Below are positions 1 to 64,000 of a DNA stretch of 64,000 nt, in pieces. The translations under genes were made by a program, and so were the position numbers. The DNA lies in assembly GCA_963845755.1 (NCBI GenBank), contig CAWJTV010000034.1, forward strand, positions 64,001 through 128,000. Direction: 5' to 3'. Each line of letters begins with the position of its first letter. Within the stretch, counting starts at the first letter, position 1. The notes beneath the pieces were generated by a model. It had not been told where the DNA came from, searched no databases, and worked only from the letters and a program-made list of their open reading frames with translations. This DNA is from an uncultured Planctomycetota bacterium (GTDB lineage Bacteria; Planctomycetota; Planctomycetia; Isosphaerales; Isosphaeraceae).

Positions 1-1917
1 CGAGCTGGCTCTACGGCGTGGCTCGGCGGGTTGCCCGGCGGGCGCGACTCGATCGGGTGCGGCGCGTTGCGTACGAGCGGCGAGGTGCACTCATGGTGGG
101 CCATCCCTCCCGCATGGAGCCGCGAACCGTCCGAGCTGGTCCCGGAGATCCAGGAGGAAGTCGATCGACTGCCGGGGAAATACCGCGAGCCGATTATCCT
201 CTGCTACCTCGAAGGCCTGACTCACGAGGAAGCGGCGAGCCAGCTCCGGATCCCGGTGGGTACGGTCAAGATCCGACTATCGCGGGGACGAGACCGGCTG
301 CGCGGTCGGCTCGTCCGCCGTGGGTTGGCCCCGACTCTGGTCGCCTCGGCCCTCTCGACCTCGACCCGAGGCGCCGTGCCCGTTCCCCTGCTGGACCTGA
401 CGGTCAAGGCCGCGATGCAAGTCGCGGCGGTCCGGGCGGCCGGCGTTTCCGTCGCCGTCACCGCCCTCGTCGAAGGAGTCCTCCGAGCCATGTTCCTCTC
501 CAAACTCAGAACGATCGCCGCCTTTGTAGCGACCTCCATCACCCTGATCGCGACCTCACTGCTGGTCGTCTCGGCGATGTCTCGGCCGGTCCGGTCGGAC
601 CAGGGGCCCGATCCCTCGAAAACCCGTGAGGTGTTGCAGCCTCGCCCGAAGGCTGCGGCCACTCCGACTCCGGACAAACCGGAAGTCGAGAAAACCTTCA
701 CCGTCAAGAAGTCGGTCTTTCATCGGACGACGAGGCAACCGGCGCGCGTCGAGGCGTTCCAACTGGTCAACGTGTATCCCAAGGCTTCCGGCGAGCTGAG
801 CAAACTGAACGTCGATATCGGCGATGTCGTCAAGAAGGGCCAGATTCTGGCGACGATCGATTCGCCCGATCTGCGTTACGAATTCGACAAGGCGAGGGCC
901 AGGGTGAGACAGGCCCAGGTACGAATCAAGATGTCCGAGACCAAGATCCGAGAGGCGGAGGCCGGATTGAAGACGGTACAAGCACAGATCGCGGCTGCGG
1001 AGGCTGGAGTGAACGAGATGGAGGCAGCCCAAGCCTTTCGCGAGAAACAGCTCAAACGGATCAAGGATCTGGTCGAGCGGCACGCCGTCGAGGAGCGGCT
1101 GGCCCTGGAGGAGGAAGACCACTTGAGAGCGGCTCAGGCCGCAACGGTCTCGGCCAAGGTCAAGGTGACCCTCGAGAGGGCCGGGCTGGAGAGAGCGAGA
1201 GCCATAATCGATTCGGCCAGGTCCGAGCACATGGAAGCTGAGGAGTATCTCCCCCTCGTCAGGGCGGACTCGAATAAGGCCGAGACGGCGGTCAATTCCT
1301 GCGCGATCCTCTCCCCGATCGATGGCGTCGTGACCCGACGCAATTACCACGTCGGCGAGTTCGCCCGTACCGCTGCGATGGGCGGCTCGGAACCACTGGT
1401 CACGATCGTTGAGGCGAACAAGCTGCGCGTCGTGGTCTGGATACTCGATCAGGACGCGGTCCTGCTCAACAACGGCGATGCCGTGACCCTCCGGGCGGAC
1501 GCGCGGAGTGACCGCGAGTACAAGGGGACGATCTCACGAACCGCGGTCGCTGAGGATCCGACCACGAAGTCCGTTCGCGCCGAGATCGACCTGGACAATT
1601 CCGACGGCAGCCTGAGGCCAGGCCAGGCGGCGAGTGTCACGGTCAATCTCGAGGATTATCCCGATGTGATCACGATCCCGCAGACCGCCCTCTTTGATCC
1701 CAACCCAGGCAACGGGCCCCTGTGCTGCTATCGCGTCGTAGACGGCCGCACGGTTCGTACGCCGATCAGGATTGGAGCGGTCGATTCCGGCGTGGTCGAG
1801 ATTCTGGACGGCTTGAAAGAGGGGGATACCATCTTTCCCGACTGGACGGTCGTCAAGGACCCCGAACGGAAAGGTGGTCTACAGGGTAACGGCCCGATGC
1901 CCGCGCCGAACTCGTGA
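1..1917 (+). CDS. ECF sigma-70 factor (5' truncated by window) fused to a HlyD/RND membrane-fusion (periplasmic adaptor) domain
   Basis: Sigma region-4 motif LPGKYREPIILCYLEGLTHEEAASQLRIPVGTVKIRLSRGR, a TM segment, then lipoyl half-motifs (VDIGDVVKKGQILATI; ILSPIDGVV) around a coiled coil and a beta-barrel. Confidence 0.85.
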   Translation, partial: RAGSTAWLGGLPGGRDSIGCGALRTSGEVHSWWAIPPAWSREPSELVPEIQEEVDRLPGKYREPIILCYLEGLTHEEAASQLRIPVGTVKIRLSRGRDRLRGRLVRRGLAPTLVASALSTSTRGAVPVPLLDLTVKAAMQVAAVRAAGVSVAVTALVEGVLRAMFLSKLRTIAAFVATSITLIATSLLVVSAMSRPVRSDQGPDPSKTREVLQPRPKAAATPTPDKPEVEKTFTVKKSVFHRTTRQPARVEAFQLVNVYPKASGELSKLNVDIGDVVKKGQILATIDSPDLRYEFDKARARVRQAQVRIKMSETKIREAEAGLKTVQAQIAAAEAGVNEMEAAQAFREKQLKRIKDLVERHAVEERLALEEEDHLRAAQAATVSAKVKVTLERAGLERARAIIDSARSEHMEAEEYLPLVRADSNKAETAVNSCAILSPIDGVVTRRNYHVGEFARTAAMGGSEPLVTIVEANKLRVVVWILDQDAVLLNNGDAVTLRADARSDREYKGTISRTAVAEDPTTKSVRAEIDLDNSDGSLRPGQAASVTVNLEDYPDVITIPQTALFDPNPGNGPLCCYRVVDGRTVRTPIRIGAVDSGVVEILDGLKEGDTIFPDWTVVKDPERKGGLQGNGPMPAPNS

Positions 1918-1949
1918 CGGTCGTCGAGGACCCCGAACGGAACGGTGGT
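1845..1949 (+). repeat. 34-bp imperfect direct repeat (1845-1878 and 1916-1949)
   Basis: gacggtcgtcaaggaccccgaacggaaaggtggt vs gacggtcgtcgaggaccccgaacggaacggtggt, 2 mismatches. Confidence 0.8.
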
Positions 1950-2146
1950 TCATAGTCGGCCCCTGGCCATTTCCCGTTCGCCCCCTCTCCTCAAGCGTCA
2001 AGATTCGCCTCGCGCCTGGCCGATAACGGCACGGAGGGCGGCTGGTCCGGTCTGAGCCGGGGACGGCCACGATTGCGTCCATCTTCTCAGCTTCATCCCG
2101 CTGGGCTTCCGCTTCTTCTCCGTGGGACCCGACCATCAGAGCCGCG

Positions 2147-3611
2147 ATGGAAGTCGCGGTGGTCCGGGCGGCCGCCCTCGCCGCCCTTGTCGAAGGAGCC
2201 CTCCGAGCCATGGTCTCCTCGAAGTTCCTGGTGATCGCCGCCTTCGCGGCAACGTCCCTGACCGTGATCCTGACATCACTTCTGGTGATCTCCGCCTCGG
2301 GGCGGCCGGTCCGGTCGGACCAGGGTCCCGCGCCCATCCGGACGGGGATCGTGGCGAGGGCTCCTCGGAAGGACGCGTCGACTCAGGACGCGGACGAATC
2401 GGAGACCGAGTCCATCGTCACGGTGAAGCGGTCGGACTTCCGCCGGACGACGACGCAGCCGGGGACCGTGCGACCTTCCCAACTTGTCGACGTGTATCCC
2501 AAGGTTCCCGGCGAGTTGACGAGCCTCTCGATCGACATCGGCGATCCGGTCCGGCGGGGACAGGTGGTGGCCGTGATCGACGCGCCCGAGGTCCGTGCCG
2601 AACTGGGGAAGAGCCAGGCGATGGTGGAGCTGGCCCAGGCGCGAGCCCATCGAGTCGGGGCGGCCGTCCGGGTCGCCGAGGCGATGCTGAGGTCGGAACG
2701 GGCGAAGGTGGATGTGGCCGCCGCCGAGTTGAAGAGTAGCGACACGGTTCGAGCCCGTCGCGTGATGGAGCGGATACGAGTCAAAGAGCTATCCGATCGG
2801 AACACGGTGGAGCGCCGGGTGCTCGCGGAAGAAGATAAATGGCTGGAGTCCGCCGAGGAGATGCTCCTGGCCAAGAAGGCCCTGCTCGCCGTCGCCAGGG
2901 CCGACGTCCAGGCCGCCGAGGCCAGGGTGGAGGCGGCCCGAGCCGAGCTGGACGAAGCTCGGGCCGATGTCCGACTTGCCGAAGCGAGCCAGGCCGGTGC
3001 CGAGATCCAGGCCGGCGCCGCGGCGTCATCGCCCCGATCGATGGCATCGTCACCCGCCGCAATTACCACGTCGGCGCAGGCCGTCGGGACCGCGGCGACG
3101 GGCGGCTCGCAGCCCCTCCTCACGATCGTTCAGGCGAGCCAGGTCCGCGTCGTGGTCCGGATCCCTCACGCGGACGCCGTCCTCCTCGACAAAGGCGATC
3201 CCGTGACGTTCCGGCCGGACGCTTTCGACGATCGCGAGTACCAGGGAACGATCTCACGGACCGCGGTCGCCGAGGAACAAGGGAGCGTCCAGGCCGAGAT
3301 CGACCTGAACAACGCCGACGCCCAGCTCAGGCCGGGCGAGGCGGGCTGCGTCACCGTGACTCTCGAGGCGCACCCCGATGCGCTCACCATCCCGGTCGAG
3401 GCGATTCTCGGCCGGCGCGACGGAACCGATGGTCTATTGAGCTGCTATCGCATCGCGGACGGACTGCGCCGTCAGGACGACGATCCGACTCGGGATGATC
3501 AATCGGGACAGCGGCATCGCCGAGGTGCTCGACGGCTTGAACGAGGGAGACGCCATCGTCCCCAACGGGAGGATCGTCGCGGACCACAACCAGGAATACC
3601 CACAGCGGTGA
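2147..3611 (+). CDS. HlyD/RND adaptor paralogue of the upstream gene, sigma part decayed; frameshifts near 3015 and 3465
   Basis: Similar to the 1-1917 protein (RPVRSDQGP, TTTQPG, VDVYPKVPGEL). A sigma-4 remnant with a stop lies at about 1997-2050. The C-terminus continues in other frames (IAPIDGIVTRRNYHVG; EVLDGLNEGD). Confidence 0.7.
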
Positions 3612-3818
3612 GTCCGCGCCCCGCTTCTGAGCGTCCAACGGCCCTCGTCCACGGCCGGGCTCGTTCGAGAAATGCCGTACCAGCCCGCGCAAAAAGCCCC
3701 TCGCGACCGCATCCGACGGTCGGGAGGGGCTTGTCTTTGCTTCGTGTCTCGTTCCGGAAGCCGATCGGAACACGTCGGCGACCTGGCCGGAGGCCCCTGC
3801 CAGGGGGCGCGGCAGGCA

Positions 3819-4610
3819 TCATGCGGCCTGACGCTTGCGGCGAACGCGATGGGCCAGAGCAATGGCGCCGATGACGCCGGCCCAACCGACCAGGGTGGCG
3901 GGCTCGGGTGCAGGCACCTCGGCGATCGTGCCGCCGTTGGGTGCCCAGGCCACGGGATATCCGGTCTGGGGGTTGGCATTCTGGATGCTGACGAACGGAG
4001 TGGAGGTCGTCGCTTCATTCGTGATGACGACAATCGTGCCGCTCTTGGCCCCAGCCTCGAGGGGACCGGTGTTGGAGGTGGCATCCAGGTACTGGAACGT
4101 GAGCGATCCGGTAACCGTGCCGGGCTGCCAGGCGATCGAGGTCGGCGTCTGGACAGAGTAGCCCGCGGCAGCCGCGGACGCGCTGATCCCGCCGACGGGA
4201 CCGTCGGTCACCGTGTAGACCGCCGAACCCGGGCTGGCAGCCGCCCCGAAGTTAGCCGGCTGCGGCGTGGCATTGAATGTCATCGAGGCGCTGTTCACGC
4301 TCGTCGACTGGCCGCTGTTGTCGACCACGTTGTTCACGTCGAACTGGTAAGCGTAGGCCGTCAGCCCAGCCGCCGCGCCGGTCCCCGTGAACACCTGCGA
4401 CTCCACGAGCCCCGGGCTCGACGTGGTGTTCTTCAGCGTGTAATTGTCGGTCAAGACCCCGGTTGACGGGGCGAACAACGAGTTGAACTGGGCAGAAGTC
4501 ATCGTCCCGGGCGTGAGACTCTGGACGATGGCATCGGCATGGACGGTCGGGGTGGCCAGGCTCAGCACTAGACCAGCCCCCAGGGCGAGAGCGAAAGTGA
4601 ACTTGTTCAT
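3819..4610 (-). CDS. PEP-CTERM sorting-domain secreted protein
   Basis: Signal peptide, Thr/Ser-rich body, C-terminal PAPEPATLVGW-TM-RVRRKR. Confidence 0.85.
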   Translation of the reverse strand: MNKFTFALALGAGLVLSLATPTVHADAIVQSLTPGTMTSAQFNSLFAPSTGVLTDNYTLKNTTSSPGLVESQVFTGTGAAAGLTAYAYQFDVNNVVDNSGQSTSVNSASMTFNATPQPANFGAAASPGSAVYTVTDGPVGGISASAAAAGYSVQTPTSIAWQPGTVTGSLTFQYLDATSNTGPLEAGAKSGTIVVITNEATTSTPFVSIQNANPQTGYPVAWAPNGGTIAEVPAPEPATLVGWAGVIGAIALAHRVRRKRQAA

Positions 4611-5237
4611 TCTGGCGATCTTCCAGGGTTGATCTGGGTGGTTCGTCGTACGCGAACCGAATTGAGCGAGTCAATCCATAACTCGACTCGCCATCCGGAG
4701 AACGTCTCCGGACGGGCCCCGCGGGCCAGGCTCACGTCGAGCGCGGGTCGGGGGAACCCGGCAAGGACCTCGGGACACGCCCCGAGCCGGCCCTACTGAG
4801 AGGTTGTGAATGAACCGGATCCCCTGATCCAGATCCCACATTCAATCAAGGGAATACCCTTGCCAACGGGGCTTACATCCCTTGTTCGCGAGGATCCGCG
4901 ATCTCGAATCGATGTCTTCACCGCCTCCGAGTCCCTTCCCTCACCGGCCGCCGGTTCGCGAACACCCACCGGCGGGTTGTCGCCGTCCGGGCGCCCTCGA
5001 CACTTGACCGGTCGCGGCCGCTGTTACCGTCTTCCGACGAGAGATTAGGACTCGCCTCCATGAGCTTGCCTTGGACCCAACGCTGTACTTGCCAAGGCGT
5101 CGCGGACCCTATCAGGAACCCTCTCAGGGGTCAACCCGATTTGGGGGAAGATCGATTCAAGATTTGGAATCGGTCTGCCGAATGATCCTGGCGGCCCTCG
5201 ATCGGCGGAAGGTTCGGCCGATGCAAACGGTCTCCCA

Positions 5238-6127
5238 TCACGATCGAGCGGGCGATTCGAGCGACGGCTGGGTCGGTGACGGATTCACACCGATCCCGAT
5301 CGACTCATTCGACCGGGAGGTCGAGGCCGCAGGCTGGGCGCGGCTCGGGGCGATGGCCGTTCCTGCGGGAGGCTCCCCGCCCGCCGCCGCGGTGGCGATC
5401 TCGGGGGCGGCCGGGCCGGATTCGGCCTCGGCGGAATCCGGCGACGCCGCGTGGGAGCTCTCGTCCCCGGAGGGTGTTTCCCTATAGAGTTCCAGCGGAG
5501 GGAGCGGGACTTCGTCGGCCTCCATGACCGGCGGGCCAATCCGAAGCCCGGCGCGCGCTGCGCCCGGTAATATCGGTACAAGAGAAATCCGCCCACGCCG
5601 AGGGCCGCGAGCAGCGTGAGCCATTGCTGGACGTCGCGGATCCCCTTCTGGATCCGATGGGCGAAGAGCCAGCCCAGGCCGAACATCAGCGACGTGCTCA
5701 GCGACGCCGCCACCAGGTCGGTCAGCAATAGCTTCAGCGGGGGCAGCTTGAGGATTCCCGCTGTGAGGTACGCCGCCGTGCGGAAACCCGGGACAAACCG
5801 GCCGGAAACCAGGATCTTGAACCCGTGCCGGTGGAAGTAGCCCTTGATCTGCGCCTCCCGCTGCCGTGTCAACAGCCGGCGGGTCAACGGCAGGCTGAGG
5901 ACTTTCTCCCCGTAGAAGAACCCGAGGAAGTAGACGACGAAGTCGCCGAGCAACACGCCGACGAGGCAGGTCGCGATGGCCACGGGCCCCGACATCTGAC
6001 CGTTGCGGGTCAGCACGGCGGCCAGGATGATGGGCGCCTCCTCGGGGATCGGCAATCCGAGGCCCCCCAGCACCAGGATCAGGGCGATCCCCACATAGCC
6101 AAGCTGTCCGATCAGCTCCTCGGTCAA
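5238..6127 (-). CDS. DedA/VTT family membrane protein (frameshift near 5555)
   Basis: GLGLPIPEE, GVLLGDFVVYFLG and GRFVPGFR motifs; TTG start after GGGGAG; acidic Pro-rich tail in the adjacent frame. Confidence 0.85.
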
Positions 6128-6299
6128 GTCCGGCTCCCCGCTGCGATGGGTCGGTCGGCATGGCGGTCCGGCCAGCGACGATCTCGAACTGCCGGTATCA
6201 TACCCGTTACCGATCCGTCGGACAGCGCCGCCAGGCCCGATTCGGTCCGTTCGCGATGAGTGCGCGCAGCGGACCCGCGGCCGAAGTCGAGGGGTCGAA

Positions 6300-7982
6300 G
6301 GGTGCAGGAACGCTAATGATTTTTCACGCAGCGATGGGTGCTTGCGTGTCGCGACCTGGCCTGCGCGTAGGGATGACCTGGCCGGTTGCGAATCTGGTCG
6401 ATGAATTCCTCGTCGTCGTTGAGCCAAGCCGCGCGGAGGTTGAGCACGGCCTCGGGGTTGGCGTTGTTGTTCCAGAATTTCTCGCTCCCTTTGGCGGTGC
6501 TGGTTGAGCTGCTTGACCCACGATTCCACCGGGCTGCTGGTGATGGGTAATCCGACCCGGCGGTAGCGCGGGTAGTCCATGGCGCGACTGATTATTCTCC
6601 AAGTAGCCGCGCTCGCGATCGAGCACGCACCAGGGATGGTCGGGGTCGTCTTTGGGATTCGTCGGTGGATCGATCCGGCTTTGGTGATCGGCGATCTCGC
6701 CCAGGACGTCCCCGACGCGACCTTCCCAGCACGACTCCGCCCAGTGCCGGCCCAACTCAACGCCTTGGCCAGTGGCCTTGGCCGCGGCGTGCACGTGTTC
6801 CGCGGCGTGGACGAAATCCAGGATCGGCTCGAAGTCGGCGAAGTGACGACGCTGGATCGACCAGTTATACGGCAGGCCGTCGCTGACGAAGGCCTTGGCC
6901 GTGGCGGTGAAGAAGCCGCGCCGGTCCGCGGCGGCAGCCGCCATCCAACCGAACGTCTCGCTGTCATTCAAGGTGGCCAGCCCGGAGCGGACCACCGGGA
7001 CCGGTCTCCAGTCCGGTTTCTCGGCCGGGGTCGCCGATTCACTCGCCGGTGGCAGCTCGACAGCCGATCCCAGAGGTCCAGCAAAGCACGTGGGGAGGTT
7101 CGGCTGTGGATCGACGTCGGATACCTGACGCTTCATCCGCAGCAGGACGGCCGTCTTGGTCTCCCTCCAAGCCGGCTCGTGGACCCCCGGCCCGTGGTCG
7201 GGTTGGCGCACCTGAATACGACCGCCATCGATCATGACGGCGGCCAACTCGATCGGCGGATTCGCGGCCGTCGTCGGCGTCATCAACGGGCGATCTTTAT
7301 AGGCCGTCGTCCGCTCGGTTTGCTCATCGACTCCGATGCCTCCCTGTTCCTGGCAGAGCGTCTGGAGGTGGCGGGGTGAGATCTTCAGTTCCGCAGCGAT
7401 GCCGGCCAATTTCGCGGCCTCGGCGAACGAGCGGGCGGCGATGGCCATCGCGACCAGGATTGCCCGCATCGTCGGGCTATAGCCGCGGTGATCCAAGCCC
7501 TGGCGCGGTCTGATTGGGGGAAAAAGACCCGCCGGCATCGCGGGCAAGAGTGCCGTGCCTCTTTGAGGGAGATCGGCCCGTCGCGGGTCTCCAGCGGTCG
7601 CTCTTGGATGGTTCCGGCGCAAGCCTGGCCGCAACCGGGACAGGGTTGCTCGTGCTCGGCGGACTCGGCGCATTGAGACGCGGTTTGCTCGCAGAGCAGG
7701 CGTGCCACCTTGCGACCGGCTTCGTGAGCGCGTTGCTCGATGGTGGCGAAGTCGAGCCCCGCACCCGTCTGATCAACCGCGAAGAATTCTTCCTTGACCA
7801 TCCCGAGAAGTCGCTGAAGACGGGCATCCTGGGCCGAATCGGTAGGCGAGCCGCGAAACATGACGATCCTCCATGATCAAGCTATCTTGCCCCAACGTCC
7901 TTCCACCCTATCAAAATTCGTCGAGTTCTCCTATTGACGTTTGGCTACACCCGGATGTGGCGACATTAGCGTTCCTGCTCCC
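6300..7982 (-). mobile_element. ISKra4-family insertion sequence
   Basis: TIRs gggtgcaggaacgctaatg (6300-6318) and cattagcgttcctgctccc (7964-7982), 1 mismatch; 10-bp target duplication aggggtcgaa at 6290-6299 and 7983-7992. Confidence 0.9.
6324..7861 (-). CDS. ISKra4-like DDE transposase (split over frames)
   Basis: N-terminal CPGC/CPRC zinc motif ending in FFP (TTTTTCCCCC slippery run near 7516-7525), IDGG, FVSDG, ILDFVHAAEH, MDYPRYRRVGLPITSSPVES. Confidence 0.85.
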
Positions 7983-8194
7983 AGGGGTCGAAAGAGCACG
8001 CGAGGCGCCCTTGACCGATTCGCCAGGGACGGTTAAGGTCTGGAAAACCCAAGGACGGGTCGAGAGTCGAGGCTTGCGCGATGCGCCAGGCCGACTCAAC
8101 AGTCGGCCGGAAGCCGTCGCCCTGCCGGCCCATCTCGCCGCCAGACTTCGCTCGGAAGACCGCGAGAGCCGTGATCTCAAGGAGGAGACCAGTC

Positions 8195-9805
8195 ATGCCA
8201 TCCCAGGACCGCCGGGCTGCCGGTCGTCGCCGCGCCTGGGGGCGCGGACCCATCATCCTGAAGCTGGAATCGCTGGAACGCCGCGCCTTGATGGCGGCCA
8301 ACTCCAACTCGAACTCGACGCTTCCCGATCTGGCGAACTCCGCGCTCACGGTTTCGAGTAACGTTTCCGACTGGAATCAATCGGTCGAAGTGGAAGGCAA
8401 GGTCACGAACCAGGGCCATTCCGCGACGACCGCCACGCTCCAGGTTGGCCTCTATGCGTCCCCCGTTCGTGGCATCGACAAGTTCTCCGTGCCGGTTGGG
8501 GAAGTCACCATCCCGGCCGGACTGGCCCCCGGTCAGACGGTTCCCTACGAGACATCAATCCAGCTCCCCGCCACGGCGATCCCCGACGTCAGCAGCAATG
8601 GCGGCACGCTCTACATCGCCGCCTGGGTCAATCCGGGGCGAATCATCGCCGAAAGCAACTACCGCAACGATCGCGACCTCGGCCCCCCTTATGACTCTGC
8701 ACCGATCTCGATCCAGGCGCCGCAACCTTCCAATCTGGTCGGGACGACCCTGGCGGTCACCCCGACCGATCCCACCTGGGGCAGCACGATCACGGTGACG
8801 GCCCAGATCACGAACCAGGGTTCGGGATCGTCGCCCCAGACCGAGGCCCTCCTCGCTCTGTCGCCCCAGGGGCTCACTTACGGCGGTTCGACGACCGTCG
8901 GCATCGGCACCATCACCGTGCCGCCGCTGGGCCCATTTCAGACGGTCAACCTGGTCCAGAACATCACGTTACCGGCGGTCGAGCCCCTCTCGATTACCAA
9001 CTACACCAACTTCGGTCTGACCATGACCCAGGATGCCAACTACCTGACCAACAACCTCTACCCGAATCAGCCCGACCAGGGGATTGGATTCGACCAGACC
9101 GCGATCACCATCACGACCAGCACGACGTCCACGGCGACCGTCGGCGCACTCCCGGATCTGGCCGCCTCCTCCATCATCGCGCCCACTTCCGCGGTCCGCT
9201 GGGGCCAGTCCATCCAGGTCTCGACCGATGTCCAGAACATCGGACAAGGCGACGCGGGCTCGTTCCAGGTCTTCTACCTCCTGACCGGCCAGGCCGGCTC
9301 GATCAACGACGCGCTGTATCTCGGCCAGACGGATATCGCGAGCCTGGCCGCCGGAGCCGATGATCCGATCACCCAGACGCTCGCCCTGCCGAATCGCCTC
9401 CCCTCCGGGGTGACGCTCGATAGCGTGGGCTACGCGCGGATCGCCGTCATCGTCGATCCGGATAACTTCATCAACGAGACGCTCAAGAGCAACAACGTGT
9501 CGATCTCCGGCCCGTTCATCATCCGACTCCCCGGAAACCAGACGACCGTGCCCACGAATCCGGCTGCGGGGTCACTCCCCTCGGTGGCTCAAGTCGCCCA
9601 GCAGGATCAAAATGCGATTAAAGCCAAACGCGCCCTCCAGCATGCGGCGATTGTCCACGCGAAGCGGGCCGCGAAACCCCCCAAGAAACTCCGCCGTCGG
9701 CCGGCGCCCAATAGCAACTCGTTGGTTGACAAGACGGTCAGCCTCGCGACGGAAGTCACCAAGCTGCCTCATCAGATCGCCAGCGTGCTCGGAAAGTCCC
9801 TCTGA
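8195..9805 (+). CDS. Secreted/surface protein with planctomycete LEPR-XLL-like N-motif and repeated CARDB-like Ig domains
   Basis: LESLERRALMA; three units with PDL/PSNL...VTNQG/VQNIG; two of them end in NPGRIIAESNYRND and DPDNFINETLKSNN. Confidence 0.7.
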   Translation: MPSQDRRAAGRRRAWGRGPIILKLESLERRALMAANSNSNSTLPDLANSALTVSSNVSDWNQSVEVEGKVTNQGHSATTATLQVGLYASPVRGIDKFSVPVGEVTIPAGLAPGQTVPYETSIQLPATAIPDVSSNGGTLYIAAWVNPGRIIAESNYRNDRDLGPPYDSAPISIQAPQPSNLVGTTLAVTPTDPTWGSTITVTAQITNQGSGSSPQTEALLALSPQGLTYGGSTTVGIGTITVPPLGPFQTVNLVQNITLPAVEPLSITNYTNFGLTMTQDANYLTNNLYPNQPDQGIGFDQTAITITTSTTSTATVGALPDLAASSIIAPTSAVRWGQSIQVSTDVQNIGQGDAGSFQVFYLLTGQAGSINDALYLGQTDIASLAAGADDPITQTLALPNRLPSGVTLDSVGYARIAVIVDPDNFINETLKSNNVSISGPFIIRLPGNQTTVPTNPAAGSLPSVAQVAQQDQNAIKAKRALQHAAIVHAKRAAKPPKKLRRRPAPNSNSLVDKTVSLATEVTKLPHQIASVLGKSL

Positions 9806-10177
9806 GCCGCAAAATACACAACCGCGACCCCGAACCAGACCCTCATGGAAGTCCAGACGTTGCCGTATCCTTCGCCAAGGGTTTCCCAGACCATCCCGAG
9901 GTCGCCACCTTACCGCATTACGAGGAACGCGCAACCCGCATAATCCAAGCATCTTCCGTCAAATTGTCGGGCTTTTCGGATACCAAATTCCCGAACTTGA
10001 GACAAAATTGGAAATAGTCGGGCGATTTATTGAACGGCGCCCTTCACGTGGCTATGCTTGGCACGGTCGACGTGGTCATTACGGCAAAATGCGTAAGTGA
10101 GCCAAGATGGCTGTCGGGTTCCAAGAGGTTATCGGGAATTGACTTGCGGGCAATGTCGCCAATGGAGACACCTTGAA

Positions 10178-10963
10178 ATGACTTACGACCGGCCCCACGC
10201 ACCTCAGAGCTCGACCTCATCACCGACTCGCTCGCTAGTGGAAGCGCGATTCATCCCGCGGCAATACGAGCCGAACTACGCCTATCCCTTGCTGTCGTTA
10301 TTTCATGCGCGAGGGGGCGACGAGGAGCAATTGGTGCGCGCAATGCCGGCCTTGAGCTGGCGGAATTACGTAGGTCTGGCGCTTCGGGGGCCACAGCCGG
10401 TGGTCAAGCGCGACCGACTGGCGGGTTTTGGCTGGGGCCGCGAGTTCGAGCACCCGGACCGTTGCCGGGGACAGCGCCTGCCGGCCGGGGCGGAGGCCGA
10501 CGTGGTGCGCCGGCTCCTCTTCGACCCGGACCCGGAGGTCTTCGATGGACTCGAGGAGGCGGTCTTTTCCGCGATTCTCCAGACTCGTCAACTGCTTCAC
10601 GTCCACTCCGAGCGGATCTATCTGATGGGTTGCGGCGAAGGCGCCGCCGTGGCTTACTGGCTCGGACTGGCCTATCCCGAGCGGTTCGCGGGCATCGTGG
10701 CCATCAACGGGTGGCTACCAGTGGGCCTCCGTCCACTGGGTCGTCTCCGCGCGTGTCGCGACCTGCCGATCCTGGTCGTCCACGGTGCGTGGAACACCAG
10801 GGCCCCCCTTCACGAAGTGCGCCGAAACGTCGCAACGCTTCGTGCCGGTGGGCTTCGCGTCGCCTTCCAGTCCTATCCTTGCTCACATCGCCTGACGACG
10901 CCCATGCTCGCCGACGTGGATACCTGGCTCATGAGCCATTGCACCGGTCAGATGAATTTCTGA
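10178..10963 (+). CDS. Phospholipase/carboxylesterase-like alpha/beta hydrolase-fold protein
   Basis: LFHARGGDE, RIYLMGCGEGAAVAY, PERFAGIVAING, ILVVHG, YPCSH; nucleophile elbow is GCGEG rather than GxSxG. Confidence 0.75.
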   Translation: MTYDRPHAPQSSTSSPTRSLVEARFIPRQYEPNYAYPLLSLFHARGGDEEQLVRAMPALSWRNYVGLALRGPQPVVKRDRLAGFGWGREFEHPDRCRGQRLPAGAEADVVRRLLFDPDPEVFDGLEEAVFSAILQTRQLLHVHSERIYLMGCGEGAAVAYWLGLAYPERFAGIVAINGWLPVGLRPLGRLRACRDLPILVVHGAWNTRAPLHEVRRNVATLRAGGLRVAFQSYPCSHRLTTPMLADVDTWLMSHCTGQMNF

Positions 10964-11012
10964 CGGGTGAACGTGGGGATCGATTGCGCGGGAGCCGGCC
11001 CAGGAAAATGGG

Positions 11013-11079
11013 GATTGGCTCCCGGCCCGGTGTCGGCCCATCCATCTGGGGCCTTGCGCCCTCGGGCCGGGAGCCAATC
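11013..11079. repeat. 17-bp perfect inverted repeat (REP-like hairpin or terminator)
   Basis: gattggctcccggcccg (11013-11029) and cgggccgggagccaatc (11063-11079), just downstream of the hydrolase. Confidence 0.6.
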
Positions 11080-11551
11080 TCCTTTTCCCGCGCACTCAAC
11101 CCCGGTGTGATGCTCACGAGACGAACGGCCGGAATCCGCCGACGGGTAGTCGGGTGCTCCGATGCCCAGAAGCGGAGTCGGTGCGCGCAAATCCGACCAG
11201 TGTGACGAACGATCTTGGGCACCAGCGACGGAGATTGAGCACTCGCACTTCCGGGACTGATGCCTCACCTCGCGAAGGTTTGACGCTGGTGGAACAGACC
11301 GGCGCCGCGGTATCATGTGAGGATGGCGATCGCCCGCGCTGTGAACACCTGACTATCATCGCAGGGGGACGTCTTACAAGTGTCCTATGTATAAAGCCTC
11401 AATATTCCCATCGCATCAACAAAATCCGAGACGTCGAATAACGACTTACCTCAAATTTATGGTGTAAAGCCTCGATTAGTAACGACTCTTTACAGATGAG
11501 CGGCGAGCCAGACCCCAACTCTCAGGCAGTAGGCGACGAGGTACCCTAACC

Positions 11552-12109
11552 GTGCGCATTGTCTATCTCCTCGAATTGGTTGGCGGCATGGCGCTCGGAT
11601 CGGCCCTGGTCCGGTGGAGGATCGGGGAGGGGCAGTCCTTCAACGAATGGTTTACGTATAATCACCCATCCTGGCAATTCGACGAATTGGTCTTCAGCCT
11701 TCTGGCCGGAATCGCAGTCGTAGAGTGCACGGGCCTATTGATCGAATCAGTCCGACATAGAGGCCCTCCACACTGGGGAATCGGTAGACGCGTCTGGGCT
11801 GTGGTAGGGATATCGACGTTGCTGGGCAATGCATGGTCTGGGCTGTGGGATATTCTTGCATGCAGAGTTTCCGAGGGATCGTTTCCGACGGTCTCTCGGT
11901 GTATGAGCGATCTGGTGGACCATCTGTTCGTCTACGTAGAGCAGCTCGCCTGGGTCCCGCTCGGTTTGTGTATCGCTGCATGGCTTGGCCGGTGGACGCG
12001 TGACCCTCGACCGGACGGACGTGAATGGGCCGGTCGCGTCTTCGGAGTGGTGATGATTCTCTCGAAACTCTCGGCAGACTTGTACAAGCTTGAGTATTAT
12101 GCTCGTTAG
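11552..12109 (+). CDS. Hypothetical multi-pass membrane protein
   Basis: 185-aa ORF with about 5 hydrophobic segments. Confidence 0.55.
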   Translation: MRIVYLLELVGGMALGSALVRWRIGEGQSFNEWFTYNHPSWQFDELVFSLLAGIAVVECTGLLIESVRHRGPPHWGIGRRVWAVVGISTLLGNAWSGLWDILACRVSEGSFPTVSRCMSDLVDHLFVYVEQLAWVPLGLCIAAWLGRWTRDPRPDGREWAGRVFGVVMILSKLSADLYKLEYYAR

Positions 12110-12322
12110 AACAAACTATTCAATTTCAGTTGAATTGGTACGGCTCAACTATAGTTGAGACTTGCCACTCGAGCCTCGGGCGAACGCTGGGTCGCAAACG
12201 GCACTCCAATGATGAATGGAGCTGCTGCCATGCACCACGTCGTTGGCCCGGGCAGGCCGGCGCGTGACGATGGTGGAGCGTGGAAGGGGTGATCCAAAGT
12301 CCGAACCTCACGGAGATAATCG

Positions 12323-13192
12323 ATGCACGCCCCTTCGACTGGACCAACCGTCCGGGGGCCGCGCCGGCCCCGCATCAGCCTCCGGGCCATGTTCATGGTG
12401 GTCCTGTTTCTCGGCTGTTCGCTCGGCTGGCTCGTACACCGCGCCCGCGTGCAGAAGGCCGCCGTAGACGCCGTCGAACGGGTCCGCGGCGAGGTTCTCT
12501 ATGAGTGGCAGTACAAGGACGGCAAGTACATCCCCGACGGCAGGCCGTGGTGGCCCCGGTGGCTGGTGAGCGTGCTCGGCGTGGACTACTTGGGGAGCGT
12601 CGCGCGGGTCATCGTCACGCAGGACGGTTCCGACGCGGTCCTGGACGAGATCAGCGGCCTCGGCCGGTTGGAGGAGCTGATCTTCACATCCTCGTCGCCC
12701 AGCGACGGCGGGCTCGCGCGCCTCGGCGGACTGACCGGGCTGAGTTATCTGGATCTCTCGAAGAGTGGGGTCACCGACGCCGGCCTCTCGCACCTGGGAG
12801 GGCTTACGGGCCTTCGCTGGCTGATCGTCAAGAATTGCCCGGTTGGTGACACCGGCCTGGCGCACATCCGGGGCTTGACGCGCCTCGAAGGTCTCGGGCT
12901 CAACGGGACCGGGATCACCGACGCCGGTCTGGTGCATCTGAAGGGTCTCTCAGGCCTGCAGGACCTGTACCTCACGGGGACGAGGATCGGGGACGGCGGT
13001 TTGGCTCACCTTGAAGGGCTCGAGGGTCTCCAGTTGCTCTATCTGAATCACACGGTGGTCACGGACGCCGGGTTGGGGCATCTCAGGGGGCTGAAGCGAC
13101 TGAAGTACCTCAACCTCGAGGGGACGGGGGTGACGGACGCCGGGGTGCAGGAACTCCGGAAGGCCCTACCGAATGCGAAAATCGTCCGTTAA
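12323..13192 (+). CDS. Leucine-rich repeat protein (planctomycete type)
   Basis: N-terminal SLRAMF-TM segment, then 24-aa repeats LxGLxxLxLxxTxVTDAGLxHL. Confidence 0.9.
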   Translation: MHAPSTGPTVRGPRRPRISLRAMFMVVLFLGCSLGWLVHRARVQKAAVDAVERVRGEVLYEWQYKDGKYIPDGRPWWPRWLVSVLGVDYLGSVARVIVTQDGSDAVLDEISGLGRLEELIFTSSSPSDGGLARLGGLTGLSYLDLSKSGVTDAGLSHLGGLTGLRWLIVKNCPVGDTGLAHIRGLTRLEGLGLNGTGITDAGLVHLKGLSGLQDLYLTGTRIGDGGLAHLEGLEGLQLLYLNHTVVTDAGLGHLRGLKRLKYLNLEGTGVTDAGVQELRKALPNAKIVR

Positions 13193-13252
13193 CTTAGTTG
13201 ACAGCCCCTCGGACGACCGATTCGAGGAGGTAGGCGGCAGGAGACATAGGCC

Positions 13253-13621
13253 ATGCCTGGCTCTTCAAGGGGGTCGCGACCGCTCGTCGTGGATGGCCGA
13301 CAGTTGCATTGGCGGGTCACCGACCCTTCACCGCCGAACTCCGGCGGCTGGTTGGCTCAACTTACAGTCTTCTCCCGAGTCGGCGGCACGTCGAGACTCC
13401 TGGCTGGCACGACTCGGGATGATTATCCGTATGCCCCACACATCGAATCGTGGTTCAAGCCGCGATGGGTCGAGGCAATCATCCGTCGGGCTCTGGCATC
13501 CGGCTGGACCCCGGAAGCGCGAGCCCCCGATTACCGCCTGCCTTTGGACTATGCCGAGATCATCGAGGAGTTAGAGGCCGCTTTGACCGCACAGTTCTGG
13601 GCGAGCCCCCGCAAAGCCTAA
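13253..13621 (+). CDS. Hypothetical protein
   Basis: 122-aa ORF with upstream GGAGA; the stop abuts the IS end. Confidence 0.5.
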   Translation: MPGSSRGSRPLVVDGRQLHWRVTDPSPPNSGGWLAQLTVFSRVGGTSRLLAGTTRDDYPYAPHIESWFKPRWVEAIIRRALASGWTPEARAPDYRLPLDYAEIIEELEAALTAQFWASPRKA

Positions 13622-13624
13622 GGC

Positions 13625-14949
13625 ACTGTTAAACAATAACTTGAACCATTGCGTTGTACTCTGGCACAGGTCTTGCGTCCTGTTTATTGTATGGATGACA
13701 CGACGACGATGGAAGCTGTGCGGACGAAATATCAGCTCTTACAACCGCTGATGACCGAGCGACTCCGCCGGCAATGGGCCGCGTGTGAGGCCGTGTCGTT
13801 GGGACGCGGCGGCGTCCGCCTCGTCGCTGAGGCCACCGGCCTCTCCCGAACCACGATCTGGGCCGGTCGCAAGGAGTTGCAGCGTCGCGCCGAACGCCCC
13901 CGGGACGACCTGTCGCCCGAACGTGTTCGCGCTCCGGGCGGCGGTCGTCATCTCGTCGAACAGGACGATCCGGCTCTCCTGGCCGCCTTGCGGGGTCCTG
14001 GTCGAATCCTCCACCCGAGGGGACCCGCAATCGCCCTTGTGTTGGACCTCCAAGAGTACGCGGAGGCTGGCCGAGGAACTCTCCGCCCGTGGTCATGCGG
14101 TCAGTTACCCGAGCGTCGCCGCCCTGCTCGATGGCTGGGGGTACAGCTTGCAAGCCGATCGCAAGACCGAGGAAGGTCAGGATCACCCCGATCGCGACGC
14201 CCAGTTCGAGTATATCAATCGACAGGTGATCGCCTTCCAACGAGAGGGTCAGCCGGTCGTCTCCGTCGATGCCAAGAAGAAGGAATTGATCGGGGATTTC
14301 CGCAATCCCGGGCGCGAGTGGCGTCGCCGCGGCCACCCGGAAGAGGTCCGCGCCAAGGACTTCCCGGACAAGCAGCTCGGCAAGGCCATCCCCGAAGGGG
14401 TCTATGACCAGGGTCGGGACGAGGGCTGGGTCAGCGTCGGCGTCGATCACGACACGGCCGAATTCGCCGTGGCGAGTCTCCGGCGGTGGTGGCAGGAGAT
14501 GGGGTCGCCGGTCTATCCCAAGGCCCGTCGGCTCCTGATCACCGCCGACGCCGGAGGGAGTAACGGCTATCGGTCGCGGTTGTGGAAAGTCCGGTTGCAG
14601 GACTTGGCGAATGCCTTGGGCCTGCGGATCTCGGTGTGCCACTTCCCGCCCGGGACGAGCAAGTGGAATAAGATCGAGCACCGCATGTTCTGCCACATCA
14701 CGAAGAACTGGCGTGGCCAGCCGCTCCGCTCGCGGGCCATCGTCGTGAACTTGATCGGCCACACGACGACGAAGACCGGGTTGCGGGTTCGATCGGAGTT
14801 GGATACCCAGACTTACAGGACCGGTATCAAGGTCTCGGAGGATGAACTCGGGGCAGTCCGACTGGAGACAGCCTCGTTTCACGGCGAATGGAACTACACG
14901 ATCGCACCGAAAGACTAAACCCTACTGGTTCAAGTTATTGTTTAACAGT
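13625..14949 (+). mobile_element. ISAzo13-family insertion sequence
   Basis: Perfect 24-bp TIR core actgttaaacaataacttgaacca (13625-13648) and its reverse complement (14926-14949). Exact ends and target duplication not resolved. Confidence 0.9.
13691..14918 (+). CDS. ISAzo13 (Rhodopirellula-type) transposase, frameshift near 13995
   Basis: HPDRDAQF, VSVDAKKKELIG, LLITADAGGSNG, HFPPGTSKWNKIEHRMF, FHGEWNYTI. Confidence 0.9.
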
Positions 14950-15344
14950 CGCTTAATTCTCATAAATCGAGAGAATCTGCCTATCCGACTGAAATACGCC
15001 CATCACTCCAGCCCGCGAGTTCCTCTCGATCGGGCGAATTCCCGCGAACGAACCTCTCCGCAAGCGAGAGTCCCGTTGCCGACGTGGGTCAGCGCAGCGC
15101 CAACCGAGTGCCAACGATCAGCTTGAGACGCACTGCATGGATTCTGAATTGCTTGGACTTTATCGAATGTGGCCACCGGGCGGAAACTTACCTGAGACCA
15201 CTCGTGGCGCGGAGACCGACCCGACGCGCCGCGCGGGGATCGAGGGGCATCCTGGCCGCGCCGGTCCCAGCCACCCCTCATGGGGCGCGTCGGGTCGGAA
15301 CGACCACGATCCCATCGTGCGTCTGTGAATTCCTGCTGGTCGCC

Positions 15345-19054
<3,710 letters not shown>

Positions 19055-19258
19055 GGGGGTCTCGCTCCAGAGGGGAAAGAGGGAGCAGGGCTGCCGGGCG
19101 ATCGCCGTCCCTGGATCGCCCCTCCCTGCGCGCGACAGACCCCGATGCCGGCAATCAAGGCCGCCGGTCTCGGGGCTGGGCGATTTCAAGAAAGCGTTTT
19201 CAGCGTTCAGCCATCTATCTATCAAAGCTTGACTCACTGAACACTGTAAACCGAGCGA

Positions 19259-19668
19259 TTACTTGATCTTGACGGTGGCGCCGGCGTCCTCAAGCTCTTT
19301 CTTGAGCTTCTCGGCGTCTTCCTTCGAGACGCCGGTCTTAATCTCCTTGGGCGACGCCTCGACCAGGTCCTTAGCCTCCTTCAGGCCCAGGCTCGTGGCG
19401 CGCGGACCACCTTGATGACGTTGATCTTGTTGGCACCGATCGCCTCGAGCACGACGTCGAACTCGGTCTGGACCGCGACAGGCTCGGCCTGCGCGGGGCC
19501 ACCACCGCCACTGCCCTGCTGGATAACGGTCGCGGCGGCAGCTTCCAGGCCATAAGCTTCCTTCAGGTACTTCGTGAGTTGAAGCACCTCGAGCACTTTC
19601 ATGTTGACGAGCGAGTCGCCCAGGTTCTTGATGCTATCGGCGAACGGAGTCGCTTCCGCTGTGGACAT
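19259..19668 (-). CDS. rplL: 50S ribosomal protein L7/L12 (frameshift near 19400)
   Basis: [18 protein letters not shown], then [10 protein letters not shown]...[16 protein letters not shown] in the shifted frame. Confidence 0.95.
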
Positions 19669-19790
19669 CGGAGGATGGATCCTTTCATGAGGAAAGTGGG
19701 AAAGCTGATGTTATCGATCAATCGCGTGATTCGACGCCGATCTGGCCCCGTGACCGGGCCATCGGCGATGTTCGTAACAGGTCGCCCTGG

Positions 19791-20369
19791 CTACGGGGAA
19801 GAAGATGAATCGGGAGTAGGGACCTCGGCGCCGGCATCCGCCGAGACTCCCTCGCCCTCCTGCTTTTTGACGAAGGCTTCGAGCTGGCCGATCAGTGTGC
19901 TGGACGGGGAGGAGACCAGCGCCAGGGCCTCGCGGGCGGGCCCGAGCAAGAGCCCCAGCACCTGGCCGATCAGGACCTCACGGCTGGGCAGCTTGGTGAT
20001 ATCCTCGACCTGGTCCGGGCCGACGACCACGCCGTTGACCGCTCCCCCCTTGATCTGGGGTTTCTTGAGGTTCTTGACCTGGGTGGAGATCTCCTTGGCC
20101 AGCTCGGCGATGCCGTCGCCTCCCCAGGCCAGTACCGAGGGCCCCTCCAGGTATCTGGATAGCCCTTCCATGCCCATGTCGGTGAAGACCCGACGGGCGA
20201 GGGAATTCTTCAGGACCCGGAGGCGGATCGACTTCTTCCGCAGGTCGCGGCGGAGGCCGTGCTCGGCGATGGCATCCAGCCCCTTGAGGTCCAGGATCAG
20301 CACCGAGCGGGCCCCGTCGAGGTCCGTCCGGAGCTGATCCATCATCAGTTCTTTAACATACTTACTCAT
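19791..20369 (-). CDS. rplJ: 50S ribosomal protein L10
   Basis: VLKNSLARR, KLPSREVLIGQ; position between rplA and rplL. Confidence 0.95.
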   Translation of the reverse strand: MSKYVKELMMDQLRTDLDGARSVLILDLKGLDAIAEHGLRRDLRKKSIRLRVLKNSLARRVFTDMGMEGLSRYLEGPSVLAWGGDGIAELAKEISTQVKNLKKPQIKGGAVNGVVVGPDQVEDITKLPSREVLIGQVLGLLLGPAREALALVSSPSSTLIGQLEAFVKKQEGEGVSADAGAEVPTPDSSSSP

Positions 20370-20444
20370 GACTCAGGTTGCTTTCCACGCAGCATTGGGA
20401 TTGTGCCCAGGCGGTCGGGTCGATCGCCCCGTTGAGATAGCAGC

Positions 20445-21125
20445 TCATGCCGAGACCCGGATGCCCGGGCTCATGGTGGCCGAGACGGTAACCGATCGGA
20501 TGTAGGTCCCCTTGGCAGCGGCCGGCTTGAGCGACCTCAAGTAGTTCAGGAAGGCGTTGATGTTGTCGGCCAACTGTTCTTCGGAGAAGGCGAGTTTGCC
20601 GACGGAGACCGCGACGTTCCCCCCCTTGTCGTTGCGGAACTCGATCTTGCCGGCCTTGAATTCGCGGACGGCGGAAGTGATGTCGGTCGTGACGGTCCCG
20701 GACCGGGGCGATGGCATCAGGCCGCGGGGGCCGAGCACGCGACCCAGCGGGCCGACGATGCCCATCATGTCCGGCGTGGCCAACGCCACGTCGAAATCCA
20801 TCGTCCCCCCCTTGATCTGCTGCGCCAGGTCGTCGGCGCCCACGATGTCCGCGCCGGCGGCCCGGGCCTTCTCCGCATTCTCGCCCTGGGCGAACACGGC
20901 CACACGCACGCTCTTGCCGATCCCGTGCGGCAAAGCCACCGAGCCCCGCACGTTCTGATCGGTCTGCTTCGGGTCGATCCCCAGGTGTGTCGACACCTCG
21001 ACCGTCTGATTGAACTTCGTCGTGTTGAATGATTTGAGAAGCCGGAGCGCCTCCGGCAGGGGTACCGGCGCGACCGATTTGACCTTCTCTCTGAGTGCGC
21101 GATAACGCTTCGATTGCTTGGCCAT
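20445..21125 (-). CDS. rplA: 50S ribosomal protein L1
   Basis: [35 protein letters not shown]. Confidence 0.98.
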
Positions 21126-21269
21126 CCGATTCGCTCCTTTCGATGAGATCGACAGAGCTGCCGCCTTGTCCTATTTGGGCTCCCCGGCGGGCGGTCGCAT
21201 CCGGGTGAGTTTTCCGTTCACGGTGACAGAAGGTCTCGTCGTGGATAACTGAACACTGAATATCGAAGA

Positions 21270-21695
21270 CTATCCTTTGATCTCCACTCCCATGCTTCGT
21301 GCGGTGCCCGCGATGATCCGGCAAGCATGTTCGATGTCGCGAGCGTTGAGGTCGGCGATCTTCGTCTCGGCGATCTTCTTGACCTGGTCGGCCGTGACCG
21401 AGCCGACCTTGGTCTTGTGGGGCTCGGCGGAGCCGGAGGCGATCCCGGCGGCCTGCTTGAGGAGGACGGCGGCGGGGGGGCTCTTCGTCACGAATTCGAA
21501 AGTCCGGTCGGAGTAGATGGTGATCTCGACCGGGATGGTGGTCCCCTTCATCTCCTTGGTACGTTCGTTGAACTGCATCACGAACTGACCGATATTCACG
21601 CCGTGCTGGCCCAGGGCCGGGCCGACGGGCGGAGCCGGTGTGGCCTGGCCGCCGGGGCACTGGAGCTTCACTTTCGCCGTCATCACCTTGGCCAT
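21270..21695 (-). CDS. rplK: 50S ribosomal protein L11
   Basis: [27 protein letters not shown]. Confidence 0.98.
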
Positions 21696-21840
21696 CTATT
21701 TGGTCCTTGAGTCCTCAGGGTTCTTAAGTCCATGGGATGATCCCGAGCGATCCGCAATGTCGAATAGCCTGCCCTGTGCCCTCGCCGCCCCGACCGACCT
21801 CGTAACCGGATCGGCCACGAACGACTCGAGGATGGAAGGT

Positions 21841-22623
21841 CTAGATCCGCTCCACTTGCCAATACTCCAGATCCACCGGCGTGGGCCGATTGAAGATGAT
21901 CAGCATGACCTTGACCAGGCCGCGGCCCTCGATGACTTCCTCGACGGTCCCCTCAAAGTTTTCGAATGGGCCGTCCTTGATCTTCACGCGATCGCCACGT
22001 TCCACGTAGATCCGGACCTTCGGGGCCTCCGCGGTGGACTTTTCCTCCTCCTGATGGAGCATCTGGTTGACCTCGGCATCGGTCATCTTGGTCGGAGTGC
22101 CATGGGCACCGACGAAGTCGCCGACCCCGGGGGTCTCGCGTACCAGGAACCAGGTTTTCTCGTTGAGCTCCATCTGGACCATGATGTAACCGGGATACGT
22201 CTTGCGCTCCACAACGCGTTTCTTGTTATTGCGAATCTCGGTGATCTTCTCGGTGGGGACGACGATTTGCCCGAAGTATCGCTGCAGGCCCTGGATCTTG
22301 ACTCGGCGCTGCAAGGCATCGCGAATGGTGTCCTCGCGCGAGCTCTGGACCTTCAGGACGTACCAGACGAGTTCGGGCGGGGGTTCGTCGTCGTCGAGCG
22401 GGCCGGGGGTGTCGGGCGTCGCGCCCGAGTGGCCCGGATCGGGGTCCAAGGCCGGCGTGGCGGCTGCGACCTCAGCGTCCCGGGCAACAGGTCGTCCGCC
22501 GTCGGGCGTCTGTTCGTCGACCTCGACACCGGGGGGATCGAGGGCTTGCGCTTCGTCGTCCGCGATCGGGCCGGTCGGCTCGGTGGGGGGCTCGTGATTT
22601 GATCGGCTCATAGAAGGAGTCAC
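21841..22623 (-). CDS. nusG: Transcription termination/antitermination factor NusG with acidic N-terminal extension
   Basis: WYVLKVQSSRE, YPGYIMVQM, KOW motif GDRVKIKDGPFENFEG; exact start uncertain. Confidence 0.95.
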   Translation of the reverse strand: MTPSMSRSNHEPPTEPTGPIADDEAQALDPPGVEVDEQTPDGGRPVARDAEVAAATPALDPDPGHSGATPDTPGPLDDDEPPPELVWYVLKVQSSREDTIRDALQRRVKIQGLQRYFGQIVVPTEKITEIRNNKKRVVERKTYPGYIMVQMELNEKTWFLVRETPGVGDFVGAHGTPTKMTDAEVNQMLHQEEEKSTAEAPKVRIYVERGDRVKIKDGPFENFEGTVEEVIEGRGLVKVMLIIFNRPTPVDLEYWQVERI

Positions 22624-22788
22624 TCAGTCATTAATCATGATTCATTCGTCATCGGTGATTGATCTTCGGTTTCGCCCAGGTCTGGCCGCTGGTCCTAGGT
22701 CTGTTATGAGGCTCGGCTTTGCCAACCCGCCCGAGATTCGTGCAGAGCCACCCATGACAAATGACTAATGACCGGTAATGAATGACGT

Positions 22789-23313
22789 TCAGGCCGTGGA
22801 CCCGAATCCGCCTCCCCCGCTGAACTGGAGCACGCCGATTTTCCACAGGATGAACGTCCAAAGCCAGTCCACCACAAAAAGGTACACCGCCATCAGCAGC
22901 ACGGTGCTCAGCACCACCGTGGTTGCGCGGATGAGGTCATCCTTGTTGGTCCACGAGACCTTGTTCATCTCGGCTTCGGTCGCGATCAGGAATTCTGCGA
23001 ATGGCGGGAAGTGGACGATCCGGAAGATCATCCAGCCCAGGACGACCGCGAATGACGCCGGCAACGCGAGCCGCCAGAGCGGGGAATACTCGTACGCTGC
23101 CTCATAAACCTTCCATGCGCCGGCCGCCACCAGGACGCCCAGCGCCAGCCCCGTGTAGACCCGGGCGTACCACCCCTGCATGGGCTTGTAGACCTGGCTG
23201 CGGGTCAGGTTGACGAGGAACTGGGCGAGGAGACCGCTCGGGGCGCCGCCGGGCTTCCCCTTGGCGGGCTTCGCGGACTTCGACGCCGGAACTTCGTCTC
23301 GAACTTTACCCAT
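22789..23313 (-). CDS. secE: Preprotein translocase SecE
   Basis: FLIATEAEMNKVSWT motif with TM helices; position upstream of nusG. Confidence 0.92.
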   Translation of the reverse strand: MGKVRDEVPASKSAKPAKGKPGGAPSGLLAQFLVNLTRSQVYKPMQGWYARVYTGLALGVLVAAGAWKVYEAAYEYSPLWRLALPASFAVVLGWMIFRIVHFPPFAEFLIATEAEMNKVSWTNKDDLIRATTVVLSTVLLMAVYLFVVDWLWTFILWKIGVLQFSGGGGFGSTA

Positions 23314-23440
23314 GGCACCGCTCTCGCTTGCTGGGATTTCCGCGCTGCACGCTCGAAGACGGATCCCCGATCACTTGATTGAATTGGACGCCGAACCGAG
23401 CCCCCATCTCGCCACTGCGCCCAACATCGCCGCGAGATAG

Positions 23441-23513
23441 CACGAGCGGAGGGAATCGAACCCCCAACCGCCGGTTTTGGAGACCGGTGCTCTACCAATT
23501 GAGCTACGCTCGT
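23441..23513 (-). tRNA. tRNA-Trp (CCA)
   Basis: Cloverleaf ACGAGCG...CGCTCGT-G, anticodon arm CCGGT-CTCCAAA-ACCGG, GGTTCGATTCC; 3' CCA not encoded. Confidence 0.95.
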
Positions 23514-23634
23514 TTCTTTCCTTGTATTCACGGAGTCTGCTCACCGGAATGGGGGAGACCGGTGCTCCACCGATTGAGCTAAGCTCGTCTTGTTCGATCC
23601 TCGTTTTGTTGGATTCACCCCGCCGAAATCCGAT

Positions 23635-23787
23635 TCACTTCTTGCGCGATTCCTTGTGGGCCATATGCTTCCGCTCGCGGCGGCAGTATTTTTTCAGCTC
23701 GAGGCGATTGGCGCCTCGGGTTTCCTTTTGAACGCGGTAATTGCGCTCGCCGCATCCGGTACATTCGAGCCAGACATATTCTCGCAT
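23635..23787 (-). CDS. rpmG: 50S ribosomal protein L33
   Basis: Read by hand (below ORF-track cutoff): MREYVWLECTGCGERNYRVQKETRGANRLELKKYCRRERKHMAHKESRKK. Confidence 0.95.
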   Translation of the reverse strand: MREYVWLECTGCGERNYRVQKETRGANRLELKKYCRRERKHMAHKESRKK

Positions 23788-24004
23788 GAAGGTGCTCCTG
23801 CCCGCGCCGGAGGGTCATGATGGCGACCCGCGGATCAACGCAATTCACAAGCCCGCGAAAGGATCGATTCGAGATTACAAGTTCAATAAAAGACCCACCG
23901 GCCGATGAGCAGACGGCCACTCGAACCCCCGGTAGGGCGAGCGGCCGCTTGCCGGCGATCCCGATCACCGTGGGACTGGGTCTCGCGGAGGATCGCGGTT
24001 TCCT

Positions 24005-25216
<1,212 letters not shown>

Positions 25217-25413
25217 TGCTCTGCTCAACGCCTTTCGGCATTCCTTGTGTTTTGCTCAACGCCTTTCGGCATCACTGAGGTCGCTCGCCGAGAAGCCGCC
25301 CCACCGTCAACCTGTTCCATTCGGGACGGCCATCCCAACGGTCCGGGGCGGGAACCGATGGACCCAACTTCCCTCTCGTCCGAATGGTGGACTCGACACT
25401 CAAGAAACCCAAG

Positions 25414-25486
<73 letters not shown>

Positions 25487-25605
25487 ACGTTGTTCGTCCG
25501 TTTCCGCATACTTCACCCGAGCCGGCCATGCCCGCCTCTTCTCCCGTTCGGCGCCGCCGTCTCTGGTTGCATCCCTGCTCGCCCCGATTCTCCCAGCCGA
25601 CGGAG

Positions 25606-25676
25606 AGCGGGTGATGGGAATCGAACCCACGTAGCCTGCTTGGAAGGCAGGTACTCTACCATTGAGTTACACCCGC
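25606..25676 (-). tRNA. tRNA-Gly (TCC)
   Basis: GCGGGTG...CACCCGC-T, loop CTTCCAA. Confidence 0.95.
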
Positions 25677-25819
25677 GGTTGGTCTCCCTTGGCTCCCGGC
25701 AGATCCCTGTCTTTCCGAGTCCGGGAGGACCTTGGCGGTTCGGGTGGGAGTTCCATTTTGACCGTCCCGCGAACACCATCATCAGGTTCCAGTCCGTTCC
25801 ATACCCATCGGGTCGGACC

Positions 25820-25901
25820 TGGGTGGAGCAGGATTCGAACCTGCGAAGGCATTGCCACCAGATTTACAGTCTGGCCCCTTTGGCCGCTTGGGTATCCACC
25901 C
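25820..25901 (-). tRNA. tRNA-Tyr (GTA)
   Basis: GGGTGGA...TCCACCC-A, loop CTGTAAA, long variable arm. Confidence 0.95.
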
Positions 25902-26000
25902 ATCGATATCGGTTGTTTCGTTTCCATCCGATCCCAGTGGCATCCCTCGACTTCCCAATCCGGGGTATTTCCGCACCTCGGTCAGACCGGCGGCGGGCAG

Positions 26001-26073
26001 AGCTGGCGGTGAGACTCGAACTCACAACCTTCGGTTTACAAAACCGAAGCTCTGCCGGTTGAGCTACGCCAGC
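26001..26073 (-). tRNA. tRNA-Thr (TGT)
   Basis: GCTGGCG...CGCCAGC-T, loop TTTGTAA. Confidence 0.95.
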
Positions 26074-26140
26074 AAGCCGTTTGCAGTCCCACCCCCGGCG
26101 CCGAGACCAGGTCGAGCCCAACTGGGCCGTGAAATCACCT

Positions 26141-26168
26141 AGTATACTCGCACGATACCGCATTGCAA
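26141..26168 (-). promoter_or_regulatory. Putative sigma-70 promoter of the tRNA-tuf operon
   Basis: TTGCAA-16 nt-TATACT on the minus strand, about 70 nt upstream of tRNA-Thr(TGT). Confidence 0.6.
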
Positions 26169-26392
26169 CACCTTTCCCGGGCTCGCGGGAAAAAACACCC
26201 ACGACCCCGGAATCGGGGCGCACTACCAGCGCGTCTGAGTCGTATGCGTTTATCATACGATCGGCTCACGGCCCGCGACAAGGGGTCTGTGCGCGGAGAG
26301 GATCAGGAGAGTCCGCTCTCCGGCCAGAGTCATCGCCTCTGCCAGCGTTCCCCCGGGATTGGAGCGTCAGGACGTCCGGTCGGACCTGAACC

Positions 26393-27355
26393 TCACGGGG
26401 AGAGGGTCTCCGCGACGGCTTCGATGGTTGAAGGCGCATGACCTTCCAGGCGATTGTTAATGAAGACGAAGGCGGTCTTGCCGGCGCTGCGCGCCCGCTC
26501 GGCGATTTCATGGAGGCCGGCGCGGGTCGATGGGGCGAGTTCCAGGACGGTGCGATAGGGCTCGAAGCGCGTCACGGCCTGCTCGTAGCTGCGGCCATGT
26601 TGGAGCAGGGCGCGAACGACCGTGAAATCCGCGGTAATGGCCCCGGGCGTTTCGACCTGGTCGATGAGTTCAGGCATGCGCGTCCAGGCGTTGAAGACAT
26701 GCGCGACGCCGTAGGCGGCAAGCATAGCGAAGTATCCGGGTTCGAGGTATTCCGGGTTCCGGATCTCGACCGCATGACGGAATCCGTCGGGCAGTGAGGC
26801 GAGGAATCCGTCGAGCCGCTCCATGAATTCGGCGGCCGATAGCGTCGATTTCGGGATCGTCCCGAACTCGAAGATCAGGGCCGCGATCCGGTCGCGATAG
26901 GGCTCGAGCGGCCGAGTGAACTCGCGGACAAACAACCGGTCATCGAGGAATAACTCATTGACCCGGCCGGCCCGAGGCCCGTAACGGGCATGCCTCGGCC
27001 AGGTTGCGACCGTGATCTCCTCAGGCACCTTGAAGGCGAACTTGAGCGAATCGGGAGTTTCGCCGAAGAGCGCTCGCCAATGATCCGGGGCGGGGAACTG
27101 GTAGAAGCTGAAGTCGCCACAGACGGCGGGGAAGACCTCGGCGTACTCGGCCAGGCACTCGTCCTCGAACTTCCGCCGCGAGAACTTGCCCCGGGCGGTA
27201 TAACGCCCTGGCGTGTAGATCGAGCCCAGCCAGCCCTCGTACTTCCATGAGCTCGTGCCGAAATAAAGCCCCTGATCGGCCAGGGCGCGGAGCCGGGGTG
27301 CCAGCCTCGCCGCTTGGGAGGGCCGGTCGTCATCGAAGAGCGTGAGTTGGGCCAT
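26393..27355 (-). CDS. DUF72 (YecE-like) protein
   Basis: GTSSWKYEGW, DFSFYQFP, FAFKVPEEIT, HAVEIRN, FVFINN. Confidence 0.9.
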   Translation of the reverse strand: MAQLTLFDDDRPSQAARLAPRLRALADQGLYFGTSSWKYEGWLGSIYTPGRYTARGKFSRRKFEDECLAEYAEVFPAVCGDFSFYQFPAPDHWRALFGETPDSLKFAFKVPEEITVATWPRHARYGPRAGRVNELFLDDRLFVREFTRPLEPYRDRIAALIFEFGTIPKSTLSAAEFMERLDGFLASLPDGFRHAVEIRNPEYLEPGYFAMLAAYGVAHVFNAWTRMPELIDQVETPGAITADFTVVRALLQHGRSYEQAVTRFEPYRTVLELAPSTRAGLHEIAERARSAGKTAFVFINNRLEGHAPSTIEAVAETLSP

Positions 27356-27413
27356 AGGTGGCGAGGATCGATGGGAAGGCCGTCGGGGGAGGACCGACGT
27401 GCCGGGACTTCGG

Positions 27414-28077
27414 TCAGTCATTATCCACGTTGAAGACGTCCTGAACCGGGAGTTGGAAGCCGGGCAGCACGGCGGCGCCATCGAGGACATCGCCGATCCG
27501 CTTGATCACCGACTCCTTGGGCGCAGTGTGGACGCGGACCGTCTGAGTCTTCGGATCCACGACCCAAACCAGCCGCGTGCCTGCGGCGAAGTATTCATCC
27601 AGTTTCCGGGCGATCTCGAGCTTGATGTTCTTCCGACTGATGACCTCGACGGCCAGATCGGCTGCCAGCGAGGGAACGCGCTGGTTCCGATGAGTCTGTC
27701 GCGAGAGCTTCCCACGAGACGTCCGGGATACGGACCAGCCCGCGAACGAGCCGTAACATACCATCGGAACCCAGCACCGTGCCGAGCTTGCGAGTCTGGA
27801 CGAATTTGACCAGGGCGTGGGAGATCAAGACCGCGATCGCTGATTCTTCCCACCCCACGGGTTTCTCCACCAGAGTTCCGTTGACCAGCTCGCCGATCGC
27901 GGTCCGAAACCGGCTCTCGTTGTTGAGGATCAGGTCGTTCTCGGTGGCAGTGCCCGGCGGAGGCTGGAGTCGAACGCGATCAGCCGGTACGTTCCCCAGT
28001 CGGCGGAGGAGGTCGGCCAGAGTTTCCGGCCCGATCTTCGCCGATAGCGGCTTACGACGTGCCGTGGCGGTAGCCAT
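27414..28077 (-). CDS. Uma2 family endonuclease (frameshifted or partly deleted near 27710)
   Basis: ELVNGTLVEKP, VRIPDVS, DLAVEVIS, YFAAGTRLVWVVDP, VLPGFQLPV. Confidence 0.85.
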
Positions 28078-28306
28078 GTCGAAAGACCTCGCCTTGCCGG
28101 GAGAGGTGGGAGTATAGATGTCGAAGGTCGCGGAAGATCCGATCCTGGGCAAGCGGCGGCCCCATCAGGTTGTCGAGCCGCCGCTCGGTTCTTGGTCGCG
28201 ATTCTCTTCTCAACGATCGAGTGGTCACCAATCTCGATGTCGAGGAATATTGCCAGGATGGCACGGTTCGATCCTGATGCGCTTTCCGCGACTTGGCGAT
28301 CCTGTC

Positions 28307-29986
28307 TCACAGCATCGGCAAGTCGAGCTTCTCCTCGCTGGCGATCTTGCGGAGCTTGTCCTGGGCGCGGGACTCGATCTGGCGGACGCGCTCCTTGGTG
28401 ATGCCCAGCTCGCGGCCGAGCTGCTCGAGGGTCTGCTCGCTGGCGCCGCCCAGGCCGAAGCGGCTGGTGATGATCTTCCGCTCGCGCTCGTCGAGCCGGC
28501 CGAGCATCCCCTTGACGGCCTCCTGCATCCGCTTGAGGGCGCTCTCGTATTCGTGCTCGTCGGTCCGGTTGTCGGCGGCAGCCTCGAACATCTCTTCATG
28601 GCCGGTGACGAACCGATCGCGCCGATAGTTCTCCTCGGGGATCGTCCGGGCGAAGTTCTTCATGATCGCCCAGGAGGCATAGGTGCTGAACTTGTTGCCG
28701 CGAGAGAAGTCGAACTTCTCGACGGCGCGGATCAGCGACATGTTGCCGTCGGAGACCAGCTCGAAGAAATTGTTCGACGGTCCGACGTGGCGCTTGGCGA
28801 TCGAGACGACCAGTCGGAGGTTGGCACGGATGATCTGGTTCTTGACGGCCAGAGCCTCTTCCTGGAGTCGCTCGATCTCGTCCAGTTCCGAGGTCCGGGC
28901 GCGGGCCGGATCGACCTTGAGCCGGATCTGGTGAGCCTGGTACTTGAGGTAATTCATCTTGCGGAACAGGTGCATCTCCTGTTCCCGGTCCAGGAGCGGG
29001 ACCTCGTAGAGGCTGGCCAGATACGGCGGCAACCCCTTGGGGGCCTTGGGCCGTCGGGGCGCCTTGCCGTCGGCCGGCTCGGGCATGGCCGCAAGAATCA
29101 CGGACGCGCTGGCCGGATCGCTGAAACTCGAGTTGTCGATGAATTCCAGCTTGGTCCCGAGGATCCGCAGGGCACGCATCTCGTTGAGGACCCGGTACAC
29201 GCTGGAGCGCGTCCGGCCGTACTGCCGGGCCAGGACCTCGGCCGAGACCCCCATACGAAAACGCCGGTAGATCTGCGCCTTGGCGTCCTCGTCCAGCGAT
29301 GGCACCGCGGAAGGAAAGATCGCCCGGTCGGGGTGATCGCGGTCGTAGGCTTTCAGCGTCAGTCGAACTGTTTCTGTTGAGCGTGACATCTTGCGTGCAA
29401 TCCTCCGCGCGATCTCGACCAGACCGGACTGGCCTGGACGGACGAGCGCCATGCGACGGGCGCGACGAATAATCTCGTCTCGCTCCACCTCGGTCAGTTG
29501 CCGAAACCGTGAGCCCCGTTCGACCTGCGTGCGATGGGCCGTGACGAACCGCTGCAGGCTCGACTCGAGGAACCCGACCTTGGTACGGCCGTCGATCACA
29601 AATCGGCGAGCCACCAACCCCTGACGGCGCCATCGCGTCACCGTGCGTGCTGACACGTTGAACCGCCGACTTACCTCATCGACTGTCAAAACGGGTTCGG
29701 CCACGTGTTCAACCGCCTGGCGAGCCGTCGCCGAGACATCCTCGACGAACAGCCGCAGATCGTGCTGAACGTCGCCCCCATCCAGGAGCAGCGCAGGCCA
29801 GCCTTCGGGGCGAAATCCCGTGATCCGGAAACACAGATACTCATAGGGATAACACCGGGCATCCTCGATCTCATTCAGAAGTTGCTCAGCTCGATCGATC
29901 TGTTCCAGACGCCGCTCTTTGGCGGCGTAGCGCGTCTGCTGGTCCTTCAATTGTTTCATCGCGGGATGGCGGTACATCTTGCCCAT
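28307..29986 (-). CDS. Sigma-70 family factor with long N-terminal HTH-containing extension
   Basis: Region 2 (ANLRLVVSIAK, KFSTYASWAI), region 4 (TLEQLGRELGITKERVRQIE), N-terminal MerR-like HTH (LTVDEVSRRFNVSARTVTRWRRQGL). Confidence 0.9.
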   Translation of the reverse strand: MGKMYRHPAMKQLKDQQTRYAAKERRLEQIDRAEQLLNEIEDARCYPYEYLCFRITGFRPEGWPALLLDGGDVQHDLRLFVEDVSATARQAVEHVAEPVLTVDEVSRRFNVSARTVTRWRRQGLVARRFVIDGRTKVGFLESSLQRFVTAHRTQVERGSRFRQLTEVERDEIIRRARRMALVRPGQSGLVEIARRIARKMSRSTETVRLTLKAYDRDHPDRAIFPSAVPSLDEDAKAQIYRRFRMGVSAEVLARQYGRTRSSVYRVLNEMRALRILGTKLEFIDNSSFSDPASASVILAAMPEPADGKAPRRPKAPKGLPPYLASLYEVPLLDREQEMHLFRKMNYLKYQAHQIRLKVDPARARTSELDEIERLQEEALAVKNQIIRANLRLVVSIAKRHVGPSNNFFELVSDGNMSLIRAVEKFDFSRGNKFSTYASWAIMKNFARTIPEENYRRDRFVTGHEEMFEAAADNRTDEHEYESALKRMQEAVKGMLGRLDERERKIITSRFGLGGASEQTLEQLGRELGITKERVRQIESRAQDKLRKIASEEKLDLPML

Positions 29987-30986
29987 CCTGGAGCTCCCTT
30001 GCAGGCTTGCGAGCTCGCAGCTTCCAGATTGTTCAATTTGCCACGATTGTGATGCCGATCACTCACCCATTCCTACAATCACATTGCGTCCTCCCAGGAC
30101 GACGAAATCGTTGACTACACCCCCCGTTTCGCGGGCTTTTCTGACACGCCTACTTTCAGCCATTCGCTCCGCCATCTTGTTTTCTTCGCGACGATTTCGC
30201 CGATAACCCCGTTACACTCTGGCTCGGAACCCACGAAAACGCCTCCTCTTCTCCCAAAGCGCCCACCATACTACGTTCTAAGTCATTCGTTGGATCGCCC
30301 ATCCTGGTGACATCGGGACGACCCCTACTTCCATAAAGAGGCGCCCCGGGTCGTTCAGGTTCTTCTCAATATCAAGGACGACCGTTCGACATCTGAGCGT
30401 CACGTTGATGTTTGAAGAGGCATCCGCAAAAGTTGTACCCGCGCTTCCGCATTTCCCGGGCTCGCTGATCCATCCACCGGCGTTACCCTTTCTTGCCGCA
30501 CTTCCGCATCGAACACCTGTTTTAAACAGACGTTTGAATCATCCATTTGGTTCGATCTTTTCCCTACTAATTATGGGACACCGGAACTGGTACGACTGTC
30601 TTGCAGAGCAGTTCCGTCGCTGGAGAATCGAGTCAGTACTCGCGTTATTCCTTGATGGAGTTGAATTTACAGCAATTTCGCTCCGTCGCTCATACGTTGG
30701 CGACGCAATCCAGTTTTTTTTCAGACGAGCGAGTCGGAACCGAACCCGCGAAGTGTTGAAGCAACTCCACGATACCACTTTGGATGATCGCATTCAACCA
30801 GGGAGAATCAGGACTTGTTTCTGGTAAGGCTCCGTCACGGCGGGAAAAGTCCAACATACAGACCGTGATCGTCGGGACGGTACGACATCACCCCAGGCCA
30901 AATTGACGTGCCGGGGAGACTTTACATAATGTGTCAAGCGTACGGCGGCGGCGGTGCCAGCAGGAGGCGGGAGCAAGGAGCAAAGG

Positions 30987-32471
30987 ATGGCCGAGCGGAA
31001 CAGACGGAGTGATGGCGATCTGTCGGTCTGGTGTCACCGGGTGGTGCTGGGATTAGCGGTGATCTTAGTGGTGTCGTGGCCCACTCGGGTGGCCCGGTGC
31101 CAGTCCGAGACGAGCGTATCGCTGCGCGAGATGGTGCGGCGTGGGAGCACATCGCGGGTCCGCATCGAGCTGAAGGCCCAGGGGTTGTACCGGCCGGGCC
31201 TGCCGCCGGGAAAGGTTTCGTCGGAGGCGCGGCTTCCCAAGCCGCGTGCGCTGGATGTTGCGACGCGGCTGATCTTCAGCGAGCGGATTCTCGACTTGGA
31301 GGAGGATGCGGCGAACGGCGCGGAGCAGGACGGAGGCGCGAAGCGAACGGACGGACGGGCGAGTCAAGGGCACGCGACGAAGGTGGTGCGGCATGTGATC
31401 CAGGCGGCTGCGGCCATCAACGGCGAGGTCCGTCCGTTTGCGACGATCCTTCGTCCGGAAGTCGCCCTCCTGGTCGCGGAGCGTCAACAGCAGGACGGGC
31501 CGGTGGTCGTGGTCAGCCCGGCCGGACCATTGACGCGATCCGAACTCGAAGTGGTGCAGGCCATCGGAGATCCGCTGGCGCTGTCCGACATGCTGCCGGG
31601 TCGCACAACGGGGCTCGGGCGGCACTGGCGGGTGGGGCCGTTCGCCGCTCAGGCACTCAGCGGCTACGACGTCATCACGGCCAACGCCCTGGACGCCTCG
31701 CTGGAATCGATCGACCGGACCAGGGCGCGAATCCAGATCCACGGCCGGATCGAAGGCTCGGCCAACGGCGGAAACGGCCTGATCACCTGCGAGGGGACCG
31801 TCACCTTCGATCGCCAGATGGGCTGGATCGACCGGCTCGAGGTGAACCGCGCCGAGACGCGGAGCCCCGGGCCGGTCGAGATGGGCCTGGATGTCAAGAG
31901 CACGCTCACCATGACCCGATCTGCTGATCCGCCACCAGCCACGCTCACCGACGCCGGTCTGGCCCAGCTCAACCTGGAAATCACCCCACGGAGCCAGCGG
32001 TTGCTCCTGCTCGCGCCCGATGGCAAGGCCACGCTGCTCCACGACCGACACTGGTTCAGCTTCTGGGACGACCCCAAGTTGAGTGTCCTGAAACGGGTGG
32101 AGGGCGGGCAGGTGGTGGCCCAATGCAATCTTTCGGTCGGGCCGGCCGCCGGCCAGGGTCGGCACCAGGACCCGACCCAGTTCCGGGACGACGTCCGCCG
32201 CGCCCTCAAAGGTCGGTTCGTGCAGTTCCTGGGCTCGGGCGAGGTCGGCGGCGATCCGGCCGGAGGATTCCGCTACAAGGTCGGCATCCAGGGACACGAA
32301 GGCGACCTGGGCGTCGTCTGGTATTATTACCTCGTCGCCAGCCCCGCGGGGGATCAGCTCGTGGCCATCTTTACCCTCGCCGATCAGTACGCGAAGGCAT
32401 TCGGCGATCAGGACGTCGCGATGCTCGGCACGCTCCGGTGGAACCGGGCGGCCCCGTCCGCAGCCCGTTGA
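30987..32471 (+). CDS. Hypothetical exported protein
   Basis: Long ORF with GC-rich third positions and an N-terminal signal/TM segment; no family recognised. Confidence 0.7.
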   Translation: MAERNRRSDGDLSVWCHRVVLGLAVILVVSWPTRVARCQSETSVSLREMVRRGSTSRVRIELKAQGLYRPGLPPGKVSSEARLPKPRALDVATRLIFSERILDLEEDAANGAEQDGGAKRTDGRASQGHATKVVRHVIQAAAAINGEVRPFATILRPEVALLVAERQQQDGPVVVVSPAGPLTRSELEVVQAIGDPLALSDMLPGRTTGLGRHWRVGPFAAQALSGYDVITANALDASLESIDRTRARIQIHGRIEGSANGGNGLITCEGTVTFDRQMGWIDRLEVNRAETRSPGPVEMGLDVKSTLTMTRSADPPPATLTDAGLAQLNLEITPRSQRLLLLAPDGKATLLHDRHWFSFWDDPKLSVLKRVEGGQVVAQCNLSVGPAAGQGRHQDPTQFRDDVRRALKGRFVQFLGSGEVGGDPAGGFRYKVGIQGHEGDLGVVWYYYLVASPAGDQLVAIFTLADQYAKAFGDQDVAMLGTLRWNRAAPSAAR

Positions 32472-32659
32472 GCCTCGTCCCCGCGCCATGTCCCGGGCTT
32501 GTCCGAAGAATCGTCCTTGCACGAGGTTTTCTGTCGCCCCGGACTTACCATGAGCGGGGTGCGATATGGTTTAATAGATCGGGCGTCTCGAGCATTGAGT
32601 GCCGAAGAGCGCGTGGAATCGAGGTCGGCAAGGAAGCAAAGTTCCGAAGGCGGTGTCGT

Positions 32660-34540
32660 ATGAGCGAGAGCCAAGGCGATAATTTTCGTCGGATGGAGAG
32701 TGAAGGCAGCCGCGGGGGGTCTTGCAGCGAAGGAGAAACACCGCGACGGCATTCCGGCGGTTGCGGCCGCTCATCGATCGGCCTCTTGGCACTCCTGGTC
32801 GTCCTGGGACCAGGCCTGATCCCGCCGTCACAGTCCTGGGGGCAGCAGCCGTCGGATCCGCCTGCGGCGGAGAAGGATGCCGCAACGGAGCCATCGCGAG
32901 ACCTCGTCGAGCCACTGGGCGTGAGGTATCGGTTTCTCGAGGCCTACGGCGTGGTTGAAAACTCCGCCAAGCCTTATCTGATTACCCAGTACCAGGTGGG
33001 CGCCCAAGATGTTTTCAAGATCGAGACAGAGAAGCCGCAGGGCGCGCCCGAACAATCCGGGGGCAGCATCCTCACCATCTATACGGAGGGGGCGGCGGTA
33101 ACCAAGGCGGGAGAAGCGACGGATGTCGTCCGACGATACGACCACGTCCGCATGAAGGGGACACTCCCGTTACCTCTCAACATGGCTCCGCAACTCGAAG
33201 GCTTGAACATCTGGTACCGTCTTCGTAGGGGTGGATTTCCGGAGATCATCAACTTGAATCAGGGCCGGGCGCTTTACGAGCCCGTGCGCAATGAGATCAT
33301 CAACGAGATCTTCCTCCCCTCGCTCTCGCTAATCCTGCCTACGACGCCGAAGCGAGTCGGCGATACATGGGTGATCACACGCCAGGCGGGCCGTGCATTG
33401 CTGGGCATTTCCGTGCCGGAAGACGGCAATTTTCAGCTCGAAGGGACCCTGGTGGAGGTTCGGAAGGCGACGTCGGGGACCACCCTGACCGCGGTGTTCG
33501 AGATCGCCGGCGACCTGGACCTTGCGGAAGGCAAGGGGGCGATCAAAGCCCGGGTCGAGTTTGCGTTCGCGACGCCGCCCGCCACGTCGCCGCCCGCCGC
33601 GACGGCCCCCGCACCGGCGGCTACCGGCAAACGTGCCGCGAGCCGAGCGACCGTCGATGCGCGCGGCCAGATCTCCAAGGTACTGATGGGCCGGGTGCAA
33701 TCGTTCCCCATCGACAAGGATGGCCGACTCAAGCGGAACATCTACCGCGACCTCATCCTGGAGCGGCGGCCGGTCAAGCCACCGGTCGTGGCGTTGACCA
33801 TGCCGAATGAGCCTCCGACCGCGAACGAGGCCAACTCGTGGGTGCTCTACGACGACCCGAAAGGGCGATTTCACCTCCTCCATCCCCAGGAACTCATACC
33901 GAGACCAGGCGACCTTCAGTTCAACAAAAATGGGGTCGATTTTGTGTCTATGGACGTGGCTCACGGCGACGATTGGGTCCGCATCATCTTGCCTCCCCCG
34001 GTTGAAGATCCGGGAGGCAACCAGGAATTCCGCGACCCAGGCGCCATGAAGAGCTGGCTCACCAATTATTTGAAGGAAAATGGCATACCCCAGATGGTCG
34101 GACACTCGGGCTGGCTCGCCGACTCTGAGTGGAAACCCTTGGGGCGCAGGGTTTACCACCATGAGGTCGCGGCGGACAAGGAGGATTCGGAGGGGAATAA
34201 ACTGCGTGTTTACGTGGATGCCTATCTCATCAACTTCGAGCGCAACCTGCGCGTCCGCGTTGACGTCGTGACCCGGCGCGACGACCACGCCCATTTCCGC
34301 AAACAGGCCCTGGACCTAATCCGGAGTCTCACCCCCGGACCGGCCAAGGGCACGGGTGCTCCCCCGAACACCGGCAGAGGATCGGGTCCAGTCCCGGGCC
34401 AGCCCCCCGCCGCGACGGGTGCCGCGCCGGCCGTGAGTCCGGCGCCGGTTCCTGGCGTCGGCGAAACACCGCCGACAGGCGCCGGCTCACCACCTCCAGC
34501 ACGTGTCGAACCGCCGATCCCCCCAGCCTCACCGCGGTGA
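32660..34540 (+). CDS. Hypothetical exported protein with Pro-rich C-terminal tail
   Basis: Long ORF with a signal-like segment; start uncertain. Confidence 0.65.
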   Translation: MSESQGDNFRRMESEGSRGGSCSEGETPRRHSGGCGRSSIGLLALLVVLGPGLIPPSQSWGQQPSDPPAAEKDAATEPSRDLVEPLGVRYRFLEAYGVVENSAKPYLITQYQVGAQDVFKIETEKPQGAPEQSGGSILTIYTEGAAVTKAGEATDVVRRYDHVRMKGTLPLPLNMAPQLEGLNIWYRLRRGGFPEIINLNQGRALYEPVRNEIINEIFLPSLSLILPTTPKRVGDTWVITRQAGRALLGISVPEDGNFQLEGTLVEVRKATSGTTLTAVFEIAGDLDLAEGKGAIKARVEFAFATPPATSPPAATAPAPAATGKRAASRATVDARGQISKVLMGRVQSFPIDKDGRLKRNIYRDLILERRPVKPPVVALTMPNEPPTANEANSWVLYDDPKGRFHLLHPQELIPRPGDLQFNKNGVDFVSMDVAHGDDWVRIILPPPVEDPGGNQEFRDPGAMKSWLTNYLKENGIPQMVGHSGWLADSEWKPLGRRVYHHEVAADKEDSEGNKLRVYVDAYLINFERNLRVRVDVVTRRDDHAHFRKQALDLIRSLTPGPAKGTGAPPNTGRGSGPVPGQPPAATGAAPAVSPAPVPGVGETPPTGAGSPPPARVEPPIPPASPR

Positions 34541-34571
34541 TCGATCGGAGGGACTCTCCCGGCGCCCCGAG

Positions 34572-35597
34572 TCACCGCGTCGCGGCGAGCTCGGCGGCGA
34601 CTTCTCCGGCCAGGCGTGCGTTGGCGACCAGGAGCGCGCAGTTGGCGCGGAGGCTGTGCCCTCCCGTCGCCCGTCGGATCGCATCGAGCAAAAAAGGCGT
34701 CAGCGGCTTGCCCGCGATACCGAGGTGCCGGGCGTCGGCCTCTGCGACATCGAGGGCATTCCGAAGGGCGTCGGGATCCAGGGCATCGGGTTCGGGGACC
34801 GGCTGGGTCAGGACGATCGCGCCAGGCAGCCCCAAACTCCGGTGGACGCGGACCAGTTCGGCCGCCTCTGCGGGGGATTCAACCTGGTGCTCCAGCGGTA
34901 GACCGGCCGATCGCGTCAGGAAGCCAGGCAGCTCGCTGGTGCGATAACCCACGACGAGAACGCCCCGGGTCTCCAGCGACTCGAGGGTCGCCGGCAGATC
35001 CAGGATCGATTTCATCCCGGAGCAAACAACCAGGGCACCGTCAGAACTCGCCAGCTCATCAAGATCGGTGGAGATATCGAAGCTGACGGCCGCGTCGCGG
35101 TGCACGCCGCCCAGACCGCCGGTGGCCATCACGCGGGGTTCCACGGCGAACCGTCGCGCGAGCCAGAGTGTGGCCGAGACCGTGGTCGCCGCGTGCCGCC
35201 CCGCCGCGACGATCGCGGCCAGGTCGCGGCGATTGGCCTTCGCCCACCTTCGTCGCGTGCATTCCGTATCCATCAAGGTTCGCACACTCGCATCTTCTCT
35301 CGCCGCCACTCCTTCCGCGGGTTGCAATTCGTTTCCCATTTCTGTCGCGGCTGAGTGGGCGACTTCGACCAAATCTGGATCGGCCAGGCCGATCCGGACA
35401 ATGCCCTCCAAGACGGCGATTGTTGCCGGCTCTGCCCCCGCCTCGCGTACGGCCGCTTCCATCGCTCGTGCGGTGTCGAGGTTAGCCGGCCAGGGGAGTC
35501 CCTGCGCGATCACCGTTGATTCCAGTGTGACCACCGAACGACCATGAGCCATCGCGTCGAGTATCGCGGATGTCCAAGCGACTCTCTCGCCAATCAT
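34572..35597 (-). CDS. psuG: Pseudouridine-5'-phosphate glycosidase
   Basis: LESTVIAQGLPWP, ATTVSAT, ATGGLGGVHR, DISTDL, GKPLTPFLL. Confidence 0.92.
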   Translation of the reverse strand: MIGERVAWTSAILDAMAHGRSVVTLESTVIAQGLPWPANLDTARAMEAAVREAGAEPATIAVLEGIVRIGLADPDLVEVAHSAATEMGNELQPAEGVAAREDASVRTLMDTECTRRRWAKANRRDLAAIVAAGRHAATTVSATLWLARRFAVEPRVMATGGLGGVHRDAAVSFDISTDLDELASSDGALVVCSGMKSILDLPATLESLETRGVLVVGYRTSELPGFLTRSAGLPLEHQVESPAEAAELVRVHRSLGLPGAIVLTQPVPEPDALDPDALRNALDVAEADARHLGIAGKPLTPFLLDAIRRATGGHSLRANCALLVANARLAGEVAAELAATR

Positions 35598-36414
35598 GGA
35601 TCAATCCTCTTCTCGGTACGGCCAGGACCTGGAATCACTTTTCCCGGACGACGGCCCGGAAACGGCGTAGATTCTTCAAGAATCCTTGGCTCCTGAGCAA
35701 GACGCCTACCCGCGGTCTTACTGAGTCTCATTGCGATCGTGTCTTGAGGGAATTCGCGGGGAACACGGGATATCTCATGGAACAATTCTCGCATGAGGGA
35801 GGAGTGGCTGCAGGGAAGGCCGTGGTTCGACGACCCCGGATGAGCCCTAACTCTCGAAGAGCCCGAAGACTTAAGGTGGCATGGGAGGGCGGCGATACCG
35901 CGCGCTCAGGTAGACTGGCCAGGCCGGTCGATCGAACACCTTCTGGAATTGCTGGCGAGAGTGCATCGCATTCCGCTCGGCTCGTGCCACTCTTCATCGG
36001 ACCGACGAGGAATCACCCGCGCCGGCTTACATGCATAGCAAGGATGAATGCAAGGTGTATGAGTTTGTTGGTCATCGAACCCAGGGGCGGCGACAATCGA
36101 GGGAGCGTTTGCGTATAATAATAAGTTCCCCTACGGTTTTCCGGCCCTACCAAGAATGAGCGGCCGACCGAGATGCAATTTCTTGCATGAATCTTGATTG
36201 TGTGGAGGAATCCTCCTAGTCCTTTCCCTGGGGATTCCGACATCCGCGCTCTAACCACTCGGCACTTGGTTCGTAGAACTTCAGGGGGGATCACCACGTG
36301 CTCTCGGAGAATCCCAGTCCGCTCCTCGGAGAATCGGAGTCGATCGGTACGGAAGACCCGCGACTGTCGGTCCACCGGGCAAGCGACCTCAGATGGAGCC
36401 CTTGGGGCATTTTA

Positions 36415-37739
36415 ATGCGTGTGATACTGGATGTCGTCCAAGGCCCTCTCAAGGGTCGCCAGTTCGTCCTCGACCGCCAGGAGACCTATATAGTTGGTCG
36501 GTCGCGGTTTGTGCAGTGCCCGATGCCGGAGGATCTGGCATTGTCGCGCGACCACTTCATGATCGACGTCAATCCACCCGAGTGCGAGCTGCGCGATCTG
36601 GGGAGCACGAATGGAACGTACATCAACAACAACCGGGTCGCTCAGCGTATGCGTCTGGGGTCCGGCGACACGATCGCCGCGGGCCAGAGCGTCTTTCGGG
36701 TTCGCGTCGAGGTGGCGGGGAATCCTTCGTCCGGTGATGATCTGTCGGAGGCGACCCTGCGCACCCACTCGCTCGAAATCAATCCGATCTGTTGCGCCGG
36801 ATGCGGGACGCAGGCGCCCGGAACCTGACGATCGCCGGCCCGGCCGGTGCGCCGTCAGGTGAGGCGATCGAGTGGTGGTGCACGGCGTGCCGTTCGGAGT
36901 CCGCGAGCCTGCCCCAACCGGTTCCTTACTATACCACGCTGCGCGAACTGGGCCGGGGTGCCATGGGCGTGGTCTACCAGGCCCGGCATAACATGACCGG
37001 CCAGATCGTCGCCCTCAAGTTGATCATGCCCGAGACCGCCACGACCCGCTCGGCGATCGATCGCTTCCAGCGCGAGATGTCCGTCATCAGCCAGCTCCGC
37101 CACCCGAATATCGTCGAATGTTATGAACAGGGAATGACCCGCGGCCAGTTCTGGTTCGCCATGGAGTACGTCGCCGGCACGAACCTCGAAACCCTGGCCA
37201 AGGCGGAGGCTGGGGCCTATCCGGTCGAGCAGGGGTGCCGGCTGGCTTGCCAGATCCTCAAGGGGCTCGAACAAGCCCATCAGCTCGGGTTCGTGCACCG
37301 CGACATCAAGCCCGAGAACATCCTGATCGCCCAGTTGCCCGAAGGCCTGGCGGTCAAGATCTCCGACTTCGGGCTGGCGAAGAGCTTCCGCGGCGTCGGC
37401 CTCTCGGGCCTGACGTTCTCCGGCGAGATGCGCGGCACCATCCCGTTCATGCCCCCGGAACAGATGCTCGACTTCAAGACCGTCACGCCCCTGGCCGACC
37501 TGTATGCCACGGCCGCCACGCTCTATTATCTATTGACTTGCCAGTATATCTACGATGAGCCCGCCGGTGGCGACCTGATTCACATGCTCCTGGAAGAGGC
37601 GCCGATTCCCATCCACGTGCGCCGGCCGGATGTCCCCAAGGCGCTCGACACCGCCATCCAGAAGTGCCTTGCCCGCGACCCCAAGGAGCGCTACCCGGAC
37701 GCCACATCGATGCGCCGGGCCTTGAAGGCGTTCTGTTAG
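36415..37739 (+). CDS. FHA-domain Ser/Thr protein kinase (frameshift near 36820)
   Basis: FHA motifs (VGRS, LSRDH, DLGSTNGT), CxxC...CxxC linker, kinase motifs LGRGAMG, HRDIKPEN, DFGLAK. Confidence 0.9.
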
Positions 37740-37756
37740 GATGCAGTGGTCGGTCG

Positions 37757-38321
37757 TCAGTCTTCCGAAAGAAGACCGCGCACATCTTCGAGTACCGTCT
37801 TGGGCTTCAAGAACTCGAGACTATAGATCTCGCGCTGGTGGCCCTTGGTATCGAGGAGGAAGACACGCGAAGGGTGATCGAGGGCGCCGGTCGGCAGCGT
37901 CTTGACCCACATTCCCCAAGCCGTGATGACGGATCGGACCTGGTCTGGCGGGCCGGTCAGGAAGTGCCAGCCGGCGGGGTCGGCCCGGAAGAGCCCGGCA
38001 TACCGGCCGAGCACTTCGGGCGTGTCGTGCCCGGGGTCGAGGGTGACCGAAACGAACGCGACCGACTTACCCCAGAGCTTCGCCTCCTTGAGCGTGTCCT
38101 GGATGCGTACGATCGCCTGGGTCGTCCCCGGACAAACGCCGGTGCACGTCGTGTAGACAAAGGACACGAGCACGACCTTGCCTTTCACGGAGGCGAGGTC
38201 GAAGGGCTTGCCGAGCGCGTCGACCAGCAGCGTGCCGCGGAGCGGGCCCGATATCGGCCAGCGGGCTTGGGTTGGAATCGGCACCGACGATCATCAAGGC
38301 GAGAAGCAGAGAGATCAACAC
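37757..38321 (-). CDS. SCO family copper chaperone (frameshift near 38235)
   Basis: FVYTTCTGVCP, VTLDPGHDTPEVL, LDHPSRVFLLD; signal peptide in the adjacent frame. Confidence 0.88.
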
Positions 38322-38377
38322 GATTGGCTCCTGGGTCGTCGCGCACTATACCAGCGAGCGAATCACGGTCTTTGTAT

Positions 38378-40490
38378 TCACCGCTCGGTTGGCTTCGTAG
38401 GTAAGATGGGTTCGATGACCATCAGGTCATTCTGGTCATTGTAATGGTTTCCGGCTTCCGCGGCGATGCGTGTGACTCGCCCATCAACGCGGGAACGGAG
38501 CGTGAGTCTGGCCCGATGATCCTCACCCTCCTGTGGGATGTTCTTGATCTCCCCTTCGGTCATCCCGTAGCCCCGCAGTCTGTCTTGGGCGAGGCGAACG
38601 CCAAGTCCGGACCGCTCCTCAGCGATCTTGGTAGTAGCCAACCCATCTTCTGACACGAAGCCTTTCGCATTCATGTCGCGGCTCCACCGGAGTCGTCCTT
38701 TCGCACGCTCCGACTCGCTGAGGGCCGTCCTGTATTCCATCTTGGCCGACTCGAGGCGGGTGCTGAACAGCTCGAGTAGCGGATCGCCTCTCTTGACGGT
38801 CTGCCCAACCTTGACGTGGACCTTCTCCACCAGGCAATCAAACGGCGGGTGGACGATCGAGCGGGGATCGGACCGAATCGCATGGTAGGGATCGTAGAGC
38901 CGGTGGACCACGCCCTGGTGGAGCTTCTCGATATTGACCTGGACATGGCAGACGGCGCAGTCATTCGCCGTGGGTTGGGGCGCTTCATAGCTTGTTCGAT
39001 CTCCTGCGAATGGTTCACCGCATGACAAGCGATGCAGTTATTCACCATGGCTTGGGTGCGCTTAGCAGCGGATCGTGTTTCCTTCACCGAGTTCGCGGGC
39101 TGTTCCCGTGATACCTCCCCTCCAGGTTGTGGTGTGTCGGAGGGTTTCCAGGTCATTCCCCCCACCCACGATTCGTGAGCGGCCACGCATTGCCAGCGGC
39201 CCTGGCGCTTGACGTAGACGTGGGTTAGAGACTCCGGTACTGGAACGGTTTGAATCGTGATCCGGCTGGTGGCCACCACAGTCTCGTCGAAGACGCGGGT
39301 TTTGACTTCATGGAGTTGGCGCGGTTGGTTGGAGAAAGCACCGTTGCGAACGTGGGACAGGTAGGATTCCTTGAGGAAGACGATTCCCATTGGGTCAACA
39401 CCCTCGAAGTCTTCGGCGAGAATCCGGTTAATAATCGCAACATCGCGCCGAGGTATCGCGGCGGTCCAGGCGCGATCGAGCATCTCGACATCGATCGCTG
39501 CGTCGCTGGACGCGCCGGCTCGGCGGCCTTGGCGGCCACCGAGGTGTGGTCGACAATTCCTCGACCGCTGTTAAGCTTCTGCGCGGTGGCCTGGGCCACC
39601 AGGGCTGCGGAGCCGGTGAGGATCAAGAGCATCGCGACCGCCGCCAGCTTGAGCTTGGTCCAGTACATGGTCCGTAACACTCCTTGAGTCAAAGTGGCCA
39701 CCGAGGCCGAGACGATCCCAGCGGTCGTCAGCCGGCCCCCGGTCAGCGATTGAGCGGCCCGGGTCGTGGCTTCGACCAAACTCTGTGACAAGCCCATGGG
39801 GAGCGTGGGGATGGTGATCGCGAAATCGGAGGGGGCCAGGCCGCGCCGGGTCAACCGATCGCGCAGGCGTGCCCGTGCCCGTGATAGCCGGCTCTTGACG
39901 GTTCCGACCGGCCAGCCGAGCCGTCGCGCCGCTTCGAGGTCGCTCGATCCCTCCAGGTCGCAGAGGATCACGGGGGCCTGGAGGCGATCGGGAAGGCGGG
40001 CGATCTCCTGGGCCAGGATCGACTGGAGCTCGGCGCGGTCGAGGGGGGATAACGACCCTTCCTCGGCCACGATCTCGAGCTGATCGAAACCCAGACGCTC
40101 TCGACCGTGGCGACGATGAATATCGGCTCTGGACCGTGTTGCCACTCGGGTGGCCACGCCGAATAGCCAGCGACCGATCGAGCCGTCCACCCGGACCGAG
40201 GCCGCCTTGCGGACCAGGACCAGGAACGTTGCCTGGAACGCATCCTCGGCGTCGTGCGGATCGACCAGGATGCGCCGGCAGACCCCCAGCACCATCGGCC
40301 CATGCCGCTCTATCAATACCGAGAAGGCCAGTTCCGAGACTTCATCGTGACCGGTCAGGAAACGCTCCAGGAGCTGACTGTCGGAGAGCCCGCTGAAGGT
40401 GCCTACCCTCAGCAACGAGTTGATCTGACCCAGGATAACCCTGGAGTTGCGCCTCACCATCGGCCTTCCCCCTTCACTCATGCCACTCAT
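38378..40490 (-). CDS. ECF sigma factor fused to TM, NTF2/DUF4440-like, two CxxCH motifs and HlyD-like modules (frameshifts near 39495 and 38980)
   Basis: RHGPMVLGVCRR, DAEDAFQATFLVL, GTVKSRLSRAR; DUF4440-like segment (YVKRQGRWQCVAAH); NCIACH and DCAVCH; VHVKVGQTVKRGDPL...LRSRVDG. The fusion is inferred across three frames. Confidence 0.7.
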
Positions 40491-40549
40491 CCTCTTCTAT
40501 GCCGTCAAGGGGGCGAGGCGTTCCCGATTTCCGGGGATCGACGGAAGTT

Positions 40550-40573
40550 GTAGGTCAGGCTTTCCTGCCTGAC
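40550..40573 (+). repeat. GTAG-type REP-like palindrome
   Basis: GTAG-gtcaggc-tttcct-gcctgac. Confidence 0.55.
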
Positions 40574-40581
40574 GCGGTTCA

Positions 40582-41905
40582 TCACCGCTTTGGCTCCTGG
40601 AGCGTGATGGTGCCGAGGTCGCGGTCTTCGCCGGGCTTGAGAGGTGGGACGTACTGGAACGCTTCGCGACCCGTCGAACTTGCCACGATGTAGAAGGACA
40701 TCCCAGGCACGAGTGCCTCGAGAGCGAATGCGCCTTCCGCTCCCGGTTTCTCGTTGTACTCGGCCCGCGCTGAGGCTTCCAGCAGATTGCTGTAGAACAT
40801 CTGCGAAAAAACCTCGTCGCGACCGAGGTTTTCGGGATTCTTCCGCATCACGATCATCGGGAAGACCTCGCCCTCAGTCATAGGGAGACCGCGGTGTTGG
40901 ACGACCCGGCCATGGACGCGTGCGGTTGGCTGGAGGCGGATCGCGACCGGAGTCGCCGCTTTGGGGTCGGGACGGATCTCGACGACCGTGGCGAGCCGAT
41001 GCCGGGCCGAGACGACGATGAGTTGATAGGTCCGGTTCGGATCGGCCCCGGGGAAAGTCAAGCGATCCCCGGGAAACTCGACGCCGCCCAGAACCCAGGT
41101 GGTTGAGGTTCCGGAAATCTCGGGACAGAATGCCACGAAGCGGGAGACTGGCTTACCGTCGGGTCCAACCACGCGAGCAGAGAAGGTCACTCCCTTGCGG
41201 ACTGCAATCTCGACCGGCGCGATCTCCCCGTTATCGGGCACGTTCAGTGAAGCGTGACCGTGCGTGAAGAAGGCTGTGCGCTCATTCCGGCCACGCAGGA
41301 ACTTGGTACGAATGTACTCGCCCGGGGCCTCAACCAGCAGGTCCCCTGCGCCAGGCATCGCTGAGAGCACGAATCGCCCGTCGGCGTCGGTCGGCACCGA
41401 ATTCTCCCGGTCGGTTGAGGAGACAACCGCTGCGCCGGCGACCGGCCGCCTGGTGTCGCCATCGATGACGCGGCCTTTCAGGATGCGCCCGACGTTCGAG
41501 CGCGAAGTTTTTCTCGAGGACCTTCGCGCCCGCAGGCCACCCCCTTTGCTGGTCGCTCGCGATCAGATAACCGGAATCCCCCGGTGGATAGACGGTCGTG
41601 ATATAGGTATCTCCCTGGTGGCCGGAGATCCGATAGCGTCCGTCCGCATCGGTGCGCGAATGCAAAGGCATGCCGCGGCCCCGACGCCTCGCCGTCATCT
41701 CGACAAGGATTCCGGCCAAAGGCTTGCCGGTGGCCTTGTCGGTCACGCGACCCTGGACCGGCCGCGCTGATTCGAGCGTGTGCGTGAAGGTCGGCTTGAC
41801 CGCTGTCGTCTCGAGGGCCTGCAATAACGCTGTCGGGGGATCGTTGTCGGCCGTGTTGACGATGACCTCGTCAACGGCGTAGTCGGCGTGGTGGAAAGTT
41901 AGCAT
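40582..41905 (-). pseudogene. Fragment of a carboxypeptidase-regulatory-like (Ig repeat) protein; N-terminus missing
   Basis: Repeats GRVTDKATGKP, TDADGRY/F, RVVGPDGKP; C-terminal PLKPGEDRDLG; several frame changes. Confidence 0.65.
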
Positions 41906-42556
41906 GGCATAAGACCCTAGACAGCGCCTCACACGTGCGTGGCACGCGCCCCCGCGCTGTGGCACGGTCTCCCGACCTGGCCACCCCGCCGATCGCAGGT
42001 CCCCTCCAGGACTCACCGACCGATGCGGGTGTCATCAAGTGGCACAATGGGACATCTTTTTCCCGGGTCGCCCTCCCCGATCTCTTTGGCTGATATCCGG
42101 TTGCGGCGACGACCTGGACCGGGAGGTGCGGTCCGGGCGTCCGTCTCGGCAGTGATCGCACGTGGGCCATACTCTCAGGATGCCGCAACTTTGGGAAACC
42201 GTTAATGCACCTAGCGGGGATTTCGGCCGATCGTCGCCCCAAATCTCAGCCCCAGCAGCAGATAAAAAATCCGAAATTATTTTCAGGCTGAAGTTTAGGG
42301 CCCGGTTCAAACCAGAGTAACACCTGGCGGAGTAACGCGTCGGCTACTTGGCCGGAACACCTTGCCCTGAAATCGTTTGTGGCCGGAACAGAACGGCCGT
42401 GCATCGCGAGAGGTGTTACCCTGGCTCCGACCGACATGAACCAGGCCGGATTACGGTCCGCTGCCGTCCCATCGGAGGATCCCCGGGCGATCGATGAATA
42501 CAACTTTTTTCGCGTTGTGTCGCTCAATGCGACGCGGCCTGACGGAGAAGGGCCCG

Positions 42557-43348
42557 TCAAAGTCCGGCCATGAACAGCAGCCGAATCGGGACCATCACCC
42601 AGCCGAGACGCGGGATGAACACCCACACGTACTGAGAATTCCCACTCCGATTTCCCATGCCGCCGTACCCGTAACCCGAGCCGTATCCGCCATTCCCGTT
42701 GCCGTATCCGCCATTCCCATAGCCGTATCCGCCATTCCCGTTGCCGTATCCGCCATTCCCGTTGCCCCAGCCGGAGAATCTCGACGTGTAGCCATTCCCG
42801 CTGTTGCCATTGCCCCAGCCGGAGAAGCCCGTCCCGTTGCCGGCCGTCGCATTCGACCCGAGAGCATTACCGAGCCGCGAGGATCGGCGTGAGCCCGCCA
42901 GGTTATTCAGATTCTGTCCGGAGTTCGCGACGCCGTTGCGGGCCGCTCCTGAGCCGGGCGTCTGCCCAACGCGCGGAATCTGATTGGAGTGGCGCATAGC
43001 GACCGGCGCGCGCGATGCTGGGCCGCGAGGAGCCGTGGAGCCACGGTTTGCCATGGGAGAACGACGGGATACACCGCCTCGATTGGTCGCTGGTCCTCGA
43101 GAGGCCATACCGACCCGAGGGCTCGTGGGGCGTCGAACGGCCATACCACCGTGATGCACAGCGCCCGAGCCGTGATGGACGGCCGCACCGCCATGATGGC
43201 CACCGCCACCCCCGTGATGGCCGCCCCCGCCATGGCCGCCACCGTGTCCTCCCTTCGCGAGGGCCGGAATGGCCAGGATCGCCAGGATCGCCAGGATGAG
43301 GCCCGAGGACCGGATCGTCCGCGGTATCGAGCTTTCGAATGGTCGCAT
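42557..43348 (-). CDS. Gly/His/Asn-rich low-complexity exported protein
   Basis: Signal peptide, GGHGGG run, (GNGGYG)n repeats, hydrophobic C-terminus. Confidence 0.6.
   Translation of the reverse strand: MRPFESSIPRTIRSSGLILAILAILAIPALAKGGHGGGHGGGGHHGGGGGHHGGAAVHHGSGAVHHGGMAVRRPTSPRVGMASRGPATNRGGVSRRSPMANRGSTAPRGPASRAPVAMRHSNQIPRVGQTPGSGAARNGVANSGQNLNNLAGSRRSSRLGNALGSNATAGNGTGFSGWGNGNSGNGYTSRFSGWGNGNGGYGNGNGGYGYGNGGYGNGNGGYGSGYGYGGMGNRSGNSQYVWVFIPRLGWVMVPIRLLFMAGL
42681..42765. repeat. About four tandem 21-bp repeats (gccgtatccgccattcccgtt) encoding GNGGYGN
   Basis: Visible tandem copies inside the Gly-rich ORF. Confidence 0.8.
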
Positions 43349-43436
43349 CGCCGCTCTCCTTCGCAAGGGGTCGACTCCCGGAGATTCTCGGAGAGACTCC
43401 GATTCAGAAACTGTCCGAGAACGGGGTCCGGCCTTT

Positions 43437-43496
43437 GTAGGGTGGGTGAAACCCACCAAGAAGACGCTCGATCCTGGTGGGTTTCACCCACCCTAC
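43437..43496. repeat. Inverted GTAG-REP doublet (REPIN-like)
   Basis: gtagggtgggtgaaacccacc-18 nt-ggtgggtttcacccaccctac; perfect 21-bp inverted pair, each arm itself palindromic. Confidence 0.8.
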
Positions 43497-43895
43497 TCAG
43501 TTCTCGGATCGTCTCTAAGGTTTCTACGGCCGGCGATCCCGGAGAGTTCTGCTGCGATCGACTTATTGGCTTCTTTCTCGAAAGGTAACCGGCCTTCACC
43601 CATCCGAGGGAGGTGGAATCCATTAGTCCGCAAGACCTTCCCTGACACGCCATGAGCTGAGGAATCCTGGTCGGTGTTGCGAGACATCAACACGCAGTGA
43701 GGAATTCTGTCAGCATCCCTCACAAATCATTATTGCGCGACTAACACTTTACATCAGAGGGCGAAGAGTGCGCCCGCACGAACATGCGGCTTGCTGAATC
43801 GGCGTGCCTCTGCGGGTTGATGCCGCAAGCCCATGGATCTTGCAGCGATCCGAAAAACCACCTTGAAGAAACCGACTCATTTCATGGGAGTCCTG

Positions 43896-44594
43896 ATGCG
43901 TCCGAACGCCATCTTGACGGCAATCGCCTTGTTTGCGTCCATGATCGGCGCCGCCGATGCCGGGCAGCTCACCGACCTGCAACTCTTCGATGGGACATCC
44001 GGGTCGCCCACGGTCACGATCGACTACACCAACGCCGACGGCACCGGTAAGGACTCGGCCTACGTCTACGCCGATCCCCAGGTGAGCAATGGCACAACCA
44101 ATCCGATGTATTACTGCGTGGACCTCTGGCACGACAACTACCTGGGATCAACCTACACGATCAACCGCGTCTCGAGCCTGGCGTTCAGCAACAGCACGTT
44201 CTCCGACGTGGACAACCGGATCGGCTGGCTGCTGACCCAGGACCAGAGCACGCCCGACGCCCGCGCCGCCGTGCAACTGGCTATCTGGTACACGACGGAT
44301 GACGTCCACAACTCTCAACTGGACGGCTTCTCGATCCAGACCAGTGATGCCACGATCACCAACGACTATGACAGGCTCATCGAGTTCGCCGGATACAACC
44401 CCAATACTCCCTACCTCGCCGACTTCTGGCAGGCGACCCACGATCCTTCCAACACGCTGTACCAGAACCTGGTCAGCGCTTCTGGGAGCTTCAGCCCGTT
44501 AGCAATCTCGATCCCCGAGCCCGGCAGCCTCGCCCTGGCGGGCATCGGCCTGCTCTCGGTGGCGGGCGCCGACTTCTGGCGGCGCAGGTTCTGA
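43896..44594 (+). CDS. PEP-CTERM sorting-domain secreted protein
   Basis: Signal peptide; YCVDL and AAVQLAIW motifs; C-terminal IPEPGSLAL-TM-RRRF. Confidence 0.85.
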   Translation: MRPNAILTAIALFASMIGAADAGQLTDLQLFDGTSGSPTVTIDYTNADGTGKDSAYVYADPQVSNGTTNPMYYCVDLWHDNYLGSTYTINRVSSLAFSNSTFSDVDNRIGWLLTQDQSTPDARAAVQLAIWYTTDDVHNSQLDGFSIQTSDATITNDYDRLIEFAGYNPNTPYLADFWQATHDPSNTLYQNLVSASGSFSPLAISIPEPGSLALAGIGLLSVAGADFWRRRF

Positions 44595-44663
44595 ACGACC
44601 CAGGATGGGGACGGATTCCGCCGGATTCGGGCGTCGTCAGCACGCGACCCGCGAATCCGACGG

Positions 44664-46973
44664 TTACTTCGGTAGCGGGATCGATTGGCGTTCGATCGAC
44701 CGGTAGTCCGGTGCGAGCTCGGTCACCTCGATGATCTGGTCGGCCGCGATGTCGCGGAAGACCTGGCTGGTCCCACTGGTCGGCCAGTCGATCTGGAGCA
44801 CCGCGACGCGATCGGCCTTGCCCAGGCCGATCGTCTGTCGCAACGGGTTGGCCCCGAAGCTCGATCCCGAAGAGACGTGCCGGTGGACGGTCAGCGGATG
44901 CTCGCCGGCCGTGACCACCTTGATCCGGGCGCCGATGGCCGCGCGGTTGGTCTTGCTCCCGATCAGCCTGACCGTCAGCCAGTGGTTCTCCCGGCCCGGG
45001 TTCTGAAACAGAATATTATGATATTTGTCGCCATGGGTCACGCCACCCATCTGGATGAAGACGTCGATGTCGCCGTCATCGTCCCAGTCGCCGCAGGCCA
45101 CGGCATGACCTTTCTGGAGGTGGCCGGTCCCCGAGGAGCCGGTGATCTCCGCGAACCGCGTGCCGTCAACGTTCTTGAACATTCGGTTGGGGACCAGGGT
45201 GCCCAGGTCGGGATCGCCGGTACCCAGATACATGTCGAGGAAGCCGTCGTTGTCGAGATCGCCGTAATTACTCCCCATCGTGGCGAAGACCATGTCCAGC
45301 CCGGCTTCTCTCAACCGGTCCTCGAAGCCGTGGCCGCCGCGATTGTGGAAGAGGCGATTCGAGAATCGGTGGTGAGTCTGGCCGAGGAGTCCGCGGACGA
45401 CATCGGCGAGCGAACGATCGTAGCTGGTCGCGAAGAGATCCAGCCAGCCGTCATTGTCGTAGTCCCAGGCCCAGCATGAGAAACCCCCGCGTGGCCCGTC
45501 GATTTCCATCGGTGCGGTCGCGTCACGGAAGGTACCGTCGCCCTGATTGCGATACAGCCGGGGGAGTCCACTCATACAGGTCACGAAGAGGTCGGGGAAA
45601 CGATCGTTGTCGTAGTCGATCCAGGCGCACCCCTTGTTGAACGCGTCCGCATCTCCAGCGACTCCGGCCTGGGCCGCGACTTCCGCGAAAGTGCCATTTC
45701 CCCGATTGCGGTAGAGGCGGTTAGGCTGCTTCTCGCAGGCGATGAAGAGGTCGAGCCAGCCGTCGTTGTCGTAGTCGGCCCAGGCCGCCGCGTTGGAATT
45801 GACCGCTTCGAGCAGGCCGGCTTTCTCCGTGACGTCGATGAAACGGCCGTTGCCATCGTTCTTCAGCAGCGACGGCCGGATCGGGAAAGGCAGCCACGCA
45901 CCCCGCGGGATGAAGAGGTCCAGGTGGCCATCGTTGTCGTAATCGGTCTGGTAGCAGACCAGGCCGCCCATCTGGCTCGAGGCGCCGGCCGAGTCGCTTC
46001 GATCCTCGAACGTGCCATCTCCCCGGTTGTGATAGAACGCCAACGGCTGAGTGGGGTCCATGGAGGTCACGACGACGTCGAGACGGCCATCGCCGTCGAA
46101 ATCGTCCATCACCGCGCCGCCCGCTTGGTTAAGGCGGTCGAGACCCACGATATGACCGACGTCTCGGAACTTGCCGATATCGAACTCGGACGCGAGGAAT
46201 CGATCCAGGGAGACCCGGAATCGCGGCTCGATTCTCTCCGGGTATTCGCCCAGGGTCATATGGGCCAGATTCAAGAGCCAGCGGACGCCGAGGTCCTCGG
46301 GGAACCGCTCGAGATACTCGTGAAAATGCCGGATGGCCAGTCGAGACCCGGCGGGATTCGTATGCACGGCGGCCGGGACGATGGGGAGGATGCAGGAACT
46401 CTCGCCCCGGCAGTCGATGCAGTTGTCATTCTCGCCGCGACGCAGGGCGGTCACTCCCTGGAAGTAGATGACGGTATAGAGCCACCGTTCGGCCAGAGGA
46501 ACCCGCGACTCCAGCGACGTCCGAGCCTCTTCGAGGATGCGATAGGCTCGCGCCGGCTCACCCTGGTAATTGATGAGCGAGGCTTTCATCAGGGTCAGGG
46601 TGATGCGGCGTTCCTCGGACGTATCCGAACGGGCGAGAGTCTGGTCCAGGCGTTCGATGTCCCGATCGCCCGCATGGCGGAAGACATCAGCGACCTGCTC
46701 CAAACTGGCCGTGGACGGCCAGCGTTCGAGCATCGGCAGGATCGCCATGAAGCCGCCGGTATCGAGCGACGCTCGCTCCCGGTAGGCCAGTTGCGCCGAC
46801 ACGCCGGCCCGGTGAGTTGCGAGGCCCCTCCAATACTTCATGACCGCCCCCGCGATCGTCGCCGCGAGCAGTAGCAATCCGAGCAAGAGCTTCGCGATCC
46901 CGCCGACCCGGCGTCTCTGGGGGACAATCCGATCCATGGGAGGTTGCTCGCCTTGGCCGTGGCCATTGACCAT
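44664..46973 (-). CDS. CRTAC1/ASPIC-UnbV family FG-GAP repeat protein
   Basis: Multiple DYDNDGWLDL repeats, NRAAIGARI, GLG...IDWP. Confidence 0.9.
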   Translation of the reverse strand: MVNGHGQGEQPPMDRIVPQRRRVGGIAKLLLGLLLLAATIAGAVMKYWRGLATHRAGVSAQLAYRERASLDTGGFMAILPMLERWPSTASLEQVADVFRHAGDRDIERLDQTLARSDTSEERRITLTLMKASLINYQGEPARAYRILEEARTSLESRVPLAERWLYTVIYFQGVTALRRGENDNCIDCRGESSCILPIVPAAVHTNPAGSRLAIRHFHEYLERFPEDLGVRWLLNLAHMTLGEYPERIEPRFRVSLDRFLASEFDIGKFRDVGHIVGLDRLNQAGGAVMDDFDGDGRLDVVVTSMDPTQPLAFYHNRGDGTFEDRSDSAGASSQMGGLVCYQTDYDNDGHLDLFIPRGAWLPFPIRPSLLKNDGNGRFIDVTEKAGLLEAVNSNAAAWADYDNDGWLDLFIACEKQPNRLYRNRGNGTFAEVAAQAGVAGDADAFNKGCAWIDYDNDRFPDLFVTCMSGLPRLYRNQGDGTFRDATAPMEIDGPRGGFSCWAWDYDNDGWLDLFATSYDRSLADVVRGLLGQTHHRFSNRLFHNRGGHGFEDRLREAGLDMVFATMGSNYGDLDNDGFLDMYLGTGDPDLGTLVPNRMFKNVDGTRFAEITGSSGTGHLQKGHAVACGDWDDDGDIDVFIQMGGVTHGDKYHNILFQNPGRENHWLTVRLIGSKTNRAAIGARIKVVTAGEHPLTVHRHVSSGSSFGANPLRQTIGLGKADRVAVLQIDWPTSGTSQVFRDIAADQIIEVTELAPDYRSIERQSIPLPK

Positions 46974-47118
46974 TCAGGACGCGGGTGTTGTCTTGTGCCG
47001 TACGGGCCAGTATAACGCGCCTCGATCGACGTTCCGAAGTCCGCCGCGGGGAAACCCGCAGGATTCCGGGTCGTCGCTTGCGGCTACGGCTGCACGAAGG
47101 ACATCCTGAGCGGCGTAT

Positions 47119-48324
47119 TCAGGACGACCGCGTACGACGGGCGAGGAGGGCCTCGACCAGGAGATCGTTGGCGTTTTGCCAGCGGTAGTGTCCGGCGATC
47201 GCCCGGCCCAGCATGGCCCGACGCGTCCGTTCGGAGGAGTCGTCGAGCAAGCGGCGCAGACTATCGGCGATCGCGTCCTCGGAATAGGGGTTGAAATACC
47301 AGGCCGCCTCGCCGCCGATCTCGGGCAGGGCAGTCGAGTCGGCCAGCGCGATGGGGAGTCCTTGTGACATCGCCTCGACGGCGGGGATTCCGAAGCTCTC
47401 GCAGAGCGAGGGGAAGACCAGGGCCGTGGCCTCGGCATAGACGGCACGCAGAGCTCGGCCCTGACGGTAGCCCGGCATGCGAATGAGGGCGCGTCGCCCC
47501 GCCGCGACCGCCGCGTCGCGCAACGGGCGAGCCGCCTCCTCGGCGCCGGCACCGATGAGCACCAACGCCAGATCGCCGGCTGCGACTTCGGGCAGCCGGG
47601 CGGCGGCATTGATCAGACGCACCAGGTTCTTCCGCGGCTGGAAGTTCGCCACGGATAGCAGATACGGGACCTTCGGAGGCAGACCCAGGTCCTCGCGGAC
47701 CCGTTCCCGGTCGTGGTTCGGAGCCGGCTCGAAAAACAGGTCGTCGGCCGCGTTGGGCACGTATGCCACACGACCTCGGCAGGCCGGGAACGCGTCGAGC
47801 AGTTGCTCGGTGTTGAATCGGGAGACGGAGAGGATCAGATCGGCCGGTTCGAGGACGCGGGCCAGCAGGTCCCGTCTTCGCGGCGACTCGAAGCGCAGGG
47901 TCTGCAATACGTCGTGGCTGGTCACCGCCCGCCGAGCCGTTCGGGTAGGGACCAGGAACTCGGCCGGGCAGTACAGCCAGTCGATCGGGCCGGTCCACCA
48001 CTCGATCGGCGGCCAGGGCTTGATCCGCCACCAACGCAGGAGGTCGCGGGTGCGCAAGGGCAGCTCGCGCCGCGAGGCCAGATCGAGCGACTCCCAGTAG
48101 GCCAGGCCATCAGGATGCTTCATCCGTCCAGTCAGCAGGCGGAACGCGATTCCCGGCCGGCGTGCCAGTCGTTCGAGCTGTGCCAGGGCATGTCGGGTGA
48201 CGCCAGTCGGTGTGCGACAGGCGTCCATGTCGTACAGCAAGGCGACCCGCAAGTCCGGCATCGCCGGCGCGGAGGTCGCCGTGTCGATCGTCCTGAGCCC
48301 GAGCTGCGCATCTCCTGTCACCAT
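47119..48324 (-). CDS. Glycosyltransferase family 4
   Basis: PRKNL, FPSLCESFGIPAVEAM, LPEIGG. Confidence 0.9.
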   Translation of the reverse strand: MVTGDAQLGLRTIDTATSAPAMPDLRVALLYDMDACRTPTGVTRHALAQLERLARRPGIAFRLLTGRMKHPDGLAYWESLDLASRRELPLRTRDLLRWWRIKPWPPIEWWTGPIDWLYCPAEFLVPTRTARRAVTSHDVLQTLRFESPRRRDLLARVLEPADLILSVSRFNTEQLLDAFPACRGRVAYVPNAADDLFFEPAPNHDRERVREDLGLPPKVPYLLSVANFQPRKNLVRLINAAARLPEVAAGDLALVLIGAGAEEAARPLRDAAVAAGRRALIRMPGYRQGRALRAVYAEATALVFPSLCESFGIPAVEAMSQGLPIALADSTALPEIGGEAAWYFNPYSEDAIADSLRRLLDDSSERTRRAMLGRAIAGHYRWQNANDLLVEALLARRTRSS

Positions 48325-48605
48325 CCCTGCCCCCCACTTTCCACCCCTGGTGATCGTCGATCCTTATGGCGGGTTGATCGTAGGACAGCCCGCTTCGACT
48401 GTCAATTCCGGCGTCCGGCAGCGAGGGCCGGGCGCGTGGAACGCTCCGGTCTGACGAATCGTCGTGGCGCGGAGCTTGAATCCTGGCGAACCGGGATCAA
48501 CAATAGGAATCGATTGAACGGAGGACGCGCCGATGAGCGGGCGCTCACCCGCCCAGATGGAGCCGCGAGCGGCCAGACGGGGCCGGATCACGAAGGAGCC
48601 CAAGC

Positions 48606-49346
48606 ATGGGAATGAGTCGCGACGAGAGTCAAGAGGTACGGCGGTCATCAGGAGCAGTCGCTCCGCCCCAGGGCCGCCACGCGCTTCGCGAGCAGGAGGT
48701 GCTCTGGACCGAGTTCCTGGCCCTGGCCCGTACGGTCGTCGACTCGCTGGCCAAGAGCATCGACGCACTCTGTGAACGGCGCCTCGAGCTGGTGCCCGAA
48801 GTCAAGAGCGTGGAAGAAGAGTCCGATCGGGAAGAAGTGCGCATCGAGCAAGAGTGTCTGCGGATCCTGGCTCTCTATGAGCCGGTCGCCTCGGACCTGC
48901 GGCGGCTGGCAACCATCTTGAAGGTCAATCACGATTGGGAACGGATCGCCGATCTGGCGGCCCGGATCGCGCGACGTGCCCGCAAACTCGCCAAGAAGTG
49001 GGAGGGCGTCCCGATCCCCGAGCCCCTCAATACGCTCGCACGCGACGTGCTCGGCCAGGTTCGCGCGAGCTACGACGCCCTGAGCAACCGCGACTCCCAG
49101 CGAGCCCGGGCCGTCATCGACGGAGACCGCGCGATCAACCGGCAATATCACCAGCTCCGCAAGGGGCTCAAGGAAGACCTCCGCTTGCATGCCGGCCAGC
49201 TCAACGTCTGGCTCCAGTTCATGAGCACCGCACGGAACCTCGAGCGCATTGCCGATCACGCCACCGACATCGCGCAGACGATCGTCTACCTCCAGGAGGG
49301 GATCATCATCCGCCACAAGACGGAACCCTCCCCCGCGAACCCGTGA
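48606..49346 (+). CDS. phoU: Phosphate signalling protein PhoU
   Basis: LALYEPVASDLR, WERIADLA, LERIADHATDIA. Confidence 0.88.
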   Translation: MGMSRDESQEVRRSSGAVAPPQGRHALREQEVLWTEFLALARTVVDSLAKSIDALCERRLELVPEVKSVEEESDREEVRIEQECLRILALYEPVASDLRRLATILKVNHDWERIADLAARIARRARKLAKKWEGVPIPEPLNTLARDVLGQVRASYDALSNRDSQRARAVIDGDRAINRQYHQLRKGLKEDLRLHAGQLNVWLQFMSTARNLERIADHATDIAQTIVYLQEGIIIRHKTEPSPANP

Positions 49347-49452
49347 TCGCCCCGTACGGATGATGGGTCGCGTGTGGCGAGGCGAGACCGGTTCTCGAGC
49401 TGGTGACTTCGAACACGCAACGCTTCTCGAACAGTCGATTTCCCGGAGATCC

Positions 49453-50013
49453 ATGATGCCGCACCCGATTCGCCGATTTCGAGCTACGGGACTGGCCACG
49501 GTCCTGACCTTCGCAATCCTCGGCCTTGCCGCCGGAGTGCGAGCCGGTGCGAAGCCGAGTGCGCCCCTGCAACCACAGGCCCCTACGGGATCCTCGATTC
49601 TGCTGGAAGTCCAGGGGGAGGTGGCTCATCCGCTCTCCTGGACGGCGACCGAATTCGCCAAGCTGCCGCGACAGTCGGTGCGAGCCAAGGGCCACGACGG
49701 AGTCGAGTCGCAGTATCAGGGCGTGTCCTTGATCGAGGCCCTGGCGAGAGCCGGCGTCCCGTCGGGAAAAGAGCTGCGCGGCAAGGCGTTGAGCCTCTTC
49801 GTCGTCGTCGAGGCAGCCGACGGTTACCGCGCAGTCTACGCACTTGCGGAGTTGGACCCGGAATTCACCGATCGGGTGATCCTGGTGGCCGACCGCCGGG
49901 ATGACAAGCCGCTGCCCGCCCACTCGGGGCCGCTCCAGGTGATCGTGCCCGGAGAGAAGAAGCACGCGCGCTGGGTCCGCCAGGTAATCCGGATCAAAGT
50001 TGGTCGAGCGTAG
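49453..50013 (+). CDS. Molybdopterin-dependent oxidoreductase-like secreted protein
   Basis: YQGVSL, AADGYRAVYALAEL, GPLQVIVPGEK, RWVRQV. Confidence 0.75.
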   Translation: MMPHPIRRFRATGLATVLTFAILGLAAGVRAGAKPSAPLQPQAPTGSSILLEVQGEVAHPLSWTATEFAKLPRQSVRAKGHDGVESQYQGVSLIEALARAGVPSGKELRGKALSLFVVVEAADGYRAVYALAELDPEFTDRVILVADRRDDKPLPAHSGPLQVIVPGEKKHARWVRQVIRIKVGRA

Positions 50014-50068
50014 AACCAGGCCGCCATGGGAATCAAGCAAGTCCTCTTCCGTTGACCACGAGCGTTCC

Positions 50069-50488
50069 TTACTCGATATGCTCGACGGTCCAACCGCGCG
50101 TGGCGACCAGGAAGTCGGCGATGAACTGGCGGTGGCAGTCGGCCACGCGTTTCTCGGCGCACAACAAGCAGAAAGGCTGGAGAAGGTCATCCAGCCGGCC
50201 GATCAGCAAGTCCCCGGTGCGCTCGAAGAGTACGCGGTAGGGCGGACGCCAATCGTCAAGGTCCCGGAACAGGTTGCCGAGTTCGAGGATGGAGTGATAC
50301 GCGATCCCCCTGTCGCCGAGCAGTTTCTCGATTCCTTTATTGGCGGATCGCGCCTTGACGTAGGCGCCCATGCTGGCGCTCTCCGGTCGAATTCGGACAT
50401 CGGCGATCGAGCGTATGCCGTGGCCGACCAGGAGGTCCGCGAACTCATCCGGCCGCCGTCCGCCGTAGCCGATGGTGTAGAACGTCAT
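50069..50488 (-). CDS. DUF488 family protein
   Basis: YTIGY, DVRIRP, LLCAE, CHR, VEHI. Confidence 0.85.
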   Translation of the reverse strand: MTFYTIGYGGRRPDEFADLLVGHGIRSIADVRIRPESASMGAYVKARSANKGIEKLLGDRGIAYHSILELGNLFRDLDDWRPPYRVLFERTGDLLIGRLDDLLQPFCLLCAEKRVADCHRQFIADFLVATRGWTVEHIE

Positions 50489-50569
50489 CGGGAAACCCTG
50501 ATCGTCATGAGATGGATATGGAGAACCGAGACATCGGCCTCGGCGAACCGGCTTTCTTCGAGTGTGACT

Positions 50570-50696
50570 GAGAATCGGTCCCAGAAGGGCGGGCGGGGGG
50601 CGTCAGCCCCCTGTCCGGTGAGCGACGGACCTCCAAGACAGGGGGCTGACGCCCCCCGCTCGCCCGGACCGGCCTCTTCTGGGACAGACTCCGAGA
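50570..50696. repeat. Nested inverted repeat (REP/MITE-like)
   Basis: gggcgggcggggggcgtcagccccctgtc paired with gacagggggctgacgccccccgctcgccc, flanked by gtcccagaag/cttctgggac. Confidence 0.7.
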
Positions 50697-50756
50697 CTCG
50701 CCCCTCACTGCGAGTGACGGTCAACCCACGTCAGACGATGAGCGTCACAGCCACCC

Positions 50757-51206
50757 TCATCGCGGCTCGACGTTCACCTCAGTCTTCACGGAGTTGGCGA
50801 TGAAGCAGGCGTGGTGGGCCTGATCGTGGAGTTGTCGAACCTCCTCGTTTGAGGGCGTCCGTTCACCGGCGAACCGGACCTCGGGTTGTAACGTCACCCG
50901 GGTCATGGCCAGGCGACCCGACGCGTCCTTTTCGAGGATGCCGACTGCCTGGTCGCGGTAACTCTCGACGTTGAAACGCTTCCTGCAGGCGATGGCCAGG
51001 AACGTCAGCATGTGACAGCTCGACAGGCTGACGACGAACGCCTCCTCGGGATCGACGCAAGATTCACTGCCCAAATAAACCGGGTTGGCCGACGCCCGGA
51101 CCCGAATGCCCGCGTCGAAGATCCAGTCGTGATCGCGGTTGTAGGTTTCGTAGGTGAAGTCGGCGGTCTCCCGCTTCCATTCGACCGTGGCCTTGTGCTC
51201 GGACAT
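50757..51206 (-). CDS. OsmC family protein
   Basis: DPEEAFVVSLSSCHMLTFL, HHACFIANSV. Confidence 0.92.
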   Translation of the reverse strand: MSEHKATVEWKRETADFTYETYNRDHDWIFDAGIRVRASANPVYLGSESCVDPEEAFVVSLSSCHMLTFLAIACRKRFNVESYRDQAVGILEKDASGRLAMTRVTLQPEVRFAGERTPSNEEVRQLHDQAHHACFIANSVKTEVNVEPR

Positions 51207-51232
51207 GGCGTGTCTCCTCTTGATACCGGATT

Positions 51233-51814
51233 CTACCCACCTCGCCCCGCCGCTCCCACCCAGTCAGTCGGATCGGCGTCATCCCATCGGACATCGCCGG
51301 AAGGTCCGGAGATCGACGGTACGTGGCGACCGGCCAGTCGCAGCCACGTCTGGACCTGAGTCCGGTGGTGGCAGGTGTGCAGCACGCGTCGCCAGAACGT
51401 CCAGATCCGCTGTCGCGTCCCCCCGCCGAAGAACGGCATCTCGGTCGGCCACCACGCGGCGCTGGCCTCGGCGAGCTGAGGCAATCGCTGCCTTGCCAGG
51501 AAGAAATCCCGGTTCAGGTAGGCCTGGACCGTCGGTGGTTCACCCGGTGGCAACAGTTCGTCGGCTGGCGGTTCCTGAGTGCCAATGAACTGGGCGAAGA
51601 ACCGGCGCCCCGAGAGGATTTGATGGACAAGGATGTCCCGAATCGTATTCGTTTTCTCGTGCGGTCTGAACTCGAGTTGATCGTCCGGGATCGCTCGCCA
51701 GAGGCTGGCCGTTTTGTTCGTCTCGCTTGTGTACGTCGTGCGGAGGTGCAGAAAAAGCCGGTCGCTCGCGGCCGGGATGTCCTTGTCGGGGATGGCGATG
51801 AACTCGTATTTCAT
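51233..51814 (-). CDS. DinB family protein
   Basis: FRPHEK, ILVHQ, HTCHHRTQ, VPSISGP. Confidence 0.85.
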   Translation of the reverse strand: MKYEFIAIPDKDIPAASDRLFLHLRTTYTSETNKTASLWRAIPDDQLEFRPHEKTNTIRDILVHQILSGRRFFAQFIGTQEPPADELLPPGEPPTVQAYLNRDFFLARQRLPQLAEASAAWWPTEMPFFGGGTRQRIWTFWRRVLHTCHHRTQVQTWLRLAGRHVPSISGPSGDVRWDDADPTDWVGAAGRGG

Positions 51815-52190
51815 GGAACAACCCTCGCCGCGGAAACGCCGACACTCGCTCATGCACGATCAGGAATACTCAGGCGCCCCTCGCTGCGTTGGTCAGATGG
51901 TTTCTTCGGCGCGTCAAAGGCCAGCGTCGGTCTGCGCGGCGCCGAGACTGATGCTATCATAACGAAGAGCGGCTGTCTTCGAGAAGGAACTGAGCGTGAC
52001 CAGGCATGAATACCCGGATGAGGTCTCGCCGTGAGCGCGGAACCGGGCGAGTGGTCACCAGGATTGCGAGGAGGCCATTTCCGGCAGGAGACTGGCACGC
52101 CGCAGATTCGGAGTCGGTCCCCTGCGGGAATTGGCTCGCAAGCCGCTAGCGTCTTCTCAACCAACATACCGTATCGAAGTGGTGAGCCGA

Positions 52191-52726
52191 ATGATGTCCG
52201 ACGATCTCCAGGCCATGTACCGCTACCTCGACACGTTGACGGCCGGGCCCAACCTGTCCCGTCTGCTCGAAGAATTGTCGCGATTCGAGATCAACCTTGA
52301 CGACCTGTCCGAATACATGCACTTCGCGGGGAACGGCTACAAGCGCAACCTCGTGCGCTCTCGCCGAATTACCAGGCCTGGATGCTCTGCTGGAAGAACG
52401 GCCAGCGTTCGCCAATCCACAACCATAGCGGGTCGGCGTGCGTGGTGCGCGTGCTGCGTGGCACGCTGACCGAGACGCTCTTCGAGATAGCGCCGAACGG
52501 CCATGTCAAGGCATCGTTTTCGCGCGATTTCGCCGAGGGTAGCCTGATCGGCAGCGAGGACACGGACATCCACCAAGTCTCGAACTTGCAGGCGGAGGAT
52601 GCCGACCTTGTGACACTACACGTTTACGCGCCGCCACTGACTCGGATGGAGACGTATTCGCTCTACGACGTTAGCCGCGGCTACGAGGTATGGGAACCGG
52701 AGTTCAGTGATGCCGCGGGAATCTGA
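52191..52726 (+). CDS. Cysteine dioxygenase family protein (frameshift near 52365)
   Basis: YKRNLV, CWKNGQRSPIHNH, IHQVSN, TLHVYAPP. Confidence 0.88.
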
Positions 52727-52804
52727 ATGGACAATGGGATGAGGAGACAGGCACACGTATCCCGGCGACGCGGGTCTCCAGAGTCGAGGTTATCGATCCA
52801 CTCA

Positions 52805-53760
52805 TCAAAGTCCCCGAGGTGGTTCACATAACAGTCGTCGATGATCCTCGCGAGCGATGTTTTCGCCGGTGAGGATGACACAAATCGGCTCCTCTAGCTC
52901 TTCGGCGTGAGTCTGGACATAAGCCAGGGTGATCGCGCTCGACGGTTCGACGACGATCGCCTGAGTCTCGAAAAGCGCTTCAGCGCCGCGCGAATGTCTC
53001 CCTCCGGGACCAGGGAGACTGTCACGCCCGCTTCCGCGATCGCCTGCTGCACCTGGGAGTGGGGGATCTCCAGGATCAGACCGTCTGCGATAGTCGTCGA
53101 GCGTGCGTGGTCGAAACGGGCGTACTTCGGGTAATTGTACGGCTCGCAGCCGAACAGCCGGACCGGGGCCGGGTTGTTCCGCAGGTATGCCTGCAGGCCC
53201 ATGAGCAACCCGCCGCCACCGACCGGAAACACAAGCGACCGGCAATCGGGAAGGTCGTGCAGGATCTCGGCAGCGATGGACTGGTAGCCGTCGGTCCAGA
53301 GCGGGTCCAGGTGGGGATGTACGAAATAGCCCCCGCGTTCCTTGGCGAGGTCGGTGGCGCAGCGAAGGAGGTCGCTGCCCCCGCCGGCAATCTTGATCAA
53401 TTCCACGCCCAGGGCCCTCAGCTTCTCGTCCTTGGCCCGGGCGATGGTTTGCGGCACGACGCCGGTCATACTGAAGCCGAACGCCTGCGCGCGGTCGCCG
53501 CGCCCAGGGCGGTGTTCCCCATCGACGGCACGATCAATTGCCGCGTGCCCCCTTCCCGAATCAAGGTGCTCCAGCAGATGCACCGCCCCGCGAATCTTGA
53601 AACAGCCCGAAGGGGCAAGGAACTCGCACTTGGCGTGCACGTCCACTCCTGGGAAAGAGGTTGCCCAGGCGGATCATCGGCGTCGGCACAAGGGGAAGCA
53701 TGGCGGGTCTCTCGGCAGCAGTTGGCATGCAAGAACGCCCTGTTGTCGATGGTACTAAGT
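52805..53760 (-). CDS. PLP-dependent threonine dehydratase/serine racemase-like enzyme (several frameshifts; start uncertain)
   Basis: KCEFLAPSGCFKIRGA, SMGNT, FPVGGGGL, TIADGL, VEPSSA, LTGEN. Confidence 0.8.
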
Positions 53761-53818
53761 CCGCCTGAAGTGCACCAGACTCGATGAGGGCGCACCTCCC
53801 GGCGCCCCGTGCATATCG

Positions 53819-54017
53819 TCAGTTGATCAGACTATCATGTCCCCGCGCTGGTCCCGTAGGGAGCTTGTTCAAGTCAACGTTGAAGAACGGGTCTACCTTC
53901 ATGCCGTCGGGGCCGATGTGGACCAACCGGAAGTAGAACCGCCCGGAGTGGTCGAGCGTCGAGAGCAGTGAGTTCATCACGTACATCCGCTTGCCGTCGC
54001 CGGTCACGTGCATCATG
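53819..54017 (-). pseudogene. Orphan 3' fragment of a selenium-binding protein (SBP56/methanethiol oxidase-like) gene
   Basis: MMHVTGDGKRMYVMNSLLSTLD...GPARGHDSLIN; colinear with 63687-63886, no upstream part. Confidence 0.85.
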
Positions 54018-54556
54018 CCGAAACGCCGCTTCTCGCAAGCGCCTGCCTGAGCAGCGTTTGCGACGCAAGTTCTTGCCATCCTTATTGTTTGCGACGAAAC
54101 TGGTGGTCACTCGTGATCGCTAGTCATCCCACTATGTCACAGGGAAAATCTTACCCTCGGAAGTTACCCCCGGCTCTATCTCTCTGGCGTGGCCGGATCG
54201 AACCGGCCGAACAGCTTCGAGCCGATTATGTCTCCTCCGCGCAGCGCTACGTCGACGGCGGACGGGTGGATCGCCCGTCGGCCGTCGGCGAGCCTGTGGG
54301 CTACCCTGTCGAGACACACTCTCCCACGACTCAGGATCGCGACCGCATCGCCCCCCGCCTGGTCGTGGAGGAGCCGGCCCAGGCTATCCTCCAGTTCTGA
54401 CGTTCCGGTTCGGTGGAGCAGGAGTTGAAGGGGAGTGAGAGGGTCAACCCCTTTTCTCGACAGCGACCGCCCTCCTCGCCGAAGAGCTGAGGTAATCGTT
54501 GCCACGCCAGGGATAGTAGAGTCTGATCGTTCGATCCTCGTCTAATGACTGATGTG

Positions 54557-55682
54557 TCACGGAGAGAGACCGCGGATCTCCGCTTCCTCCCAAGCGACGT
54601 ACTTCTCAGGATCCTTCCAGAACTTAACCCACGCGGAGTTCAGGAGCGAATGAACTTCGTCGGATGTGCCCGGCTCCGCCAGCCGACAGTTGACCGCGGA
54701 CGTGCCTTCCCGTGCGAGACGTACGATGCCGTCGATCAGATGGTCCGGGTAGCAGCGGTGATACTCCGGTTCCGGTTTTTGCGCCAGTTTCCGCGAGGAG
54801 CTCACACCACTTCACGGAGATCGCCGACGCTTCGACGCCGAAGCCGCCAAGTTTCAGGGCGCTCAGCATCGCCCTCATGCGGGCATCATCGGCGGGGTGA
54901 GAGGCCGCTCGGAACACCGGCACTTCGAATGGATCGTCGCCCCGCTTCGCTGTCAGGTGTAGATGAGACCAAGCGTATGCCGGCCCAAGGGTGTTCACGG
55001 CGAAGAGGTCGCAGAAGAACTCCTCGGTCCAGATCTTCACCCACGACTCGCGCCACTTCCTGAGCATGAACGCCGGTCGCTCGGGGCCGCGTCTTCGAGC
55101 TTCCTTCGCGACCTCCCCTGCGATGTAGGACAGCGCCTCCGACATCGCGTTGAAGACCGCCTCTTGATAAGGCTCGACGATCGGATCGTCTTCCTGCTGA
55201 GCGAGAGGATGGCCGAGCTCATGATAGAGGTCGGGGAGGTGGAGGAGGAATCTACCCTCCGTGAGCGGAACGAAGAGAAGGTTGAGCTCGGTGTTGACGC
55301 AGAAGTACTGCTGCGAGAGTGATGAGACGACGGGAGCGGCGAGCGGATACTGGATCTCTCGTCGGATCTTCTCGAGCAGTTGGGTGAGATGGTGATCGTC
55401 CCCCGCTGCACGACTCAGCGCGGCGATGCCGGTGCTTTCCAGGATGTCCAGGTCCGAGACGATCCGGCGGAAGGCCCTGAACCGCTCCGGCTGATTCGCG
55501 GGATCGAGGTAGTCCGCATCTTCAAGCAGAGAGCGGAGCTGATGCAGGTGGTCCTGGATCTTCCTGTGGCAGGTTTGAGAGAGCGCGTCGTAGTCCCTCG
55601 GCAGGCGCCGCGGGATCTTCGCGACGAGATGCCTCGCACGGGCGATGAGTTGGTGGGTTAACCCGGTCAGATAGTCGTTCAC
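54557..55682 (-). CDS. HEXXH zinc-metallopeptidase-like protein, about 375 aa (frameshift at T-run near 54780)
   Basis: LYHELGH (55209-55229), then WTEEFFCDLFAVNTLGPAY and SHP; GTG start overlaps the upstream stop (GTGA). Confidence 0.75.
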
Positions 55683-56044
55683 ACCCCGCGTCCCCTCATC
55701 TTGCTGAGGAGATCCGACCTCTCATGTTCGATCGCGAGTGCGATGTTCTCGAGGCGCTCGACGAGCGTCGGCTCCACGTCCCGAGAAAGCAGAGCATCGC
55801 CGAGCGCGGACAACTCTCGGGGGTTACCCGCTTCGTCTGCGTGGACGAGGACGGCGAACACCTGCGATGCAAGGCTCTTAGCGTCGCCTCTTCCCGCCGC
55901 GATCAGAAGGTCGGCGAGCCGTTTTCTCCTGGGGTCAGAGGGCACACTCTTCCCGACCTTCAAACGCAAGATCACCTCGTCGAGAAGCTCGCCGTACTCA
56001 CGCACCCGGGAGTAGAGCCCGGAATACAGCCCGGAATGGCTCAT
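55679..56044 (-). CDS. Hypothetical 121-aa helical protein coupled to the Argonaute gene
   Basis: ATGA overlap with the pAgo stop and GTGA overlap with the next gene. Confidence 0.75.
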   Translation of the reverse strand: MSHSGLYSGLYSRVREYGELLDEVILRLKVGKSVPSDPRRKRLADLLIAAGRGDAKSLASQVFAVLVHADEAGNPRELSALGDALLSRDVEPTLVERLENIALAIEHERSDLLSKMRGRGV

Positions 56045-58404
56045 GAGTGGACCTCCTCTGACTCTTCAAAATCGAGAGCGTCAGCGTCGTACTCGCTTGC
56101 GTCCTCGCCGAGCCGGCGATCGGTTAGCTTGAGGGTGATCGGATACCGAGTGCAGTCCTCCGGCCTCGTCCAGGCGAGAGCGGTGAGGTCATAGAGGTCC
56201 TCGAGGGGAGCTCTCGAAGTCCAGACTCCCCTCGACGTACCGGAGGTGGAGCGGCTGCACCGTCCCGTTCCGGCTGAACGCTCGCCCGGTGGCACAGAGG
56301 TATGCATCGTCTCCGCCGGCAAAGTGGTAGCACCCAACCTGAGGGTTGGTCACGAAATCGCGGTGGCCGTTCGAGGTGGAGACGTCGAAGAGCCTGAGAC
56401 TCGTGCGCGATGTCTTCCAGATCTCGAGCATCGTGATCGTGGCGTCCGGCTCGATCGTGCCGTCTTTCTCCAGCTCCGCGAACGCCCGCTTGAGCCCTTC
56501 GCGTTCGGATGACCAGAGGCGCCCATCTCGGTGGATGACGATGTGCCGAATCGGAGTGCCGGTTGCCGCCTCCTCCTTGATGATCTCCGCGAAGTACTTC
56601 TTCACCTGATCGGCGAGGAGACGTTCCTTCTGCCGAGACTCGTGGCACCGAGTCCGGACAAGGCTTCCGTTGCCGGCCACGACGGTGAAACCTGCGGTGT
56701 TCTGCTTGACGTCTATTCCGACCGTGACGTCGGCGTGGAGCGGCGTCGAGAGTACGAACGGCCACTTCTCGTTCGTGAGAAGGATCTTGTTCAGCGCGAC
56801 GTTCCGGAGGTAGCCGGAGAACTTGCCACGCTTGTCGTTCCGGACTCGGTTGAACGGCCTTCCGTCTCTGCCGTGCGCGAGCTCGTAGCATTCGCGGCCC
56901 ATCGCCGAGTGATTGACGGCGGCGTACACGTCGAGCTTCCTCAATTCTCTTACGACCATCGCGGCGAGTTGATCGTGCTGCCGATGCCGACGATCGCTCG
57001 TGTGATGGATCATGACGAGCGCGAAGCCGTCTTTTTTGCAGTGCTCCTCGGCAGCCGCACGAATTGCATTCCCTTGGTCGACGAATGTCTTCGGACCACG
57101 GTCGTTGTACGGCACCACGATCGGGTCGTACCCGCCGCCCTGCGGATAGAGTTCGTCTACGACCCGCTTGAGATCCGTAAGGAACTCACCGCCCCAGCTA
57201 TCCGCGACGCTCTGCGGGAGGAAGAGGTATTGCCTGTCCAGCCTGTCGCGCGAGTAGAAGCCCGCGCCCAAGTCGCGGAGGAGCTCGGCCCGGGTCCGTC
57301 CGATCATGTCGAGCGAGGCTTGCTGCGCCCGGGCGTTCCGCGGATCGAGACGATCCGATCGTTCCCGAACTCGTAGTCGGGGAGGACGAACATCTTGTGA
57401 GGGACGCTGACCGGGACCGGAGATACATCCAGCACGAACTCGCCGAATCTGAGCCGGCGGAGGAACTGTGCGGCGTAGCGATGGATCCCTTCGCGACGCT
57501 CGTGCGGCCTGAGGATCGTTCCGCCGTGATGCCGACCTGCTTCCTCGAACTTCGTGTCGATCACCGGATAGCAGAGCCCAGCCGGCGCACCCCTCAGTTC
57601 GCCCTGATTGCTCATGTAGGAGACGACGGATGCGTTGTTCGGGAGGTTTGCAAGCTCCTCGGGGACCGGCTTCTCGGTCTCGGCGAGAATGTAATCGAGG
57701 AGCGTAACGCGCGTACCGTTACGTTGGATGAGAATCTCGCTCGCGGTCAGGTCGTTGAATTCGTGGAGGTGGACGACGTACCACCGATGGCCGTAGCGGT
57801 AGACGCAACGGCTTCCGCGCCATCGCCTAAAAGCCGCCCGGTCCATGTGGAGCGGGAGCGGCTGGCGACTCGCAAGCCTGTGCTTGACGTTAACGCAGAG
57901 CCCGATTCCCCCGTCTGGCGTGACGATCGCTCGGACGGAAAAGCCCGGGTAGCGGACGACATTCCCGGAGAGGATCGTCGGGGTCTTCTCGAAAAACGGC
58001 TCTCCGGAGCCAGGCTGCCACAGAGTCGAGTTGGAGTTGAGCGGCGTCTGGACGGTGAAGTTCACAAACCGGAGGCAGATCTCGTCGTTCTCCGGATTCC
58101 GCTCGGTATAGTCGAGCGTCCTCACTCCGGGGACGCGATCGAAGTACACTGTCCGCCGCACGAGTTGATACGGACTCGGCGGCTCTGGTGCGTCGTCGCG
58201 CAGCACGAGGTACGGTTCGCCTTCGCGCTCGACAACCGTCGCTGGCGTGTGAGTCGCGTAGCTCATCCTCCGGGCGATGATCTGGCGGTTCTGGTGGTAC
58301 TCCGACTGCTCCGAGTGGAGGCCTCGAATTCGGTACAGGCGGTAGCTCGAGGAGAGCTGGGCGATGTTCGTGATCGGGAAGACGTTTGTCTCGAGCTTGC
58401 TCAT
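56041..58404 (-). CDS. Long prokaryotic Argonaute, about 787 aa (frameshifts near 57330 and 56205)
   Basis: N-terminal LETNVFPI; PIWI motifs VGIDVK, IVIHRDGR, NPQVG, GTVQPL, DLYDLTALAW, YPITLKLTD. Confidence 0.9.
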
Positions 58405-59335
58405 ACATCGTCCTCCCAGCACATCACGCGATAGGAGCAGCGCTGGCACGCTTCTGGCGAGGCCGCGACCGGAAAATCGCATGGTCGGAGATCCGTGCTC
58501 TTTCGCCCGTCGAGGACAAGGAGCATGTCCGTCGCGGTCGCGGCGATGTGGGCGTCGATATCCGCGGCGTCATCCTCTGCGAGGGCGTAGGATCGCGTTC
58601 GTCCCAGCAGCAGTTGTACCTCGAGCAGGCGGACGTCCAAGGGTTGCCAGCGTGACATCGACTCCGGGAAGTCCTTGTGGGCGTTGCATCGACATAGCGC
58701 GAGCGCATATGTGGCGAGCTGAAGCCTCGCCTCCTGAACGCCGAACGCGTGCACCTTCCAGTCAACGATGAGAGGTGGTGCATTCTCGTAGAACGCGATG
58801 AGGTCGGGAACGGCTCGCACGGTCATCCCGGAGTGCTTGAACATCAGGGCGGCGTTGCGCGACCAGGTAGCTCGCTGCTTTCAGCTCCGCGGCGAGCTCT
58901 CTCATCTGAAAGAGGTTCTTCAGCGCGAGCTCGACCTCGGTCCAGGCGACGTTGATTTCCTCCTCATTGAGGGTCCCTTCGTAGGCCAACGAGTAGAAGG
59001 CGACGAAATCATCTCCCTCCTTGGTGGGGATGAGATCGAGATCGTCGAGGCGCTGCGTGCGGCCGTACGCGAGCTGCCCGTCAAAGAGCTCCCGCGCCCT
59101 CTTGACGGCCAACTGGAGCGTCACGGTCCTGCGCTCGCAACTGCGGGACGATGAATGAGCTGATGACGTCGTTAACGATGTTTCCACGCCACGAACTTAG
59201 GCTCTGGAGCTTGCCGAGCAGATATGCCCGCCGGCGCTCGCGGTCGTTCGCCCTGTGACTCGCGAGGACGTTCTTGAAGTACCACTGACGCTGGCATCTC
59301 CTAAACGTCTTGCTCTCCGAGATCGACCAATACAT
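58401..59335 (-). CDS. Cas4/AddB-like PD-(D/E)XK nuclease with Fe-S cysteines, about 310 aa (frameshifts near 59130 and 58850)
   Basis: N-terminal S...FRRCQRQWYF, VPDLI, IVDWK, QLATYA, C-terminal CQRCSYRVMC. Confidence 0.85.
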
Positions 59336-59694
59336 CAGCGCTTCCTCCCCGCATGCTTCGAGCGGAGGAAGGCGAGATAGTCCGCGAGGGCATCCTCCTC
59401 CTCTTTGGTCGTGGGGCCGAGGCGGGCCGAGAGCCGCGAAGCTGATTCACGTCGCTTGGTCGGCCCGGGTACAGGATATCCCGCGTACTCGAACAGGGTC
59501 TCGTACGGGACCTCATAGAGCTCGCTCAGCTTGTGGAGGTGCGCCGGGGAGGGCTCGCGGATCTTCCCGGTTTCAAGCTGGCTGAGATACGCGTTTGAGA
59601 TCCCGGTCTCAGCCTCGACGGCGCGTAGGGACAGGCCCTTCGAGCGGCGTAGCACGGCGAGGAATGAGCCAAGGCGATTGGGTTCGGTTGACAT
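59335..59694 (-). CDS. Xre/Cro-family HTH transcriptional regulator
   Basis: LRRSKGLSLRAVEAETGISNAYLSQLETGKIREPS; the stop overlaps the nuclease start (TGATG). Confidence 0.92.
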   Translation of the reverse strand: MSTEPNRLGSFLAVLRRSKGLSLRAVEAETGISNAYLSQLETGKIREPSPAHLHKLSELYEVPYETLFEYAGYPVPGPTKRRESASRLSARLGPTTKEEEDALADYLAFLRSKHAGRKR

Positions 59695-59700
59695 GATGCT

Positions 59701-59729
59701 AAGTTTGCCAAGCACGCTCCGGATGTCAA
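59701..59729 (-). promoter_or_regulatory. Putative promoter for the Xre-nuclease-pAgo operon
   Basis: Perfect TTGACA, then 16 nt, then CAAACT about 7 nt before the ATG; no SD, possibly leaderless. The -10 match is weak. Confidence 0.45.
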
Positions 59730-59877
59730 GCACTCGCTCCGCGGATGGTTCCTCGCCTGCGGAGATTTCTCGCGGTTCGCGTGGACGACGAACGTCACAC
59801 GCGGCCTGGTATGCGAGGCGCACAAACTCCCTGTCGCCGAAGCGGCAGCTCTCGGGGTGCTTGCATTGCTCCGCCGA

Positions 59878-60096
59878 TTATGACTCGTGCTTGGCAACCG
59901 GCTTGCCCGCCCGCCCGTTCACGGGCCGCTGCGGCTTCTTCCGGTAGAGTCGGGAGGACTCGAAGTAGCCGTACCGATCCGTGTACGGATCGTCCTCGGC
60001 GACGTAGAGTCCCTCGATGACGCTCTTCATCCGGAGCGGCTTGTCGGCAGGAAGGAGGACGCCGGCGATCTTCTTCTTCGGCGTTTCAGAGGCCAT
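59878..60096 (-). CDS. Hypothetical 72-aa basic protein
   Basis: Strong SD (AAGGAG) between the patatin-GAF stop (60111) and this ATG. Confidence 0.6.
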   Translation of the reverse strand: MASETPKKKIAGVLLPADKPLRMKSVIEGLYVAEDDPYTDRYGYFESSRLYRKKPQRPVNGRAGKPVAKHES

Positions 60097-60461
60097 CGGC
60101 GTATCTCCTTTCAGTTGAAGAGCTTGCGGATCACGTTTTCCCAGACGAGCAATCGCTCGAGCACCTCAGAACGAAGGTTCGCGCCGGCGAGGTCGGAAGG
60201 CGATCCGGGCTCCTCTAACCAGTTAGTATCGGCAAGAGGCGTCACGGAGTCAATGGACAAAGTCCCAATCGGCTCGCTCCCGGGTTGCTTTTCCGCCTCA
60301 GGATGATCCCAGATTGGCACGCTGAGCATCGACTTGCGGTGATCTGGGACGCGGCGGTGCTGCTCCGCGGTCATCCTCCATGGCGTTGGGTTGACCGCAG
60401 CGGCGCTCGAGGTCGTGCAAGCAGGCCGCCTTGCGCTCCACGCCCGTCCGCTGCATCCGGC

Positions 60462-62042
60462 CAGTGAGTTCAGGGTTTTCCTCTGGCTCTAGGGGGCCCC
60501 GTCTTTTGCTCATGTGCTTGCTGGAGAACCCGGTAGGTTGACGTATGGTTGCCGAGCACACGCTTCTTGACTTTCTGATGACCGCCACGGCCGGAGCTGG
60601 GCGCTTTCCACCAACGGTCGCTCCAGGCGCGCGCAACCGCTCCCGCAAGTACGTGCGCACCTCACTCGCCGTCGGCACGGCGCCCAGCAACGACAGCAAC
60701 GTCTTGACCTCAACCAACTCGCTGACCGACACCATTTGCCGCTCCACGTCACCGAAGAGCTTCTCGTTGGAGATCGCCTTGGCCTCACACTCTTGATGCG
60801 ATGCCAGGTGCGTCCGCACGACTTGCAGGGCGTTGTACAGCAGCAGGCAGAACGACAACTGGAACAGGACCGCCTTCGGCTGCGTGCCGATGAGGTGCTT
60901 CAGCGAGAACACGTCGGTGATCTGCTGGAAGACCGTCTCCAGACCCCAGCGACTCTGATACGTCGAGAGCATCGCCACGGCGGGATACGTCGTCTCGTCC
61001 AACAGGTCGGTGATCACGCCGAACTCCTTGCCGTCGGCCAGATGCTTGGTGATCCGGCGCACGTACACGCGGTCGGCCTTGGCGACCTTGCCCAGCCAGC
61101 CCCACTCCTGCACGATCCGGCGCCCGTCGGCGTCGCGGGTCTCCTGCGCCGGCCGGGACGCATCGGGAACGAACGTCGTATTGCTGCAGTAGCGGATCAG
61201 GAAATGGCCGCCGGCCTTCAACACCTCCCGGGGAAAACTCAGGTTGCAGTAGAGTCGGTCCAGGACCACCAACCACAACTTCTCCGGCCGGCCAGCGCCG
61301 CCAACTTCGGCAGCAGGCCCTCGGTGAGAGCCGCTTCACCGGCTTCGCCGTCGAGGTGGCCCACCATCGCGACGGCCAGGCCCGTCCGCAGGTCCAAGCC
61401 CACCGACGCCCGCGCACCGAGGATCCCCGCCTGCAAGCCGCGCAACGGCTTGAGGAGCCGGCGAACGTGCTTGATCGCCTTGCCGTCGGCCCCGAAGACT
61501 TCGAACCCGGCCCAACACGCCGGCAACGGCTCCACGGCCAGGGTCTCAGGCAGGACCGCGTTGAGCCGCTGGGTGCCTTCGGCGAGCAGGGCCTCGCTGA
61601 GGGGCAGGGGCAGGTTCCCCAACTTGTCATAGGACGAGGTGATCGAGACCGGCAGCGTGCCCTGTTCCTGGGCCCGCGTGAAGGCCTGGTAGCCACTCCC
61701 CTCGTGCTCGATCAAGGCATCGGTGATCAGATGGGCCAGCGTGCGGAACTTCAACTGCTTCTCGAAGCAGGGCCCGCGATTTCGCGCCCAGAGATCATCC
61801 AGCCACGAATCCGCCATCGCGTAGTGCAGCAACCGCCACACCGAGTCGGCCAGAGGAAGCCGACTCAGCACCTCGGCGGCAAACGGGGTGTCGTTGAGGA
61901 CCGAAGGACTCCGGACGGCTGCGGAAAAGACGGCGACCTCCATAACCGAAGGACTCCTGAGAGGACCGAAGGTGCAATCCGATGGGTATTTATGATACGG
62001 ACCTCGGATCCGCGGTGGAACGCCAAGACCCTGAACTCACTG
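60462..62042 (-). mobile_element. IS4-family insertion sequence (1581 bp)
   Basis: TIRs cagtgagttcagggtttt and aagaccctgaactcactg (17/18); 12-bp TSD gctgcatccggc at 60450-60461 and 62043-62054. Confidence 0.92.
60470..61943 (-). CDS. IS4-family DDE transposase (frameshifts near 61280 and 60630)
   Basis: ADGK, VLDRLY, YQSRWGLETVFQQI (YREK-like motif). Confidence 0.88.
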
Positions 62043-63686
62043 GCTGCATCCGGCGGTCTCGGCGATCTCGAGCGTGTGGTCGGAATCCATCTCATTCGTC
62101 GCCGGGTCGAACATTCCGAACGAGTAGGTGACTATCCTCGTCGGCGTACCGTCGTCGAAGGTCCGACCGGTCCGTAGCATGATGTGTGTCCGGACGTCCT
62201 CTGCGTCGGTGCTTGATTCGATATCCTGTGCCACGGCGAATAAGACGGCTTCGAAGAGCTTGGGGTCACCGTAGCGTGCTTGCAATTGACGCTGGATGAC
62301 CCCCTCCCGGATCTCGGTCTGGCCGAGGCCGTGCACTCCGAGTTGGTGGACGAAGTCCTCGGCCTGGTTATGGCGTTGAAGGATCTCGAGGTTGTCGAGG
62401 AACTCGCTCGACTGGTGGTAGCCGAGATTGAAGAGCTTGCGCCGACCATCGAGGCCGATCTTGAAGTCGAGGACGTCGAACTTGTTCGGGATGCGAATGG
62501 GGACGTGGATCACGTCCTTCAGGACCTTGCGGAGGAGCTCATCCCCAGCGTCGAGCGCGGTTGACACCATGTCCTTGAGAAACCGCTTGAGGTCGTAGTT
62601 GGTCGCGGCTTCGGGGGAGGCCTCTGAAGTCAGGTCGAACGCGAATACCGGGTGTCTTGTCCGCTGCTGCTCGTCGTGAAAGAGGAATGCGGGGAGGTTG
62701 CTCGCCAAGCCTCCGTCAACGAGCCAGCACTGGCGGTTCCGGTCTACCGGCTGAAACACGAACGGGTAGCAGGTGGACGCACGAACGGCGTCCAGCACCG
62801 AGCTGCCGTAGAGCGTCTCGTCCTTCGAGAACACGACCGGTTGACGACGAGAGACATCCGACGCGACGATCTTCAGGGGGAAGCAGCGGCGACCATTGCT
62901 CCGGACAGCCTCGAAGGCAGCTAGGCTCGCGAAACTGATGTCGCTCGCTTCATCGAGTGACGGGAGCTTGGCAGCGATCTTCTTCAGGAGGAAGACCTTG
63001 AGCACCTGACCATCATCAACTCCGAACCGTTCCATGAGCGTCTGCTTCAGAGTCCCGTAGCCGAGGTACGCGCCGAGTGCCCGCGCGACCGAGCCCAGCT
63101 TGCCGAATAGGCCCTTCTCTAGGCCCCCAACGACGGCGCCAATCTGGGACTTGAACGCTTCGACGTGTTTGCCGTTGTCGTTGAGGAGGCTCGTGAACTC
63201 TGTACCTACGAGGATGTCCTCGATCTCTTGTCCGCTGTAGCCCACCGCGGCGAGCGTCGCGATGACGCTCCCCGCAGACGTGCCGCCGAAGCCCACGAAC
63301 TCGACTCGCTTCCGCTCTGCAGCCTTGAGGGCTCCGGCGAGCGCCGCTCCGAGGACACCACCACCGTCGAAAATCGCATAGGCTTTCATCAGTTCGGTAT
63401 TCCTGCTCTTTCGCTTCGTGGCGCCCTTCGAGGTTGACAGTTCAGTACCCATCGGTCGCGAAGACGTGCTCGACGTACAGGTCGTGTTGACGCTCCAGCA
63501 GGCGGAGACAAATGGACATCTCCTCGATCCAGACGAGTTGACGAGCAGCCGGTCGTACCGTTCGGGGAGCGACGACACCGTGTAGCATGATCGGCAATGC
63601 GGAGACTCCCTCGTGCAGACGCTCCGGAAAAGGTTCCGAAAGAGGTAGTGGAGACCTTTTCCTCGCGGGGGGCATGATGTGATTTG

Positions 63687-64000
63687 TCAATTGATGAGCA
63701 TGTCGTGTCCCCGAGCCGGCCCCGTCGGGAAATGGTTCAGGTCAATATTGAAGAACGGGTCGACCTTCATCCCATCGGGGCCGATGTGGACCAGTCGCAC
63801 ATAGAATCGTCCCGAGTGGTCGAGCGTCGAGAGCAGCGAGTTTGACACGTACATCCGCTTGCCATCGGCGGTCGACGTGCATCATGTTGGGCTGGACGCA
63901 AGGGGCGACGGTGCTGAAGAGGCGAGGATGCTCGGGGTCGGAGACGTCCCACTGCTGGATCGAGTTGTCGCCGAAGCAGCTCACGTAGAGGTACTTGTCG
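63687..64000 (-). CDS. Selenium-binding protein SBP56/methanethiol oxidase-like, 3' part (runs off window; 1-nt frameshift near 63874)
   Basis: YLYVSCF, QWDVSDPEHPRL, PNMMHV, DGKRMYVSNSLLSTLD, GPARGHDMLIN. Confidence 0.85.

Follow-up and report, generated by a model that had tools for sequence, protein, structure and literature searches.

Two long prokaryotic Argonautes (pAgos), PliAgo and RslAgo, use 14-20 nt DNA guides and cleave complementary RNA in vitro, and both were active in the absence of the 121-aa and HExxH proteins considered below (Lisitskaya et al. 2022, Nat Commun, PMC9360449, available text; PDB 7R8F-7R8K). The report describes a Cas4-like nuclease, pAgo and HTH regulator operon "with the same gene composition"; as far as its available text goes, it names the nuclease and the regulator, without mention of the downstream genes, their motifs, fusions, a complex or operator-like sites. 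APACE1 systems combine a long-A pAgo with the Cas4-family nuclease ACE1, a guide-processing ssDNA endonuclease that forms a heterodimer with the pAgo (Mol Cell 2025, PMC12094033, available text). Like APACE1, the cassette analysed here combines a long pAgo of the catalytically active kind with a Cas4-family nuclease that has D-DxK and 1+3 cysteines, and nuclease-pAgo fusions occur here where a nuclease-pAgo heterodimer is known there; however, APACE1 targets DNA, is a two-gene system of cyanobacteria and, in the accessible parts of the paper, was not reported with a peptidase-like gene (PMC12094033). By length alone, our nuclease is nearer to the uncharacterised ACE2 (average 313 aa in the same text).

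The window (the whole 64,000-nt stretch of DNA that was analysed) harbours five genes on the minus strand between 54557 and 59694, and re-reading the sequence placed all of them as listed in Table 1. The nuclease start overlaps the Xre stop (TGATG, 59333-59337), the pAgo start overlaps the nuclease stop (ATGA, 58401-58404), the start of the 121-aa gene (p121) overlaps the pAgo stop (ATGA, 56041-56044) and the HExxH start overlaps the p121 stop (GTGA, 55679-55682). The HExxH start codon is GTG (giving MNDYL), in agreement with homologues. Five coupled genes had been claimed in the original prediction, and this was confirmed at all four junctions. The overlaps recur in related loci (Xre/nuclease 51/71, nuclease/pAgo 73/82, pAgo/p121 88/97, p121/HExxH 80/96; approximate counts, with start codons picked by script). 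The arrangement goes far beyond chance, and the conserved, translationally coupled five-gene Argonaute cassette is real. Pieces of an IS4 transposase adjoin the operon.

Table 1. Features of the Argonaute operon and its promoter in the window.
Feature	Coordinates	Strand	Reading frames	Evidence
Putative promoter with operator-like repeats	59695..59733	-		Directly upstream of Xre
Xre-family HTH regulator, 119 aa	59335..59694	-		PF01381 HTH_3, 2.9e-12
Cas4-family PD-(D/E)XK nuclease, about 311 aa	58401..59335	-	59335-59081, 59187-58762, 58844-58401	PADLOC PDLC02406 Aga_Cas4-like_Nuc
Long pAgo, PliAgo group, about 787 aa	56041..58404	-	58404-57304, 57307-56189, 56337-56041	PADLOC PDLC02382 pAgo_II
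p121, 121-aa helical protein	55679..56044	-	Uninterrupted	Alignments A3, A5; AF2 model
HExxH/ExxxD zincin-like protein, about 375 aa	54557..55682	-	55682-54624, 54805-54557	Invariant motifs; AF2 model

The three pAgo pieces matched PDLC02382 (3.5e-121, 1.5e-138 and 2.3e-19) over profile positions 2-779. The MID-PIWI piece matched PliAgo 7r8f (E 1.8e-67) and the family profile (alignment A1) matched PliAgo 7r8k (E 3.3e-211). GIDVK, SRQKE and HRDG align to the PliAgo tetrad region and KLTDRR lies in the last piece. With the tetrad and lysine positions taken from the available text of PMC9360449, the alignment identifies this pAgo as a member of the PliAgo group in which the DEDD tetrad and the lysines specific to the group are retained; over the MID-PIWI piece, identity to RslAgo is only 36%. 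The comparison with SIR2-type and membrane effectors made earlier had implied a catalytically inactive, effector-dependent pAgo; the intact DEDD tetrad, the PliAgo-group membership and the RNA cutting by homologues argue against this. The nuclease pieces matched PDLC02406 (8.4e-30, 7.2e-21 and 3.4e-54) over profile positions 1-307 in order. C14, D178, D192-W-K194, E239, C297, C300 and C306 are nearly invariant in the nuclease alignment (A8), and the window pieces carry the corresponding motifs; by this alignment the nuclease retains D...DxK intact together with four cysteines. It may supply or trim DNA guides, like ACE1 in APACE1 systems.

Xre and the nuclease were present in 34/34 genome loci each and the HExxH gene in 31/34, the three misses being contigs that end at pAgo; p121 and HExxH genes followed pAgo in all 31 genome loci with enough DNA. 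When metagenomes were searched starting from the HExxH protein (best 80 of 363 relatives), pAgo lay directly upstream in 70/70 loci whose upstream DNA exceeded 600 bp; the nuclease was present in 43/43, p121 in 70/72 and Xre in 37/41. Close pAgo homologues do not lack the two downstream genes, and their proposed place in the cassette stands because both are constant members. On the Runella slithyformis plasmid pRUNSL03, RslAgo (WP_013921749.1) is preceded by a PD-(D/E)XK nuclease with an HTH regulator in front and flanked on the other side by hypothetical proteins of 125 and 378 aa, the identical five-gene order. Plasmids of the PnyAgo group (Emticicia, Spirosoma) encode sigma-70, a 180-aa protein, nuclease, pAgo, a small protein and a HExxH homologue, while an Aphanizomenonaceae plasmid harbours the four-gene core without an annotated regulator. 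Some cassettes carry a JAB-ThiF gene alongside the p121/HExxH pair, and cassettes were found on conjugative plasmids and beside transposases. Judged from these gene orders, the nuclease-pAgo-small protein-HExxH core is conserved in at least eight phyla and in both D-R pAgo groups, and the regulator varies. The cassette partly matches a described system, because PADLOC holds models matching pAgo and nuclease and the 2022 operon report exists. The earlier claim that no comparable system is characterised consequently holds only for the downstream genes: the nuclease/pAgo/HTH operon is published (PMC9360449, available text), whereas no description of the 121-aa and HExxH genes, their motifs, fusions, predicted complex or the operator-like sites was found in the literature searched. 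These two genes are a constant part of a known operon type.

Xre starts at ATG 59694 (homologues of 112-123 aa) and consists of an HTH domain, an AGYPxP hinge, a variable linker, a conserved C-terminal helix (EEExALxxYLxFLRS) and a basic tail (alignment A7, 26 sequences, 46-67% identical to the window protein). It matched HTH_VI (2.9e-10) and capH (5.4e-07) in PADLOC. The -35 hexamer of its putative promoter, TTGACA, lies within a TGCTTGACA motif, the -10 is weak, and a second GCTTGG copy occurs 18 nt downstream of that motif (direct repeat, 59706-59715 and 59724-59733). In 55/57 loci, GCTTGAC was present in the 120 nt that precede Xre (background rate, 0.015 per 150 nt). The Xre start codon is about 6 nt past the -10, which suggests, on sequence grounds, a leaderless mRNA. 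Xre would repress its own, probably leaderless, promoter via two TGCTTGA-type sites overlapping the -35 and the -10.

Gluzincins are recognised by HExxH and an ExxxD further downstream. H154, E155, H158, E221, D225, H262 and P263 (numbering of the L020 homologue) are invariant in 86 sequences, and HExxH, ExxxD and HPxDxARM are kept even in homologues at 25% identity; the window motifs are LYHELGHPL, EEFFCDLFA and SHPADDARM. In the AF2 model of the L020 homologue (pLDDT 93.8), helices predominate; the N-terminal part is a long bundle of three helices, and the HExxH helix comes after a sheet of three strands. In a second-look structural alignment, the model matched neprilysin (6suk, Z 7.6, rmsd 4.5, 177 residues, model 91-324) and ZMPSTE24 (2ypt_D, Z 8.0, rmsd 7.6, 200 residues), Z values in the range for which the tool warns that they may mirror a common arrangement in helical proteins. 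Zinc peptidases are the only structural matches covering the catalytic region. As in M13 (neprilysin) and M48 (ZMPSTE24/HtpX), the HExxH helix follows a small sheet and ExxxD lies on a later helix (identity 11-16%), but the protein is soluble, with the three-helix bundle and its own HPxDxARM motif, and matches neither family by sequence. It matched no peptidase family at any curated threshold, its profile retrieved nothing relevant from the PDB sequences, and Foldseek gave no match at E <= 0.001. Lit (Peptidase_U49) is a defence-associated phage-exclusion HExxH protease. The nearest named ESM Atlas clusters, Peptidase_U49/M48, carry PF10463 in 20-38% of members, but with scores of 0.78 (core) and 0.91-0.93 (extension of L017) these links serve only as leads; Pfam gave no match, and U49 matches occurred in only 1/401 genomes. 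Some family members carry a further domain, either a CHAT caspase-like one (P0123, 4.3e-09) or a second one of HExxH type (P0148 and, inside a pAgo cassette, L017); the latter shows feature likeness to ImmA/IrrE- or U49-like clusters, again as a lead only.

No Pfam, NCBIfam or PADLOC family matched p121. Its N-terminus (MSxxGLYSGLY) is conserved, its C-terminal helix reads LExLAxxLExER, and the AF2 model is a five-helix bundle (pLDDT 85.4). In 7/97 loci, all of other lineages, p121 is fused in frame to pAgo; such fusions were seen in P0097, P0110, P0118, L010 and L025. Since some lineages have p121 joined to the C-terminal end of pAgo, and given the gene order, we infer that it is a pAgo-associated adaptor. 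A complex of p121 with the HExxH protein was predicted for the L020 homologues (58% and 48% identical to those of the window), with ipSAE of 0.78, 0.78 and 0.77 against 0.00 for the best of three controls; the calibration mark, reached by 116/157 solved complexes and 2/215 mismatched pairs, does not extend to runs such as this one, with custom alignments and a zinc ion. Contact agreement between runs was at least 86% and partner pLDDT at least 74. The predicted interface comprises p121 residues 2-13 and residues 128-132, E155, H158, 220-221 and 261-262 of the HExxH protein, and the best-defined p121 contacts are with the N-terminal three-helix bundle. The model thus predicts that p121 binds the HExxH protein and that its conserved N-terminus takes part in the contacts to the catalytic residues.

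We favour, by a little over even chances, the explanation that the locus is a copy of a PliAgo-type "D-R" cassette in which p121 acts as an adaptor docking the peptidase-like protein, with a possible proteolytic output. p121 would dock the HExxH/ExxxD protein, and its conserved N-terminal segment would reach the catalytic residues, where it could serve as latency plug or be a substrate; a plug needing a free N-terminal amine cannot be general, because fused p121 has no free N-terminus. Most speculatively, recognition of target RNA by pAgo would alter the p121/peptidase complex and thereby let the peptidase act on a cellular, invader or regulatory protein. If true, the cassette would have a second, proteolytic output beside RNA cutting. 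Guided nucleic-acid sensing linked to proteolysis, as originally proposed, is a live and now better-grounded hypothesis. In Craspase, the type III-E CRISPR effector gRAMP/Cas7-11 is combined with the protease Csx29 (of the CHAT family), Csx30/31 and RpoE. The likeness is only in the way of working: both have a guide-directed RNA-targeting nuclease, a protease and small partners, with a sigma factor in one subgroup here and a CHAT domain in some members of the HExxH family, but the sensors are non-homologous and the core protease here is zincin-like, not caspase-like.

Other readings of the pair were weighed against this one. ImmR/ImmA and CapH/CapP are repressor-metalloprotease pairs, and the HExxH protein might likewise be an anti-repressor protease that cleaves Xre (or a sigma-factor partner) and turns the operon on, with p121 as inhibitor or sensor. 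An Xre-type repressor and a HExxH protein share one defence or mobile-element operon here too; the capH match, the variable linker between the HTH and the conserved C-terminal helix, the attachment of the same core to two kinds of transcription factor and the feature likeness of the L017/P0148 extra domain (a lead only) all point this way, as does the tightly conserved promoter with operator-like repeats, which implies repression needing relief. We nevertheless consider it unlikely: only 1/25 members matched M78, weakly (E 0.16), Xre and the protease gene are not neighbours but three genes apart, the fusion partner of p121 is pAgo and not a regulator, and the pair is kept with sigma-70 and the 180-aa protein, with the JAB-ThiF gene or with no annotated regulator. 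The persistence of the pair with other regulators or without Xre also disfavours regulator cleavage as the main role, one of the two outcomes put forward originally. A similarly low probability is given to the HExxH protein being no peptidase but, with p121, a structural or loading factor for pAgo (guide loading, turnover or localisation), its metal site being otherwise hydrolytic or structural. The lack of a peptidase family match, the mostly helical fold, the p121 contacts on the N-terminal bundle and the in vitro activity of PliAgo and RslAgo on their own would fit, but HExxH and ExxxD are invariant, zinc peptidases alone match over the catalytic region, and fusions to other protease-type domains occur. 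A toxin-antitoxin-like or addiction pair stabilising the cassette on plasmids, with no Argonaute role, appears very unlikely. A small protein with an enzyme, a tight predicted complex with the p121 N-terminus at the catalytic residues, and cassettes on conjugative plasmids and beside transposases are what such a pair would show; however, it was never found apart from pAgo in 70/70 loci (best 80 of 363 relatives), there is one copy per genome in 5/5 genomes, the order and translational coupling are kept across two pAgo groups at 25% identity, and p121 is fused in frame to pAgo.

The window copy itself might be a decaying pseudogene cluster. Five frameshifts were found in 5.1 kb across three genes, splitting the nuclease into three pieces, pAgo into three and the HExxH protein into two (breaks near 59110-59135, 58850, 57328, 56210 and 54772-54783, by tblastn with intact L020 homologues as queries; the nuclease has the first two, pAgo those near 57328 and 56210, and the HExxH protein a single one at the A5 run near 54778). 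This rate is somewhat above that of rpoB, rpoC, dnaE, uvrA and secA of the same genome (roughly 12 frameshifts in about 28 kb, roughly 0.4 per kb), IS4 transposase pieces lie next door and the -10 region is weaker than in most relatives. A decaying cluster is nevertheless very unlikely, although some true decay may be present, and the five frameshifts are probably assembly indels, because these essential genes are each split over frames at a similar rate; genome completeness is only 87.9% (49 contigs), and 3/5 breaks fall at homopolymer runs of three to five bases (G3, C4 and A5). No in-frame stops or deletions were seen in the operon pieces. Apart from the five frameshifts, gene order and every catalytic motif are intact, and the cassette would be a horizontally mobile, self-regulated operon of defence type.

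Five minus-strand genes with overlapping ends occupy positions 54557-59694 of the window, exactly as the original prediction described them. Read off the sequence on the minus strand, the junctions are TGATG at 59333-59337, ATGA at 58401-58404 and again at 56041-56044, and GTGA at 55679-55682. Three reading frames are used by the nuclease, three by the prokaryotic Argonaute (pAgo) and two by the HExxH protein, which amounts to five frameshifts in the cassette. Using tblastn with the intact proteins of L020, the closest genome homologue, these were placed at ~59110-59135, 58850, 57328, 56210 and 54772-54783; three of the five fall at G3, C4 and A5 runs. The frameshifts are read as assembly indels because indispensable genes are broken likewise in the same assembly (14.27 Mb, 49 contigs, completeness just 87.9%). 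In the window, rpoB (15366-19015; G000:C34:79366-83015) consists of two open frames with a junction at ~17187. Elsewhere in the genome, rpoC has two frame changes, the uvrA copies are broken into 2-3 pieces and dnaE into 2, and secA is also fragmented. By our own tally, rpoB, rpoC, uvrA, dnaE and secA together carry ~12 breaks per ~28 kb. The density in the cassette (5 in 5.1 kb) is somewhat above that of the indispensable genes, and for this reason we leave a slight chance for real pseudogenisation of the window's copy, a question separate from that of the mechanism. With indels this frequent, sequencing reads are needed before any broken gene of this assembly is called a pseudogene.

Features of the cassette, its surroundings and JAB-ThiF genes at homologous loci (window positions unless a locus is named)
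Feature	Location	Strand	Match
Xre-type HTH protein	59335-59694	-	PF01381 2.9e-12
Cas4-family PD-(D/E)XK nuclease	58401-59335	-	PADLOC Aga_Cas4-like_Nuc PDLC02406
Long pAgo	56041-58404	-	PADLOC pAgo_II PDLC02382
p121, unbroken, 121 aa	55679-56044	-	no family match
HExxH protein	54557-55682	-	no family match
IS4-family DDE transposase pieces, several frames	60298-61943	-	NF033592 6.2e-21; PF01609 2.9e-09
Patatin-like phospholipase, 513 aa	62037-63578	-	PF01734 3.9e-25
Group-1 glycosyltransferase	47119-48324	-	PF20706 'GT4 in conflict systems' 1.4e-09
JAB-ThiF neighbours	L020:6868-8505, L029:7193-8665, L030:7426-8853, L084:1338-2879, L059:1696-3240, L064:93-1622		
Also listed under the JAB-ThiF observation	L119:8450-10629, L121:1-1617		

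The window's Argonaute is a full-length long pAgo homologous to PliAgo. Its three pieces were matched by PDLC02382 (3.5e-121, 1.5e-138 and 2.3e-19), covering profile positions 2-779 of 782. The MID-PIWI piece retrieved 541 proteins at E <= 1e-10, with a top identity of 71% and a length of 780-800 aa for nearly all of the 120 matches listed. The profile A1, built from 30 pAgo sequences, matched the PliAgo chains 7R8F-7R8K, the structures of Lisitskaya et al. 2022 (PMC9360449), at E ~1e-211 (7r8k, 3.3e-211), and the window's MID-PIWI piece matched 7r8f at 1.8e-67. The same paper defined two related groups of pAgos that cleave RNA with DNA guides (D-R pAgos), gave the PliAgo catalytic tetrad as D563, E592, D626 and D762, and named K565 and K759 as characteristic of the PliAgo group; K565 adjoins the first Asp of the tetrad and K759 precedes the last. 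The window's GIDVK, SRQKE and HRDG align with PliAgo tetrad positions, and KLTDRR is present in the C-terminal pAgo piece. The DEDD tetrad is complete and its columns are invariant in A1; the group-specific lysines are present in the window as GIDVK and KLTD and likewise invariant in A1 (K558 and K750). The earlier comparison with effector-type pAgos of inactive PIWI fails on this complete tetrad, which is also at odds with a long-B pAgo effector system (BPAN/BPAS/BPAM). RNA cleavage with a DNA guide, with the cut moved to 9'/10', is known solely for PliAgo and RslAgo, the Runella slithyformis member, and the natural function of the D-R pAgos was called open in the text of that description (PMC9360449).

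According to the same source, a putative HTH regulator accompanies the first D-R group, and a sigma-70 factor accompanies the second (PMC9360449). The window operon has an upstream PD-(D/E)XK nuclease and an HTH regulator, as in the PliAgo group, and this order is kept in 34/34 genome loci. PDLC02406 matched the three nuclease pieces (8.4e-30, 7.2e-21 and 3.4e-54), which follow one another in order along profile positions 1-307. The nuclease alignment (A8) shows almost no variation at C14, D178, D192-W-K194, C297, C300 and C306, and matching motifs are found in the window pieces; the window nuclease has the ACE pattern of D...DxK with one N-terminal and three C-terminal cysteines. In the work on APACE1, a related class of Cas4 enzymes that accompany pAgos was shown to process DNA guides and to dimerise with pAgo (PMC12094033). 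That paper leaves uncharacterised a longer class, ACE2, which has an insertion and averages 313 aa, a length that the window nuclease (~311 aa) fits.

The PDLC02382 pAgo was absent from the 400 other sampled genomes of the phylum (0/400), so that no close relatives were available for synteny, and collections of genome and metagenome contigs were used. A pAgo-centred search (one genome per species, window pieces as tblastn queries) gave 34 loci in Planctomycetota, Chloroflexota, Acidobacteriota, Verrucomicrobiota, Cyanobacteria (Calothrix PCC 7103), Alphaproteobacteria, and Binatia-type and Latescibacterota MAGs. Xre was present in 34/34 of these loci, the nuclease in 34/34 (its middle piece in 27) and the HExxH protein in 31/34; the contigs of L018, L036 and L037 end at pAgo. 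The window's p121 found counterparts in 18/34 loci, the L020 query revealed p121-like ORFs in 27, and a ~120-aa slot or an in-frame fusion separates pAgo and the HExxH gene in most ORF maps. A HExxH-centred metagenome search examined the best 80 of 363 relatives, and its counts hold for these closest members of the family. Among these, pAgo was directly upstream of the HExxH gene in 70/70 cases with >600 bp upstream and in 49/49 with >2.8 kb; the nuclease was found in 43/43, p121 in 70/72 and Xre in 37/41. The claim that the 121-aa and HExxH genes form part of the unit holds, both being kept in the neighbourhoods of relatives. The HExxH-protein family comprises 1703 representatives at E <= 1e-3, with exactly one copy per genome in five cassette-bearing genomes. 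The cassette is also single-copy in the window's own genome, and this single copy, the absence from the phylum sample and the IS4 transposase pieces alongside fit its horizontal transfer.

Searching plasmids by tblastn with the HExxH protein returned five records. Plasmid pRUNSL03 of Runella slithyformis, typed as conjugative, carries an HTH regulator, a PD-(D/E)XK nuclease, WP_013921749.1, and 125-aa and 378-aa hypothetical proteins, in this order; WP_013921749.1 is the accession of RslAgo (PMC9360449). The original prediction knew of no characterised pAgo system with such partners. The RslAgo locus has the same gene order, and the two downstream genes are undescribed in the literature searched. 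The Emticicia and Spirosoma plasmids carry, in order, a sigma-70 factor, a 180-aa protein, the nuclease, a pAgo (PDLC02383 1.7e-215), a 128-132-aa protein and a HExxH homologue that is 25-27% identical; this gene order is a PnyAgo-type arrangement. The four-gene core of an Aphanizomenonaceae plasmid has no annotated regulator (plasmid gene tables are incomplete), and no HTH ORF was seen in the 300-bp gap. Other variants have a JAB-ThiF protein or a 148-aa protein of no known kind ahead of the core. Because the regulator differs among plasmid and variant loci, the conserved unit is a core of four genes, those for the nuclease, the pAgo, the small protein and the HExxH protein, with an exchangeable regulator. 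The sigma-70 gene (region 4_2, 7.3e-10) of the PnyAgo-type operons overlaps that of the following 180-aa protein (L120:1991-3129, L121:2009-3156). The latter gave faint HTH matches alone (E ~0.1) and may be the sigma factor's partner or an anti-sigma factor.

The window cassette belongs to a known operon type. Its pAgo, nuclease and HTH regulator are already in print, and for them the view that the cassette is unlike described systems does not stand; of the two downstream proteins, no account was found in the literature searched. These two genes are unmentioned in the text of PMC9360449, whose Fig. 1b or supplements might draw them unlabelled. The literature searched holds no relevant account of a peptidase or small-protein partner of pAgo, a configuration that Table S3 of Ryazansky 2018 possibly lists. 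The portions of the literature searched likewise gave no account of the HExxH/p121 motifs, pAgo-p121 fusions, a p121-peptidase complex, protease-domain fusions or operator-like sites.

Neither the HExxH protein nor p121 belongs to a family in Pfam, NCBIfam or PADLOC. No curated peptidase family matched the HExxH protein: the best were M50 (0.022 in 2/25 members) and M78 (ImmA/IrrE), and membership of the latter was rejected (E 0.16 in 1/25 members, below the cut-off). H154, E155, H158, E221, D225, H262 and P263 (L020 numbering) are invariant in 86 sequences, and the HExxH, ExxxD and HPxDxARM motifs are kept even in homologues at 25% identity. AF2 modelled the L020 protein with confidence (pLDDT 93.8, pTM 0.91), showing an N-terminal three-helix bundle (1-92), a three-strand sheet, a helix (151-162) that bears H154, E155 and H158, found in 86/86 sequences, and a later helix (202-232) with E221 and D225, the probable further metal ligands. 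Gluzincins (clan MA) are marked by a HExxH with an ExxxD on a later helix. With the HExxH and p121 models, Foldseek had no PDB match at E <= 0.001, and in a wide structural search of the HExxH model the N-terminal three-helix bundle took up the match list. When the Foldseek list was given a second look, the catalytic region was covered by zinc peptidases alone: ZMPSTE24 (2ypt_D) had Z 8.0 and rmsd 7.6 with 200 residues aligned, and neprilysin (6suk) had Z 7.6 and rmsd 4.5 with 177 aligned (model 91-324). These Z values are middling by the tool's own warning. The HExxH-protein profile (A2) had SYCE2 as its sole match among PDB sequences (3.6e-4, on the N-terminal helices), judged to reflect composition or coiled coil. 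In the ESM Atlas, the protein falls in clusters of hypothetical proteins (53, 217 and 120 members). Peptidase_U49 occurs in 20-38% of the members of the closest clusters that have a name (score 0.78), which is at the level of a lead. Peptidase_U49 (Lit) had 1 match among 401 genomes. The HExxH protein is filed as putatively zincin-like, outside every named peptidase family.

The p121 model is a five-helix bundle (pLDDT 85.4), for which a wide structural search was uninformative (best Z 7.9, the CheA P1 domain, amid generic helical bundles). The protein is weakly conserved save for an N-terminal MSxxGLYSGLY and one C-terminal helix. It is joined in frame to the pAgo C-terminus in P0097, P0110, P0118 (918-919 aa), L010 and L025, and a scripted count found such fusions in 7/97 loci; nuclease-pAgo fusions occur in P0079, P0117 and a 1087-aa ORF in L005. 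A C-terminal p121 fits the report that PliAgo tolerates modification at either terminus (PMC9360449). The L020 HExxH protein and p121 were co-folded with zinc included (alignments of 86 and 78 rows). The ipSAE was 0.78, 0.78 and 0.77, compared to 0.00 for the best of three controls; the ipSAE mark is reached by 116/157 solved complexes and 2/215 mismatched pairs, in a calibration that used neither an accompanying ligand nor custom alignments. At least 86% of contacts were shared between runs, with a partner pLDDT of at least 74. In the predicted interface, p121 residues 2-13 lie with HExxH-protein residues 128-132 and 137 (sheet), E155, H158, 220-221 and 261-262, and p121 helices are packed on bundle helix 57-83. 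The co-folding supports binding of p121 to the HExxH protein, and the predicted complex suggests a picture in which the p121 N-terminus would be a plug or substrate at the catalytic residues. TIMPs, metalloprotease inhibitors that work by N-terminal insertion, offer an analogy. The N-terminus of fused p121 is not free, and a free amine of p121 would therefore not be essential.

The Xre promoter was identified by comparison among loci; the counts of a consensus scan for promoters and terminators equalled shuffle expectation. GCTTGAC lies directly upstream of Xre in 55/57 loci (background 0.015 per 150 nt). This region comprises TGCTTGACA, a few bases, (T)AGCA and then a second copy of the GCTTGATA type, and its first site is a perfect palindrome, TGCTTGA-N4-TCAAGCA, in several loci. 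TTGACA is present as the -35, with a TAnAnT-like -10 ~17 nt on. By our own reading, the start codon follows 6-8 nt past the -10 in approximately two thirds of loci, implying a leaderless transcript, whereas a short leader containing GGAGG is present in the remaining loci. In the window, the same layout is found at 59695-59733, but its -10 is weaker. Xre proteins across phyla are 46-67% identical to the window copy, and in them a variable linker leads to a conserved C-terminal helix. Xre probably represses its own promoter, and the conserved promoter, together with its operator-like repeats, makes up a regulatory unit that is compact and apparently portable.

Taken as a whole, we lean towards a reading in which Xre would keep the operon low, the nuclease would produce or trim DNA guides, the pAgo would cut complementary RNA, as is in print for PliAgo and RslAgo (PMC9360449), and p121 would tie a latent zincin-like peptidase to pAgo, as the fusions and the predicted complex suggest. 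That target recognition switches the peptidase on is speculative, and we hold it to be doubtful: guide-DNA-directed recognition of invader RNA would free or activate the p121-held peptidase on pAgo, which might then cleave a host, invader or regulatory protein. The broader proposal of a system with two outputs, in which the D-R Argonaute acts as sensor and invader RNA triggers a p121-held latent zinc peptidase, is equally tentative. If it is true, the D-R system would be the Argonaute counterpart of Craspase (CRISPR), and no earlier Argonaute would have been coupled to a protease.

Another role for the HExxH protein would be that of a repressor-cleaving protease of the ImmA/CapP type. We consider this unlikely, since the regulators are exchangeable, the HExxH gene being kept with sigma-70 or with no annotated regulator, and since the protein is not an M78 member. 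The layout of an ImmA/IrrE-Xre pair was also rejected, as the nuclease, pAgo and p121 genes lie between the HExxH gene and Xre. The predicted plug-like contact could instead describe an independent addiction pair of p121 and enzyme, to which the strict linkage to pAgo and the fusions are opposed; this we regard as very improbable. An accessory role of the HExxH protein and p121 that involves no proteolysis seems about as unlikely as repressor cleavage.

What DNA-guided RNA-cutting Argonautes do in nature has been an open question ever since their description in 2022, and they have so far been studied as lone purified proteins and tools. Their natural setting is a fixed core of four genes that includes a peptidase-like protein and a small partner, sometimes fused to the Argonaute. 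Should target recognition control the peptidase, this would add a further route from sensing to proteolysis beside CRISPR-associated and cyclic-nucleotide-triggered proteases, and tool use of these Argonautes would have overlooked half of the machine.

Several homologues carry further domains. A C-terminal CHAT caspase-like domain was found in P0123 (609 aa; 4.3e-09, above the cut-off) and a weaker CHAT match in P0140 (2.4e-4, below the cut-off), with the His and Cys motifs present in both CHAT regions. A second HExxH domain of ~335 aa is C-terminal in P0148 and in L017:12726-14861, L017 lying inside a pAgo cassette; by language-model features, and as a lead, it resembles ImmA/IrrE- or U49-type clusters (0.91-0.93). 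Remote relatives of the HExxH protein (E ~1e-8, 427-450 aa) were detected in cyanobacteria (L130:7428-8711, L131:7240-8592, L132:7602-8885), with HExxH and, ~44 residues on, ExxxD. They lie in same-strand clusters that have no Pfam or PADLOC match bar one collagen-repeat protein; no pAgo was near them and their neighbours gave no functional hint.

JAB-ThiF (E1-like) genes, which are not present in the window, adjoin the pAgo cassette in 19/120 loci (tblastn), and in L059 and L064 such a gene stands where Xre would be. Multiubiquitin-domain and ThiF proteins adjoin the cassette on the plasmids of Runella and Spirosoma. This proximity could be a defence-island neighbourhood or a real link.

In the window, the IS4-family pieces are directly upstream of the cassette, and G+C is ~0.60-0.63 across 51.5-60.5 kb compared to 0.64-0.68 in the flanks. 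The patatin-like phospholipase has weak, sub-cut-off matches to anti-phage phospholipase and CBASS lipase models and may be a further defence gene of the same island. The glycosyltransferase lies ~6 kb downstream of the cassette, amid housekeeping genes.

Follow-up and report, generated by a model that had tools for sequence, protein, structure and literature searches.

A long-A Argonaute of the PliAgo/RslAgo group with a probably complete catalytic tetrad and two conserved downstream genes in a planctomycete island operon

The Argonaute (pAgo) gene in a 64,000-nucleotide stretch of DNA from an uncultured Planctomycetota bacterium of the Isosphaeraceae (GenBank assembly GCA_963845755.1, contig CAWJTV010000034.1, positions 64,001 to 128,000; hereafter the window) most likely encodes a catalytically complete long-A protein of the PliAgo/RslAgo (D-R; DNA guide, RNA target) group, as the third gene of a five-gene island operon, with the gene intact in the living organism and both downstream genes being fixed parts of the system. 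The intact tetrad and the operon suggest that the window pAgo is likely an active slicer with several partner genes, as a sequence-only reading of this DNA had proposed and as has already been published for this group.

Family Assignment and Catalytic Tetrad

All four residues of a DEDD tetrad are present on the minus strand, exactly where the sequence-only reading had placed the four motifs (Table 1). They align without gaps beside the motifs to the PliAgo tetrad D563/E592/D626/D762 (PDB 7R8F), with GIDVK corresponding to D563 and K565, RQRE/RQKE to E592, HRD to D626, and KLCD/KLTD to K759 and D762; this mapping was made by counting residues along sequence alignments to PliAgo. The alignment to a published tetrad, in pieces that match PliAgo at E-values down to 1.8e-67, places these residues at the PIWI catalytic positions. 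As described in the text on PliAgo, changes to the first and third tetrad residues abolish cleavage (Lisitskaya et al. 2022, PMC9360449). Using an intact relative as the query, we retrieved 345 pAgo homologues and inspected the best 120, of which 119 carry a complete DEDD; Asp 1, Glu and Asp 3 are each found in 120/120 and Asp 4 in 119, the remaining sequence being truncated. The Glu finger, about which the sequence-only reading had been least sure, is thus correctly assigned as the E592 equivalent. Within the same 120 homologues, the group-specific lysine equivalent to K565 is universal, and that equivalent to K759 is found in 117. The claim that the tetrad is complete holds for the residues themselves; as assembled, no single open frame in the window contains all four.

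Table 1. Features of the window, in window coordinates
Feature	Position	Strand	Remarks
rpoB	~15366-19015	(-)	in two frames as assembled
Left direct-repeat copy, 188 nt	53818..54005	.	3' part of SBP56-like gene
Orf5, ~375 aa	54557..55682	(-)	HExxH from 55223; Glu ~55022; His-Pro 54899; break near 54777
Orf4, 121 aa, helical	55679..56044	(-)	ATGA overlap with pAgo
Long pAgo gene, ~787 codons	56041..58404	(-)	PliAgo/RslAgo group (probable); acidic C-terminal tail
Catalytic Asp 4 (PITLKLTDRR; KLTD)	56121-56119	(-)	= PliAgo D762
D-R-group Lys	56130-56128	(-)	= PliAgo K759; in KLTD
Catalytic Asp 3 (HRDGR)	56527-56525	(-)	= PliAgo D626
Catalytic Glu finger (RQKERL)	56626-56624	(-)	= PliAgo E592
Group-specific Lys	56707-56705	(-)	= PliAgo K565; follows catalytic Asp 1 in GIDVK
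Catalytic Asp 1 (GIDVK/VGIDVK)	56713-56711	(-)	= PliAgo D563
PliAgo-type MID pocket	56810..57004	(-)	H 57004 = R467; H 56911 = H498; M 56902 = S501; Y 56812 = Y530
Cas4-like PD-(D/E)XK nuclease (probable ACE2 type)	58401..59335	(-)	Pfam PF12705, PADLOC Aga_Cas4-like_Nuc; ATGA overlap with pAgo
XRE-type HTH regulator, first operon gene	59335..59694	(-)	TGATG overlap with nuclease; start codon inferred from homologues
IS	60448-62056		32-nt inverted ends; DDE transposase split in two frames
Patatin-like phospholipase, upstream of operon	62037-63578 and 59887-60374	(-)	frame runs into IS end
Right direct-repeat copy, 188 nt	63686..63873	.	82% identical to left copy

The window protein has the six domains of a long pAgo and the greatest similarity to PliAgo and RslAgo, and PADLOC pAgo_II matches across all three pieces into which the gene is split. 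PliAgo is the best solved relative of each piece, at E 2.5e-51 for the N-terminal, 1.8e-67 for the MID-PIWI and 2.9e-10 for the C-terminal piece. When a profile of 107 homologues was compared with solved proteins, PliAgo was matched at E 1e-213, followed by two PIWI proteins of 795-811 aa (5e-93), VbAgo (2e-40), KmAgo (8e-18) and CpAgo (2e-7). PliAgo and RslAgo are described as long-A proteins (PMC11162769), and this literature answers the question of long-A or long-B membership in favor of long-A. A long-B protein of the RsAgo type, or an inactive sensor that has lost its tetrad, was rejected because DEDD is complete in the window and in 119 of the best 120 of 345 homologues; long-B pAgos are described as all lacking an intact catalytic tetrad (PMC11162769, PMC12094033). 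In a tree of 34 MID-PIWI rows, PliAgo not among them, the window piece falls within a 32-row clade that includes RslAgo (support 100/99), with a sigma-70-type and a cyanobacterial protein outside it; the exact place of RslAgo is unsure because of its long branch. The closest named locus comes from an uncultured Schlesneria bin (68%).

An RHSY pocket in the MID domain is the defining feature of the PliAgo group, and its H498 and Y530 are reported as invariant (PMC9360449). The window pocket reads H-H-M-Y, keeping H498 and Y530, which are each conserved in 120/120 of the best 120 of 345 homologues, and differing from PliAgo in R467 (H) and S501 (M). That two of four RHSY residues differ counts against placement in the PliAgo group; both positions vary among these same homologues, and the active RslAgo also lacks both residues. 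The resemblance to the PliAgo/RslAgo group (PDB 7R8F-7R8K) otherwise extends over the tetrad positions, K565, K759, H498/Y530, a length of ~790 aa, the acidic tail, and an upstream PD-(D/E)XK nuclease and HTH gene. PliAgo and RslAgo are reported to be active DEDD proteins whose operons also encode a Cas4-like nuclease and an HTH regulator; given a DNA guide, both cleave RNA at position 9/10 (Lisitskaya et al. 2022, PMC9360449). The same specificity is predicted for the window pAgo, from which DNA-guided RNA cleavage, not DNA cleavage, would be expected. That it is instead a conventional DNA-targeting (D-D) long-A slicer is very improbable: TtAgo and CbAgo share the DEDD, and cyanobacterial pAgos with Cas4-like ACE1 partners target DNA, but the closest solved relatives of the window protein all target RNA (PliAgo and, more distantly, VbAgo), a PliAgo-type H/Y pocket stands in place of the (Y/H/R)KQK MID motif, and both lysine signatures are present. 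A second set of D-R proteins, PnyAgo, MbpAgo and VbAgo, is described as sharing the DEDD, the DNA guide and RNA target, and the upstream PD-(D/E)XK nuclease; unlike the window protein, these have an HKQK-type MID pocket, a standard 10/11 cut and a sigma-70 factor in place of the HTH gene, and VbAgo is far less similar to it than PliAgo.

Frame Breaks in the Assembled Operon

As assembled, the window copy is frameshifted, unlike PliAgo, and is split into three pieces by breaks near 57327 and 56207, neither of which the sequence-only reading reported. The former divides N-PAZ from MID-PIWI; the latter puts Asp 4 in a different frame from Asp 1, Glu and Asp 3, which share an ORF at 57307-56189, while the N-terminal half (58404-57304) lies in the frame of Asp 4. 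Placed end to end, the pieces span an intact homologue (residues 4-359, 360-730 and 730-782, at 61%, 69% and 83% identity, respectively), with no nonsense codon inside the homologous pieces. The nuclease gene also breaks, near 59130 and 58851, as does orf5 (Table 1). We consider long-read sequencing or assembly errors the most likely source of the breaks in pAgo, and the gene in the living organism to be very likely intact.

No public run searched for reads of the source individual shared half of the window's words. The breaks were compared with contigs from runs X1 and X2 (two studies; two of four related runs listed), whose strains are ~95% alike to the window and are other strains than the source individual. 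At 57327 and 58851, what separates both X1 and X2 from the window is precisely the frame-relevant indel; this also holds for X1 at 56207, where X2 has no coverage, and for X2 at 54777, where X1 has none. One X1 contig covers all four tetrad codons, and its sole gap is the indel at 56207. Moreover, 54 of 55 metagenomic loci that cover the whole pAgo gene encode it in a single open frame that contains the four motifs, a count biased at the first Asp by search patterns that included its motif. Programmed frameshifting and a split-gene design were rejected on this count and on the lack of pAgo breaks in near relatives.

Since X1 and X2 are other strains, these data are compatible with a recent true inactivation in the source, by which the cassette would yield no full-length Argonaute and the complete tetrad would be a relic. 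We regard this as quite unlikely. The breaks are located in short base runs (GGG, CCCC, AAAAA) or a GC dinucleotide repeat, the pAgo pieces are free of nonsense substitutions, and the end branch of the window pAgo is short (0.26 against a median of 0.34). The essential rpoB gene is likewise split, which indicates that the assembly is indel-rich and that other split genes in this genome are therefore probable errors. Between seven copies of one IS, ~1.9 indel events/kb were counted, part of them perhaps genuine decay. In a check of conserved genes, 126 ORFs of two relatives served as queries; 34 passed identity and coverage filters, and 12 of these 34 showed frame switches (14 switches in 46.7 kb), giving a lower bound of 0.3/kb in a sample that may include a few antisense shadow frames. 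Against this lower bound the operon is enriched, having five breaks across three of its five genes in ~5.2 kb where ~1.6 would be expected (P~0.02), which favors real breaks, as do the IS copy and diverged flanking repeats of the island and the break at 59130, where X1 differs by the frame-relevant indel but X2 (depth 2.6) shows no difference. The near relatives, however, lack the pAgo breaks.

Operon Organization

The five genes encode an XRE-type HTH regulator, a Cas4-like nuclease, pAgo and two further proteins, Orf4 and Orf5, with overlapping junctions throughout (in order, TGATG, ATGA, ATGA and GTGA). The regulator matches PADLOC capH (E 5e-7). The nuclease is ~310 aa long with one N-terminal and three C-terminal cysteines, and is found by tblastn with the Runella nuclease (E 9e-34), which, with that of Pseudooceanicola, is classed as ACE2 (Bobadilla Ugarte et al. 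2025, PMC12094033). Its size and cysteine pattern fit ACE2, and, given this homology to a listed ACE2, the system would be of the APACE2 type (long-A pAgo with ACE2). A plasmid locus encoding RslAgo has the same five-gene layout, four of its five genes matching the window by tblastn, and its orf4 is matched by profile (E 1e-10).

Conservation of this layout was scored in metagenomic neighborhoods of the best 74 of 397 relatives, several of them near duplicates, and only where a locus had enough flank. Across these, the nuclease precedes pAgo in 49/49 scorable loci and the HTH gene in 45/47, orf4 follows pAgo in 65/65, and orf5 is present downstream in 55/56. A sample of 400 other genomes of the phylum yielded no match to the operon at E<=1e-20; this absence suggests that the operon is patchily distributed and is consistent with horizontal spread. 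No relative was found among 69 pattern matches in viral contigs, and a promoter scan gave one match against 0.7 expected, which is uninformative.

Among the homologues, two nuclease-pAgo fusions (P0078 and P0118, 1104-1109 aa) depart from the nuclease frame at nearly the same position, are missing the nuclease's C-terminal cysteine cluster, and may be artefacts or natural frameshift fusions. These, and an orf4-orf5 fusion (P0153), were dropped as evidence, as their junctions resemble out-of-frame sequence.

Two Conserved Downstream Genes

The text of the PliAgo/RslAgo study names the regulator and nuclease alone as neighbors (PMC9360449), and our literature search, with figures and most subscription journals beyond its reach, found no description of orf4 or orf5. 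That both are fixed parts of the system, following nearly every homologue including RslAgo, forms part of the overall reading that we consider likely.

Orf4 matched no family in Pfam, PADLOC or NCBIfam and gave no usable atlas match. It is fused in frame to the C-terminus of pAgo in 4 of the best 120 of 345 homologues (P0055, P0060, P0072 and P0093, clean fusions from several sources), which form one clade (100/99) and therefore reflect one event. PliAgo is reported to withstand deletion at its C-terminus, and has been assayed with GFP fused to that end (PMC9360449). Orf4 would most likely be an adaptor bound to pAgo.

In Orf5, H154, E155, H158 and E221, together with a His-Pro pair, are invariant in 120/120 close and 112/112 distant full-length homologues. 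This pattern is that of zinc peptidases such as CapP, whose corresponding residues are given as H96, E97, H100 and E129 (bioRxiv 10.1101/2022.04.27.489752), and suggests that Orf5 is zinc-peptidase-like. Five of 115 family members match Peptidase_M78, all below the cut-off (best E 8e-4), and the nearest named atlas clusters are Peptidase_U49/M48, at scores (0.78-0.79) that are often chance matches. The Orf5 model (pLDDT 95) comprises a helical bundle and an almost all-helical HExxH domain; fold searches with the whole model returned matches to the N-terminal helical bundle or nothing significant, and sequence searches gave no significant PDB or PHROG match. Neither GAF nor CapP was matched. 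The C-terminal part is predicted to be all-helical, unlike GAF. Three homologues (P0255, P0271 and P0276) carry C-terminal extensions: two match a CHAT (caspase-like) domain, one above and one below the cut-off, and in the third the extension is 400 aa long and includes a second HExxH-like motif.

The operon resembles the CapH/CapP and IrrE/DdrO modules, described as pairing an HTH repressor with an HExxH...E protein in one defense operon (bioRxiv 10.1101/2022.04.27.489752); the capH match of the HTH gene and the weak Peptidase_M78 matches among Orf5 relatives are further likenesses. Unlike CapP, described as a peptidase-HTH-GAF protein, Orf5 has the two-part helical architecture above, and, unlike in CapH/CapP, it also occurs in operons that lack an XRE gene. 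One such locus, of the sigma-70 type found with PnyAgo, MbpAgo and VbAgo, has a 132-aa gene, which the orf4 profile fails to recognize, followed by one for an Orf5 homologue (E 5e-70). Sigma-70-type operons also carry a gene of conserved size (~180 aa) between the sigma factor and nuclease genes (L104 1978-2523, L105 1959-2501); it has no Pfam family and is possibly an anti-sigma factor, and no similarity to the window HTH was found for the 181-aa gene that adjoins the L104 sigma factor.

In close relatives, the guide is reported to be bound through a metal-free pocket and RNA to be cut by the DEDD with a DNA guide, at a shifted cut site (PMC9360449). By analogy to ACE1, the nuclease of the window system may supply guides, though only APACE1 (cyanobacterial, DNA-targeting) has been characterized, and its authors warn that the conclusions may not carry over directly to APACE2 (PMC12094033). 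The target of pAgo would be invader RNA, and Orf5 may be a zinc peptidase serving as a switch or an effector, with the repressor or a host protein as its substrate. We tentatively propose, as a possibility short of even chances, that D-R pAgo systems have an unrecognized second half: Orf4 would dock on the free C-terminus of pAgo and link the loading of guides, or the recognition of target RNA, to HExxH zinc peptidases of a new family, which would cleave either the XRE repressor, in a CapH/CapP-like feed-forward switch driven by single-stranded DNA, or a host protein, thereby arresting the infected cell. The occurrence of orf5 where the XRE gene is absent weakens the idea that the repressor is its substrate.

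Another division of labor, in which an intact pAgo serves mainly as a sensor, the pairing of guide and target, whether or not slicing follows, activates the HExxH protein via Orf4, and proteolysis rather than RNA cleavage protects the cell, seems unlikely. It would account for the near-constant presence of orf4 and orf5 behind pAgo, the invariance of the HExxH, downstream Glu and His-Pro in all 112 distant Orf5 proteins, the pAgo-orf4 fusion clade, and the retention of orf5 in the sigma-70-type operon. However, DEDD is kept as strictly as HExxH (best 120 of 345 pAgo homologues), which argues for selection on slicing; PliAgo and RslAgo alone are reported to cut RNA in vitro (PMC9360449); and the peptidase family matches are all below the cut-off.

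The Island and Its Neighborhood

The direct repeats bound an insert of ~9.7 kb that holds the operon, the IS and the patatin gene. No further copy of the 188-nt repeat was found elsewhere in the genome, and no integrase was recognized among the ORFs scanned inside the insert. Six further copies of the IS, 97-99% identical, occur elsewhere in the genome. A short ORF across the IS (60114-60374) may be the cut-off C-terminus of the patatin gene, and a CBASS-type phospholipase also adjoins a Rhizobium operon (L028). Beyond the left repeat, a PLP-dependent (threonine dehydratase-like) gene (52805-53646, minus strand) and a cysteine dioxygenase-like gene (52131-52726, plus strand) each appear split across frames. 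On Bacteroidota plasmids, genes for multiubiquitin-domain and ThiF (E1-like) proteins adjoin two unrelated operons of D-R pAgos (L027 8232-10373, L104 1-984).

Biological Significance

Judged by its sequence, the window pAgo would be an ordinary representative of a bacterial Argonaute type already in the literature, one directed against RNA by short DNA guides. An intact DEDD beside partner genes adds little in itself, as members of this clade have already been purified, mutated and crystallized; the protein is one further candidate programmable RNA nuclease. The main interest lies instead in the two undescribed partner genes. The in vivo role of DNA-guided, RNA-cutting Argonautes is left open in the text of the study of PliAgo and RslAgo, whose assays used the Argonaute alone (PMC9360449). 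If orf4 and orf5 are constant members of the operon, defense would have to be assayed with all five genes together, for which intact cassettes exist, e.g. the Runella plasmid locus. Were the proposed second half borne out, these systems would join a protease to an Argonaute that is an active slicer.
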